Part shown: piece by piece, positions 1-64,000 of the stretch
Position numbering within the stretch: position 1 is the stretch's first letter
Layout: every line of letters starts with the position of its first letter
Assembly: GCA_030265395.1 (NCBI GenBank)
Contig: JARFYF010000036.1
Location: 27,244,397-27,308,396 of the forward strand
DNA: 64,000 nt
Origin: Rhina ancylostomus
Lineage: Eukaryota
Direction: 5' to 3'
Notes under the pieces: model-generated
The model's input: the letters and a program-made list of their open reading frames with translations, nothing else
What the model was told of the DNA's origin: nothing
Database searches by the model: none
Translations under genes and position numbers: made by a program

Positions 1-492
1 CCATGTTCACAAAATTCATTTCACATAATCTGACAGAAAAAATGTCTTGGAGATTGAATGCTGATAAATTGGAGCTCATCCTTTCCCACTGCACTGAGCA
101 CATAGCAGTCGTGCCCAATTGAGTGACCTGTAAAAACCTTGTGAAACTGGGGAAAATTGTTGGGGTATTATTTCACCCTGAATCCTTCATAAAAACTTGA
201 TCTGTGCACTTCCTGACAGCAGTTGCCTACAGAGCTCTCAGTTGCTGTGCCAATGACACAGTGGAAGCGAGTCAGAGCTTAAAGACACTCATCACTGCAA
301 CCTCAGTGTGCAAGTCTGCCATGGACATCAGGGAAAGTGCAGGTGGAGGAGGCAGTGAACCCCAGTGTGTCTGAGCACTGCCCCACCCTCCCCTGTGTAA
401 AGGCTCCCCATGCCACAAGTAGAGAGAAGCATTGTCAGCACAGCTGTAAAGGGATTCCCCAACGCTTCTCATAAGGACCCTGCAAACTCCAT

Positions 493-768
493 TAGAGTCA
501 TAGAGTCATACAGCATAGAAACAGGCCCTTCGGCCCAACTGGTCCATGCCGACTGTTGCCCAGTGATCTAGTCTCATCTGCTTGCGTTTTCCCCATGGCC
601 CTCTAATCCTCTGTTATCCATGCACCTATCCCGATGCCTTTTCAATGTTGCTAATGTGCCCGCCTCAACCACTCTGTCTGGCAGCTCATTCCAAATATGC
701 ACCACACTTTGCATGAAGAAACTGCCCCTGATGTCCCTTTTAAATCTCCCACCTCTGATCTTAAATCA
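493..768 (-). mobile_element. CR1-like LINE 3' end with (ATGACTCT)n tail
   Basis: Minus strand ends gggccgaagggcctgtttctatgctgtatgactctatgactcta; same tail as copies at 6604-6856 and 50590-50988. Confidence 0.8.
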
Positions 769-1413
769 TTCTCCAACATTGAGAAGCTAAGCCCAGTGTA
801 GAAGGCTCTCATACACTTGAAGTTTGTATCATCTCAGAAGGCCACATGAGTGGGTATGGTGTTCTTTGCTCAAAATGTGCTAATACTACCAATGTATAAA
901 ATGGATAATGCTATTATTGTGTAGACTATACAACACTACAAAGGTAAAGAGAGTCATGCACTGTGTTTTTTTTACTACTTGTTAATTTTTTTTAGGAATA
1001 AAGTTTATTATTGAGACAAAATGTGTACACTAATAATCAGGTGGGAGAGCTGACCTCCCACTTCCCATCTCCTTTTCCACAATCTGTAGCTTTCAGCATG
1101 TCATTCCTCTTCCAATTGCTTTTAAATGTACAGCTGCTCCCCATGTTATGGCAGGGTTATGTTCCTGTGAACTGTTTGGAACCCGAACAGTTCACAAGTC
1201 AGAAATACGGACATGAACCGACTTCCCAGCTGGCAGAAGATGCCTGCAATCCTGCAGCAGCTGGCAAATCCATCCAGCCTGTCTCCCAACTTATGTATGG
1301 TCTGTCCNNNNNNNNNNCCATAAGTTGGGAAGCTGGGAAGGACCTGTATTGAGGGTTTCTGTCTCCCTTTAATCACCATGTGTTCTATGTTCTGGTGACT
1401 GTGTATCTGAATT

Positions 1414-2495
1414 GTAAATTAGTTTATTATTTCCTCATGTACCGAGGTACAGTGATGAACTAGTCTTGCACACTATTCTTACTGATCAATTCATTACCAC
1501 AGGGCATTGAGGTAGTACAAGGTAAAACAATAACAGAATGCAGAATAAAGAGTTACAGTTACAGAGAAAGTGCAGTGCAGGTAGGCAATAAGGTGCAAGG
1601 TTATAATGAGGTAGATTGTGAGGTCAAGAGTCCATCTTATTGTACTAGGGAACCATTCAATAGTCTTATATCAGCGTGATAGAAGCTGTCCTTGAACCTG
1701 GTGGTATGTGCTTTTAGGCTTTTGTATCTTCTGCCCAATGGGAAAGGGGAGAAAAGAGAATGTCTGGGGTGGATGGGGTCTTTGATTGTGCTGGCTGCTT
1801 TACTGAGGCAGTGAGAAGTGTAGACAGCATCCATGGAGGGGAGGCTGGTTTCTGTGATGTGCTGAGAGGTGTCCACAAGTCTCTGAAGTTTCTTGTGGTC
1901 ACGGGCAGAGCAGTTGCCATACCAAGCTGTGATGCATCCAGATAGGATGCTTTCCATGGTGCATCAATAAAATCTAGTGCAGGTCAAAGGGGACATGCCA
2001 AATTTCTTTAGCCTCCTGAGGAAGCAGAGGCGCTGGTGAGCTTTCTTGGCTGTGGAATCTATGTGGTTGGACCAGGACTGGCTATTGGTGATGTTCACTC
2101 CTAGGAACTTGAAGCTCTCAATCCTCTCCTCNNNNNNNNNNNNNNNNNNNNNNNNNNNNNNNNNNNNNNNNNNNNNNNNNNNNNNNNNNNNNNNNNNNNN
2201 NNNNNNNNNNNNNNNNNNNNNNNNNNNNNNNAAGTTCCAGAGGGAGGTGTTGAGTCCCGGGTCTCTGAGTTTGGAGATGAATTTGCTTGGAATTACAATA
2301 TTGAAGGCAGAGCTGTAGTCAATAAACAATAGTCTAGCATAGGTGTCTTTACTGTCCAGATACTTCAGAGATTAGTGTAGGGCCAGGGAGATGGTATCTA
2401 CTGTAGATCTGTTTCGATGGTAAGCAAATTGCAGTGTGTTGAGGTTGTCTTAGAGGCTGGAGTTAATGTGAGCCATGACCAGCCTCTCAAAGCAG
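1414..2495 (-). mobile_element. Non-LTR retrotransposon (Rex1/Babar-like) RT C-terminal fragment plus 3' UTR, contains a gap
   Basis: Translated motifs [34 protein letters not shown] and ESILSGCITAWYGNC (ORFs 1964..2329, 1637..1957). Confidence 0.85.
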
Positions 2496-3409
2496 ACTAA
2501 ATTCACCATGATTGCTGCTATTCTGTCTGTCTGATCCTGCTTGGTGAAAAGGCATATTCCGATGAAGACTGTTAAACCTGAGGTACAAATTAACTGAAAT
2601 GTTACCTTAGTTTGATCATTGATAGGAAACTTTGGTTTCCAGATGGCAGGAAGCTCAGGAGGTTTTAGAGAGAGCACAATGCGGATTCACTCAGTTTTAA
2701 TCTTGTTGAAAAATGATAGAGAGATAAGTGAAAACCTGAAGCATTTATCGCTAGGGCGGTTAGACAGTTTTAAACTAGGAGTGAATGGACTGGGCAGATG
2801 GCAGACAGTTTCCAGGGTGCTGGAATGATGGGGTACAGACACAGAATTAAATATAAGATTAAATATAATGATAGGCCCTGATGAGAGTGTGAATTGAGTG
2901 ATTGAAGGAAGCTGACACAATGCCAACATTCAGGTCAGGACCAGAAATATCAAATACTATGAGGGGTTAAAGAGATATGTTTTCATATTGTAATTGCTAT
3001 ATATTTTTATTTCCTGAATGAGTATATAAAGAAAAAAGCCTGTGTTCAACAAGGAAATATACAGGCTTTTCTTTAGGAGCTATTGTAATTTACAGGCTTC
3101 GATGTTTTTAATTAATGAAAGATCTTGGAAATGTAAGGTGTGAGCTTTCAGATAACAAGAAATTTATCTCATCAACTCTACACTGTTATTTTTCTCTGTG
3201 AGTCATCTAGGCTGATACCATTTCTGCTCACATTTATAACAAATTCACATCCATTGCAGATACNNNNNNNNNNNTGAGAACTTCAGTTTCTCTCTGAAGC
3301 AACTTGAATGTCTCCATCTTAAGGAACTCAACATAGAAAGCTTCGTCTGTTAGTAACAGAACCTAGGAATTCCCTTCTGTCCTTTCCCCACTATCTGCCT
3401 GGTTAAGGA

Positions 3410-3762
3410 AAAATGATTGGATTTATATAGTGTCTTGCACATCCTTTCTTGGAATTTCCAATGTGCTTTACAGTGAATGAAGTACTTCAGAAGTGTCGTC
3501 ACTGTTGTAGGAAATGAAACAGCCAACTCACACACAGCAAGCTCTCACAAACAGCAATATGATATTGATAGCTAATCTGTCTTGGTGATATTGGTTGATG
3601 AGTAAATACTTGCCAAGAGATTGGGGATTTCTCCCTGCTCACTTTTGAAGTAGTGACATGGATTTTCTACACAAGAGAGTGGACAGAACTCCAGTTTGAG
3701 GTCTGAACCCAAAGAGGACACCTCTGATTATGCAACACTCCCTCAGCTGTGCTATGCAGTGC
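3410..3762 (-). mobile_element. DeuSINE-like SINE (SacSINE1/AmnSINE-type central domain)
   Basis: Reverse complement contains ctgagggagtgttgca...tgctgtttgtgagagcttgctgtg...aagtacttcattcactgtaaagcac...ctatataaat, resembling the Deu domain as I recall it; similar copies at 36796 and 48725. Confidence 0.7.
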
Positions 3763-4878
3763 CAGAAAAGCTCCTGTACAGCTGTCACTAGAGTGGCAGT
3801 TGGACCAGCAATATCCTTCCATCCCTTTGAAGGTAACAACAGACAAGATATTTGGTTTGATATCCCAAGCTCTTAGGTTGCAGAGGAAGCAAAACATTCA
3901 GAAACTGGGCAAAAGGGACTTGGAAAAATTAGTTTAATTTTTGTTCCTTTACCACTATAAAATTAAAGTCCCAATTTGGTGAGCACCTTCCTGCATGTGA
4001 AACTGAAGCAAGTAAAGATTTTCCCCTTCAGCACATTGCCTCTTCTCTACTTATATTTGCTTTTCTCTTTACGAAGTGTTTCTTCAAAGATATGCAAGGA
4101 TCAAAAGAGTTCAACAGCAAGGCTCAAGAATTTCTCAATTGCCAAAAATTTCTAATGAATTGGCCAGTGTTTGGATCTGTGCAGCACTACTTATCTTGCA
4201 TTTGAAAAGCTCTTTCTCTGCCAAGCATCCATCACTCAGCATGCAGCCCTCCCAGAGTGTTAACACCTTTCAGACAGTTTTCGCTCCGAGTACATAATAA
4301 AAAAGAAAAGCTGCTAACGTGTTTTTCTGCAGAGAAGTGGCCCAGATATTCACAATTGCCATAGTCCTGATGTTCTTTAATATTCCTTTTTCTGAGCTAT
4401 TCCATTTCAAATGAGTTTATAGGCTTGGGATCAGCAATGGCCTGTGGCAAAGAATATTACATTCCAACCATATACAAAGGATTTTTTTTCGAAAGTCCTT
4501 TTTAATCCCTATTTAAATGCATAAATGTTCCAGTAAAGCAAAGCTGCTAAATCTAGAATTGCATCCATTGTCTATATTATGAAATGAAGTGTTTATGAGT
4601 ACATCAAGATTCTATTTCTGCTGCTGGGGTTTCAGCTATTTCTCTGAGTTCTGTGACAAAGCAATATACAATCTTGTCACTCATTCCCTTTCATTTCCAG
4701 ACTGAATATTTGTTGCAATTTCTTTAAAGATGAACATCAGATATTGCAGATAACATCATTACGCATTAAGCAAAATATATTGAGTCTGAACAACTTCACA
4801 GTACCTAGCGGTTGTATTCTATAATGATATGAAACCACTAGGCTCTTGATAATATTTCATACACATTAATCTAAATGT

Positions 4879-4972
4879 AGACACAAGAGTCTGCAGATGC
4901 TGGAATCTGGAGCAAAAAATAAATGGCTGGAAGAACTCAGTCAGTCAAGAAGCAGTTGTGGAGGCAAAGGAT
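4879..4972 (-). mobile_element. Penelope-derived short repeat (3' terminal fragment)
   Basis: gacacaagagtctgcagatgctggaatctggagc...ggaagaactcag is the reverse complement of the tail ending the elements at 12141, 30430 and 43572. Confidence 0.7.
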
Positions 4973-5240
4973 AAAATATGTTGCATTATTTACATGAATT
5001 CACATTACTTCAGTTGCATTCTGCCATTTAATTTTCAGGCGCCTTTATTTCTGTGGTATTTGGGAGTGCTTTTATTTATCATTGTAATACACAGTGTGGA
5101 CAATTGGCAAAGTTGACATTTCAAAGCACAAAAGCAAAAGATTAGCAACAACAACTTATACAGGGTCACTCCAGGTTATGGGTAATCAGACTTATGGAAA
5201 TCTGACTTTATGCAAATTCCATCACATATTTTTCAAGTTC

Positions 5241-5280
<40 letters not shown>
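5241..5280. repeat. (ATA)13 microsatellite
   Basis: Direct read. Confidence 0.98.
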
Positions 5281-5281
<1 letters not shown>

Positions 5282-5529
5282 GATAAATTGTTTCATGGTA
5301 TTCATTAATGAGTGAATCCAGGATATATTCCATTAGGTTAATTATGGGTAGTGTCAGAGTGATTATTGAATGAAATGAAAGAATTATAGCAAGTGTATGT
5401 ACAGTGATACAATATACTGTAGGTTCCTATAGAAAATGGATGTTTCTGATTTATGGAGAAATCAGCTTACGAATAGTTTCCAGGAATGGAACTCATACTG
5501 CCTGTATTGATGTTGTTCCTTCACTGTAG

Positions 5530-6290
5530 GATAACATTGCATGAAGCCTCACAGGGGTATTCCTGGGTAAAATTAGCCACTGAAGCACATGGGAAAAATA
5601 TTAAGGGAAGACGATGAAAAGTTTGGGTAAAGAGGTGGATTTTCAGGAGAATCTTAAATGAGGAGAAAGGTTCAAGGATTGAATTCTAGGCACATTCTGT
5701 CCAAAAATGGAGGAATAATTAAAATTGGAGAAGTTCAAGAGGCCAGGAACGGATGAGTTAGATACCTTTGAGCATTGGAGAGTGGACCAGGTTGCAGAGA
5801 CAGGGAGGGACGTGAATTTGAAAACCATGCCAAAAATTAAAAAATCAAACTTCAGCTTCACTGGGATCCAAAGTAGGTTAAGAAGTATAGGTGTGGTAGG
5901 TGAATGCTACATTGTGTGATTTAGGATGTTGTTGGAATTGCAAACTCTAGAGATTACAAAGGCGCAGATAACAGTTGGGCGATTCAGGGACAGAATCAGA
6001 AAAATATATAGATGAAGAAAAGGGTGCGTTGGGGAAGATGTGGATGTGCTGTCTAAAACTTACCTCCAAGCCAAATCAGGTGGTTACTAGGGAAATGGAT
6101 TACGTCAGAGGTAGGTACCAATGGGACCAAAAATAGCTGCTTAACTGTAGGAAATTTCTGCCCATCCAGTATCAGACAAGCAGTACGATAGTGTAGGCAG
6201 TTGGCTGATAGTTGAAGGCTTGAGTCAGTTGGTGATAAAGAAACACTGACTACCACCAACATATGTTTGGAAATTACTCTCCACAACTTT
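5530..6290 (-). mobile_element. Degenerate L2-like LINE 3' region
   Basis: Resembles the reverse complement of L2-type 3' ends also seen at 55180-55600 and 62850-63150; highly decayed. Confidence 0.45.
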
Positions 6291-6603
6291 AATCATTTTT
6301 AGGTTCTGTAGTATTCTTTCATGATACTGTGAATGTAAATGTAAATCAGACTTTATAATTATTTGTGTCATATGACTCTAGTGGCAAAGAATAAGGTTTA
6401 CACATCCTGAATGGCCAATGGTAAACAGAGATCGGTTGCGTTCCAAAGTATCTCAGAAATTTCCAACTCGTATTTTTATTGTCGTTTGAACAAGTGGTAT
6501 AAAGCCACCAGATGGCAGCAGACAGCATGGAATGGAACAAATGTCATTGAAATAAGCATGGAGTAAGTTATCCATTAGAACAACAGTAGGGTAAAACGTG
6601 CAA

Positions 6604-6856
6604 TATTTAAGGGGAATTTGAAGGGGAACGACTTCACTCAGAGGGTGGTGCGAGTGTGGAATGAGCTGCCAGTGGAAGTGGTGGATCTGGGTTCAATTGT
6701 AACACTTCAGAGAAGTTTGGATAGGTACATGAATGAGAGAGGTATGGAGGGCTATGGTCTGGGTGCAGGTAAATGGGACTAGGCAGAAAACAAGGCTGGC
6801 ATGGACTAGATTGGCCGAAGGGCCTGTTTTTGTGCTGTAGTGCTCTATGACTCTAT
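6604..6856 (+). mobile_element. CR1-like LINE 3' end
   Basis: ttcactcagagggtggtgcgagtgtggaatgagctgcca (FTQRVVRVWNELP) and tail ggccgaagggcctgt...ctctatgactcta. Confidence 0.85.
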
Positions 6857-6997
6857 AACAGTGCAGCACAGAAACAGGTCCTTTGGCCCCCAGTGTCTGT
6901 GCCGACCACAGTGCTAATTTAAACTACACGTCTGTCTGCACATAGTCTATATCCCTCCATTCCCTGCCTGTTTATGCATCTGTCTAAGTGCCTCTTG
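6857..6997 (-). mobile_element. CR1-like LINE 3' end, tail-to-tail with the previous copy
   Basis: cagcacagaaacaggtcctttggccc is the reverse complement of the same tail. Confidence 0.75.
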
Positions 6998-8269
6998 GAG
7001 GAATGGTTAGGTTTGAGATTGGGAATACTATAACGCAAACAAAAAAGCAGTTGTGTTACTGGCATCCTGGGCCAGAGATTAATTTGTCTACTTTCGGCTG
7101 TTGTCGGAATATTGGATTGGGAACCTGAAGCAGTCTGACCTGAGCTTTCCTTCATTTAGTGTTCTTACAATCCAGAACTTGAGGCTTAGTCACGAGTCAC
7201 CCATGCTTGCTGCTGAACACTGAAGAAAGGTTAGACTCACCAACTTCAGTTGCCATGTTAGAATCTGCAGTCCCTTGCTGGCTCTGTCCCTTACAGTCAA
7301 GCCCTGTGTGAGGAACTGAGCAGTTTGTGATGTATTGACATCTTGTGGTTGTCCAGAACAAGTTTTACCTGCAGAGTAACTGAAGTGACTTTTATAGCTA
7401 GCTAAGCCATACCTCTGTTCCATTGACATGAAAGGAAAAGTGACTCCCTGTGCCAGGTCCAATTTGACATAGGCTGTTGATGAGGATTCCCACTGTCGGT
7501 GGTGGGGAAATTGTGGCAACCTTACTCTTGGACTCCATGAGGAATTTTGTGTGGGAGGACGGCTGGAAGAAGAACCATAAATATCTGACTGCAACTTTGG
7601 AACTTGCATATTCATGCAGATATTCAGAAATTGCTGACAGGAAAATGTTAGTAGTTATGGGGCTAAGTTACGGTACGGCAAAAAAAATTGTATTTATATA
7701 ACAACTTTCATAAACTCGGGTTGTACAGAAGTACTTTATAGCCAATAATGGTGCAGTACCTGTTTCAAAGTAAAAAAAACTATCAACCCATAAAACCGGG
7801 TTTGGTGATACCTTTGGTTTGGATGCTCTGGGTGCTGTTTGGGAGAAAATGATGTCTGCTGCACATGTGTTTACCTTTTGATCATGATCCATAAATTCCG
7901 CCAGTTAACATCTTTGTGTAGGTGTCTATACGTGCAGAATAAATGCTGCCAGAACTATGAAGAGCAGGGATATCATGACATCAATACATGTGGAATGATG
8001 ATTTGACACCAACATATTCATTTGGAACTCCATACTCCTGCTGATGCCCTCTCTTAAGCTAGTGCAGCTGAAACGCATGAGTACATGCTTACCAGCTAGA
8101 TGGACACCTCACCATTGGAGTAATTCTCAGCTGCTTAAAGACTGGTTCTTGATTGATCACTTCTGCTTGTTGCTACAATTGTTTGCTGCTTTGCAAAGTT
8201 ATAACAAGTTTTGTAAGACCACAGGGAATGGTGCAGCAGGTGTTGAAGGAGTCATTGCTGACTGCAAGG

Positions 8270-9220
8270 ATACTGCACAAACCAGTTGTTGCATTGGAGG
8301 AGAACATGACTGCAAGAACAAGCAGAGGGCATTTAGAGCTGGACAAGTCAGTGAAATGAGAGGATGAAGATGTCGAGCAGGATAGGAGGTCAAACCCACC
8401 AAAAGTACTCAGGATGTGGTTCTCCTGCCCCAACCTCAATATACGAAATGTCTGCATTTCAATGATGATACCCTTGCTGAAATATACTAACCGCTGAAGC
8501 CATGAATGCAACATCAGTGCAGGTCAACAATCGCATTTAAGTGGCCATGATATTAACTGTGGTAATGCACTGGGTCTTTACCAGCTATAGCTAAAGGTGT
8601 TTCCCTTCCTTCATTACATGAGAGAGATAATTGAGGCTTTCAACTGAAAGAGCATTACTTACTTTCATTCTCTCCAGGCAGGCAGGGAGAGCTCGATGTC
8701 ATGGTTCTGAGTTCTGGTCCTCAATTTGGCTCCATTAATGCCTTGTTGTCCAACACATGGATTCAATGCTGGACTGATTAGACAACTGTGCACACCTGAG
8801 CCCCATCAGGGCCTAGCATAAGAACCTGTGTTTCTTTGGCACTAGTTGCCAGAGTATTGGTCTACCTNNNNNNNNNNNNNNNNNNNNNNNNNNNNNNNNN
8901 NNNNNNNNNNNNNNNNNNNNNNNNNNNNNNNNNNNNNNNNNNNNNNNNNNNNNNNNNNNNNNNNNNNAGATTCCTTCCAGTTATTGCCTGTGTTTGTCCT
9001 GAGGAAGTATCCTGACTCCAGTCTTGTATTGGTGTGCCGCATTTTGGGTTCTCTGTGACTTTGATCTGGATCAACATTGTGACACTCGAGGACTGCAGGG
9101 CTTCCCCTTAAGTGGGGCATCATTTATTGCATACATCTCAGATGTTGTGTGTTGACTCTGCCACAGTCAGAACCAAAAGACATCCCACTCTCTCAGTATC
9201 CAGCTGGGAGTGCACCATTG
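8270..9220 (+). mobile_element. Fossil PIF/Harbinger (HARBI1-like) transposase remnant, frameshifted and interrupted
   Basis: Peptide remnants RRSNPPKVLRMWFSCPNL (~8384-8437), RTA-GFP...GIIYCIH (~9089-9136; cf. GFP..GAIDCTH) and NQKTSHSLSIQL (9171-9206; cf. NRKGFHSLNVQL). Confidence 0.65.
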
Positions 9221-11685
9221 CAGTAGTGAAATGCATTCTTTCGGTAACAGTTCATGGTGCCAGTAGCATCTTTGCCATTGTAGCAATCCAAAATGTAGCA
9301 CATAGGAGCAGCTCAGGGCATTTCCCTTTTAAGAGATGCATGTTAACTTTAAACAGTGGCAACCATTTTTGGATGCCTGGCTGCATGCAGCAATTGAGCT
9401 AATCAGTAGGCCACATAATGAGTGGGAGTTAATTGCGCATCACAATATAACCAATAAAGCCATTTGCACACAGCAAGTGCAAAAAACAATAAGAAAGAAG
9501 CCTAAATTTTAACCAGGGCACACAGACACTCTTTGGCTCTTCAAAATATCAAAAGAGGACCTTTTCCCCTCACCTCAGAGGGCAGATGAGACCTTAGTTT
9601 ATGCCTTACAATAAATAGGGCACCACCAAAAGTCCATAGGTTTTCACCAGAATATTGACTACATTTTTTGAGCTTGCGTGCCACTTGAGCCCACAACAAT
9701 CTGATAGAGGGGCAGAGATTGAAGCATAGCTAACACCAAAATAAATAAATTAATAAGTATTCCTGCAGGAGAGTTGAGAGGTTTCCTGACTGACATTTCT
9801 GCCTTAATCTACACTAGCATATAATTTTTAGTATGAAAGAGGCTGTTTGATCCACCACACTTCGAGACTAGTCCTCTAAAATAGCAACCTGTAGAGAGCT
9901 CTTTGTCCCAGATAGCATCTTTAGGTCCTTAAAAGTTTGCGAGATTTTATTTGTGCTCTAGATTGTAAATTGGAATACCAAAACCAAAAACAGAAGTAGA
10001 ATCCACAATAGATTTTAAAGGGACCAGCATAAAAAAGAAGTTAAAATGGTATTGCGGCACTGGGATTATATAAAGAGCTTTTTTAGAGAGCTCGTGGTGA
10101 AATAATGGATCAAGTGGCCTCTTTCTGTCCAGTGAAAAATTCCCTGATGGTGATAGTTCAGGAGGTAATGTTGGGCAAGATTCCAGGGGGATCAATTGGA
10201 ATCGGTATGTTTCAGCAGATAGAGATACAACAACACTTCCTAAGAGCAGCACCAACAATTCAATGGTCAGTTAGCACTCTTTGCCCAGATTATGTGCATT
10301 ATTCTTGGGTTTGATGCTATAATTCTCTGACTCAGAGACCAAAGCATTACCAATGGACTGAGGCTGAAATATTTTATAAATGAATGCTGAGTCCTGATAA
10401 ACATGTAAGTAGTTTCTACGGAAATGCCATTCTTCACTGTAACTATTCATATAAATATTGTGTCAAATAATGGATACTGCTGTGAGTCTTATTGCTGCAA
10501 TTCAGCTGAGAGCTTTTGACACGCTCTCTTAAAATTGATGGCAGTCAGCAGAAACAGAAGATCGATTATAGTTGCCTCAGTGCCCTCTGGTATTTTATAT
10601 GGTATGTATAGAACATCTTTTCCATTTTATTGCTGATATCACATTTACTTTTGTCACTTTGCAACTGTTTGCAGAATAGCAGCTGTTAGCTCCACAAGCC
10701 AACTTTGGGAATTCTTCTAATACCCTGGACAAGTCAACATTTTTATTTAGCAGTTCAGTTCTCAATAGTTTACACTTAACTGTTAGCTCTGAAGCAAAAC
10801 TGCAACTGTTGTTCTGATGAGCTTTCCAATGAAACGCAGCCAAGTCCGGAGGTGCCGAGCTGCTCTCCGGCCTGATCTGCTTTATTCCCACTCATTCATA
10901 TTTAAATTGATTGGACTGGATGAATGGTTTTCCTGTGTACATTTCACATCATTACAAAGCTACAGCTGGACGTGAAATATCCGTTTACCATTGTGAGGTT
11001 GTATTTCATCCAATTAATGACATTGAAATGATAGAACATAATGATAACCCCAATAAATTATCCTTTCTTCTTTGCAAATGACTTGCAAGGTTTAAGCAAT
11101 CAAATAAATTCTCAAAACAGTCAAGCTGAAAGTTTTTGAAGCAACATTGCTATCCTCATTTGTTAATGTTTTATGACATAAATCATGTGCCATCACAGTT
11201 TTGCTGATGGACTTAACTGTGATGTTCACGTGAATATTTTTTTTCCAGTGACTCTCCTTATCTGTGAATGTAGGGTCAATGGTTTGGAAAATCTGTTCTG
11301 AGTCCAAAAATTAATGAATGCAAATGATACAGGCTTTTTTTCTATTGAGTCTTACATAGATACTTTGCTCATACTCAACATTTGCAGAGAGTTGCAATCA
11401 AGTTTCCCATTACCTTGGAGCAAGAGTCTTATTTGGCTTGAGAAATGAAGGGGGGTGGTGGTGTGGCAAAGTGGGATGAGTTTCTGGTAATCATCACAAT
11501 ACAGGTAGGCACCTATGTAACCCATGACATTAAGGATATGCATGCATCTCCTGCAGCTGGCAAATTTAAATTTGTGACAAAAATAGCAATTTATTTCATA
11601 TCTTCAACACAGAAAATTGTTGAGGGAGCATGGAGACAGGAACCACTTGAGGGCAATGGATCAGCTGAGGAAGCTGCAGTGATCA

Positions 11686-12120
11686 TGTACATAAGGAATA
11701 GGAGCAGGAGTAACCCCTAGAGCCTGCTCTGCCTTTCAGTGGCTAATCTGATCAATGGTTTCAATTCCATCTACCGCCTTATCCGTGTAACCCTTGATTC
11801 CCCTTTTTTGCTTTCCTTGGGTACATTCAATGACTCAGCATTTACAGCTCTTTGGGTTAGAGATTTACAAAAATTTACCACTCTCTGAAAGAAGAACTTT
11901 CTCCTCATATCAGTCTTAAATGAATGCCCCATAATCTGAGATTATAATCATTAGTTCTAGATTCTCCGCACAGGAGAAGCATGCCACAATCTACCTTGTC
12001 AATCTCCCTTAAAATCTCATATGTTTCAATTTCACCCTGACAATATAGGCCCAACTTTCCTCAAAAGGCAGCCACTTCTAGCGAGCCTGCTTGGAATGAT
12101 CTCATAGACAAGTATGTTTG
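11686..12120 (-). mobile_element. Degenerate CR1-like LINE 3' region
   Basis: acataaggaataggagcaggagta...gagcctgctctgcc tail and gaagaactttctcctcat motif typical of reversed CR1 3' ends. Confidence 0.6.
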
Positions 12121-12140
12121 CCCTGTAATAAAATTTATAC

Positions 12141-12186
12141 GCAGGGTCCTGAAGAAGGGTCCTGACCCGAAACATTAACCACCTGC
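12141..12186 (+). ncRNA. Minimal type-I hammerhead ribozyme-like motif at the head of a Penelope-derived short repeat (element continues to ~12268)
   Basis: CTGAAGA (12149-55), extra A, GGGT-cctg-ACCC stem II, GAAA (12169-72), then CATT; flanks GCAGGGTC and AACCACCTGC can form stem I. Activity not demonstrated. Confidence 0.55.
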
Positions 12187-12494
12187 TTTTCTCCACAGAT
12201 TCTGCCTGGGCTGCTGAGTTCCTCGAGCATCATCGTGTTTCTCATCCAGATTCGGCATCTGCAGTCCTGCAAGGAATTCTCTTGCAGTATTCCTAGTGTG
12301 CCTTATTAGTGCCTGTGCAGTGGTAGCTAGATTTCCTTATTTCTGTGATCCATCTCTATTGTGATAAAGATCAACAATCTGTTTGTCTTCCTTATTTCTT
12401 GCTAACATGTCCTCTTGTATATTTTGCAAAATAATCTAAATCTGGTTTTGAACCCTTTGCTTATGAGAACAATTTGCCTCAAAATGTTCCATCT

Positions 12495-12860
12495 AACCTG
12501 TCATATACACCTCTATCAGAGGTCCTCTCAGCCTGCCTTGCTCAAAGGAGAACCATCCTGACTTCTCCAGTCTAACCTTGCAGCTGAACTTCTTCATCCC
12601 TGGAACCATTCTGGTAAATTTTGCCTTCTCCCTTTCTAGGACCTTCACATCCTTCCTGAAGTGTGGCAACTAGAAATGGACAATTGTGGCCAAACCAGTA
12701 ATTTGTGCAGGTATTTTGTAACTTCCCCACTTTGTATCTTCTGCTTCTATTTATGAATCCCAGGATCCCATATGCATCACTAGCTGATCTTTCAACATGC
12801 CCTGTTACTTTCCAGGATTTGTGCATGGGGACACAGGCCCCTCTGTTCCTGGACATTATT
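12495..12860 (-). mobile_element. CR1-like LINE RT C-terminal fragment
   Basis: Minus-strand remnant AYGILGFINR (ORF 12572..12895) and nucleotide similarity to the CR1 fragment at 44803. Confidence 0.7.
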
Positions 12861-15800
12861 AAGAACAATGCCAGTTTGTCTATATCGTCTCTCAATATTC
12901 AGCAGAAATTAAAATCCAATCTCAGACATTCCTCTGGGATGGCAGAAAGAATTTTTGCAGTTATGGGGACCCCTTACCTTGACAGGAACATTCAATTTTC
13001 TGTTGTTAATACTTACACAGGCCTGATTAATATTCCACATGGTGCACTTCTACAAAACGCTAAATAACATCTCTTCAGCAAACTGGGAGCAGAAGAGCAA
13101 CTTTTGCAGCACAATTAGCCATAAGGAGCCATGTGGAGCAGAGCAGCTTAAGGCCATTATACAGGATGAGCACTTAACATCTGCTTAGAAACATGGCATT
13201 GGGGATATCATTGAAAAGAAAGGCTGCATTTACAGATTGTTTTAAGGATAGTGTACATTTTTTGCAGAATCTGGAGATGATGGGAAGGATGAATTAAACA
13301 CCAGAAAAAAAACTGAGAGAGAAAGGAAGAAAGTAACTAAAACACAGAGAGTAACAGAATTAAGTGTTCACACCAGGGATGATATAAGTATGAGGGTATT
13401 CTGACTGCCCTTTGCTTCCTGAAATGTTTTGCTAGTGGCTTCAAAGTCATGTAGGCCTCCTTGTTTCTGGAGTTAAAATCATACTGTGTCACTGATGATA
13501 TCATTGTACCACACTTTCAGCATGTTGAGTAAGCCTCTGTCTCTTTGCATAGGATGGCACTCTGAACATCAATTTTGCTGGTTAAAGTGGTTTGAAAGAA
13601 GGGAGAGGTGTGAAGGACTGCACAAGGAATGGAGCACCACCTTTCCATGCCAGTTTTAGTGACTCTCACACTCCATTAGCAGTAGGTGGGATGTCTGTTT
13701 CGGCTGTGAACTCAACTTGCATGATTGCACTACAAGAGCAATGTAAAAACTTACAGCTAAGGTTGCAAGCACACAAATGTCAAATGGACATTAGCAAAAT
13801 CTGTCCTAATGCCAAACTGTAAGGATTTTCTGTAACTTACAAAAGCATTTCTATTTTCTTCGTTATGGAAAAAAAAGACGTAAAACAGACAAAACTGTGA
13901 CAATTACAGAGCAATTATGGGCTGATGTACCATTTACAAGCAATTCTGTTGATTGTTGGCAATGAAACATCTGCTACCATTCATCATTCTGCATTGTCCT
14001 GCTGCTAGCTGGCATTAATTCTCTTGCCTGCTGTTACCACACAGTGAGGTAGGGTACAACGTATCACTAGAGAAGCTTGGGGGAAATGAAAGAGTGTTTC
14101 AGCCCACTCATATAAAAAGAATTGACACTAACATGCAGACCATCTTAACCTCAAGCAGATCTGTATCAGTTTGGGGAAGAGTACTTACAGGATCATGTGC
14201 ATCCAACAGCTAGAGGAAGAGGAAGACAAATAATTGACTTGAATGCATTGATTCTCACTACACAGACACTAGATTAATTGACCCCTCTGACAGATGCAAG
14301 ATCCTGTGCTGTTGACAATGGGCTAAAATGAACAACAGGAGTGATCAGCTTGTTAATTAAAAAGAACAATCCAAATCTTGAAACGGTTACAGTAAAGATG
14401 CAGGTGTAATACTTGGAAAGGAGAAAGAGGGGTATATGATTGATGCTCTTTACTTGCAGCCCACAGCAGTGGGGAAATAGTCAGCTTGTCCTCGGACATT
14501 TCTGGATTGATGTAGGAGGGAGCCGCCATGTTGTTGGGCTTGGTAGAGAACTGCATGTGGGAACATGAACTACAAAGCTGACCTGCAACTCTGACAAGTC
14601 TTTAAACTCTCAGTACTTTACCATTGCCAAAAGGATTATCCTTTATCCTTTCAGTTTTTTAAAATCAAAGCTCTTTCCCTGTGTCAAATCTCTCATTATG
14701 GAGGAAACGACTGGATTACCAGATAACAATGTGATCTCATGTTTGCCCAAGGGGCTGGAGAGGAGAGGAAGTTTCATAAGTTTTATTTTCCCTTGTTGGA
14801 TCTGGGGTTATTGCTGTGTTTTTCTCAGCCTCTGTCAGAGCACTTGCTGCCAAAGGGTCACCCCTAGTTGGCAGTCTTTAGATATGCATTAGCACATTGT
14901 ACTCTGTTTCCAAAATTCATTCTCTTGAAGTCAATGGAATGAATTTGTCAGGCAGAATGAAACACACCAATGCTACAATCAGCACTAGTGAGTGGGAATG
15001 AAATTGTAGTCATCTCCCTACCTGAAGGGGTGGCAGAGATCATGGAATGGTGATGGGGTGGGGACTTGGCTTTGGGAAGCATCAAGTATGTTGTGCCAGG
15101 CACCAAGGTGGGAGGCGGGGTTGATGGAGCAGCAGACATTTTCTTGATCAACATTTTCTCGTTTGTTTTTGCACAGTAGCACTCACCATGTTTTGGTCTA
15201 GAATTTATTTCCCTGCTATCCAAACACAGCTACTGGCGTGTTCAGAATAAATGGATTAACAAATTGCAGAGCCAGATGAACGCATTAAGCTTACAATATA
15301 GTTTTCATAGTGCTGCTTCAAGGCTTCCTCATGTATATTTTTCTAAGAAGGGCATCCAATAATACAACATTGACATTGAGAAGGCCATCTCAAAAGTGGA
15401 TAAAGGTTATTTTTTGAGCTTCAAAAANNNNNNNNNNNNNNNNNNNNNNNNNNNNNNNNNNNNNNNNNNNNNNNNNNNNNNNNNNNNNNNNNNNNNNNNN
15501 NNNNNNNNNNNNNNNNNNNNNNNNNNNAAGTGGATAAATGTTATTTTTTGATCTTCAATAATGAAATAAATATTTGCATGCAATCTAAGTACTTCCATGA
15601 ATAATAGTTTATATTAATTATTCCATGGACTAAGGTTTTTGCATAGGTTAGCGATCTTAATGTTTCCGGCACTTGTACTGATGACTATTTTTAATAAGCA
15701 TCTCACACTAGAAAATGAATATGCAGATAAGATTTATATTCAGGGCACTGACAGCATTGTGGATGTGTAGTAGTTCATGGACTCATAATCATAGGAGCCA

Positions 15801-16726
15801 AGTATGACTCATAGCCACAACAGATGTTTAAGCTTGGCTGCCCTTTATTAGATGAATTTTGCTGTTCTCATTTGGGCACAGAGATCTCAAGGGATGTGAA
15901 CCTTGCATTCCCAATTCCTCCCTGTGGAAGCACATATCCTGTTGTGAATTATAACACTGACAGTGCTGGTCTTTAGTTGGTTCTTGTTTTTGTATATTTG
16001 TATTCACACACTAACACATAGCAATTTTTTTGTATAAAATTTCTTCCTTTGCTCTTCTGACACATGCTAAACTGTTTAAAATAGAAAAGATGAAGCACTT
16101 AAGCTTGTGTGCTGGATATCATTGTGTTATTTAAAGGCTATAATGTTTCCAAATGTCTACTCTTGCCACCCGAGGAGGGGAAATGCATTGGATGGTATAT
16201 CTATTTGTAATGAATAAAAGCAATGGTCAGAAGTGGAGAAAAGGAGTCAAAGTACATATTTTGAACTGGGATTCCAAACTGACATTAACACTCATGGAAA
16301 TTTTAACACCCTCCTGCCCACCCCTCTCCTCCCCAAGGTTGACAGAGTTGGCAGATAGATAGGTAATTTTTTTTAAAGTTATCACACTCGACCCAAGCCA
16401 AGCTATCAGCCATCACTCTCAGTTTCAGTAGAGGCAATTCAATCAGCAGCATCTTCATGGAGGTTGCACACTTCAATTTGAATTTAAAGTTTCTTTTGAT
16501 TCATGGTAGCTAGGAGCTGGAGTCCTGGCAGATATAAGGAAGCAAGGACAACCTGATCCATGATGTCTTAGGTGCTGGGCTAGTGAGGCAGGAGAAGTAG
16601 GAGACTTTGAAAATTTTATTGAGGCAGATTGTAATTTAGCACAGATTTTTCGATGTCATTGTTCCTGTTGTGAAGACTATCTACATACTTAAGCAACCTT
16701 CTGTGTTTGCTAGTGCAGTTTTTAAT

Positions 16727-16951
16727 GACCCCAACACTCCCCCTGACGCTAACCCTAACCCCCGCCCGCTAATGGGACGGCCCTGGACCCTAACCCTAAC
16801 CCTCGACGGGGAGCAGGGAAGCCCTAGGCCCTGCCCCTCACCCTAACCCTAACCCTAACCTCCGCCTGGGAGTAGGGCGGCTCTAGACCCCAACACTCAC
16901 TCTAACTCTAACCCTAATCCCCCACCCGCTAATATGACAGCCCTGGACCCT
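16727..16951. repeat. Satellite/minisatellite built from telomeric CCCTAA units and GC-rich spacers (~159-bp higher-order unit), next to a gap
   Basis: gaccccaacactc...ccgctaat..gac.gccctggaccct at 16727 and again at 16886; internal (CCCTAA)2-3 runs. Confidence 0.85.
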
Positions 16952-17949
16952 CAATTCCAGGAGCTTANNNNNNNNNNNNNNNNNNNNNNNNNNNNNNNNN
17001 NNNNNNNNNNNNNNNNNNNNNNNNNNNNNNNNNNNNNNNNNNNNNNNNNNNNNNNNNNNNNNNNNNNNNNNNNNNNNNNNNNNNNNNNNNNNNNNNNNNN
17101 NNNNNNNNNNNNNNNNNNNNNNNNNNNNNNNNNNNNNNNNNNNNNNNNNNNNNNNNNNNNNNNNNNNNNNTTTTAGGAACAGTTTTCTGTCAGTGTGGCA
17201 GAATCAATTACTGCCATCTTACATTACAGCCATACTGCAACTAGAAATGATTTCCAGAAAGTTTCTTAAGTTAAAATGTATTCAGACTTTCTCTTCCATA
17301 GACAAGAGGTCAGAAGCTATCAATTCAGTTCTTAGTCTCTGCCAAACTCTGCGACAAGGACTCAAAGTTAAAGATTTAATTCAATGAGTCCATTTGTCAT
17401 CATTGTCTAACCTTGTAAAAATATGAATGTTATTCTTCATTCACTTCTAATACCTGCTTCCTCTTGAATAAAGCTTTCATGGCAGGCTACTCTTCACATT
17501 TACCAGTCTTACAGGTCCTCATCAAGTGACGTCATTTAAGAACAACTGCAATCAAGTAAACTAATGAATATTTAGGATCAGAACAATACAAAAACATCAG
17601 CACTACTCAATGAGATCAGAAGGGCACTTAATAATCTCCTCTTGATTCAGTGGAATACAGAGGCAGCTGCTTCAAATGGTCATCATTTCACTTCGCGAAG
17701 ACCTACACTCAGTAGCCTTATTACCTTATTTGAAATTGCAGTCAAATCTCCAACAATGCAGCCCATTTGGTATATTAATCTATTCAATTACAGGACTAAC
17801 TCCGTAGTTTGACCGTCACATCCCAGTTCTAATGCTCCCTCAAAGACTCTGTGAAAGAAACACAACACTGGAGCTATGCAAAAATTTGCTTTGAACAGAT
17901 GGCTCTATCTCTACCCTTCTGTGAATCTTCAAGCAACAATGACTTTTCA

Positions 17950-19420
17950 ATGACAAACATTTCTCAAACATAGGGGCATGAGGGTTTGTGTCACCTTCTG
18001 CTATTTGTTATCTGTCAGCAAAATCAATAATTCGGGATTAACCTGACTTTTCCAGTGGCTACTGATTTTGCCAGTGGAATCACACTCATCATGGCTTCAC
18101 TGTACAATTTCTGAGGAACCCCTGCCTCTATATTTTCACCATTGTCAGCCTTGGAACAATCAACTATTATTGCCAACAGAAAATCTTCAAGCTGTCAGTG
18201 AGCCCGACAATAGCAAGCTGCTGCTGGCAGTACTGATTGCTTTCTGAGACAAGGATTCATAAAGCAGCCTGGATAACTTCATGTGGCCCCCTGACATCAC
18301 TCAGCTGGGCTCACTGTCCTCTCCTGTGAAGGAATGCATGCCGTCCATGGAATAGACAAGCATCACACAGGAAAGGAAGCTTATTCCCTTGCAGCACGCA
18401 GAGATAGGGTGCAACTTGCAACGATTTACAAAGGCATTCATACTGGGCTTTTAAATGACAGCCTCACAAGCACAACAATCCAGTCTGCTGATTTACTGCT
18501 GTTAAGGGGAAGAAAATGAAGAGTGAAAAGCAAGAGCAAAGTGGCTTCACAGCATGGAGCTGACCAAATGAATCAACAGCAACTTTAATGGAACAAGATA
18601 TTTGTTTACAAAGAAAATGTAAAGAAAGAATAGATTGACATCTACTCATCACTATTGCCTCATTATTTTGCGGTTTCTATGTCAGTTTATAAACGCGGCT
18701 ATTATGTTGTGGTGCTTCTCCTGTGGCTGCCACTGGGCCGGTACATCCTAACTCTGAGAAACAGATGTCCTCTCAGGATACCCACGATGAGCTTGTGTCC
18801 TTGATGGGCAGGGCCCTGTGAGGTACCAAATGGTGAGCTTGCAGTTTTGAGTGCACTAATGGGGATAACCTCCAGAACCCTGCCAAGTAGACCTTGGAAT
18901 ACAGCTGTCTGCTCCAGCATGTTTCCTTGGTACTGGTGCTGCCAGACACAGAAGAATGAATCACCTTCAAAATGGAAGTGAGGCTTGTCTGACTCTGCAG
19001 AGGTTCCCGAGAGAATATGAACATGGCCTCCTCCAGAGTTCTCCTCATCTCCTGGAGCTGCTGTGATAGGCTGGACACAACTACAACATTGGACTGTGTT
19101 TACCCAACAACCTTCTCCTAAACTATTCCCTACTGTAGGGCTTATCCCACTTTCAGTGTCAACATTCATGATCAAGGCTGCACAGAAGCCTCCCTCCCCC
19201 TCCTGCCTGCCTGTACCCACTGGGGCCGGGTGTCTACCCTCACCATCTGTTCCTCAGTGGCACCAGTACCTGGGTGGGTGCAGTGAAAGGTGAATGCGCA
19301 GTCAGGTGCTGTTTGGCGGCAGTGTCTGGTGCTGCCATCTCCTCCTATCCTTCGGTTGTCCCCAGGGCACCAGGCAGACGTTCAGGGCTCCCTTCCCCGC
19401 TTCCTTAAGGAAAGCTGAAA
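17950..19420. mobile_element. Possible very degenerate Harbinger element (transposase end on +, partner ORF on -)
   Basis: Weak remnants resembling the GDKGY..W and LQY..DRV regions (~18245-18410), followed by a GC-richer block open on the minus strand (ORF 18702..19220). Similarity is faint. Confidence 0.3.
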
Positions 19421-19589
19421 AAGGAAAAGATTATATGTCGATTGATCCTGCAGAAATGTTGAACTCCACTTATAAATTATCTCAAAGCATGGTTTATACC
19501 TGCAGTGAGAATGAGTGCTGTGTTCTGCACCCCGCGTCATCTGCCAGATGTATTTGGAACTGTTATGTATAATGACCAAGGTAGATTAA

Positions 19590-19755
19590 CTAAGATATAT
19601 TTAAGGTAGATACATATTTGAAAGATCAAGGAATTGACGGTTATGGGGAACTGGTGCAGAAGAGGAGTTGAGGGCAACCATGGTCATATTGAACAGTAGG
19701 GCAGCTTTCAGGGGCCTGGTGTCCTACTCCTGCTACTATTTTCTTGCATTCTTAT
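19590..19755 (+). mobile_element. CR1-like LINE 3' end
   Basis: ggttatgggga...ccatggtcatattgaa...ggggcctggtgtcctactcctgctactattttcttg tail. Confidence 0.65.
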
Positions 19756-20061
19756 TTTTTTTGTGAAATGTGTTAGGGGGATGTGCTCATACTGAAGGTA
19801 ATGAGCCAGCACTGGCTGATATGACTGGGCACGTGTGCAAGAGCCATGAGTTTTCAATGAAGGTTGAAATGAATTTCAGATGTCCAAGACTGAAGTGTGT
19901 GATTTGATTTGATTACACTGCTGCAGTAGCATTCTCACATAAAGAAGCCTTATGCTTCTTGAGTTCTGAATGGTGCACAAGCAACCTTAGCTTTTGGTCC
20001 TTTACATTATTTGAATGAGAATGTATCCAAAATTGTATGCACAGGTATGTCAGTGTTAGAT

Positions 20062-20235
20062 AAGATTTCTTTATTAGTCCTGTGTATATTGAAACACACA
20101 GTCAAATGCATCTTTGCGTAGAGTCTTCTGGGCGTAGCTACGGCACCAACATAGCATGGCCTCAAGTTCCTAACCCGTACGTCTTTGGAATGTGGGAGGA
20201 AACTGGAGCATCTGGAGGAAACACACACAGTCACT
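20062..20235 (-). mobile_element. V-SINE-like fragment
   Basis: gtacgtctttggaatgtgggaggaaactggagca is the reverse complement of the V-domain seen at 28184 and 50154. Confidence 0.7.
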
Positions 20236-20250
20236 TGCTGACTGAAATAT

Positions 20251-20415
20251 AAACTACTGGAAGAACTCAGTGGGTCAAGTAGAATCAGTGGAGGCAAAGG
20301 GATGGTTGACCCAAAACGTTGACTATCCCTTTGTCTCTGCAGATGCTGCTTGTCCCAGAGTTCTTCCAGCAGTTTGTTACTTCATATTCCAGCATCTGCA
20401 ATCTCTTGTGTCTCC
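20251..20415. mobile_element. Fold-back (inverted-arm) Penelope-derived short element
   Basis: 20251-20310 is an imperfect reverse complement of 20318-20375; the right arm is the same tail as at 12141 and 30430. Confidence 0.75.
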
Positions 20416-21619
20416 TAACCTTGCTTCTGTTGGCTAGCATTTTTGTGAAGATCCAGGAGTGTGTCACTGTTCTCTTGGCATTATGTACTAGATTGGATTG
20501 TGTAGGAAATACCTGTGTATGGACATTACAAAGCATAAACCCTTGACTCTGTTGGATGTCTGTTTGTCAGAGGGAGACATACAGAAACAGAGAGACAAAG
20601 AAAAACAGAAGGAAGAGAGACAGAGACAGAGAGAGGCAGAGAGATTTATAAGGATGAGATACCTCCAAGCTTCTCTCTGCTGAAGTGGAATTGCCATAAG
20701 GTCATCATTTTAAGATTTTAAATGTTAAGATTTAAGAATGTTGTCCTGTTGGTACATACATTTTAAAACTGGCCAGCATGCAATTCACCATTAACTATAG
20801 CAGCAAAATATCTTCAAAATGTTTTAAATAAATGTATTTAAGTATTCCTTGAACGTCTGCCAGCAATGGTCATATCCTGACCTGTTGTGCCCATGATTTG
20901 TTGGCAAGATAAGGGAAGGACTGGTGGCAGCACCAATTTGACATGAAAATTGTGATGAGGATTTAATTGCCTCATCTGGCCCTTACTTAATGTTTTAATT
21001 AGGCTCCTGTCTGTTGTCAGCAGATCTTAAACATGGAATGTTCAACTCAAGCCAATGATTTGGAAGCAATGTCTAAATGTGTGATAATGGAGCTGGATGT
21101 ATGAGGGAGAATTGGAGAAAACACAAATAAGTTAATTTCCTCATTTGTCTGTCTGACAGTGGGCCTTCAGACTATTGACACATAAATGTTTACTTTGTTT
21201 CATTAACATCTTTTAAAATATCTAGTGCTTCTTCAGCTAATATTCATTTTTTTTACTTAACTAATATTAAGTGCAACAGAGCTGGAGGCAGCAGCAGCCG
21301 CCGTTATTGATGGGATAGAACAATTAATGCATCAATTGCATTGAACTACCTGTAACATGAATAATTATATGGTCATCAGGCAGTTCATTTTGGAGAGGCA
21401 ATAAGACAATGGTGAAGACAAAATAGAAACAGAAATTATAGTAGTTATTAGGAGAATAAAAGAGTAAGTTGATGGAATGTGAACGTACATTTAGATATTC
21501 TAGGAAAAATGCATGAATTCAATTCAGATTAATAATTATCTTTTTGAAAATTAATTATGGTAAAGATGCCGCTGCTACTACTTCTGCCACCTGACTCTAC
21601 CGACACCTCCAACTCAGAT

Positions 21620-21815
21620 CACGGTGAGGAAGAATTTCTTCTCTCAAAGGGTTGTGAACCTTTGAAACTCTCTGCCCCAAAAAAGCTGTGGATACTAAAG
21701 CCTTGAATATACTCAAAGCTGAGATAAATTTTTAATCAGCAAGGGAATTAAGGATCCGGGGAAGAGGTTAGGAAAGTAGACATGAGGAAAGTTGGATCAG
21801 CCATGATCTTATTGA
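21620..21815 (+). mobile_element. CR1-like LINE 3' fragment
   Basis: gaggaagaatttcttctctcaaagggttgtgaacctttgaaactctctgccc and ggatcagccatgatcttattgaa. Confidence 0.7.
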
Positions 21816-22643
21816 ACTTAACATTAAAATTGTGATGAAGATTTAATTGCCTCATCAGACCATCTGAGTTTTAATTAAGGTCCTGCCTGTTAGCAGATCT
21901 TAATTATGGAATATTCAATGAAAACCAATAACTTGGAAGTAATGTATAAATAAATGATAATGAAGCACCCCCAGTCCAGCACTTTTCCAACCCCTCCACA
22001 AATTCTGTTCCAGTGAGAAAGATCTCCTGCTTGTCGAACAGTCTGCAGGAGCCCTGCAGTTAAACTCCATAGGACAATCTGGAAATTCTTGCAACAGGGA
22101 ACAAATTTGGAACCCACCACAAGGGTGACGTCCAGACCTTGATGCTGAGTTTGACACTTTGATCATCATCAGAAAACAAGGATTGCCATGATTATCACTA
22201 TTTTGAATTGAGACAACAGGTCAACATGCCTTTTATGTATGAAGCAGATAGTGCAGAAAAGTGAATTGCTGGCTTGATAGGTTGTAGAACTACATTTACT
22301 GCATCACGGTTACCAGTCTACAGTCTGTAGATTGCAATGCAGAGTACGCAGAGGCAAATTTACTGGACGCTGTATATCTGTACAAATCAATACATAGTAT
22401 TTCCATTCACATTATATCTCTTCCAGTGCCAAAATATATGAAAATTTAGAGTGTATAGTGGAGAATATATATTCCTGTAAAATATATTAAAAAAATTACA
22501 AAGTTTCAGTATTTCCTGAGCAGTCCAATAGTCTGGACACATTTTCAAAAGTATATTAAACAGACTTGTTTCAGAATGGTCTTCCATTTAGTTCAGTGAC
22601 ACACTCTGCCAAGTAAGAATAGGGAAGGTCTGATGTGTGACCA

Positions 22644-22985
22644 TGGTAGCATAGTGATCAAGTTACTGGACTAGTAAGCAGAGGCATGGACTGTTGATCA
22701 GGAGACATGAGTCTGAATCACAGCATGGCAGATGGGAACTTTACATTCAAGTAACTAAATAAACATGGAATAAAAGCTAGTTTCAGCAATTGTAATGATG
22801 GGACTACTGGGGTGTCATAAAAATAACATCTGTTTTTTTCTTTTTGGAAGAAAATCTGCCATCCTTAACCAGTATGGCCTGATTTCAAACTCACCAATAT
22901 GGGTGAATCTTAATTGTTAGCTAGTGACTCAGTTCGGTGGTAATTAGGGATGGGCAATAAATGTTGGTTTTGCCAATAGTCAAAT
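22644..22985 (+). mobile_element. tRNA-headed SINE with LINE-derived tail
   Basis: tRNA-like head ggtagcatagtg...gagtctgaatc; tail aattagggatgggcaataaatg. Confidence 0.6.
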
Positions 22986-23129
22986 CCATTAACAGCGTTC
23001 TGGAGTTGTGTAGCTGACTTTATGTGGTTCACCCAACATCCCTTTCCATTGAAGGAAAAGCAACAGCATTTCTGCAGCTTAAAATAAACAAGCTGTAAGA
23101 CAAAAAGATGTAATGCCTGTGACAGCATG

Positions 23130-23480
23130 ATCAGCAGTCACTCATTTCCTTCCATTAAATGTTGGAAAAATTGAAGCCCAATATGGAAATGGAAATTGCT
23201 GAAGGTGGAAGTAGTGGTCAGCAAACAAGGTTTGTGGCAGGAATCAAAGAACATGGCTTTGGTTTTCCAGCAATTAGTTGGAGTACATTTCTCCTCATCC
23301 AGTACTGAATCACAGATGAGCAGTGTGACAGATCAAAAATAGTAGAGGGGCCAAGAGGGGTGGTTGTGAGAAATGAATGTTATCAGCATAGACGAGGCTC
23401 CTTATGCTTTCAAATGATATCATCAACTGCAGCAATAAAGTTAGAAATAGAAGAGGGCCAAGGATAAATACTTGAGAGAC
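23130..23480 (-). mobile_element. L2-like LINE RT fragment
   Basis: Minus strand gives a YADN (YADD-like) remnant at ~23380-23391 and a QLIAGKPKP/QLN.GKTE-like region. Confidence 0.5.
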
Positions 23481-23847
23481 ACTAGAGATAGAGCAGGTAA
23501 TCTAATGACCATAACTTGTTAGGTTAGAATGGAAACCTTTCCACCATCAACTTTGAAACTTATTCCTTTCCTAGCTGTCAAATGCAGCCCCTACCTGGAA
23601 GTTATCTCTGGATGAACCAGAGCATTTGCAAACTTGGTGCCAGATGTGACCTGTGTTGAGATTCTGACCCCACATCCTCTGTCACCAAGCCTGGCTACTC
23701 CCATTTTGACACTTGGCCGAGCTTACCTTTTACTTAAAACTTCATCGATGCTCCTATTAACTCCAGATTCTACTAATCCAATGGTTTCTTGGTAGGTTTC
23801 CCACCTTCAAGAAGTGTAGCGAGAAGAAATAGATACAAACCTTGATG

Positions 23848-23975
23848 CAGGAGAATGCAGATGCTGGAATATGGAGCAACAAACAACCTGCTGGAGGAAC
23901 TCGCAGGTTGATCGGCATCTGCGGCGGGAAAGGGTTTCAACCTGAAACATTGACAATTCCTTTCCTCCCACAGGT
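23848..23975. mobile_element. Penelope-derived short repeat with partial inverted arms and the 3' half of the hammerhead motif
   Basis: tgcagatgctggaat...ggaggaactc (reversed tail) joined to agggtttcaacctgaaacattgacaattcc. Confidence 0.65.
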
Positions 23976-24499
23976 GATATTCAAGTAATTCCTTTACTGC
24001 CTTACCATTACTTCTTTCTTCAAATGATCAAGCACTTCAGCAACGGAACAAGATACTCAATAAAAATTGTGACAATGGCTTTCTGCTTATCCTGTTGAAA
24101 ATTTCAACAGGGACTATGCAGAAGAAGTTCATTCCCATGTTGCTTCATATAAATAAAAGCAATCTATTCTTAAAGCAAACCATTCTTAATAGCCTAGCTG
24201 TCAGAGGAAGGGAAACAATAAGCACAGCAGAAAGGAAAAAGGGAGTAAATTTTAATTGGCAAGTAAAATTAAAAAGCATTTCAACAAAGCAGAACACAAC
24301 AAAAAGATAATTACAAAGCATGCTCATTATCATGCACTGCAATATGGTTTAATTTGGTAATTTAGTTTTGCATCCAATATAAGCTTTACAGCCAGAGTAT
24401 AGTGAGAGGGTTGAGTGCATTACTAGAAAGGAAGCATAATTACAATGTTTCTTTGGTGATAGCTTTGAACAAAAGCCAACATTTCAGGACAGTTTATCT

Positions 24500-24800
24500 T
24501 CTTCTTATGGAATCTCTTGGCAGCAAGGATGATTTGCTTCCACTCATGTTCTGTCAGTTCTGAGGTGACTGATGAGGCCAAAGTGGCATCTACAGGCTCT
24601 ACAACCGATGATGTAGGAGATTCCCAATGGAATGGGTGGGCGGGTAGTCCATAGGGTGGTATGATCTTTCCGTAGATTACATTGTGCTTCCATGTCTTGC
24701 AATGAATGGACTTGAGGTTCTGAATGCCTACATGAACAATCCTTTGCCACTTGGAGTGGTCATGGGATTCCCAACAGTCAGTGAGGATATTGCAAGATTT
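24500..24800 (-). mobile_element. RTE-like LINE 3' end
   Basis: ORF 24544..24750 ends CRACRCHFGLISHLRT, resembling the RTE C-terminal C..C...GL.SH.R motif. Confidence 0.65.
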
Positions 24801-26519
24801 TGTGGTAAACCTTGAATTGTTATCTGCTGTGTATCATACTGCTGTTCATCAGAGTCTGTTGCTGCACATTCCATCTGCAAAGCACATTAGGACATCCTGC
24901 GATTTCCTTTTGCCCTGTTAATTAACTTTAGACGAAAGATGATATGAGGAATCCTTTTCAGTAATATTACCATTCTGTTTAGAGAATTCAACAATCTGAG
25001 AAGAGTTCTAATCGACTAGAGCTCTTTTGATGTTAATGATCCAGGCCTTGCTGATTGTGACTCACTGCGCATCCTCGTAGTTTGTATTCCCCACTCTCTC
25101 ACACTAACCTGGTTCACATCATTAGGCCAAAGCTGCTGCCTAAGAGCATCCTAGACCTAACTGGAGATTCTTTGTGTGATGTTAGGGTTTTCTAGGATGT
25201 AATGCAGTCATGTTGTCAGGTCAGAGTAAGCCCTGCCCATAATACTGCTGAGAACAACATTCAAAAACTATTACAAATGAAATAAACAATTAACAATTTC
25301 AAAGAAATTATTACTTGTTTAAAAACTAAAAAAAGATTTAATACACTCTTCAATAATTAAATCGTTACTGCAGACACAAATAATTAATTAACAACAATGT
25401 AATTTACCTTATTCTCACCTTTCTTCCTTGGGAAAGAAGAGTTCATGGATCTGGACCAAATCCTCTCCCAGGATCCAACAGCAGATTCCCCAGCTGGGAA
25501 ATCCTCACCACCAGACACCAGATGGCAGAGTAAAGAGAAAGATTCACCTGCTACAATCTGTCATCAATTTTGACACTTCCTAATTTGGGTACACAGGCGC
25601 TGAAGTCTGAACTTGCAGGCATTTATGGATGTAAATACTGGCAGTTTACTGCAGGATTGCTGGCATTAAACAGTGAGATTTGGCTTGGGAGACTTTCTCC
25701 CAGACAGCCAGTGAAACTTTTGATGGAGGGTTCAAGTTCTGTCCTAAAATGATAATTGGGATTTTACTTTCACACATGCCCACATTTGCCAGTAACATAG
25801 GTAATTTTATGATTATTGCCCTGCAGGAACTGGGCTTGTTAATTTAGATTTTTAAACATGCTTAAATATAGTTATAGTATGATAGTGTTTATATTTCTTT
25901 AAGAATTTTAAGTTTTTTCCTTTTAATAATATTTTAAAATTCCTGTGAATATTAGGTTTTCAAAGTCTTGTGAATATTCTTCAATATTTAGGAAACATTC
26001 AGACATCTTTGCAAGATACAAATCTTTGACAGTTCTGGTTAAGTCTGGAAGTGTGAATTAGCTGTGCCAATTTTTTCTTCAATTAGTGAGAGGGACTAAT
26101 TTTATGGATGGTGCCCTTAGGCACTTACTCGCTATAGAGAATCCTCCCAGTGTTTTCACATTTACGCTGGGAAGATTACAATGAATTTTTTTTAACTGGA
26201 GTCAGCTCACTGATCAGCACTCACAGCAAAGTTTGGAGGCAATATTCCAAAATATTTCTTTACCGTCCCTAGATGGTAAAGAAATTTACACATTATTTCC
26301 TGTCAATCAAAGCAGAAGAAATAATTAATGCTGGTGGGAAAGCATTTAGCCTAGAAATAGCTCAGTACTCGTTTACCAGAGTTAAAATGTTACTAGTAAT
26401 CTCAATAATGGTTTTTGAAAACCTCTACGAAAACTGCAAAATTCATTGCAGCCCATTTTAAAACTGTGCTGTTGGGCTTTCATGTGTAACAGCAGTCTGA
26501 GGAACAATGGGATACTAGT

Positions 26520-26765
26520 CAAACCCTAATCATGACAGTTTAGCAACACTATAACCACTTTGACCACTTTGCACTAAAATGGACTTTGTTTTTTTTTGTT
26601 CTAATAGTGTTTTCTTGTAAAAATTGTATATAATTTATGTTTGTTTTTCTTGTGAATGCTCCTTATATAATGTGATGCGCCTGGGATGCTGCTGCAAGTT
26701 GTTTTTCATAGCACCATTGCATACATGTACTCGTTCATGTCAATATACTCAACTTTGACTTTGAC
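26520..26765 (+). mobile_element. LINE 3' UTR/tail fragment with (ACTTTG)n end
   Basis: Ends ctcaactttgactttgac after gatgctgctgcaagt...; a typical non-LTR tail structure. Confidence 0.5.
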
Positions 26766-28183
26766 ATTTTTTCTGTTTTGATCACGTATCCTCACAGCTC
26801 TGACTTTAGGAAGTGGCCCTTAAGTGTCACACCAGACCACAAGTCGAACTCTTCCAGTTCCTGGGGAGTGTTGGCAAGGAATTGAAAATTCCATAGGAAT
26901 TGGTCAAGTCCTCCCAACAGAGCACAAGAATCTGCACAGACTGCTGAAGAACAGCGCTTACAGAAGGCAGCACCTTTGAGAAAGGACACTACTGACAGGA
27001 AGATGCCAGGGGGATTCCCATAAGGGCCTGAGTACCTTCTGTGAATGCCTGCACTTTGAGGAGTCTGACAATCTAGCCTTAAGTTTTACCAGCTCTGAAT
27101 ACTAAAGGTGCATTAACCAAATATCAAAGGTTCCCCACTATGATGGGTAAGCTCTTTTTGACTGCGAGCAGCAGATAGTCACATTGGCATATATCATAAG
27201 AGGCTGCCTCGAAGGGTCATGAGGTCAAGTTTCTGCGAGTNNNNNNNNNNNNNNNNNNNNNNNNNNNNNNNNNNNNNNNNNNNNNNNNNNNNNNNNNNNN
27301 NNNNNNNNNNNNNNNNNNNNNNNNNNNNNNNNNNNNNNNNGTGAGGGTGCTTTGAATTCAACAGCAGTGTAGACACTTGTGTGAGCTTGTACTGGAGATT
27401 TTCTGAGGTCACACATGTGAGTGATGACTATCTGGTGGAAAAATCATACAGCGATTGGTCTGCGAGAAGTGTTCATAAGAGGCTGCCTGTTAAGTCTAGG
27501 GGGCACCCCTTATGTTAGATATCTTTCTCATGCTTCTTTACTCATTTTTCATTGGATGAACCACTGTTCTATTTGCAGAGTTTCTTCTGGCATTTTTGGC
27601 CATTGACTTTGAGGGGGAAACTCTTGAAACCGCCTGGTAATTTGGCGACTGGGAATCCACTTGGTGTCAGAATACTTGAAGTTTGCTTTACAGAATTTCG
27701 TGGCACTCTCCCTTTAATTGCAGGAGAGATATGTCTGACTTTTAAGTAGCATTGCAGTAGAGCCATCAGCATTAAAAGCTTGTGAGGAATGAGTTACTCG
27801 GACCAATGTGGTCAAAAATCTTGAATACTAAGCTTTGCACCATTGTGGACAAGATTTGGGTGAGTTAGAAGCCAGAAATATAGTGCAAGGAAAGAGGACT
27901 CTTGCACCAAAACAAAACATATGATACAGATGACTAGTCTTAACTTTCTTAGAAATGAATGCAAAGTTGATTAATGCCTTTGAACTCGAGGCCTTTGTGT
28001 TCCATTTAAATACTGTGAAGAATCTCCTTGGAATGGAGAAGTCAGAGCCTGTCTATTGCAGACATATTGTCTATGGCTTTTTGCAAAGTCTTTAGCTCAT
28101 ACTGTATATCCATGTCACATGAAAGCATACTGCTTGAGAGAAAATTTGTCTGCATAAAATAATCAAAAGACTTATATCACAGC

Positions 28184-28520
28184 GTGCAGCACAGTGGCAT
28201 AGCTGGTAAAGCTCTTTCTCACAGCTGCAGTGACTTGGGTTCAATTCTGAACTCTGGAGCTGTCTAAGTCAGTTTACATCTTCTCCCTGTGATTGCGTGG
28301 GTTTCTGCTGGTGCTTTGGATTCCTCCTGCATCCCTCAGATCTGTGGGTAGACAGGTTAACTAGCCACCCTAAATTGCCCCCATGTTGGTGAGTGGTAGA
28401 GTCTGGGGGTAGTTGATGAGAGTGTAGGGTCTCAGGGAAAACTGGTGAGGGAATAGAATTGTTCTGTGAGCTGGCATTAATCTGATGGCTGGATGGCCTC
28501 CTCATATGGTAAATAAATAT
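28184..28520 (+). mobile_element. V-SINE (HE1-like) tRNA-derived SINE, near full length
   Basis: A-box tggcatagctgg, B-box ggttcaattc, V-domain ttctccctgtgattgcgtgggtttc..., CR1-like tail gatggcctcct. Confidence 0.8.
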
Positions 28521-29199
28521 GGAAATCAAGGAAATTGAAAAGAATGACAATAACAAATGTTTTGTCACTATTATTTCAAAAATAGTTGAATATATTAATG
28601 GACATTTAGCATAAGCTAGGAATAGTTATTTATCAGTTGATTTATTTTGCTCTAGTATAAATTTACAGCTTGTATTTACAGCAATTTATTTGCTAAATAT
28701 ATAGGAGCAATTAGAAGGATAGGATGGGATTCAGAATGAATCTTGAGAACAGGGTTACCATCAATTCTGTGGCAAGCTTTCTTTCAGTTTACAGGAAATA
28801 TGGAGACCACCTTTCTGTTACAATCATGAACAGCATTGGATGAAATCAGAATTATAGCACCATGAAAATAAATTCTTTTGTGCAATACATAAACACAAAC
28901 TGCAGATCCATCTCTTAAACATAGCTCAGTTAATAAGAATGGGCAGATAATCTCCCAATAACCTGGTAAATATCCATTTAATTTCATAAGTGAAATTGTT
29001 AATTGTTTCTTTCCCTTTATAAATTACAGTGAACAGGCCTCTAACCATCAGATGCAATTACTTTTCCCTCTTGTTGGCTGTACTCTGCCTGAAATCCTAT
29101 TTTCAGCAAATCAATATTACTATAGCACCCAGCACGTCTGGATCATGGTAATCTATTGAAAGTGCATCTTTTGTTCAATCTTAGAACTTGCTGAATGGG

Positions 29200-30530
29200 G
29201 AGGGGATAACAGGCAAATGGAACCAGGTGGGGGAGTAGGTTGGCTCAGAGGCCAGTGATAGGTGAAGCCGGATGGGGAAGGGATGCTCTTCCCTGTCTGG
29301 CTCTCTGCTGCCCTGCCCCAGGCCCCTGATGCTCAATAGGGGCCTTTGTTCTCTCCCGTCCAACTGATTTCCCCTCACTCCAATCTCCTTCCTGAGACCT
29401 CTCTTCCCTCTCCCTCCTCTGACCCCATGCCTCACCCTAGCTCCAATCTCTGTCACGTCTTTACCATGACTCCTGACCTCCCTATCTCCAACACATGAGC
29501 ACTCAGTCCTCAGTCCCCTATGCTTGCACCTCAGTGAGTTCTGAGCCCAACACAATGTTGAGCTATTCTTCCATGGCCTCTCGGCCTATTTCTTCAGCCA
29601 GGAATCCCCACTACCCCCTCCCCCAATTGACGACTCTTCATCATGTCTCCAGCAGTCTCCTTCCACTTGGATTCCCCCTTCTGGCCTCTTACCCTCTCTT
29701 GATCTTTTCATTTCCAATTGCCAAAGTGGAATTGATGACCTTGACTTTTCCAGTCTCCTCATGTACTCCAAACTTACCCTTCCGAACGTGCTGCACTCAG
29801 CTCACTTCAGACCAGTCCCAACACTGTCATCAAACCTGCGGACAAGGAGGACTGCCTTTGTGGTCTGAGACACTGACTTCTAGAGGCCAGGCTCTAAGCT
29901 TTCTGACAGCTCCTCCTAACTCTCTCTCATCGATGTCCCCACTGACGAGCACTAGGGCACCGTATCCTGGACCAATACAGATCTCATCACATCAAGAGAT
30001 CTCCACTGCCTCCCACCTCAGAATGCCTCAACCCTTTTTTGTGAAGCACTTGTGCTCTGTCCATAACAGCCAGCTTGAACTGGTTGTGTGTTATTTTAAC
30101 TCTTCTTCCCTCTCCCACACTGACCTGTCTGTCCTCGGCCTTCTCCATTGCTATGGAGAGGCCAAGTGTAAATTGGAAGAGCAACATTTCATACTCTACA
30201 ACCTAATGGCATGAACATTGAATTTTCAAATTTCACGTAACTCCCCAGTACTCTCTCCTCATCCACACTCACCTGTCTACCTAGTTTTCTTCTCTGTTTA
30301 TCCCTCTCATCCCCTCCCTTCACCTGTTTCCAACTGCCCATCATCCCTTCCCCACCTGGCTCCACCTACCAGAGTCTATCCCTGCTCCCTTGGTACTGCT
30401 GTATACTGGCAACCTTTCCTCTTCCCTCTCTGTCCTGATCAGTATCTCGACCTAAAAAGTCAACTTAAACCTTTTGCCTCCACAGATGTTGATTGATCTG
30501 CTGAGTTCTTTCAGCATTCTGCTTTTGTTC
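29200..30530 (+). mobile_element. Penelope-like element, internally deleted, with an inverted 5' segment
   Basis: TVIKPADK (~29823-29846) and HTDLSVLGLLHCYGEAKCKLEEQHFI (~30116-30193, GIY-YIG C-terminus); 29255-29285 is an inverted copy of 30341-30372; ends in a degenerate hammerhead and tail at ~30430-30530. Confidence 0.8.
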
Positions 30531-31229
30531 TAATTTATTTGCAGGTTCTGCTATTTTAGTCTTCAGGTTATAAGATCTGAATTTGACCAAAATAATTTAT
30601 AATTTGAATTATCGTTAAATGGGGTTATTATCCAAATTTCCTGTAGGAAAGGAAACCTTCTCCAAGCACTGACAGACTGGTAGGCTGAAAGGTGAAGGAT
30701 CATAAACCTTATATAATTTCTGGATTTATTGAACATACCTGATAAAGAGAAATTAAAGGAAAAATCAACACCTTTTCACAAGACATTTATGACAGATGTA
30801 AATGCATTTGAAATCAAACTGAAATATTGGTTACAAATATGCCATCAGAAAATGTTGCTATTTACTTTATCAACTCTTTGTTGAAGCTGAACGTGCTACA
30901 GAATGATTAGATCACAATCAAACGTGGATGAGGAAGGCCATTGATTTCATCTTAGTTCATGTCCCCAGGATAAATCTTACCATCTGCCTCTCTACAATAA
31001 CCAATTTTTTCTTAATTAAACCAAGATTCATCACTACCTTAGGCAGGCTGTACATCCCAAATGCTAATCACTAATGACATAGTATTTGACTTATTCCATC
31101 TGTAAGTCAGAATTTGTGAAACATTGTGTTGAAAGACAGCAATTGCTTATCACCTTCAAGATTTCATTCCATATTTTGGTCTCTACTGTATTTTACACAG
31201 TATTCAAACTGGTACAGGAAGATATCACA

Positions 31230-33947
31230 GTTGCATCACATATTCCATTTATTTTATAATACAGGTGGCTCACAGCCCATTTTACAAACATTTCCTTACA
31301 ACATATAAGAATAAATTAATCAAATGGCATTGTAGTTGTAAAAAGGTCACATTACTTTTATGTACTGTCAAAAATATACTTCATATATTATTTGACTTAA
31401 CATAACTTACCACAATTTATAAAGGTGGAAAAGTAACCTACCACAGAATATTTCACAATGAAGGTATTCAAACATGCTTTCAACTACCAAACACAGAAAC
31501 TGATCTTAAAAGGGAACAACAAACACTGGTGTGCACAGGAGGAGAAACATACTGATATGAATATTTTCTTGCTGTACATTGGTTTAAATTTCTGATTATA
31601 CATAGTTAGTATTTAAATTGGGGAGACCACGGTGAATAATCTAACATGGTTTATGCTGAAATGGGGGGACACAGTGCTGCAAAAAGCACAGTAAAAATAC
31701 AATGCTTGAGTTAGATTGTATCTCAATATTACAGCATAAAGCCTGCTAGATTGTTTATAACAGTCATTGATTTATGGTTCAGTATGGAGTAAATTGTATC
31801 TAACGGTTGGCTATCCAGAATAGTTTTTTTTACAGTAAAGCCACACCACATTTTTGTTTTTGCATCTTTCATGAGTTATATCCAGGAATATTGCTTTGTT
31901 CTTTTGCAATCAAATTATATGATTTGTAACTCATTCTTCAATGTCAAGGCCCATACAAGGAATTACTAACCCCAACCAGCCAACTGCTGCTAAGATTTGA
32001 TGCAACCATATATCAATAATGCCACAAACTTTGCAAAGGTTTAACATTGCAGCACAGGGTTGATCTTGGAGTTTAAAGCAAACAGTTTAATGTTGTGCAA
32101 TGGAGGTTAGGCCTATTGTGCTTGACAGGTTGATGAATACTTTGCACGCTTGGGGACTGATATTTCAAGATTTGTGCAATGTCATGTATTTTCTTTACGT
32201 AAAGCCAAAGGGGGATAAAATATTTTTATGCTCAACAAAATTGTGTAAATGATCCATAACTCGTGCAATATAAGACAAACTGTAAAGAAAAGTACCAGAC
32301 AAACTAAAGTGTTTTACATATATTCTTCAGTCATTGAAGAAGCATACTAAGCTGCAACCAAACAACCTGATAGGAGGTAGAATTTTAAGGTCCTTGTAAA
32401 GCTTAAGGACTTTGTATAACTCAAATTTTACTCTCTTATAAATATGTATTTATGGAGTTCATATTATCTACAAGAATTGCACTGTAAGTTGATTAACAGT
32501 TTATAAAGTTTAGTAAAAGTATAAGAATGATGCTTTGACAAGACCTCAGTAAAAACTGACAAGAGATGTATTTAGTTTATACTACAATTTTGCTTTCTGC
32601 CAGTAACAATGAGCTGAATAAATTTGACCAAATCACACCCAAAATACAGCAAATCACCTTTACAAGGCTCTCAGGTACTGCAATCTTCTGATACGGTGCA
32701 CCTTATTGATGACTGCATCAATTAAAGAGAACATGCATGAAACACCCAGATGCTTAATCTTCTCTACATTATTATTAATGCACTGATTAATCTATTGATG
32801 TTAAATTTCCATCCAGGCTATAAAATGCAGAAGTTCTAACCTGTTTAATTCCATTGCAGATTAATGACACTGTTAGAATAGTAGACAAATTAGTGGTAAT
32901 GTATTAATCAGAGAAGTGAAAACAGTGCCCTGGATGAATCCATTTCACTTGGAATAAACATAGAACACGGCTGGAAATACATAGAGTTCAATGAGCAAAA
33001 TTTAAAAATAATTGGTTCACGCTTTTGATTAAAATAGAACTCAAAATCCTGATTAAGGATCACATCAGAAAAATCAACTCTTTCTTTCCCCTTTAGGTGT
33101 TATACATTTTTATTTCTGATTTCCAGCTTTCACACAATATAGCTTTTAATTTCATATATAAATCACCTGCTCTCTAATGCACCCATTCTCATTTATAGTA
33201 GCTCCTTTAACAGCTTTGACAATATCTACTGAACTTATAAATTCCACTGAATAAAGCATAGAATGTTACAATGAATGGTATACCTTCAACTGCCTCAGTC
33301 ATATGGGATCAGAAAATGGCTTACTTTGTTTAAAGGTCAGCTGCCTGAAGAGTAGTTGAAAGTTGCTTGAAGGTTAGATTGATATTTTAAAGCCTTATTC
33401 TCACAAAATAATTGGTGACCCCAAACTGTACCTTTTTAATGGAAGCTGCTGCTATTGGAAACATCAAAATTAACATAACAACGTCTAACAGGAATATTAT
33501 TGCCCAGTTTTACTTAGCAATTCTGATACCAATTATTAGAAAACGCTAAATAAAACTAAGCCAATAGATCATAGTTAGCATTTACTAATACTTTCATTTA
33601 AACAATTTTAACACCATGGAATGGAATATACAAGGACCATCAACAAAATGAACAGCTGGCAAATTCTCTATCTCAACCAATTAACATCAATTGACTTGTG
33701 GCAAAAGTAGAACTCCCATAAAATGTAGAATAGTCCAATAAGTCCTTCAGCTAGTCGTTGTAGACACTGGAAGTGATTGGCACTGGATTGCTGCTTGCTT
33801 TCTTTCCTGGATTCACCAAGATGGATGAAAGCACAAATCTGTACAAAGGTCTTCTGGATGCACGCTTTGCTTTTACATAAGTCAGAAACTGTTTCTTTGA
33901 CAAAAATGTCACTGCATTACTATAATAATTCTTCTCTTCATTAAAGT
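31230..33947 (-). other. PTPRT: Probable PTPRT 3' UTR (~2.7 kb, no recognisable repeats)
   Basis: Follows the stop codon; AT-rich and free of recognisable TEs, unlike the flanks. The 3' end is inferred from the candidate poly(A) signal. Confidence 0.6.
31248..31253 (-). promoter_or_regulatory. Candidate polyadenylation signal AATAAA
   Basis: On the minus strand: several upstream UGUA elements (gttgtaagg, tttgtaaaa, cctgtatta), then AATAAA, then a CA and GU-rich sequence. Other AATAAA at 30725-30730 and 33108-33113. Confidence 0.5.
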
Positions 33948-34001
33948 TCAAAATGAACTCAAATATTCCAGTGCCACATCATAGCAGAATTTGTATTGCT
34001 C
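33948..34001 (-). CDS. PTPRT: PTPRT terminal coding exon (EQYKFCYDVALEYLSSF*)
   Basis: Acceptor ccttctag|; 17 codons then TGA at 33950-33948. Confidence 0.95.
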   Translation of the reverse strand, partial: EQYKFCYDVALEYLSSF

Positions 34002-34129
34002 CTAGAAGGGATAAAGGAACATTCCCCATAAATCATGTGATTTTCATTATGACTGATGGTTCTTTCTATGAATGTGCAAACACAACTAAAGACAATAGAT
34101 TAGGAGGAAAAATCCCCAGTGGCAAGAAT

Positions 34130-35035
34130 CACACCTGGATTCAAGGATGACCGTTGTGATTGCTGAATGTCAATGATCTTAGCTCCAGAACATTTATCCA
34201 GAAAATACTTGGGCAGTAGGTCCTCAACCCAACTACCTCCATCAAGTTTCCTCTCATCATATGTTTAGAAGTGGAATTATTTGCTGATCACCTCCATTTG
34301 TTATTCTTCAAAGAATAAAGATATATCTGCCCACATCTAACAAGAACTGGGCAGTCCCCATTTAACAAGACCTGGGCAATATTCAAGACTGAGCTGTTCA
34401 GTGGCAAGTGACATTCATGTTATACAAATATCAGGTAATGAGAAAGTCCAAAAAGAAAATTGTTAATGACCTTCCCAAGATATAAAATGATTTTACTATT
34501 GCCTACTTCTCCATCATCAATATCCCATTGAATCAACAGAGTCCAGAGACTGATCAGGACCGGACATGCAAATGCTGTGGCTACTACAAATGGGCAGTGT
34601 TAGTGACTCCTGAAACCAAACCACTAAAAGACTTTCCCATATTTACAAGATAAGATGGATGGTGGAGCTGCAGTAATGCTCAAGAAGCTCAATACCATCC
34701 AGCACAGAGCAGCCCCTTTATTGGAGTGCAATCTATTAGTTTAAGCATCCACTCTCTCCATCACCAATGAAGTATGGATGCTTAATGTACAATCTAAAGG
34801 ACGTATTGCAGCAAGCCACCCTTGCTTCTACAACACTTCTTCCGAAGTTCATATAGTTCTAAGGACAAGAGTGGTTGGTGCAAGCCAACTCCTCAGTCAT
34901 ATAAAATTCTGACATAGAGACACAGACTGCAGTGGTCCAAGATAGTGGCTAAACACCACCTTTGTAAGGCCAAAGAGAGAAGAGTGATTAATGATAGCCT
35001 CATAGTGATACCTACATAGTAAGAATGAATATTAA
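34130..35035 (+). mobile_element. Degenerate LINE (CR1/L2 group) in the last PTPRT intron
   Basis: ttatttgctgat (LFAD), caagacctgggcaatattcaa, and aagaagctcaataccatccagcacagagcagcc (KKLNTIQHRAA). Confidence 0.6.
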
Positions 35036-35292
35036 TAAAATCTGTTTATTCCATTTGGTTTATTGAAACAAGTAGAATAGAAATTACTGCAGTTCTTAGT
35101 AGCAATCAATGCTTAAAGTACTATTTTAGCAAAAGGGTTATTCAGTTTAACAGGTTAATGCATGGCCACTAGACCATCATAAAAGAGGGCTAACCTTTCA
35201 TTATCTAATAGCATTACTCCTACTTTCAAGACTAAAACTTTGAGGGAACCCCAAATGCATTATTACAGCATACTGAGAGTATTCAGTCTTAC

Positions 35293-35428
35293 CAGTGTGT
35301 CTACCATGTTGGATTTGTTGTTTCGTAGTGTTTTGACTGTGTGAAAAACATCTATTATATTTTGTTGATGAATCATCTCACAGATACTGCGAACGACACA
35401 AAGTGTACCACTGCGCCCACCACCATTA
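35293..35428 (-). CDS. PTPRT: PTPRT exon, D2 P-loop ([46 protein letters not shown]), 136 bp
   Basis: Acceptor ttttcag| and donor |gtaaga; NGGGRSG motif. Confidence 0.95.
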
Positions 35429-36094
35429 CTGAAAAACAAAAGCAAAGGCATTTTTAGCAAGCAGATGTTGATGTTCTCTCTACTATGAACTAAAAACCTA
35501 TAATTGTTTCATTTGTTCACCACATAGAGGCTATACAAGAGTTGGAAATTTTTATGTTTCCTTAACATCCTATACTGGGTAACCACTTGGTGATAAAATT
35601 CATTAGCAGATGTTGAACTGTTGGATACTTTAATATATTGTGGATGATGTTCACATATGAAATGAAAGCTTTCTTGCTCTTTGGGGCTGTGTAAGTCCAA
35701 ATTAAACAGAGATTATGCTATTGTATCCCCAATGTGAGGGTCTGAGCACCCAGGTCAATCAACAAATTCTACTTGAACTTTCAATTTCACATAAGGACTA
35801 CTGTGGTGGCTGGTGGGAGATACAAGGAATTTATGCTGTGTGGAGAATAAGGGAGTTAGTGTTGTTTGAAAAAAATTTCTTTGCACTTTTTTTTACTAAA
35901 TCCTACATCACCCAGTCTGATAACCCTGAACTTGAGGAGTACGATTCTCTCCCTTGCAAAAAAAGTGAGCAATGACGAGCTGAACTTCCACCATGTTGCA
36001 AAATGGAGTGAACAGCAGGTGTAGCAATTGTGTCAAGTGGGATTAGATGAATGATTATACCCATGCAGGAAAGCCAAAAATAGCACCAAGTTAG

Positions 36095-36345
36095 TGGGAG
36101 GGGAGGAAGGGTTGAATGGAGGAAGGAAGGAATGGAGGAACATGTGGTGAGGAGGAGAANNNNNNNNNNNNNNNNNNNNNNNNNNNNNNNNNNNNNNNNN
36201 NNNNNNNNNNNNNNNNNNNNNNNNNNNNNNNNNNNNNNNNNNNNNNNNNNNNNNNNNNNAAGGAATGGAGGAACATGTGTTTAGGAGGAGAAAGGAATAG
36301 AAGGGCCATTGCATAATCATTGAGGTGAGGAGGAGGTAGAGGATA
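36095..36345. repeat. Purine-rich minisatellite spanning a gap
   Basis: aaggaatggaggaacatgtg..aggaggagaa on both sides of the N run (36127-36159, 36260-36292). Confidence 0.7.
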
Positions 36346-36411
36346 TTGAACAGTTAATCAATGGTTAGAGGTATGTTTTACTAATAACAAGTGAACGTTG
36401 TGGATACTCAC

Positions 36412-36575
36412 AAACAGTGCACCACTGTACGGCCATCACCTCCATCGTATTCTTCTTGCCATTTCTCCAAACGTTTGATCAGTTTCAAAAAAGAACGCTT
36501 CGATACTGGGGTGTCTCGGTATGAAGGCCAACCAATAAACTGGAACTGCTGCACAATGCGATATCCATCTTGAGG
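36412..36575 (-). CDS. PTPRT: PTPRT exon, D2 ([54 protein letters not shown]-), 164 bp
   Basis: Acceptor cttccag| and donor |gtgagt; contained in ORF 36408..36626. Confidence 0.96.
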
Positions 36576-36795
36576 CTGGAAGACAATTTGGAGAGAGAAA
36601 AATACAACACATGACTTTATCTGCAATCTAAGATAATTGTTTAAAAATAGTTCAATGAAGGAAAATATACGTATTGAAAATTGAATACACTGCAGTCAGA
36701 AACCAAAACCACAATTTCATTTGATTATATCATAATACATTTAGGCACAGATGAGAAACAAAAAACATTGGAGTCCATTTACATATTGTGGCTCC

Positions 36796-37095
36796 ACTGA
36801 GGTACGGATGAAGTGCTACATTGTCAGAGGGCTTGCCTTTCAGAGGATACATTAACCTGAGACACTGTCCTTTCTCTTAGATGGATCCCTCCTTCAAAGA
36901 GGAGCAGGGGTCTTAAACAATACCTATTTCTCATTCACATTACCGAAAATGGATGGTCTGGTTTCACTCACACATTAGTTTGAAGGAACACGCTCGAAGT
37001 AAATTAGCTCCTGCATTTTCCACATTTCAACAGTGCTGAACTTCATTGTCCATAAAGCACCTTGGGGTAAAAGTCATATAAATGCAAAACTTTTT
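36796..37095 (+). mobile_element. DeuSINE-like SINE
   Basis: gaagtgctacattgtcagagg...gaggagcagggg...aacttcattgtccataaagcaccttggg...tataaatgcaa. Confidence 0.6.
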
Positions 37096-37565
37096 TCTTC
37101 TTTTAGAAATATGCTGTCACATTTCTAAATGTAAACATATTTACCTCAAGCATCAATAAAAACTTTGCTCTCTTCATTGAGAAAGAAGGAACTGGGAAAT
37201 ACTGTATTATGTTCCCGATCTGAGCCCTCGCATTATAATGCTTCACAATGGAGCTAAGCAAAATTTACTCTTCAAAATAACTAATCAGTTTTCAGCAACA
37301 CCATGAACTAAGGATAAAATCTTTGAGAATATTCTCTTAGAACAGTGAAGAGCAAGGAACATATTTATTTTACCATCATTCTAATAATGTGAACATCATT
37401 AAAAATTGAATAGTAAGAGTTCTCAGAAGATTTACTTTGCAACACAATGCTCTTTCAAGATAAAATAATTGCTATATTTTAGTGTCTGACTGAGTAAAAA
37501 AGAGTCTCATTTGTATGAATGCTTGTAATGAATCGACATTAGAACTCTTGAGATTTGAGTCTTAC

Positions 37566-37691
37566 TCGTGCCATGTTGTAGATTCGAAAGACGCGGACAA
37601 TGATATCCTCTTCAAAGTCTGCTGAGATGAATTCCACTTGAATAGGACCATAGCAACACAGACTTTTCTCTGGCCAGTACTGAATACAGAG
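37566..37691 (-). CDS. PTPRT: PTPRT exon, D2 ([42 protein letters not shown]), 126 bp
   Basis: Acceptor ttaacag| and donor |gtaaga; QYWPE motif. Confidence 0.95.
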
Positions 37692-38378
37692 CTGTTAAAA
37701 GACACAATCAGTTATGCAGTCTGACACAGAAAATGAGACTCAAAGACTTTACATGAAGTTTCATTAAAGTCGCTGTCAGAATACAGAATTATTGTGGGTT
37801 TAAAAATAAACACTTTTCAAATTGGCAAATCACTGATCTGCTTCTTGGTCTGAACAGTTCTTCACTTGTGCTGTTCTCTGGATGAAAGTAGTTTGGTGTA
37901 ATTAGTTATATTAGATTAAAGGCAAAACTCTTTAGACTAATTGGCAAATGAGTGATCTGATTCGGGTTAGCCAATATTTTACTGCTACTTAAAATGGTTA
38001 TCATTTCCAGAACAAAATTTATGTGGAGATTAGAAATGATTTAAGTATAATCTTTCAACTCTTTTACTTCCCTGTGTGCCCTTGTTTACTTTAAATTCAT
38101 TTATAACCTTATGAGCAATTTCCCAGGTACTATAAGTTTAATTGTAGGTCAGGAGCCTACCAACATCATTGACTCTAATATTAAATAAACAGCTTCATTT
38201 CAGTGTGTTAATAATTAGGTGAACATGGATTACAGTATAATTCTTCACTTTCTTCTCTTACTCNNNNNNNNNNNNNAGTATCTTCTCAAAACCTTCCCCC
38301 ATGTTAAAGAGGAAAAGAAAGCAGAATCCAGTCAGACTAGGATGTATACTTGTGACAAATCTAGTTGATCTTCCATAC

Positions 38379-38510
38379 CTGTGCAGCATCAAGCTCATTC
38401 AACATTACTATTGCTGAGCAATGGTAATCAAACACTAATCTCCAGAAGTCAGTCACAGTGTTCGGTAAAGGATGCTGTGTAACGATAAATGCTGCAGGCT
38501 GTTTGTGGCT
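38379..38510 (-). CDS. PTPRT: PTPRT exon, D2 ([44 protein letters not shown]), 132 bp
   Basis: Acceptor tttctcag| and donor |gtatgg; TQHPL and DFWRL motifs. Confidence 0.95.
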
Positions 38511-38779
38511 CTGAGAAAGTGATAAAATGCAACATTAGTTAACAATGTCATGTGTATATTTTATAGCAAATATAAATGTGTTAATTTCAACAGCATAATA
38601 ATTGATAATATGACATTCAATTCAAAAAATTAATTTGAAGTTAAAAATGTGAATGGAACATTCACATTTACATTCAGTCCTTAAACTGAGAAAAATTACA
38701 TATTTATAGCTGTACATGTGTAGGTTTAGTGATAGAGGGAAAACAGGATTTTTTATTCTTTTATTTTATTATTTTTTAT

Positions 38780-39125
38780 TTACTCTTCTCCCCCCTCCCA
38801 TTAGGCAGAAAATACAAAAGCCTGGAAGTACATACCACCAGGCTCAAGGACAGCTTCTATCTTGCTGTTATAAGACTATTGAACAGTTCCCTTGTACGAT
38901 AAAATGGACTCTTGACCTCACAATCTACCTCGTTATGGCCTTGCACCTTATTGTCTACCTGCACTGCACTTTCTCTGCAGCTGTAACACTTCTCTGCATT
39001 CTGTTATTGTTTTCCCTTGTACTATCTCAATGCACTGTTGTAATGAAATGATCTGTATGGACAGCATGTAAAACAAGTTTTTCCACAGTACCTCAGTACG
39101 TGTGACAATAATAAACCAATTTACC
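38780..39125 (+). mobile_element. Rex1/Babar-like LINE 3' end (same family as 1414-2495)
   Basis: Close reverse complement of 1414-1755 (accaccaggctcaaggacagcttctatc...gacctcacaatctacctc...gtacctcagtac). Confidence 0.85.
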
Positions 39126-39277
39126 ATCTGACATGAGAAGAAACTGAGAGACACAAATTACTTGTAGATGAAGCAGTTATAAAGTTAGAGACTATTGTAA
39201 CAAGACATTTTGGTTAGGCTTTTGTAATTAGGGTGTGTGATCTAAAGGCCTTTGAAAACAGGTGAGATTTAAAAACG

Positions 39278-39398
39278 GAAAATGCTGGAAATACTAAACA
39301 GATCAGGCAGCATCTGGAAAGAGAAACACAGATGCTGGCTGAGCTGCTGAGTGTTTCCTAGCTCTTTCTATTTTTATTTCAAACTTCTTGCTTCTGCC
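39278..39398. mobile_element. Fold-back Penelope-derived short element
   Basis: gaaaatgctggaaatact...ggcagcatctg and cagatgctggctgagctgctgagtgtttcc form inverted arms. Confidence 0.65.
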
Positions 39399-40840
39399 AC
39401 TTTTTTAATTTCACAGGGTGTGATATCAAGATAATCGCTGAGCTACTGGAGAAGCAGATGAAGAGCTAATTAAAGGGAGAACTACTTAACCAGGAACATA
39501 GCTTTGGTGAGGTGCCATTAGATGATAACTTATTCAGAAATATACAGTTCTGGTTCCTATCAGTGACTTCTGAGCACTTTTTTTGATTGAACAGTATTAG
39601 AGATCAGAGATCCAAAGTTGTGCAAAATAGAAAGCAAGACCATCAATGGAATGATTGTGCAGAACACTAAGCTGACAACCTTAGTAGAGTATGGAGTTTG
39701 CTGGATTTCAAGTTGATATTTAGCAGCATCCATAACTTTTTGCAATTTTAGATAGTATTATTAAGCAGCTAGTGTGGGGTAGTATATCATAAGGATAGGG
39801 AACGAGCGAGTGTTTAAAAGGACAAGGGACTAGAAGTAAGCACAAGTGAAAACAAAGCCCATTTAGTGCAGGGGTGTCAGGGCAAATAAGTTGGATTAGA
39901 GTTCCAACATGTATCAAGAATCAAGCAGTTCTGGGTCTCCTGGAGATTAAACCTGATGTTAGTTGTAATACCAGCAGAAATTTATTTGCTAATATCAGAA
40001 AGTTTAGAGAATTAGTTCAGCTCTGAGTATAGCATGAAACTTTTCAAGAAGTTCACATGGAAACATGCATTTCTATATCACCAGTTTTGAATGGACAGAA
40101 CCTCACTGAACCCAGTTCTCATCCAGCCCCACAATGGTGCACCAAAGCGCCTACTTCTGTGCTGACTTTATGATTGCACTAATGTTACTTGACTGAGTGG
40201 CCCCTGCTGTAGTCATTTCACAAGGTGGAGCAGGCAGTGAGAGGTGACCAGACTCAGGCAGTACAACCTAACACCATGCCAGGGAATAATCTCATGGCTT
40301 TCTGATAGTTCATGCTTTCGGAAGATCTTTTCACTGTTTCTCATTGTCTCTGATATGCGGTGACAATTACAAACAGTTGAAAAATAATTACAAAAATCAA
40401 AAGCTATCAGTAAAAAAAATTTAAAACACATAAACTTATACAAATGAATTGAAACATTAGTTTAAGTGAAGTGAAATAAAACAAACCATTCACCTGCTTC
40501 ATGAGATTGATGAAATGCTGCTGCCCTAACAAGTGCAGCTAAAGCATAGCCTAGGGGCCACAAACAAAAGTGTCGCCAGTCCCCCAGCTCAAGCTCATCA
40601 GCAACACCCAATGCCTGTGTCTGACCTTCCTGCTGTTCTTTCCTTCCATGCTGCATTTCCCAAACTTTGAAGTTCAGAATGCACTGCAGGTAGCCAGTGG
40701 TTCTGTATGGAGCCACCTGACAGCTGTAGGCAAAATCTGGCCTAATGTTCCTCTGTTAGCAGAGCTGTATTGGGTGTAGATAAAATGGACAAACTGCAAA
40801 GCTTTATACAAATATTGATTAAGGTTTTTATTTTGCTTAC

Positions 40841-41014
40841 GTCCATAAGTGCAGCATTTATATAGTTGCTTGTTTCACCATCTACAGAAATGAGGAATGG
40901 GAGACACCTGTCCGGAGGGAGCACATCCATGTTCCGGTTCTTGTCATGATTGCGTGGAAGGAGACCAACACTGCAATCCTCAGCTCGTACACGAGGAGTC
41001 ACAATATTCAGTGT
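40841..41014 (-). CDS. PTPRT: PTPRT exon, start of D2 ([58 protein letters not shown]), 174 bp
   Basis: Acceptor tttgcag| and donor |gtaagc; KNR and YINA motifs. Confidence 0.96.
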
Positions 41015-41789
41015 CTGCAAATGAAAGTTACAAATGAGGATGCTGAGCAATTGTTAATTTTCCACTTTTCATTTATATTTTAGACAAAATGGTTACATCC
41101 TTCTGCTAATTGTCTCTCTCATTTTCCTAAACAGCTTTGATTTCTGGCTACCATGTGTGGTAACATCATTTGTGTGTTCAAAAAAATTTCCTCTGGTTCT
41201 GTAGTTGCATGAAAATTTAAAAATAAAGGAACTTCTTGTGAACTCTTTAACACAGTTGACTAATAATGATTAGAGCAACTTATCTCCCATTAATATATAC
41301 AGGTTGAGTGCTATTAGGTTCTATAATAATACTATTTCTGCACAGGCGCATAGATGTTGCTAGCTAAGAGAATGAGTTTGGTTGCTTATATGTAATTTGG
41401 ATTTGAACAGATTTTAATATGTCATCAGATCAGTTTTAAAAATCTCACAGCACTTTCCCAACATTTCAGTTCATTCTAATGGAATATTAACAGTTAATTG
41501 CCTCCATATCTTATTGGTTATTGCAATCACCTGCTTTTCTTCAGCTAAACATAAAGGAAAACTGTTGTTTTCTGCATCTCACAGTTCCGGTAATTTATTT
41601 TTCTCTCAACTGTTTTCATTCATCTCCCTGTGTATATACTTACCTAAAAAGCTGAGATTAATAAGACTTGTTAGCCTCTCATAGCCTTTGTGTCACCTGG
41701 GCAATCTTGGTTTCCACGTTATTACAGATATTCCCATTGTTCTCACCAATGCCTCTCCTCCCTGCAGCTAAAACTCTTTTGATCACTTG

Positions 41790-41875
41790 TTCTGATGAAA
41801 GGTCATTGTTCTGAAATAACTCTGTTTCTTTCGCCATAGGTACTGCCTCACCTGTTGAGTACCTCTTGCATTTTA
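41790..41875 (+). mobile_element. Penelope-derived repeat with decayed hammerhead core
   Basis: tCTGATGAaaggtcattgttctGAAAtaac followed by the family tail. Confidence 0.55.
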
Positions 41876-43571
41876 ATTTTATAAAAGAAAACTTTGTGGA
41901 TATTAATTTCTGTTATATAAAAATATTGAGTTGAGAAAAAATATTGAATACCTCTACACAAAATTAGATTTTATTTATATTTCTAAAGTGCTCGCAGTGT
42001 TTTACATGAAAAAATCCTATTTATTTGAACTTATCCCTGCAAATTATCAATCCTACTTGAATTTAAAAGTTCAGTGCTTCATCATAATCATCCTTCTTGA
42101 CAATCTATTCCAGCTGCTGATCAACCTCTGTGTAAAGAAATGTTTGTCCTAAAAATACTCTTTCCAGTCTAGAAGCTGACATTTGTCATTCTTCCTAGGC
42201 AGACTTGTACAAGGTTTATCTTAATTATTTTCTGATGTATCTTGTACATTTCTTCAAGATCTCCTCCGATGTCCTTTTTAGTAACTAATGTACTTAAGGT
42301 TATTCCCTCTAATATTGTGAATTAGCTCTACTTAGCACTGCTCTATGATAATGCCCCAGGGAAGGAAAATTGATTTGCAGTTTAAAATGCAGTTAAAGAG
42401 CTCCAGTGATGTGTAAAAATTGACAACAAAATCATCACAGGAATGTAGAACGCTAAAACAGCAATGCTATTTCAGAGAAGATCTTTGAAGGTGATAGATT
42501 TCAGTGCGCAACTTTTGCAAATATTAAGTAAGATTAGCAACGTTTTAGTATTAGTAAAATTGGAATAAACCATATAAATGACTTCTACAATATACTTCGT
42601 ATTTAACAAATCTCACATCCTGTACTAATGCTTTACTAACTACAGATAGCCATGAATATAGTATATCACATTCATTTCTCAGCATCATATCTTAACAATG
42701 GCCAATATTCCATTCACTACAGTAATTGTAATTCACTTATCACAAGCTCAATATATCAGTTTTATAACCTAAATTTGTCAAATTGCTTCTCATATTTGTG
42801 TCATCATGCACACTCTGATTCATATTGCAACTCTCACTGCAGCTCGCTGTGACCAATGGACTTTTTTATTTCTCTTCTGGCACTTGGAGTCAATGCCTTT
42901 GAACATCCCTCTCTGAATGGCTTCCAGCTGCAAACAGCACAGCCATCTTGGTTCTTAACCTTCTTGTGGCATCAGCTCTTACTTCCGCAGAGTCACCCGT
43001 CGTCACTATGCAGTTGTCCCTATGCATACCCTTGATCACCTTCCCAGAGGAGAAGGGCTGCCAATTTCTCATTCATCATAGTCACTTTGTTTGACATTAT
43101 AGCCATTGTTCAAGTATGGCCATATCTGTGAGCTGGTTGCCAATGGATTCCACCTGAGTAGTGGTCTTCTTGGGTGGGGACAAATCCACCTCACAGCCTG
43201 AGTGACTCCTGGATATCATCACTGCCCAATGTTGCAATTCTTTTAAATGTACAGTCCCTCAACTCAAGTGACTCAATCCAATTAATGCCCATCACTACAA
43301 TTGGTAGCTGAACCCATCTGTCTCCACTGACATTCAGACAGTCTAGCTCTACCAGAACCTGGAGAATTCTCCTGCTTAGATGCCCAACACCCAGATTACT
43401 TTTCTGCAAAAAAAGTGCTTGAGATATATTTGGGGCAGACCTTGTCCAGTGGTGAAACCAGTCTGCCGCAACATTGATACCTATAGTGATAATGGTGTCT
43501 TCAGTTGATAAGTGGGCTATAAATATATTGCTGAGAAGTCACACTGTGAATTCCTTTAACATGCTCTCCAA

Positions 43572-43690
43572 TTCTGATGCAGGGTTTTGACCTGAAACAT
43601 CGAGAATTACAAATGCTGCTCGACCCATTGAGTTCCTCCAGCAGATTGTTTATTGCTCCAAATTCCAGCATCTGCAGTCTCTTTTGTATC
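43572..43690 (+). mobile_element. Penelope-derived repeat with hammerhead-like head
   Basis: CTGATGC-a-GGGT-tttg-ACCT-GAAAcatcg, then gagttcctccagca...ccagcatctgcagtctc. Confidence 0.7.
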
Positions 43691-44802
43691 TGTGTAACTG
43701 TGTATCTCTAAAAATGTTGGTTTAAATGGTCCCATCAGAACCTTTACAATATTCTTACAGAAGCTATCATCTGTGGTCAGTGATTCTGTTAGGCTTACTT
43801 ACATATTGTATGTTTTTAGTCCTAGCGCTAGTACAGCTACATTACTCTGTTCTCAGTCCTCTCCCCAAACCACAACAGTATATTTGGCTATCATCATTGG
43901 ATCTCCAAACTGTTCCATGCATATAGCAAACTGTTATGAGCATTTATACTTTTCCAGCTCACTAACATTTCTGTCACATCCACTGTCTTCCATCAGTACC
44001 ACGCAGATGCAAATACTGATTAAGAATCTTACTAACACCCATGAGTACAGCATTTATGGAGCTGCATCTATAGAAATAAGGACTGGAAGATATCAGTATC
44101 TAACCACACAGGAGTCCACTGCTCAGAGGTCTGAATAAATGTTCTGGTAATGAGATTATGTGCAGCCTGATCATTGAATTGTGTGGTTTTAACACAATCC
44201 TGAGGGATTTTAACGTATCTAATAATCTTCAATTCTATTTGGTTTGTTTATTTCCATCATATGTTGTTTGAACATAATCTGGTAAGTGCAAATACACAAC
44301 CTTCAGTCTTTTTCAACTCACCACATCCTCAGAAACAGGAGGAGATGGGGCAGGTATTCACCCAGAACACTCTCATCTTCGACGATAGTTCCCCCAAATC
44401 TACATTGCATTTTGGCTCATTGCTAATACACATCCATGTTTGAAATATTGTTTTTTGTTTGTAATGCACAATTATAATAATACTGCATTCATAATAATAA
44501 TACATCAAAGCCTATTTAAATTCTATGATACACAAAATGCAATGACTTTTTATTCAGTTCAGAATACCATCTCATATAAGCACCCAAATATGAGGCAGGT
44601 TATGGCTAAAACCACTTTAGCTTTCGCTTATTAGGATATTTTACAAACTTCTATTTCATACCTGATAATGTGTGGGTGATTTTATCCCACACAAATCTAT
44701 TGTTTTGGAGGTAACCAGTCAGCTTCAATTATAAAAATACCATTGATTCACTTATGGCATTGGATATACTTCATTTATTCCACACATTCCTTATTTTAAA
44801 TT

Positions 44803-45081
44803 GATAGGGTTGTTAAGAAGGCATGTGGTGTGTTGGACTTCATTATTTAGGGTATTGAGTTCAAGAGCTGTCAGGTAATGTTGTAGCTCTATAAAGCTCT
44901 GGTTACACCACACTTGGAGTGTTGTGTTCAGTTCTAGTCACCTCAGTATAGGAAGGATGTGGAGGCTTTGGAGATGGTGTAGAGGAGATTTATCAGGATG
45001 CTGTCTGGATTGGAGAGCATGTCTTATGAGGATAGGTTCAGTGAGCTAGGGCTTTTCTCTTTGGAGAGGAGGAGGATGAGA
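44803..45081 (+). mobile_element. CR1 LINE RT C-terminal fragment running into a gap
   Basis: YKALVTPHLECCVQF*SPQYRKDVEALE...RRFIRMLSGLESMSYEDRFSELGLFSLERRRMR. Confidence 0.9.
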
Positions 45082-45828
45082 NNNNNNNNNNNNNNNNNNN
45101 NNNNNNNNNNNNNNNNNNNNNNNNNNNNNNNNNNNNNNNNNNNNNNNNNNNNNNNNNNNNNNNNNNNNNNNNNNNNNNNNNNNNNNNNNNNNNNNNNNNN
45201 NNNNNNNNNNNNNNNNNNNNNNNNNNNNNNNNNNNNNNNNNNNNNNNNNNNNNNNNNNNNNNNNNNNNNNNNNNNNNNNNNNNNNNNNNNNNNNNNNNNN
45301 NNNNNNNNNNNNNNNNNNNNNNNNNNNNNNNNNNNNNNNNNNNNNNNNNNNNNNNNNNNNNNNNNNNNNNNNNNNNNNNNNNNNNNNNNNNNNNNNNNNN
45401 NNNNNNNNNNNNNNNNNNNNNNNNNNNNNNNNNNNNNNNNNNNNNNNNNNNNNNNNNNNNNNNNNNNNNNNNNNNNNNNNNNNNNNNNNNNNNNNNNNNN
45501 NNNNNNNNNNNNNNNNNNNNNNNNNNNNNNNNNNNNNNNNNNNNNNNNNNNNNNNNNNNNNNNNNNNNNNNNNNNNNNNNNNNNNNNNNNNNNNNNNNNN
45601 NNNNNNNNNNNNNNNNNNNNNNNNNNNNNNNNNNNNNNNNNNNNNNNNNNNNNNNNNNNNNNNNNNNNNNNNNNNNNNNNNNNNNNNNNNNNNNNNNNNN
45701 NNNNNNNNNNNNNNNNNNNNNNNNNNNNNNNNNNNNNNNNNNNNNNNNNNNNNNNNNNNNNNNNNNNNNNNNNNNNNNNNNNNNNNNNNNNNNNNNNNNN
45801 NNNNNGTTTCAAGTTGAGACTGAGCAGA

Positions 45829-45958
45829 AGTCCTGATGTCGGGCTTCAACCCAAAATGTTGACTATCTATTTGCTTCCACAGGTACTACCTGACCTGCTG
45901 AGTTCTTCCACCAGTTTTATTTTGCTTCACATTACAGCATTTGCAGTCTCTTGTGTCT
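45829..45958 (+). mobile_element. Penelope-derived repeat with hammerhead-like head
   Basis: AGTC-CTGATGT-c-GGG-cttcaa-CCC-aaaatgtt-GACT followed by the family tail. Confidence 0.65.
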
Positions 45959-48364
45959 GGGATCAGACTGGACTTTGAATCGATGCCTCATTAAGCACCT
46001 GTGATGGCATCAAATTGGCTGAGCAGCTAATCACATTCTAGGCTTTTATGGACATTTATAGACAATGTACCAGGAAATTTTTAATAAATGTTTTAAACTT
46101 TATATTGAATACTAGATAGGACTAAAATATGCACATGTGATTAATGTAAAAGCCAAAATATCATAAAGTTAATATTGCTCATATATTGAAATATTCAATT
46201 AAGACAATTACAATGCATAGACATCAAATTAAACTTTTAGGGCTAAGTAGTTTGCTAAGCAGTCATTATAGATTAATATCCTGTTGAAAGCTCACAGGAC
46301 TCACAACTAAACATAAGATTTTAAGGACATTCTATTGTGCAACAAGTTGAAAAGCAGCTGAGATTCATGTTGTAAGGATTTCCTTTGTTTGTCATAAAGA
46401 AAGCTGCATATAGTAGCGCACTGGATCACTGACAACTTGCCCCACTTGCACAAAACTCTGAGTAATGATGATGCCAATCAATATTAGTTTGTTCTCAGTT
46501 TTTACCAAGAGTCTGGGCACTCTTGTTTAAATGTTGTTGCTTCCAGATTAAATAACAGAACAATGGAATATCGCAGTACAGAACTAGGCCTCTTGGCCTG
46601 TGACTGCATGGTGATTTTCTCCAAGAGGCATTGAGTGGAATCTCACATTCCTGCTCATTCCCTTCACCCTTCAGTCTTTTTGTTGGTTTCAAGCAAATGC
46701 CCAGTCCTTCCTAAAAGTATTTATTGATTGTGCCTCAGCAATAGCTTGTGTCAAAAAAAATCCATAGTCTATCCAGCTTCTAAATAAATTATTTATTTTT
46801 AACTCCCTTGTTTTGTGAATAGTTTGAATTTCTGCTGTCTTCTCACTGTTTAGCTAACAATTCTATTTGCCTTATTCTGACGTTTCAGGACATCTATGGG
46901 GCAATCCCCTAGCAAGTGTTCTGTATCCCAATCCTCGATCTACCTTTTCTGCTTTTGTCATATGCTTTCTGGATTGGGGTGCACAAAACTCCAGCTCTGA
47001 ATTAACTAAAGGCTTTGTATAACTCCCTCTTGCTTTTGCATTCCTGGGTTTCAATATGGAAAACAGCTTGACTTTCACTGTGTTGCATTGTTATCTTTAA
47101 TTTCCAATGTACATCAAAACTCAGGTAGGGACCTTCTTCTGTACTCATTTAATGACATACTGCATTTTCCTTTCCTTCTAAACTGAAAATCTTTGCTTAT
47201 TGAATTTACTGTTGAGTCTGAGCAGTTCAATTGAGAATCAAAGAACTTATTGATATCCCCTTTGGGGAGAAAATTGAAGGTTCTGAATGTCAGGATGTGT
47301 GTCAAACGTGTAAAGAATTTCCCTCAAAATTCGAAATGAACAGCATGAAGACAGCATTACAACACTGATACCTAGTACTTTCAATTCTAAATTATGAGTT
47401 TCAAGCTTTTTTTAAACATTCTGAAATATACTTACAAATGGCACTGACTATCAAATCAGCAATAGATGAATACGTGATAGTTGATGCCTGTACACTTAAA
47501 ATGATTTAATGTGTAACACCCACTATTGTCAAAAATCCACATTCCCATCAGTATATAATGGGCATTGAAATAACTACAATCTAAATACCTTGTTTAACAT
47601 CTTTGCAAAATTTTACTATGAAAAAGTTCCATACTTAAGCATCGTGAATTATGATGGATCAGTAGATTAAACATGGAGCAGGCAATTATCGGAAAATAAG
47701 GCTGCTAACTGAAATGACAGTAAAAGTCTGCAATAAAAGTAATGACTATAGAAAGTATGGAAACCTGGACAAAAATTTCTGCAAGGCTAAATTGGGAAAT
47801 AGACCATCCACATTTGTGCGTGTGTGTGCGTGATTCAGATCTCACTTTAGTCCTCAAATGGCACTCATTATGCTGAAATAATGGGCATTATTGATCCCAG
47901 CTTTTGCTTTGCCATCTCTCAAGTTCTGTGCTCTTGGTTTATTCCAAATATTTGCCAGGGATTTTAAAACTAGTATGTGAAGTGCCTGCACTCATTAAGC
48001 AGATACTTTGGCTAATGGAGGTTTACTTTCTTATGATTCAAGTGAATGATCATCAACAGCAAAGCAAAAGACTGATTTATAATTTAATTAATTTTGTTAA
48101 AGACGCTGGTCTCCTGGTCATGCACTCTGACTATTCTATGATGGCTAACCCACTGGCAGTGCATATATCAAATTCAGGCTGGAATTTCCCATGATATTTT
48201 GACCTTTGTGATTTCTGCCTTGGCTCCTTCAATTTTTATATTTCTTTGTTTTCTTATATCTTAGGATTCTGAAATAGATTTCAGGTAAATTTGAGAAGCC
48301 AACAATCCTGATACACTCCATAGCAACCTTGGTGTTCAGGTACATATTCATTAATTTTTACGGG

Positions 48365-48410
48365 CAAACATTCATGGATCAGGAGACAAACATTCATGGA
48401 TCAGGAGACA
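48365..48410. repeat. Perfect 22-bp tandem duplication
   Basis: caaacattcatggatcaggaga twice. Confidence 0.95.
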
Positions 48411-48724
48411 GAGTTCCATACTTAAATCCCTCTTCTGCACTCTAGTTGCACAAAGATCTAGGCTGGCAACACCTCGTCTCAGAATAGCCACCTAATCAGC
48501 AGGCCTGATTTGTGCAGCAGCAAGATATGTAATAAATCCCCAGCTATCAATATTTATTTTAATTAAAAAACTACAATGGTGGATTATACAGATTATCTCT
48601 CCGAATCTATATGCTCATCCAAGTTTAAAGATCATTATTGCCACATATATTGTGACTTTATTATTGATATTGTTTCTGCACATTAATATTCTGTGCTTCT
48701 CCCTGACAGTTACAATAAAAAATA

Positions 48725-49100
48725 CTTCTTGCATTCACACAGTGTCTTACCATGTCATTAAATAACTTCAAAGCACTTCACACAATGAATTACTTTTTTT
48801 GAAGTCAAGTGGTTATTAATATGCAAATGCTATTATGTAAGTAAATGTCACAGACATTGCCTGACAGCAATAACATGAAAGATCAGTGAATCTACTTATT
48901 GGTAATATTGGTTGGGTGAGGTACATTTATCAAGAACTCCCTCCTGTTTAAAAGTGTGCTTAGCATCCACACAAATGTGATTTTTGTTTAATGCCTCCTT
49001 TGAAGGATGGGATCTCTGAGAATAGAACACTTTGTCAGTGCTGTACAGGAATATCAGCCAGCACTGTGTGCCCAGTCCATGGTATTAGGGGCAAGAATGA
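48725..49100 (-). mobile_element. DeuSINE-like SINE, degenerate
   Basis: cttgcattcacacagtg...caaagcacttcaca..aatgaattactttt..gaagt resembles 3410-3500. Confidence 0.55.
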
Positions 49101-50153
49101 TATCATACGAACACAACTGATCGCTTGCTTGCTGCCCACAGGGGATGCGGCTGTATTGTTTGAAGGAAGAAATCTTTTCTGGGCCGGAACCTTCTTTTGT
49201 GCTCCTGGCAATATCACAAGGATACTTGAAACTTTCTGGTTTATCTTTCCAGAGGAGGTCTACAAGCCCACACATGGATTCCAATTACCTCTTAAATAAG
49301 TCCAGACTTTTCACCTCCACTACCCTTGGTGAAGAAAACCACCCCATTTGTGGCTGATGCAACTTGATGACATTGGTCCTTCATGTCTGTTTCTGCTGGT
49401 TTGAGTCTGTGCCTCTTTATGCCATTCTGATTGTTTAGATTGAAGTAATTTTTAACCTTCTTTCTTACACTGAATGCAAACTCACATATTATATAAAATG
49501 ACATCACCTGTGGATAAATATATATTCTTGAGGCACATCATGGATTTACAGTCAGCAAAATCATTTCTTTTGCAGCCTTATGCTCAGCATAGGATGGAAA
49601 TTCTTATGGATCCTCCAATGCATTGATTCACTTTCTATCAGTTAGAATGTCTGTGATTAGCTATCTCAACTCATTTGACTTGTTTGGTCCAACTAATTTG
49701 TCTTGATGCACTTTGTTGTGACTGTTCCTATTACATTTTAGAGGTCAATAATTCAGTGACTAAACCTAATATTTTGGCATGTTGAAGGGAGGATTTTCTG
49801 AGGTGCTGCTGCAAGTGAACAATCTCATTTGTCATCTGAAGCTAACATACTCATGATTTCCTGACATGTATGGATAACAGCAAAGCTCCTGCAGGAGACA
49901 ACTTGGAAAATTACTCCCTTTGTTGTTGATTGGATATGGGATGTGTTTGCTGATATTGGATTGGAAAGGACTGCATATCCCTTTGCTCTCAGTTTAAATG
50001 CCATTTGATTAACATAACTTGCAGATTTTATTGGATAACACATATGTTCAACATTTATATTAATTTAAAAAAAGCAACCTTGGCAGGAGGAATCTGAAAG
50101 TGCAAAATAAAAGATAAAATCTCAAGGCAGTGAAATCATTATTAATAAACCTT

Positions 50154-50348
50154 TGCTGTCTGTAAGGAGTTTGTATGTTCTCCCGTGTCTGCGTGGGTTT
50201 CTTCCGGGTGCCCTGGTTTCCTCCCACCTTCCAAAGACGTACAGGTAGGTTAAAATGGGCTTAAAAAACATGGGTGGCGCAGACTCATTGAGCTGGAAGG
50301 GCCTGTTGCCATGCTTTAAATAAAATTTAAAAAACAAATTAAAAAAAA
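50154..50348 (+). mobile_element. V-SINE-like fragment with A-rich tail abutting a PTPRT splice donor
   Basis: gctgtctgtaaggagtttgtatgttctcccgtgtctgcgtgggtttcttccgggtgccctggtttcctcccac, then gaagggcctgt tail and an A-tract. Confidence 0.85.
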
Positions 50349-50355
50349 CGGGTAC

Positions 50356-50491
50356 CTCTGTCTGTACCATGTTGACCCTCTGTGAACGGAGCTCTCTGAC
50401 ACAGTTGTAAACATCCACAACACCTTCACTTTCTGCCATATCGAGCATGATGTCGATAGCAATGAAACATCCTGTCCTTCCTGCGCCCGCA
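50356..50491 (-). CDS. PTPRT: PTPRT exon, D1 P-loop ([45 protein letters not shown]), 136 bp
   Basis: Acceptor ccttcag| and donor |gtaccc; completes [10 protein letters not shown]; contained in ORF 50122..50547. Confidence 0.95.
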
Positions 50492-50589
50492 CTGAAGGAG
50501 GAAAAAGTTAAAATGATATCGGAACAGCAACACACAGCAAAATGCATTCTGAAAGTCCAATTGTAATGCCAAGTTTAGGAAATCCCTGG

Positions 50590-50988
50590 AATGTAGGAGA
50601 TTGAGCGGTGACCTGACAGAGGTATATAGGATCATGAGGGGCATAGACAGGGTGAAAGCACATTGTCTTTTTCACCAGGAGGGGGTGCTTAAAAACAAGA
50701 AGGCATAGGTTTAAGATTAGAGTCAAGAGATTTAAAAGGGATATCAGGGCAGCTTCTTTATGCAAAGGGTGGTGCTTATTTGGAATGAGCTGCCAGAAAG
50801 AGTGGTTGAGGCGGGCACATTAGCAACATTTAAAAGCCATCTAGATAAGTGCATGGATAGGCGAGGTTTAGAGGGCTATGGGCCAAATGTGGGCAGATGG
50901 GACTATACTAACTCACAGGGCAACGCAGTCAGCATTGCTGAGTTGGGCTGAAGGGCCTGTTTCCATGCTGTGTGAGTCTATGACTCTA
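50590..50988 (+). mobile_element. CR1 LINE 3' end
   Basis: RRLSGDLTEVYRIMRGIDRV, QRVVLIWNELPERVVEAG; tail gaagggcctgtttccatgctg...tctatgactcta. Confidence 0.9.
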
Positions 50989-51218
50989 AGTACATGCTTC
51001 TTATTGAATCAAAATATAATGAAATTCAGGGGCACTTAAAGAGATTTGGTTTTGCTTTCATTTCATACTTTTTATTACCTGCCTTAATAATAATTGTTAA
51101 AAGAGTGGTGTTTATTAGTGCGAACAGTGTAATAATGATTCCCAATAATCAAGTAACAAAACTAATCACAGTGTATGCTAAAGGAGTCAATAAAATGCAC
51201 ACTTAGGCTGGGACATAC

Positions 51219-51373
51219 CTGCAATGTACTATAATGGGGCCAACGTCATTTGGGTTAAGAAACTTTACTTGTCTTACAAATCCCAGTAAGCCAGTTGCAT
51301 AGCAGGGTACCCCATGATCAGGCCAGCTGGTGAAGTGGAACTGTCTAATCTCCCGAATTTCATGATTGCCTTT
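51219..51373 (-). CDS. PTPRT: PTPRT exon, D1 WPD loop to catalytic Cys ([52 protein letters not shown]), 155 bp
   Basis: Acceptor attttag| and donor |gtatgt; WPDHGVP and VHCS motifs intact. Confidence 0.96.
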
Positions 51374-51580
51374 CTAAAATAAAAGAGATAAATGCCATAT
51401 TATTTAGACACATGCAAGGGATATGCAGTATCGTGTGAGACTGGAAACAGATGGAGCAGCTCTAGTCAGCCTCAATCTTCATTCCAGGCTGGATGTTCCA
51501 GCTCTGTATGTAGAAAGAAATATTGGGTAGCTCCATTAACAACAGTGCAATTCCAAACCCCCCTTCTACCCTGCCCTCCA

Positions 51581-51581
<1 letters not shown>

Positions 51582-51621
<40 letters not shown>
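51582..51621. repeat. (CA)20 microsatellite
   Basis: Direct read. Confidence 0.98.
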
Positions 51622-51623
<2 letters not shown>

Positions 51624-51624
<1 letters not shown>

Positions 51625-51805
51625 CAGATGCTGGAAGCTTGACATAATCACAGGAGATTCTGGAAACACTCAGCAAGTCAGCATCATCTGTAGAAAGATA
51701 AACAGTGTTAACATTTCAGGTCAAAGAACTTTCAACTTTATTTCTCTTTCCACAGGTGTGACAGATGTGCTGAGCATTTGTAACATTTTATGTTTTTATT
51801 TCAGC
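51624..51805. mobile_element. Fold-back Penelope-derived short element
   Basis: gcagatgctggaa...aacactcagca...gttaacatttcaggtc (reversed gacctgaaatgttaac), then ttccacagg...gctgagcattt. Confidence 0.6.
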
Positions 51806-54278
51806 AAGATAATAAAAAAACTTTTCTGATCTGACAATATGTTTACAAATTTTCAAACATTTTTTTGTTCTTCAGCTCCATACAATGACGAGTTCATGTG
51901 TCATCTGACATTGAGTCATTAATTAGAGTGTGTGTGGGTTTACTTCCTCTCGGAGATGTCACCAAACAAAGCTGAATAATAGAAGATATTCCTGCTTTAA
52001 ATTGTTTCTCAAGCAATAAAATTCCTTGTACACATATCACAGATGTTTATAGTGGTGAACTTTAAGCTAACATGTGGCCAGGTCACTGGGTATACTGTAG
52101 GAATATGAGCTGCATGCCTTCTGTTTTCTTTTCAGTCAAGACATGAGACCCTTGAGCTATGAAATAAGCTTAACAATCTCTTTATAGTTTCATTTGTACA
52201 AACATTTTTCAGATTGTGAATAAATAATCATGATTTAAAACAGTTAATTAGCAATTGAGCAAAAGAGAAGTGTTAAAGGTGGACTTTGATTGGTTTAATG
52301 CATTTTTATCAAGACTGACTTATTTTCATTGCACAGAAACTACAAAATGAAAATTGTGGATGTGAGCCATTGGAGTTCATTATCTAATTTACAACAATGT
52401 ATACCATTAATGTGAGATGAGCTCAATATATCTTATGGTATTTGGGGAAAAATTCTGTTATGTATGAAGAGATGCCTAGATCATTGCAAAATGCGTAAAC
52501 TTGCTTTGGAATAGTATTTAGTCCATTTAACCTCAGGAATATTGCATATAATTGTATCTACCCATTTTAAAGGCGCTGCAGGTAAAATCATTCATCAATT
52601 TTCCTCAAAGTTAATGAACAGATTTTACTTGACCTATTACAACTGGAATATAGAATTATGACATTTAAGTAACTTTACTAAGAATACAAAAGTAAGCATA
52701 TTGACTGAATGATATCATGCATATATTGATATGAATCAGCTTAAGTCTTTCTCGAAAGTTAAATCAAACACTTTTAAATCTTTCTCAGTGCTATTTCCAT
52801 TAAGGTTCATTGTGGGGAATATCTGTGTTGGTTAATAAAGCCAATTCTCAATTCCTGGGCCTGTGGTTTTCCCTTCATATGGATTAATTAAATACCGTGG
52901 ACTCATGAATTGTGTACTCTGGTGTCTCCGTATGGAGAGAAGATGTCAAAAGTGTGTAGAGGTAATAGAGAAAACTAACAAAGAGCTTTTAGCTTTATCT
53001 ATAGTGACATGTCTAATTCAAATCGAACCACACATACCAAATAACAACAAGATCCTCAGGCACTGAAAATGAAAAGCCACATGTGCAAATTCAACTAAAT
53101 CAGTGCTGGCTGTTAAGTATGTTGTCCTTGTAAAAACTGCACCACCATGTCCTTTGTTCAGACACTGTACACTTTTGATGCAGAACTTTACCCTGGGGTT
53201 GAAACATTTTTTTGTACCAGCTAATCATTTCTTTGAAGTATGTTATGCATAAAGTTAGAATAGTATGTCAAGAAATATCAAAGTCTCTACCTGGAACACA
53301 CCATGGAATTTAAAGGCCTTAAAGGGGTATATTTTCTTAAAACTCTTGAGTTAAATGAGGTATTTTCCACATTGCAAGCATTCACATGAATCACTGCTCT
53401 CCAGCCAAATGCAGGAAAAATCTGTCCCATGAAGCTGAACTCCAGTTTACCCTAAATGTTCTTATGCTTTTCCTACTAACAACCCCCGGCGTTAAGACCT
53501 TGGAATTATTCATCGGTGAGACAACTGAATAATGAGATTCCAGACCACAAAATTCATCTGGGATAAAATGGCAGATAAAAAAAAAGGGAAAGCAAAGTAT
53601 ATTAAATCGACAAGACTTTCAGATACAAATGTCTAAGAGAATGGGACTGCATATGACTATTTGGTTACAGATCTGACATTCAATTGGTAAAGCCCTGAGC
53701 CATGCAATTTTGATCCCCAATCAATGACGAATAAGCTAATTTTAACAATAAATGGAGATCCTCTGGTTATCTTCCGTTGACTTTCAGTGTTGTGTGCAGA
53801 TGTGTGCAGACTCTATGACTCTATGTTTGGAAAATGTGAGAACCTGGTTGAGTTATTTTTCTATGCATTTCCCTGCTGGATACCTTGATAATGATCACTG
53901 TTTACTTGGCTGAGATATTGTGGACATCCAGTAGTGATCCTTGTAATAAACACCAACTGTAGTGGACAGCAGTGTGAACTGCCCAAAGGATACAATTATT
54001 TGCTAACTTCAGCAATTTTATATCAACAATATATGACATTTTCCACAAGAGGGCAGCCTAATATCCCATAGCACAATGTGGCATTGTCAGTGTATGGCTC
54101 CATTCAGGAACTATTACTATCTGCGTGATTATTTTACTTGTACTCATGTATTATATGATTATACATGAGGAATAGAAAAATCGCATTTTTTGCCAAAGTA
54201 TTTTCAGTCCTTCCACATCTATCTGGTTGTGGACTTTAAAACCTCTTATAGCAATAAATCGATATAAATGTTTCATAC

Positions 54279-54395
54279 CTTCTGAACAGTGAACGTGCGA
54301 ATAACATACTCTGCAAGTGGTTCAGACTCAACCAGCGTTACTTTAATATCACCATACAGTTCAGTATCATCTGGCCAATACCTGCAACATTTCAC
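54279..54395 (-). CDS. PTPRT: PTPRT exon, D1 ([39 protein letters not shown]), 117 bp
   Basis: Acceptor gcatcag| and donor |gtatga; KC..YWP motif; phase 0-0. Confidence 0.95.
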
Positions 54396-55179
54396 CTGAT
54401 GCAGAACAAGAAGAAGAGGGTTCTCAATAAGGGAGTAAAGAATAATATTCACACAATTATGAAATAAGTCTCCATGCCTCCGGATGCTTATGATATGAAA
54501 TCAGTTATGCAAGCTGATTTCCTGTGGCACAGCCAGTGGGCATTTGGTCCTGATAATTAGCAGGTAAGGCAAAACTAAGTTTAATATTCCTATTCTTCTA
54601 AACTTAATTGTTAGGGCGTCCCTCCATTCCAAATGGCCATATGCCAATATCACATAGAGTGCAGCTGCTGATTGATATTTCTATTGCTTGGCAGTTGCTT
54701 GTAAATTCTTGCTCCTTTGTTTCTTGGTTCCACCAAGAACTAACTGGTTTTGTTTTTTTTCATATTTTGAATTGATGACCAAACTTGAGTGGATGCATAC
54801 TGCATGTAATACTTCTGTAAGTATAATTCATAATAAATATTATGGAGAAGATAAACAAGTAGGCAGCTAGAGTTTCATTCAAATATAAAGGATGATTTTG
54901 AGTTTAGTTCTCTCCCTGTGGGGATGATTGCTATAGTGAACACAGTTTTCAAAAAGCATTCTGTGAGCACTTTACTGCTGCTGCAGGAAGAATCATAGAT
55001 TCACCTCTGAAACATCCATCAAACTTAACATTATCTGTATTCTTCAACTTTTGTGGTTTACACTAGTTTCTTCCTCTACCAGCAGCAAAATGCAAATGCA
55101 ATCCACATGAATCAAAACCCTTTTTATGGAATTGTGGATGATTAATGCTGCTAGAACTCATACCCACAACCTTGTGCAT

Positions 55180-55600
55180 AGCCCCACCAGCCATTCTCAA
55201 TGACCTACAGTGAATCCTGGTCTGATAATGGCTTTGTTTAAACAATTTTATTCTTCTATTCAAATCTCTTCATGCCCTTACTCCTCTTTACATTTATTAT
55301 CTGTTCCAGCATCTCTACTACAATTCTGGTCTCTTGCAAATCTCTGATCTTTTTTGCTCCTCCAAAAGAGGCTGTACATTAAAATGCCTAGGATTTTAGC
55401 TCTGAATTTCCTTCCCTAAACCTTTGTATCTTTCTCTCTACCCTCCTTTAAATCTTTAGTCACTTCTATTTCTTCAAGTTTTAGATCACCTGTGCCAATA
55501 TCTCTTTCTGTGGCTCAGTATTTTTTTATTTGAGATGGTTCCTGTAGATTGAATTAGGTCACGTTACTATTTTAGAACTTTTATGCAAGTTTAAGTTGTT
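55180..55600 (+). mobile_element. L2-like LINE 3' end
   Basis: caaatctcttcatgccctt...ctctgaatttccttccctaaacct...ctcctttaa...tttatgcaagt. Confidence 0.55.
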
Positions 55601-56129
55601 GTAATGTTTTTTATTCTGTATCGGTCAATGCGTTTACAGCACAGACATGAGATCAATTCTCTGTTTCTTTTCTGCTGTAGTCAGAAGGGGCACATGTATT
55701 CAAACACGAGAGCATTGTTCCTCTCAAAAGTTTTGTGTCTGCAGCCTAGTATGGTACATACTAGTACTAACCCCCTTTCATGTCTGTGTTAGAAGAAATC
55801 CTTCAATCTATTTCTCCCATCTTTGGACATAACCCTTTGTGAAAACTTTTTATCATTTGAGAATTGCAACTCATTCTCCCAATAACTTCAGCCAGATCAC
55901 TGGTTTTAACACAGATTTTTGATAGAAACCACCAGGAATGGTGTTATTGCTGGCAATAGATTAGATCCCCCATAATCCATCACCAGCCGCAACAACATTC
56001 TCAACATGAAAGAATATCAACAAATCCTACAGGACTGAGGCTGACTTACAATCTTCAAGTATCCAACAAGTCATCTCTTTTGGTTGTCACGAATGTGTGC
56101 ATTTGATGGTCATTTTACCTCCAGAATGA

Positions 56130-56345
56130 CAAAGATGACAAGGGCAGAGCTCAAAAGATGGAGCATTTTCCCAGAGTAGACAGGAGGAAGAAAAGTAGTG
56201 CTCCAAACGGGAGGGCTTGTCTATCAGGCAATTTCTGGGAATAGCTGTCTCATGTGCACCTGACTGAGGAGCAATAGATTTGGAGACTCTGGTTCTCCAA
56301 AGGGAAGGTGAAAGAGACCTGCCAAATTTTGCAGCAGTAAGTTCA
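56130..56345 (+). mobile_element. Harbinger transposase N-terminal remnant
   Basis: HVHLTEEQ*IWRLWFSKGKVKETCQILQQ (~56251-56337), resembling the HARBI1-like L.EEQC..RLRF.K..V.E.C..LQ segment and the 8380-8500 copy. Confidence 0.55.
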
Positions 56346-56694
56346 GCCACAGAATCAGGCCTGGGCTGTTCTGCCTGAAGCAGCGAGCATCTTAGTTGTG
56401 TTCTGAAGTGGTTTCCTCCAAGCTTCCGAAATCCTTGCAGGGTTTTCTTCTCCTGGTTGCAAGAAGATTAGCAAATTATTGGTTTCAGTTATTGCAAGTT
56501 AACTCCAACTTACGCTAACCATTCTAAGCAACACCCAAGGCAATAAACTGTCCATTTAGAAGTGAGATCAGAGTGTTGGCACAAAGATTATTTGTGTTCA
56601 GCATCATTGAAGGGGCATGAGTTTGGTTACATAGTGTGCTCCAAGTGCATGCTTTCTAAGCCATGCAGTTTAATGCTGGTTATATCAATAAATC

Positions 56695-56800
56695 TTCCAG
56701 ATCTGATGAGAGGCCACTGTTTTCTCTTTGTTCCTTCTCTAGAGATGCTACCGGTCCTGCTGTGTAGTTACAGCAATTTTGTTTTCATTTCTAATTTGCA
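56695..56800 (+). mobile_element. Penelope-derived repeat, hammerhead truncated
   Basis: atCTGATGAgaggcc... followed by gagatgctaccggtcctgctg..ttacagca. Confidence 0.5.
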
Positions 56801-57436
56801 GGGTTTAGATCTTTTATAAAAATAACAAGTCTGTAATTTCCCAGTGCTGCCTTGCAATTCCTTTTTAATATTGGCTCAGTATGAGCTTTTCTCCACTGAG
56901 GCCTTCCCAGACCAATGGAATAGTTAAGTATATAAACAAGTAGCTCACTAAACACAGTTTCCACTTCCCTGAACATCTTTTATGTCCACAATCACTTCGA
57001 CACTTTCAAGTGTAATGTAAACTAAATAATGTTTAAATTTATAATTGCTTAATTTGTACAGTTGTTCAACTGTCACTGTAAAAACCTTAGCTGGTCAGAG
57101 ATAAGTTAATCACCTCTTTCATAAGCAATTAATGACCTGTTATAGGCTTAAACAAAATCACTGTTGATACAAGATAAACAAATTTAAACTGCCGAGCACT
57201 GAACAGCTAAAATTAAGTAAATTCAAGTCAATTAAACTGCATACATAGAAACATAGAATGATAGTAGGAGGAGTAAGTCATTTGCCCATTTAAAAGTCTG
57301 CTCTGCCACTCAATACAAGTACCTCAGGATTTTGGTGGTGCCAGACTAACAGATTTTCCAGACTATTGGATATTACTCCAACTAATACCGCGGCCCACAT
57401 TTTTTCAGATGTTACATAGAACTATAATACATTTTT

Positions 57437-57707
57437 TAGTGAAAGAGAGCATGGCAAAGATAACCCAGTGTTTGAAGGGAATGTAGGATTGAGACGCCTG
57501 TGAGTTTCAGATGAGGGTGGGAATTGGACTTCTGTATGTTTATAAGACGCATGGAAACAGGGCCCACTGAGTTTAAAGGGAGATGGGATTGGGACCTGCT
57601 GAGCTTAGAGGGAGCATGGAAATGGGCTCATATGAATGTATAAGGAGCATGGAAGTTGGTCCCAATGAGCTTAAAGGGACCACAGGAAACATCACTCTGT
57701 GAGTCAG
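57437..57707. repeat. Degenerate 33-bp minisatellite (~8 copies)
   Basis: Units start at 57501, 57535, 57568, 57600, 57633, 57666 and 57700, with weaker copies at ~57437 and ~57469; consensus approximately TGAGTTTAAAGGGAGCATGGAAAnnGGnCCnnn. Confidence 0.75.
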
Positions 57708-57769
57708 ATGCCAAATCATTGGGATTTCTGAACAATTGGATAGCAGATTATTGGAGTTTTATTGCACCA

Positions 57770-58080
57770 GATTCCTGCTCTCTCTCCATATCCCTTGAGT
57801 CTAGAAATCTAGCAATCTCCTGAAATATTTTCAGTGACTGGCTTCCACAGCCTTCTGTGGTAGAGAAGTTCACCATCACTGAGTGAAGAAATTTCTCCTG
57901 TCGGTCCTAAACATCTTACCCTGGATCGTGAGACGGTGACCCCCTTGTCCTAGACCCCAGATAGGAGAAACAACCACCCTGCAAGCAGTCCATCAAGACT
58001 GACAGAATTTTGTTTGTTTCAATGAAATCTCTTTTCATTCTTGCAAACCGTAATGAACACAGGCCGCGTCATCCAAACTC
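57770..58080 (-). mobile_element. CR1-like LINE 3' region (its tail piece is at ~57245-57320)
   Basis: ctctccatatcccttga...ttccacagccttctgtggtagagaa...gagtgaagaaatttctcct. Confidence 0.65.
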
Positions 58081-59379
58081 TCGCGGAGTAAACTGTGTAA
58101 ATGCAAATGCTCATGCAAATGTCACAATTTACACAAAAGTTTGCTGAGTCTAACCTACCTTTTCCAGCCTTCCACACACCTCATTCATCATCTCCAGAAA
58201 GGATTCACACCTATATTCAGCAGATCCCTGTCAAGCTGCTTTAAAATTAGTTTTCCAAGCTAAAACCCAAAAACAATTTTTCAGATCGGAAATTTGCTCA
58301 GTTTAATTAGCTGAGGATTCCTTTAAGTATTTTGCTAAATGGCTGCTATCTGTATTATCCATGATTACTGGGATGTGAACAGGAACTGGTGATAACTGGC
58401 TGCTGAGTGACGAAAATGGGGTACTTTCTGTTTTTGATGGTAGCTCTGGATATCGGGATTTGTGCAAAAGGACGGAAAGCGGGGATCAGTAAGTGGAGCC
58501 AGCAGCTGGGTCATTATGGATCCACCATCTTCACGTTTTGGAGAAGAAACAAGAGCTGTAACAATATATCAAAAAACCCTCTTGTAATATGTGGGAAATG
58601 TGAATGTTCCCTCTTAATTTTAGTTCAATTCGCCTCAAGATGAAACTAAAAAAAGGATTGGGAAGAAATTGAGAATTCAATTGACAGGATAGCCAGACTT
58701 TATTTTCCCCAGAGATACATGATAGAGGGAGGTATTGATCGAGATCTGCAGCATGACATAAGAAACGAGGAAACTAGTCCACTTAACAACTTAAATCATG
58801 GAAAGGTTACATTGAATTTTCAGAGATTGCAGAGAAGATTGGAAGAAAAGTGGAAAAAAAACACTGTTGAACAGAGCAGAATAAGAAAGTGAAATGAAGG
58901 ATTGCTGCATCTGAGAGCTGGGTGACATAGGCTTCAGTCACCAGAAAGCAGCACTGAAGACAGTGAGGTGAGCAGCTCAGGGACTCGTGAGAACTGCCTA
59001 ATCAGAGAAGATGGCATTGACTGGTGATCTGAATACATGATAAATATGCTGCCCAGGAGCCACTAAAGAAAGATTAAAAGTTCTTGTCGAAAAGGTGGAC
59101 GATTAGGTTGTATAAGTGGAATGCACTACTATACACAGTTATAATGAGAGCAGGAACAGTAAATTCAAGAGTTTTGACACGAGATGCAGGATTGTAATGT
59201 GTACTAAACACATTATTTGTCGTAGCCTGCATGCCAACTTTGTGCTGCCTACTGAATGTAATGATTATAGCATCCAGCCAGTGCTAACCACACTGTTCAC
59301 TGACTGGAGACTTCAGCAAGGGACCAATACTGAAAGTTAATGCTAGTTTGCACTTCCTAAACCTTTAGCTCAGTAGCCT

Positions 59380-59820
59380 GTGGATGCTCAGTCCCTGAGT
59401 AATTTTGGAGCAGGTAACTGGAGCAAAGTGGGCATGCTCACATGTCTGAATCCTGATGGGTGATTCAGTGTTGGCCATCACTGGAATCCATGAGCTGAGA
59501 CTGATGCCAAAAGAAAGGCAGCAACCAATGACCGTAATATACATCCATCTAAAGCTCCTGCTCACAGATTTACAAGCTGCTGATGGTTTAAGTAAGCACC
59601 TCATACCTTCCTGAGTACACTGTAACATAAAGTCTGTTTTTTTTTCCTTTTCAGAAACCCAAGCAGTATTATCTGGATAGGCAGAGGAGGAAGAGGAAGA
59701 AGATATTGATGAGGAAAACTCAATGTTAATTGATTTTACACTTGCAGCACCAGCTCAGATACTGATGCAATGTTCAATTTAGCAGCCGGCATGGTGGTGA
59801 GATCTGCATGTGATGAGCTG
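59380..59820 (+). mobile_element. Possible Harbinger partner (Myb/SANT-like) gene remnant with a fossil intron
   Basis: gtaag...ttttttttccttttcag| followed by acidic EEEEEEDIDEE and accagctcagatactga; family assignment from memory of similar elements. Confidence 0.35.
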
Positions 59821-61377
59821 TGCTGTGACCTGTAATTAATTGATTTGTCCACTACATTTTCTTGTTACCTCGCTATCAACTTTTATTTCACTTTTTATGG
59901 CATTTGTGATGTTGTCACCTTTCTGAGCTTCCTGACACAAATTCCGAAGCCTAGCTAAACAGTCCAGTTTTGAGAATAGAGTGGCATTCTTTCGTTAAAG
60001 CAACTGCAGATGCTGGAAACCTGAAATAAGAACAGAAAATGCTGAGGCGAAGAGGCCTCAGAATTTCATATTATGAGAACAAGATCTCCAGTGCATGGGG
60101 GCACCCCGCCCACTGATGTTGCATTGTCAGCAGTGAAACATTCTATCCAATTGTCTGACCAGAAGGGGCAAGTCTTTCCCTATGAAAGCATACGTGGTAA
60201 AATGATACTAGAAAAATACCAGACTACTGACTTTAACATTTTAGTGAATTCAATATTCTTTGTTGCTATTAAAATCGATGCCAGATAATTAAACATAACA
60301 GGGAACAAAATGTCAGCTTTCTCCTACACATTAGTGCCAGTGTTTCATTAAAATGTCTTGATATCTTAAGTAACATAACTTATCATTAATCCATAGCAAA
60401 GATGAATAAAGCAGCCAAGCCACATAATAAGAGAGAACATCCTAGTTTCAGTACAGTAATGAGACATTTTCATTGAGCACAATGAATTGATCAAAAGGGT
60501 TCATTTCAGTTCACTTCCAATCTTGTGTTGCTTTGATTCTGGACGCAACTTATTTCAACATAGATGAAGCAAGGTCAACCACCGATGAGAAGATGATTTT
60601 ATGACAGACTACATAATAATCCTGTAAATCTCATACAAAACCACATGGACAGGGAAGATTTATTCAACTGGAGAATGCACTTTAACCCCAGTTGAAAATA
60701 TTTCTGAATAATCATGATAAGAAACAGAATGCAAAGTCCATGACTTGGATGCTCCATTTACTTAACTGGACCTTGCTGTAATTCTGTACTTGCCTTCAAA
60801 GCATAAAGTGGCAGCATTAATTGGCTGTGAAGTAATTGGGATGCTCAGTAGATATTAGGTGAAGTTATACAAATGTAATTTGCTTTCTGTAAGGTGAGAA
60901 AAGACAACTGCATTGGGGTTAGAAATTTGCACACACCAACTTCTGCATTGTCTGTGCCTGAATAATAAAACGTTACCCTTTAGTTTAGAGCTGTGCTGAA
61001 ACCAAGATCTGCCACTATTTACATTGCAGTGGCCCTCAAGTCAATGAATCCTGGAAGGGACAGAACAGGAGGCAGTGTGGTGGATTGGAAACTCTAGGCT
61101 GAGAGTTATATATGTTGAAGAAGGATTGGAAGATAGGAAAAAAGGCAAAAAATGGGATAGGTTTGGCGGGAATGAGTGAAGCTTGGTGACTATCTCTTGA
61201 TCTTTAAAAGTGGGATACATCCATCTTCACAGCCCAGATCCAGGTAATTAATTACAAAAATTTAGGAACAGGCATTCCCAAAGTTTGATCTTACAGAAAG
61301 GAGACAGTCCTGCAATGGGGCCTCAACTGGCCATTTGCTGCGATATCTGTATGTACTGCTTCAGAAAAGGATGAAGA

Positions 61378-61455
61378 TGTAGTGGCTAGCTACACTGAAT
61401 AAAGACACAAGACACTTGTTTGAAGTCCAAGAGTTGAATGAATGACTGGGGTGCG
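61378..61455 (-). mobile_element. Partial LTR copy truncated by a gap
   Basis: 72/78 identical to 61681-61758. Confidence 0.75.
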
Positions 61456-61680
61456 NNNNNNNNNNNNNNNNNNNNNNNNNNNNNNNNNNNNNNNNNNNNN
61501 NNNNNNNNNNNNNNNNNNNNNNNNNNNNNNNNNNNNNNNNNNNNNNNNNNNNNNNCCCCCCAACCTGTCTTCGGGACAGGGGAGCATGCGGAGGAAATCT
61601 AGGGTTGGATGGGGGTATGGGTGGGAAGTTAATGGGCAAGATAATGTGTTACAGGGAAATGTGCGGGAATGGCATGATGG

Positions 61681-61933
61681 TGTAGTGGCTAGCTACACTG
61701 AGTAAAGACACTTGATGCTTGTTTGACGTCCAAGAGTTGAATGAATGACTGGGGTGCGCTGCCCCTTTAATAAACACAGTTCCCGCACTGATGTCACGCG
61801 CAGGTCATGTGACCTTCCCACGCGCGGGCTTCACCAGCCCAACAAAGAAGGAGTGCCCCGCGCCATCTTGTGTCGGGGCCTCCGATGACGCTCGCGATCG
61901 TGGGAGCCGGTTCGTGAAAGGTAAATCGCCACA
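61681..61933 (-). mobile_element. LTR of a retrotransposon (253 bp, TG...CA)
   Basis: Ends TGTAG...CCACA; CpG-rich; on the minus strand a YY1-like aagatggcg and a TATA-like tttattaaagggg. Confidence 0.75.
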
Positions 61934-62447
61934 AAGGTACATTTTTTTATACATTCACCAATATGAGGGTGATGCATCCAGATATGTGCATGCAATTTCT
62001 GCCCACGAATTTGGAGAATTAGTAGTTGAAGTTCATATGACTTGTTTGAAGTAAAAGCAAAATTTTAGATTTCTTCTCACTTTAGGGCACTGCATCAGTA
62101 AGATCAATTAAGTTCCCACACTTAGTTATTTAGCAATTGTTCGATTATTTCTCAAAAGGACAGAACAGTAAAAGTTGAAACACTGAGAATTCTTTATCGA
62201 GATTGTGTAAGTAATTGACTATTGTCCTAAGGGGGCAGAATGGAAGTCTTTGAATTTTATTTTACTATCTATTGTGTACAATAAAAGACATTAAACTATT
62301 TACTTGGACAACTTGGGAACTCTACAAGTACGGGGTTACACAAAACTTCAAAGAACAAGTGTTAACATTAGCCCAAATTAATTTACGAAGTTATAATTTT
62401 GCTAAAACAAAACAGATAGATAGAAGATGAATTTAGAAGGCATGTCA

Positions 62448-62576
<129 letters not shown>

Positions 62577-64000
62577 TTAATTTTATTAATTATTATTGTA
62601 TACAATGGAAAATCAGTTACATTTTGGATAATACAGTTAGCTTGAAAAATGTACTTAACAGCAAGGCCAAATATAAGGCAGCTTGCAAATTAAATTGTTT
62701 TCTAATATACTTAATATAGATAGGATTAATGTTAGTCATTAAGAAGCACTTGTAAGCAGATATTTGGTTGCAATTAGTTGGAAATTACCTTGACAGCACT
62801 TATTTATTGTAAAAATAACAAATAGTTTTCAACAAGAATTATTCAATGTAATGCTTCCCTTTCTCATCCCCACTACCTCTGCAACCTTCCTTCAACTCTA
62901 CAAATGTTCCTTTTTTTCCCCTGCTTAGCCCTCTGTGCTGGACACCTCAACTATTTAAGCATTACACTGGAACTCCCCTCTCTTTATGAAGAAGACTCCT
63001 CAAGATCTCTCCTAACTGCAAGTCATCCTGCTTTTTTAATTCTTTTTCTTACACTTGTTCATTACAAACACTTTCTGGTACCTACTTCTCCTTCAAATTA
63101 CTTTCTTTTGTTTTGCGTTAAATTAATTTGTATTAGAGCAATATTAGTCAAATGTAATGACAAAGCAAGCATAAAATATCAGTAATCACAGCAAAAAACA
63201 GACCATTTAGCCCATCGAGTTTAACCTTGTGTTTCTCTTCATGTTCTCTTCATATAATTGTCCCATTATATGCCCAGATTTCTTCTTACATGCCTCGTTT
63301 AATAATTCTGTCATCAATCTGTGACATTTTGTTGTGCATTGGCATTATTTGCCTCATGCTAGTTCTTCATCTCTTAATCTTGGAGTGGATAATAACAATA
63401 CAGTGCAATACACATGATCAAGAGCGGGGTAACACCCATTCGTTTGAAGCTTCAGCACAATTCCATATTAGATCAAGAGCATAGAATCAATAACTAGCAC
63501 TATCTAATTACTGTATTATCTTAAATGTTATTACAAGTTACCTGAACATTTAAATTAATTTCTAAGGTATTTTATATTTTCAATTATTATTCCGAAGTAG
63601 TCAAGCTGAAAACATTTTCTGCTGTCACAACAAATGGGAACAGTGGATATGGCTAATTATTAATTCAGAAATGTATAGAGTAGCTTCTTTAAAGCAGGAA
63701 TTCCATACAAATTGTCTTTGTATTGCTTCTCTCTGATATAGATGTGTTATAAGTCTAATTAATTTGCTGAGAGTCACAGATAATGATTTAAAAATGAAGC
63801 TGAAATCTTGTGTGCTACTCCAAGACAGGTATGAGACACTGAGATCTGATTGCTTGTTTTGTACACCCATCCGAGTGCACCAACAGAAATGGAGACTCCC
63901 ATTGCTTATTGAAAGATTAAGGTTTGGTTTGGTCCTTATGCTGCTTGCAGATAACAATTACACCTGTCACAGAAAGCAAAATAGGATAAAACAAAGAAAT

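Follow-up and report, generated by a model that had tools for sequence, protein, structure and literature searches.

A motif resembling a hammerhead ribozyme lies at positions 12141-12186 of a 64,000-nucleotide stretch of contig JARFYF010000036.1 from Rhina ancylostomus (the window, meaning that stretch at its full length). The locus raises the questions of what element brought the motif there, whether it can still cut, and what decides where its many relatives begin. Our answer, to which we give a probability of about 0.68, is that it heads a mutated, probably dead 123-base end-repeat (pLTR) copy of a coding Penelope-like element (PLE), which would have arisen by reverse transcription that started internally and ran off an uncut transcript at its 5′ end.

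An abundant family of truncated end repeats

The letters of the motif, both core boxes, the extra A and stem II (12149-12172) are as an earlier note on this DNA had described them. Aligned to the family profile consensus over 124 columns, the repeat copy containing them shows 9 mismatches and 1 gap (92% identity; Table 1), and its 3′ end falls within an optional tail. No target-site duplication was found around 12146..12268, the longest word common to both flanks being 5 nt.

The same note had extended stem I by a GCAG/CTGC helix. This part did not hold, as GCAG (12141-12144) is flanking DNA and the element begins at 12146. Nor can the helix, as an extended stem or a micro-inversion, be told from chance: among 30 comparable truncated copies, 9 had an extra helix of at least 4 nt.

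Folding stability of the 46-mer was unremarkable on its own (z -0.66). The significance of the motif comes from the family: one family 33-mer had 4,783 exact matches in the genome and its reversed control had none. In a search of the same genome, the best 40 of 1,937 candidates were 89-100% identical. Eight 100-kb blocks with 705 kb of called bases gave 118 profile matches and the window gave 10, in agreement with the earlier count of about 10 fragments. At about one fragment per 6 kb, the genome would hold a few hundred thousand, with inverted arms counted separately.

Table 1. Coordinates of the window copy, its parts and other family fragments in the window.
Feature	Position	Strand	Remarks
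Truncated pLTR copy of a PLE, apparently of Neptune/Nematis type	12146..12268	+	family positions 147-270; 5′-truncated
Decayed minimal type-I hammerhead	12146..12179	+	G>A changes: 12174, 12177
Hammerhead stem I, 5′ strand	12146-12148	+	
Hammerhead core	12149-12156	+	CTGAAGA 12149-12155, extra A 12156
Hammerhead stem II	12157-12168	+	GGGT 12157-12160 / ACCC 12165-12168
GAAA box	12169-12172	+	followed by CATT|AAC
Predicted cut	between 12176 and 12177	+	
Flank outside the element	12141..12145	+	G12145 at the family's A(+1) position, the putative transcription start
Block kept across subfamilies, up to the first preferred 3′ end	12190..12245	+	mean column conservation 0.83; presumed RT start region
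Older relative: remnant of the endonuclease C terminus running on into 3′ UTR and a decayed hammerhead	30038..30518	+	tblastn E 0.001 at 30038-30151; profile match 30334-30518
Head-to-head pLTR fragment pair, older subfamily	20210..20415	.	two profile matches
Head-to-head pLTR fragment pair, older subfamily	23853..23973	.	profile
Family fragment without the hammerhead part	4879..4965	-	profile
Older family fragment, decayed hammerhead	41781..41871	+	profile
Older family fragment whose variant core has C after G8	43564..43691	+	profile
Older family fragment, also starting at the A(+1) position	45827..45958	+	profile
Older family fragment, intronic, on the phosphatase gene's strand	51624..51723	-	profile

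The family hammerhead and its decay in the window

Minimal hammerheads (min-HHRs) in the pLTRs of metazoan PLEs were described by Cervera and de la Peña (2014; PMC4209133). Well-kept copies of the present family read GTC-CTGAAGA-A-GGGT-CCTG-ACCC-GAAA-CG-TT-GAC, in agreement with the minimal consensus given in the passages of that paper considered here. The features in common are the CUGANGAH core, an extra base before G10.1, the G10.1-C11.1 pair, GAAA-CG-UH, the lack of helix III, a 3-bp stem I (GUC/GAC in this family) and the occurrence mostly as solo motifs from truncated elements. The attribution of the motif to a Penelope-derived dispersed repeat with a minimal type-I hammerhead was thus borne out. 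In the family, CG followed by UU or UC forms the palindromic 15.2-16.2 pairs plus NUH, from which the window copy departs by the A at 12174.

The earlier note had made its reading depend on a conserved core and on stem covariation at the family level. The first was found and the second was thin. Conservation averaged 0.91 across the 10 core columns versus 0.64 across the 11 that follow stem I (78 of 128 matches, those covering the motif). Stem II, with its G10.1-C11.1 closure and the extra base ahead, was nearly invariant, its pairs being kept in 74-87% of copies; the change of C11.1 to T is CpG decay. Pair 2.1-1.1 was C-G in 19 copies and U-A in 18 (Fisher p 0.012), a contrast that is confounded by CpG decay and probably reflects a single subfamily event.

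Both CpGs of the motif were heavily deaminated, and the strict motif was intact in only 1 of 51 young copies (L214), the pattern to be expected if copies decay once inserted. The window copy kept both core boxes and stem II; the boxes were intact in 17 of the 51 young copies. The two G>A changes noted earlier are real against family copies and affect G16.2 (12174) and G1.1 (12177). The helix III self-duplex was -4.1 kcal/mol in a better-kept copy (L010) versus +1.3 in the window copy, the hammerhead fold was -7.0 versus -4.8, and the stem I closing pair of the window copy is a C.A mismatch. Because the helix III palindrome and this closing pair are lost, the copy is probably dead, and its ribozyme is very probably inactive.

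An active or host-exapted ribozyme at this site would be in keeping with the intact boxes and stem II. We regard it as scarcely credible: beyond the two losses just described, the copy has no same-strand partner nearby, its divergence is similar to that of sibling copies, and of the genes found the nearest (a receptor tyrosine phosphatase) is on the opposite strand, its last exon lying about 22 kb short of the copy. As for the family, its parent ribozyme might cut as a dimer or with the help of the element's protein, by analogy with published relatives.

The Rfam covariance models, which had been proposed as a check, gave no hammerhead match for the window motif or for a better-kept copy. Such a miss would be expected where the motif lacks helix III.

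The base after G8 was C (18) or T (6) in 24 of the 78 matches covering the motif, and the next A was 95% conserved (random blocks L106-L185); the window has examples at 43564-43691 and 45827-45958. They appear to belong to two or more older subfamilies, in which the ribozyme either tolerates an inserted base between G8 and A9 or was already crippled while the subfamilies spread. In contrast, all 56 motifs in the text of figure S3 of PMC4209133 keep A9.

A coding parent element

The earlier note had taken the family to be non-autonomous. Longer copies are instead colinear, going upstream, through about 300 nt of 3′ UTR into an ORF with a GIY-YIG endonuclease, a CX4CxxC linker and an RT, and an older window copy keeps a remnant of the endonuclease (Table 1). 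The linker between RT and endonuclease fits CX2-5CxxC (L040, L050, L037), which points to the Neptune or Nematis clade on the criterion in the passages of Craig et al. (2021; PMC8557442) used here.

Homologous proteins come from a skate and a bamboo shark, which fits a cartilaginous fish as the host. A related shark protein with RT and GIY-YIG domains (P0011) was used as a query. Its own Pfam scores were under the curated cut-offs (GIY-YIG, 21.7 of 22.6 bits; RVT_1, 16.4 of 29.6), and Pfam gave no significant family for one endonuclease piece of the element (L047). The search with P0011 gave 95 matches from the best 88 of 50,321 candidates. In five loci (L088, L095, L097, L081, L093), the P0011 ORF lay directly upstream of the family 3′ UTR and hammerhead. 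The same order was found in L292-L296, L299 and L301, that is, in 7 of 13 stretches picked for the ORF. The pLTRs of ORF-linked copies were 78-89% identical to the consensus. None of the 13 ORF-bearing 10-kb stretches held a full-length copy (an ORF between two direct pLTRs, or with a 5′ pLTR), and assembly gaps fall in these repeats. One stretch carried a 4-kb head-to-head pair in which both copies were ORF-bearing and pLTR-terminated (L292:5264-9340).

Given the link to the ORF through the longer copies, the short copies are best read as 5′-truncated products of the coding element, and 12146-12268 is almost certainly a decayed pLTR copy of such a PLE. The short copies could alternatively form a separate non-autonomous family, SINE-like or retrozyme-like, with its own short masters and using the Penelope protein. 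They vastly outnumber the ORF-linked copies, many have fixed ends, and pLTR-derived non-LTR retrozymes, also in one chondrichthyan, are reported in the part of a preprint considered here (bioRxiv 10.64898/2026.07.22.740005). We nevertheless find such a family very unlikely. ORF-linked copies bear the same pLTR, 28 of 70 resolved copies reach upstream of position 100 with scattered ends, and copies starting at A146 (see below) have lost the TATA region that lies upstream of it. Hammerhead-bearing units in tandem array were looked for in the window and not found.

Copies tend to begin at the edge of the ribozyme, with no excess at its predicted cut

Positions are those of the profile consensus, in which A146 lies just before stem I, C3 is position 150 and the predicted cut is 177|178. 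Ends were surveyed in 100 of the 4,783 exact 33-mer matches; the word was chosen downstream of the ribozyme, and the matches came from one 37-Mb stretch of one contig.

The 3′ ends formed two clusters 33 nt apart, with 47 of the 96 resolved ends at 241-251 and 40 at 277-284. They leave an optional tail of the kind that marks the two RT start sites of an Anolis element in the passages of Frangieh et al. (2024; PMC11167929) covered here.

Assembly gaps hid 30 of the 100 5′ ends; a further 28 were upstream of position 100, 1 was at 199 and 41 were in 100-198. Ten of these 41 were at 145-148 (p 4e-6 versus uniform), and 2 were at 176-179. Genome-wide, starts were counted as exact matches with two purines in place of the element's pyrimidines, using patterns that differ in degeneracy and one upstream control position: 129 were found at A146 versus 10 at A140, six bases upstream. 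None of the 30 inspected among the 129 A146 starts continued into the upstream element. Eight of them were flagged as adjoining an inverted arm; inverted 5′ partner arms are present in family copies.

A footprint of cleavage had seemed visible in nine exact head-to-head junctions whose inverted arm ended at the predicted cut, and this candidate failed a non-cut control. There were 44 starts at the predicted cut versus 64 at a matched non-cut GAC (165, 13 nt upstream), and 24 of 30 inspected cut-site starts were inversions joined through GTC/GAC microhomology. For both reasons the cleavage reading was rejected. There is no excess of copy ends at the predicted cut.

In six loci (L305, L316, L320, L321, L325, L333), short pieces copied again from the element's opening 10-15 bases stood between the target duplication and the copy, which suggests that template jumping recurred at the RNA's 5′ end.

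A putative capped transcript start at A146

Several features of the pLTR suggest that A146 is a transcription start. It lies within TCAGTCC, which matches the initiator consensus, and 13 of the 21 copies retaining the upstream region have a TATA-like box at -30 to -32. The base before A146 was G in 59 of 100 rows among the matches listed versus 42.5% expected (hand count including fold-back junctions; p 6e-4). In a second hand count (100 of 756 matches, loci partly overlapping), 20 of the 29 A146 ends with a non-element base carried G, as did 16 of 25 after four recurrent junctions were dropped. The excess is modest. An added G is a trace of cap copying in other retroelements, so an excess of G before A146 would be expected if a cap had been copied. 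Together these observations make it fairly probable that a TATA/initiator promoter in the pLTR starts a capped transcript at A146.

RNA reads of a relative were uninformative. Raw reads from three runs of one study, in fragmented libraries of another species, cover the pLTR, and neither their starts nor their ends accumulated at A146 or the cut; among the best-supported ones shown, loose ends at A146/G147 were heterogeneous. Several of the older subfamilies have branch-point-like words and no clear TATA upstream of A146.

Alternatively, the copy would still be a dead, truncated PLE end, but the 5′ hotspot would reflect a 3′ splice site, or RT stalling at the border of a hammerhead that is folded or bound by protein. 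The pyrimidine tract and CAG, followed by T, make a good splice acceptor and are kept across subfamilies whose upstream regions otherwise differ. The D. virilis Penelope intron ends at the 5′ end of helix I according to the part of PMC4209133 considered, and introns in the 5′ UTR of pLTRs have precedent in passages of PMC2377424 and PMC8557442. Against splicing, the copies retain the AG that it would take out, the 30 inspected of the 129 copies have no common upstream exon, and in L314 the bases upstream are a 12-nt target duplication. The base in excess before A146 is G, unlike the A or C that exon ends favour at this place. We consider a splice site or a stall rather unlikely.

If A146 is the cap site, the hammerhead would be the first 35 nt of the RNA, and the uncut RNA would presumably be the template for copies. 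On this model, the pLTR promoter would start a capped RNA at A146, and the element's protein would nick the target and prime RT at 247 or 280. On the 5′-most pLTR, RT would run off after 100-135 nt and leave copies like 12146-12268. Priming on both strands would produce head-to-head pairs with short microhomology at the joins. RNA that had been cut would leave no excess trace, which agrees with the passages of PMC11167929 covered here.

We also suggest, as a speculative extension that we think rather unlikely as a whole, that the capped transcript starts at the hammerhead's first base, that self-cleavage strips a 32-nt capped leader and that the ribozyme acts as a protein-triggered decapping switch limiting the element. 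A switch of this kind is proposed because the Anolis relative cuts only with its protein bound. Uncut RNA alone would be copied to DNA, and run-off of a strong-stop-like kind would account for the copies of 100-135 nt, hundreds of thousands in number. Subfamilies with C or U between G8 and A9 would represent a variant of the core that is not yet listed.

The role of the hammerhead in endonuclease-bearing PLEs is called unclear in the part of PMC8557442 considered, and cutting was dispensable for insertion in vitro in that of PMC11167929. The thousands of genomic copies form an in vivo record that agrees with the in vitro result, with ends accumulating at the 5′ edge of the ribozyme and not at its cut. 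If this edge is the cap site, the ribozyme's job would narrow to the capped leader. The window copy is of no importance in itself; it is the family that is useful for the role of PLE hammerheads.

Comparison with known elements

The family resembles Neptune and Nematis as described in the text of PMC8557442 used here: RT is followed by a CX2-5CxxC linker and, at the C terminus, a GIY-YIG domain, and heavy 5′ truncation, an inverted 5′ partner, an optional tail of 30-40 bp and a pLTR hammerhead are all present. Cartilaginous fish, the source of our family, are absent from table S1 and the text of figure S3 of PMC4209133, and the parts of that paper covered here report no 5′-end hotspot.

In the corresponding passages of PMC11167929, the Anolis element PAc has two tail-defining RT start sites about 70-100 nt below the hammerhead cut, uses uncut RNA as its main template and primes on both target strands; the window family would share these properties. 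It differs in belonging to the Poseidon clade and in having an ORF that starts inside the hammerhead, where the young subfamily of the window has no ATG.

A promoter inside the pLTR, as proposed here, is described in passages on the Adineta vaga Pen2a pLTR (PMC3846280) and D. virilis Penelope (PMC2377424). A TATA box and an initiator are putatively present in that of Pen2a, as they may be in our family, while that of D. virilis is TATA-less, with a start 46 bp above an intron. In neither passage is transcription said to start at the hammerhead's first base. The non-LTR retrozymes in the portion of the preprint considered (bioRxiv 10.64898/2026.07.22.740005) are also pLTR-derived with a type-I hammerhead, but they are tandem repeats with one ribozyme per unit, unlike our solo or head-to-head copies.

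No statement was found in the literature covered of a bulge between G8 and A9, of PLE hammerheads in sharks or of a start site at a hammerhead. The present analysis contributes the reading of the pLTR as a promoter, the excess of G and a negative control for the cut site.

Other features of the window

The 3′ exons of the receptor-type tyrosine phosphatase, with two catalytic domains, occupy 33950-62600 on the minus strand, the last exon being near 34000. By one searched exon and by motifs, it is nearest to the mu/T/kappa/U group. A CTGATGA...GAAACG motif at 10814-10845 has hammerhead-core-like spacing, lacks stem II and a family match, and is probably due to chance. A GC-rich tandem repeat at 16727-16951 (period 59, 2.3 copies) contains CCCTAA telomere-like words. 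Two other dispersed repeat families, each with copies 68-85% identical, are probably SINE-like; one is found at 492-765, 6632-6855 and 50710-50989, and the other at 1411-1756 and 38783-39127.
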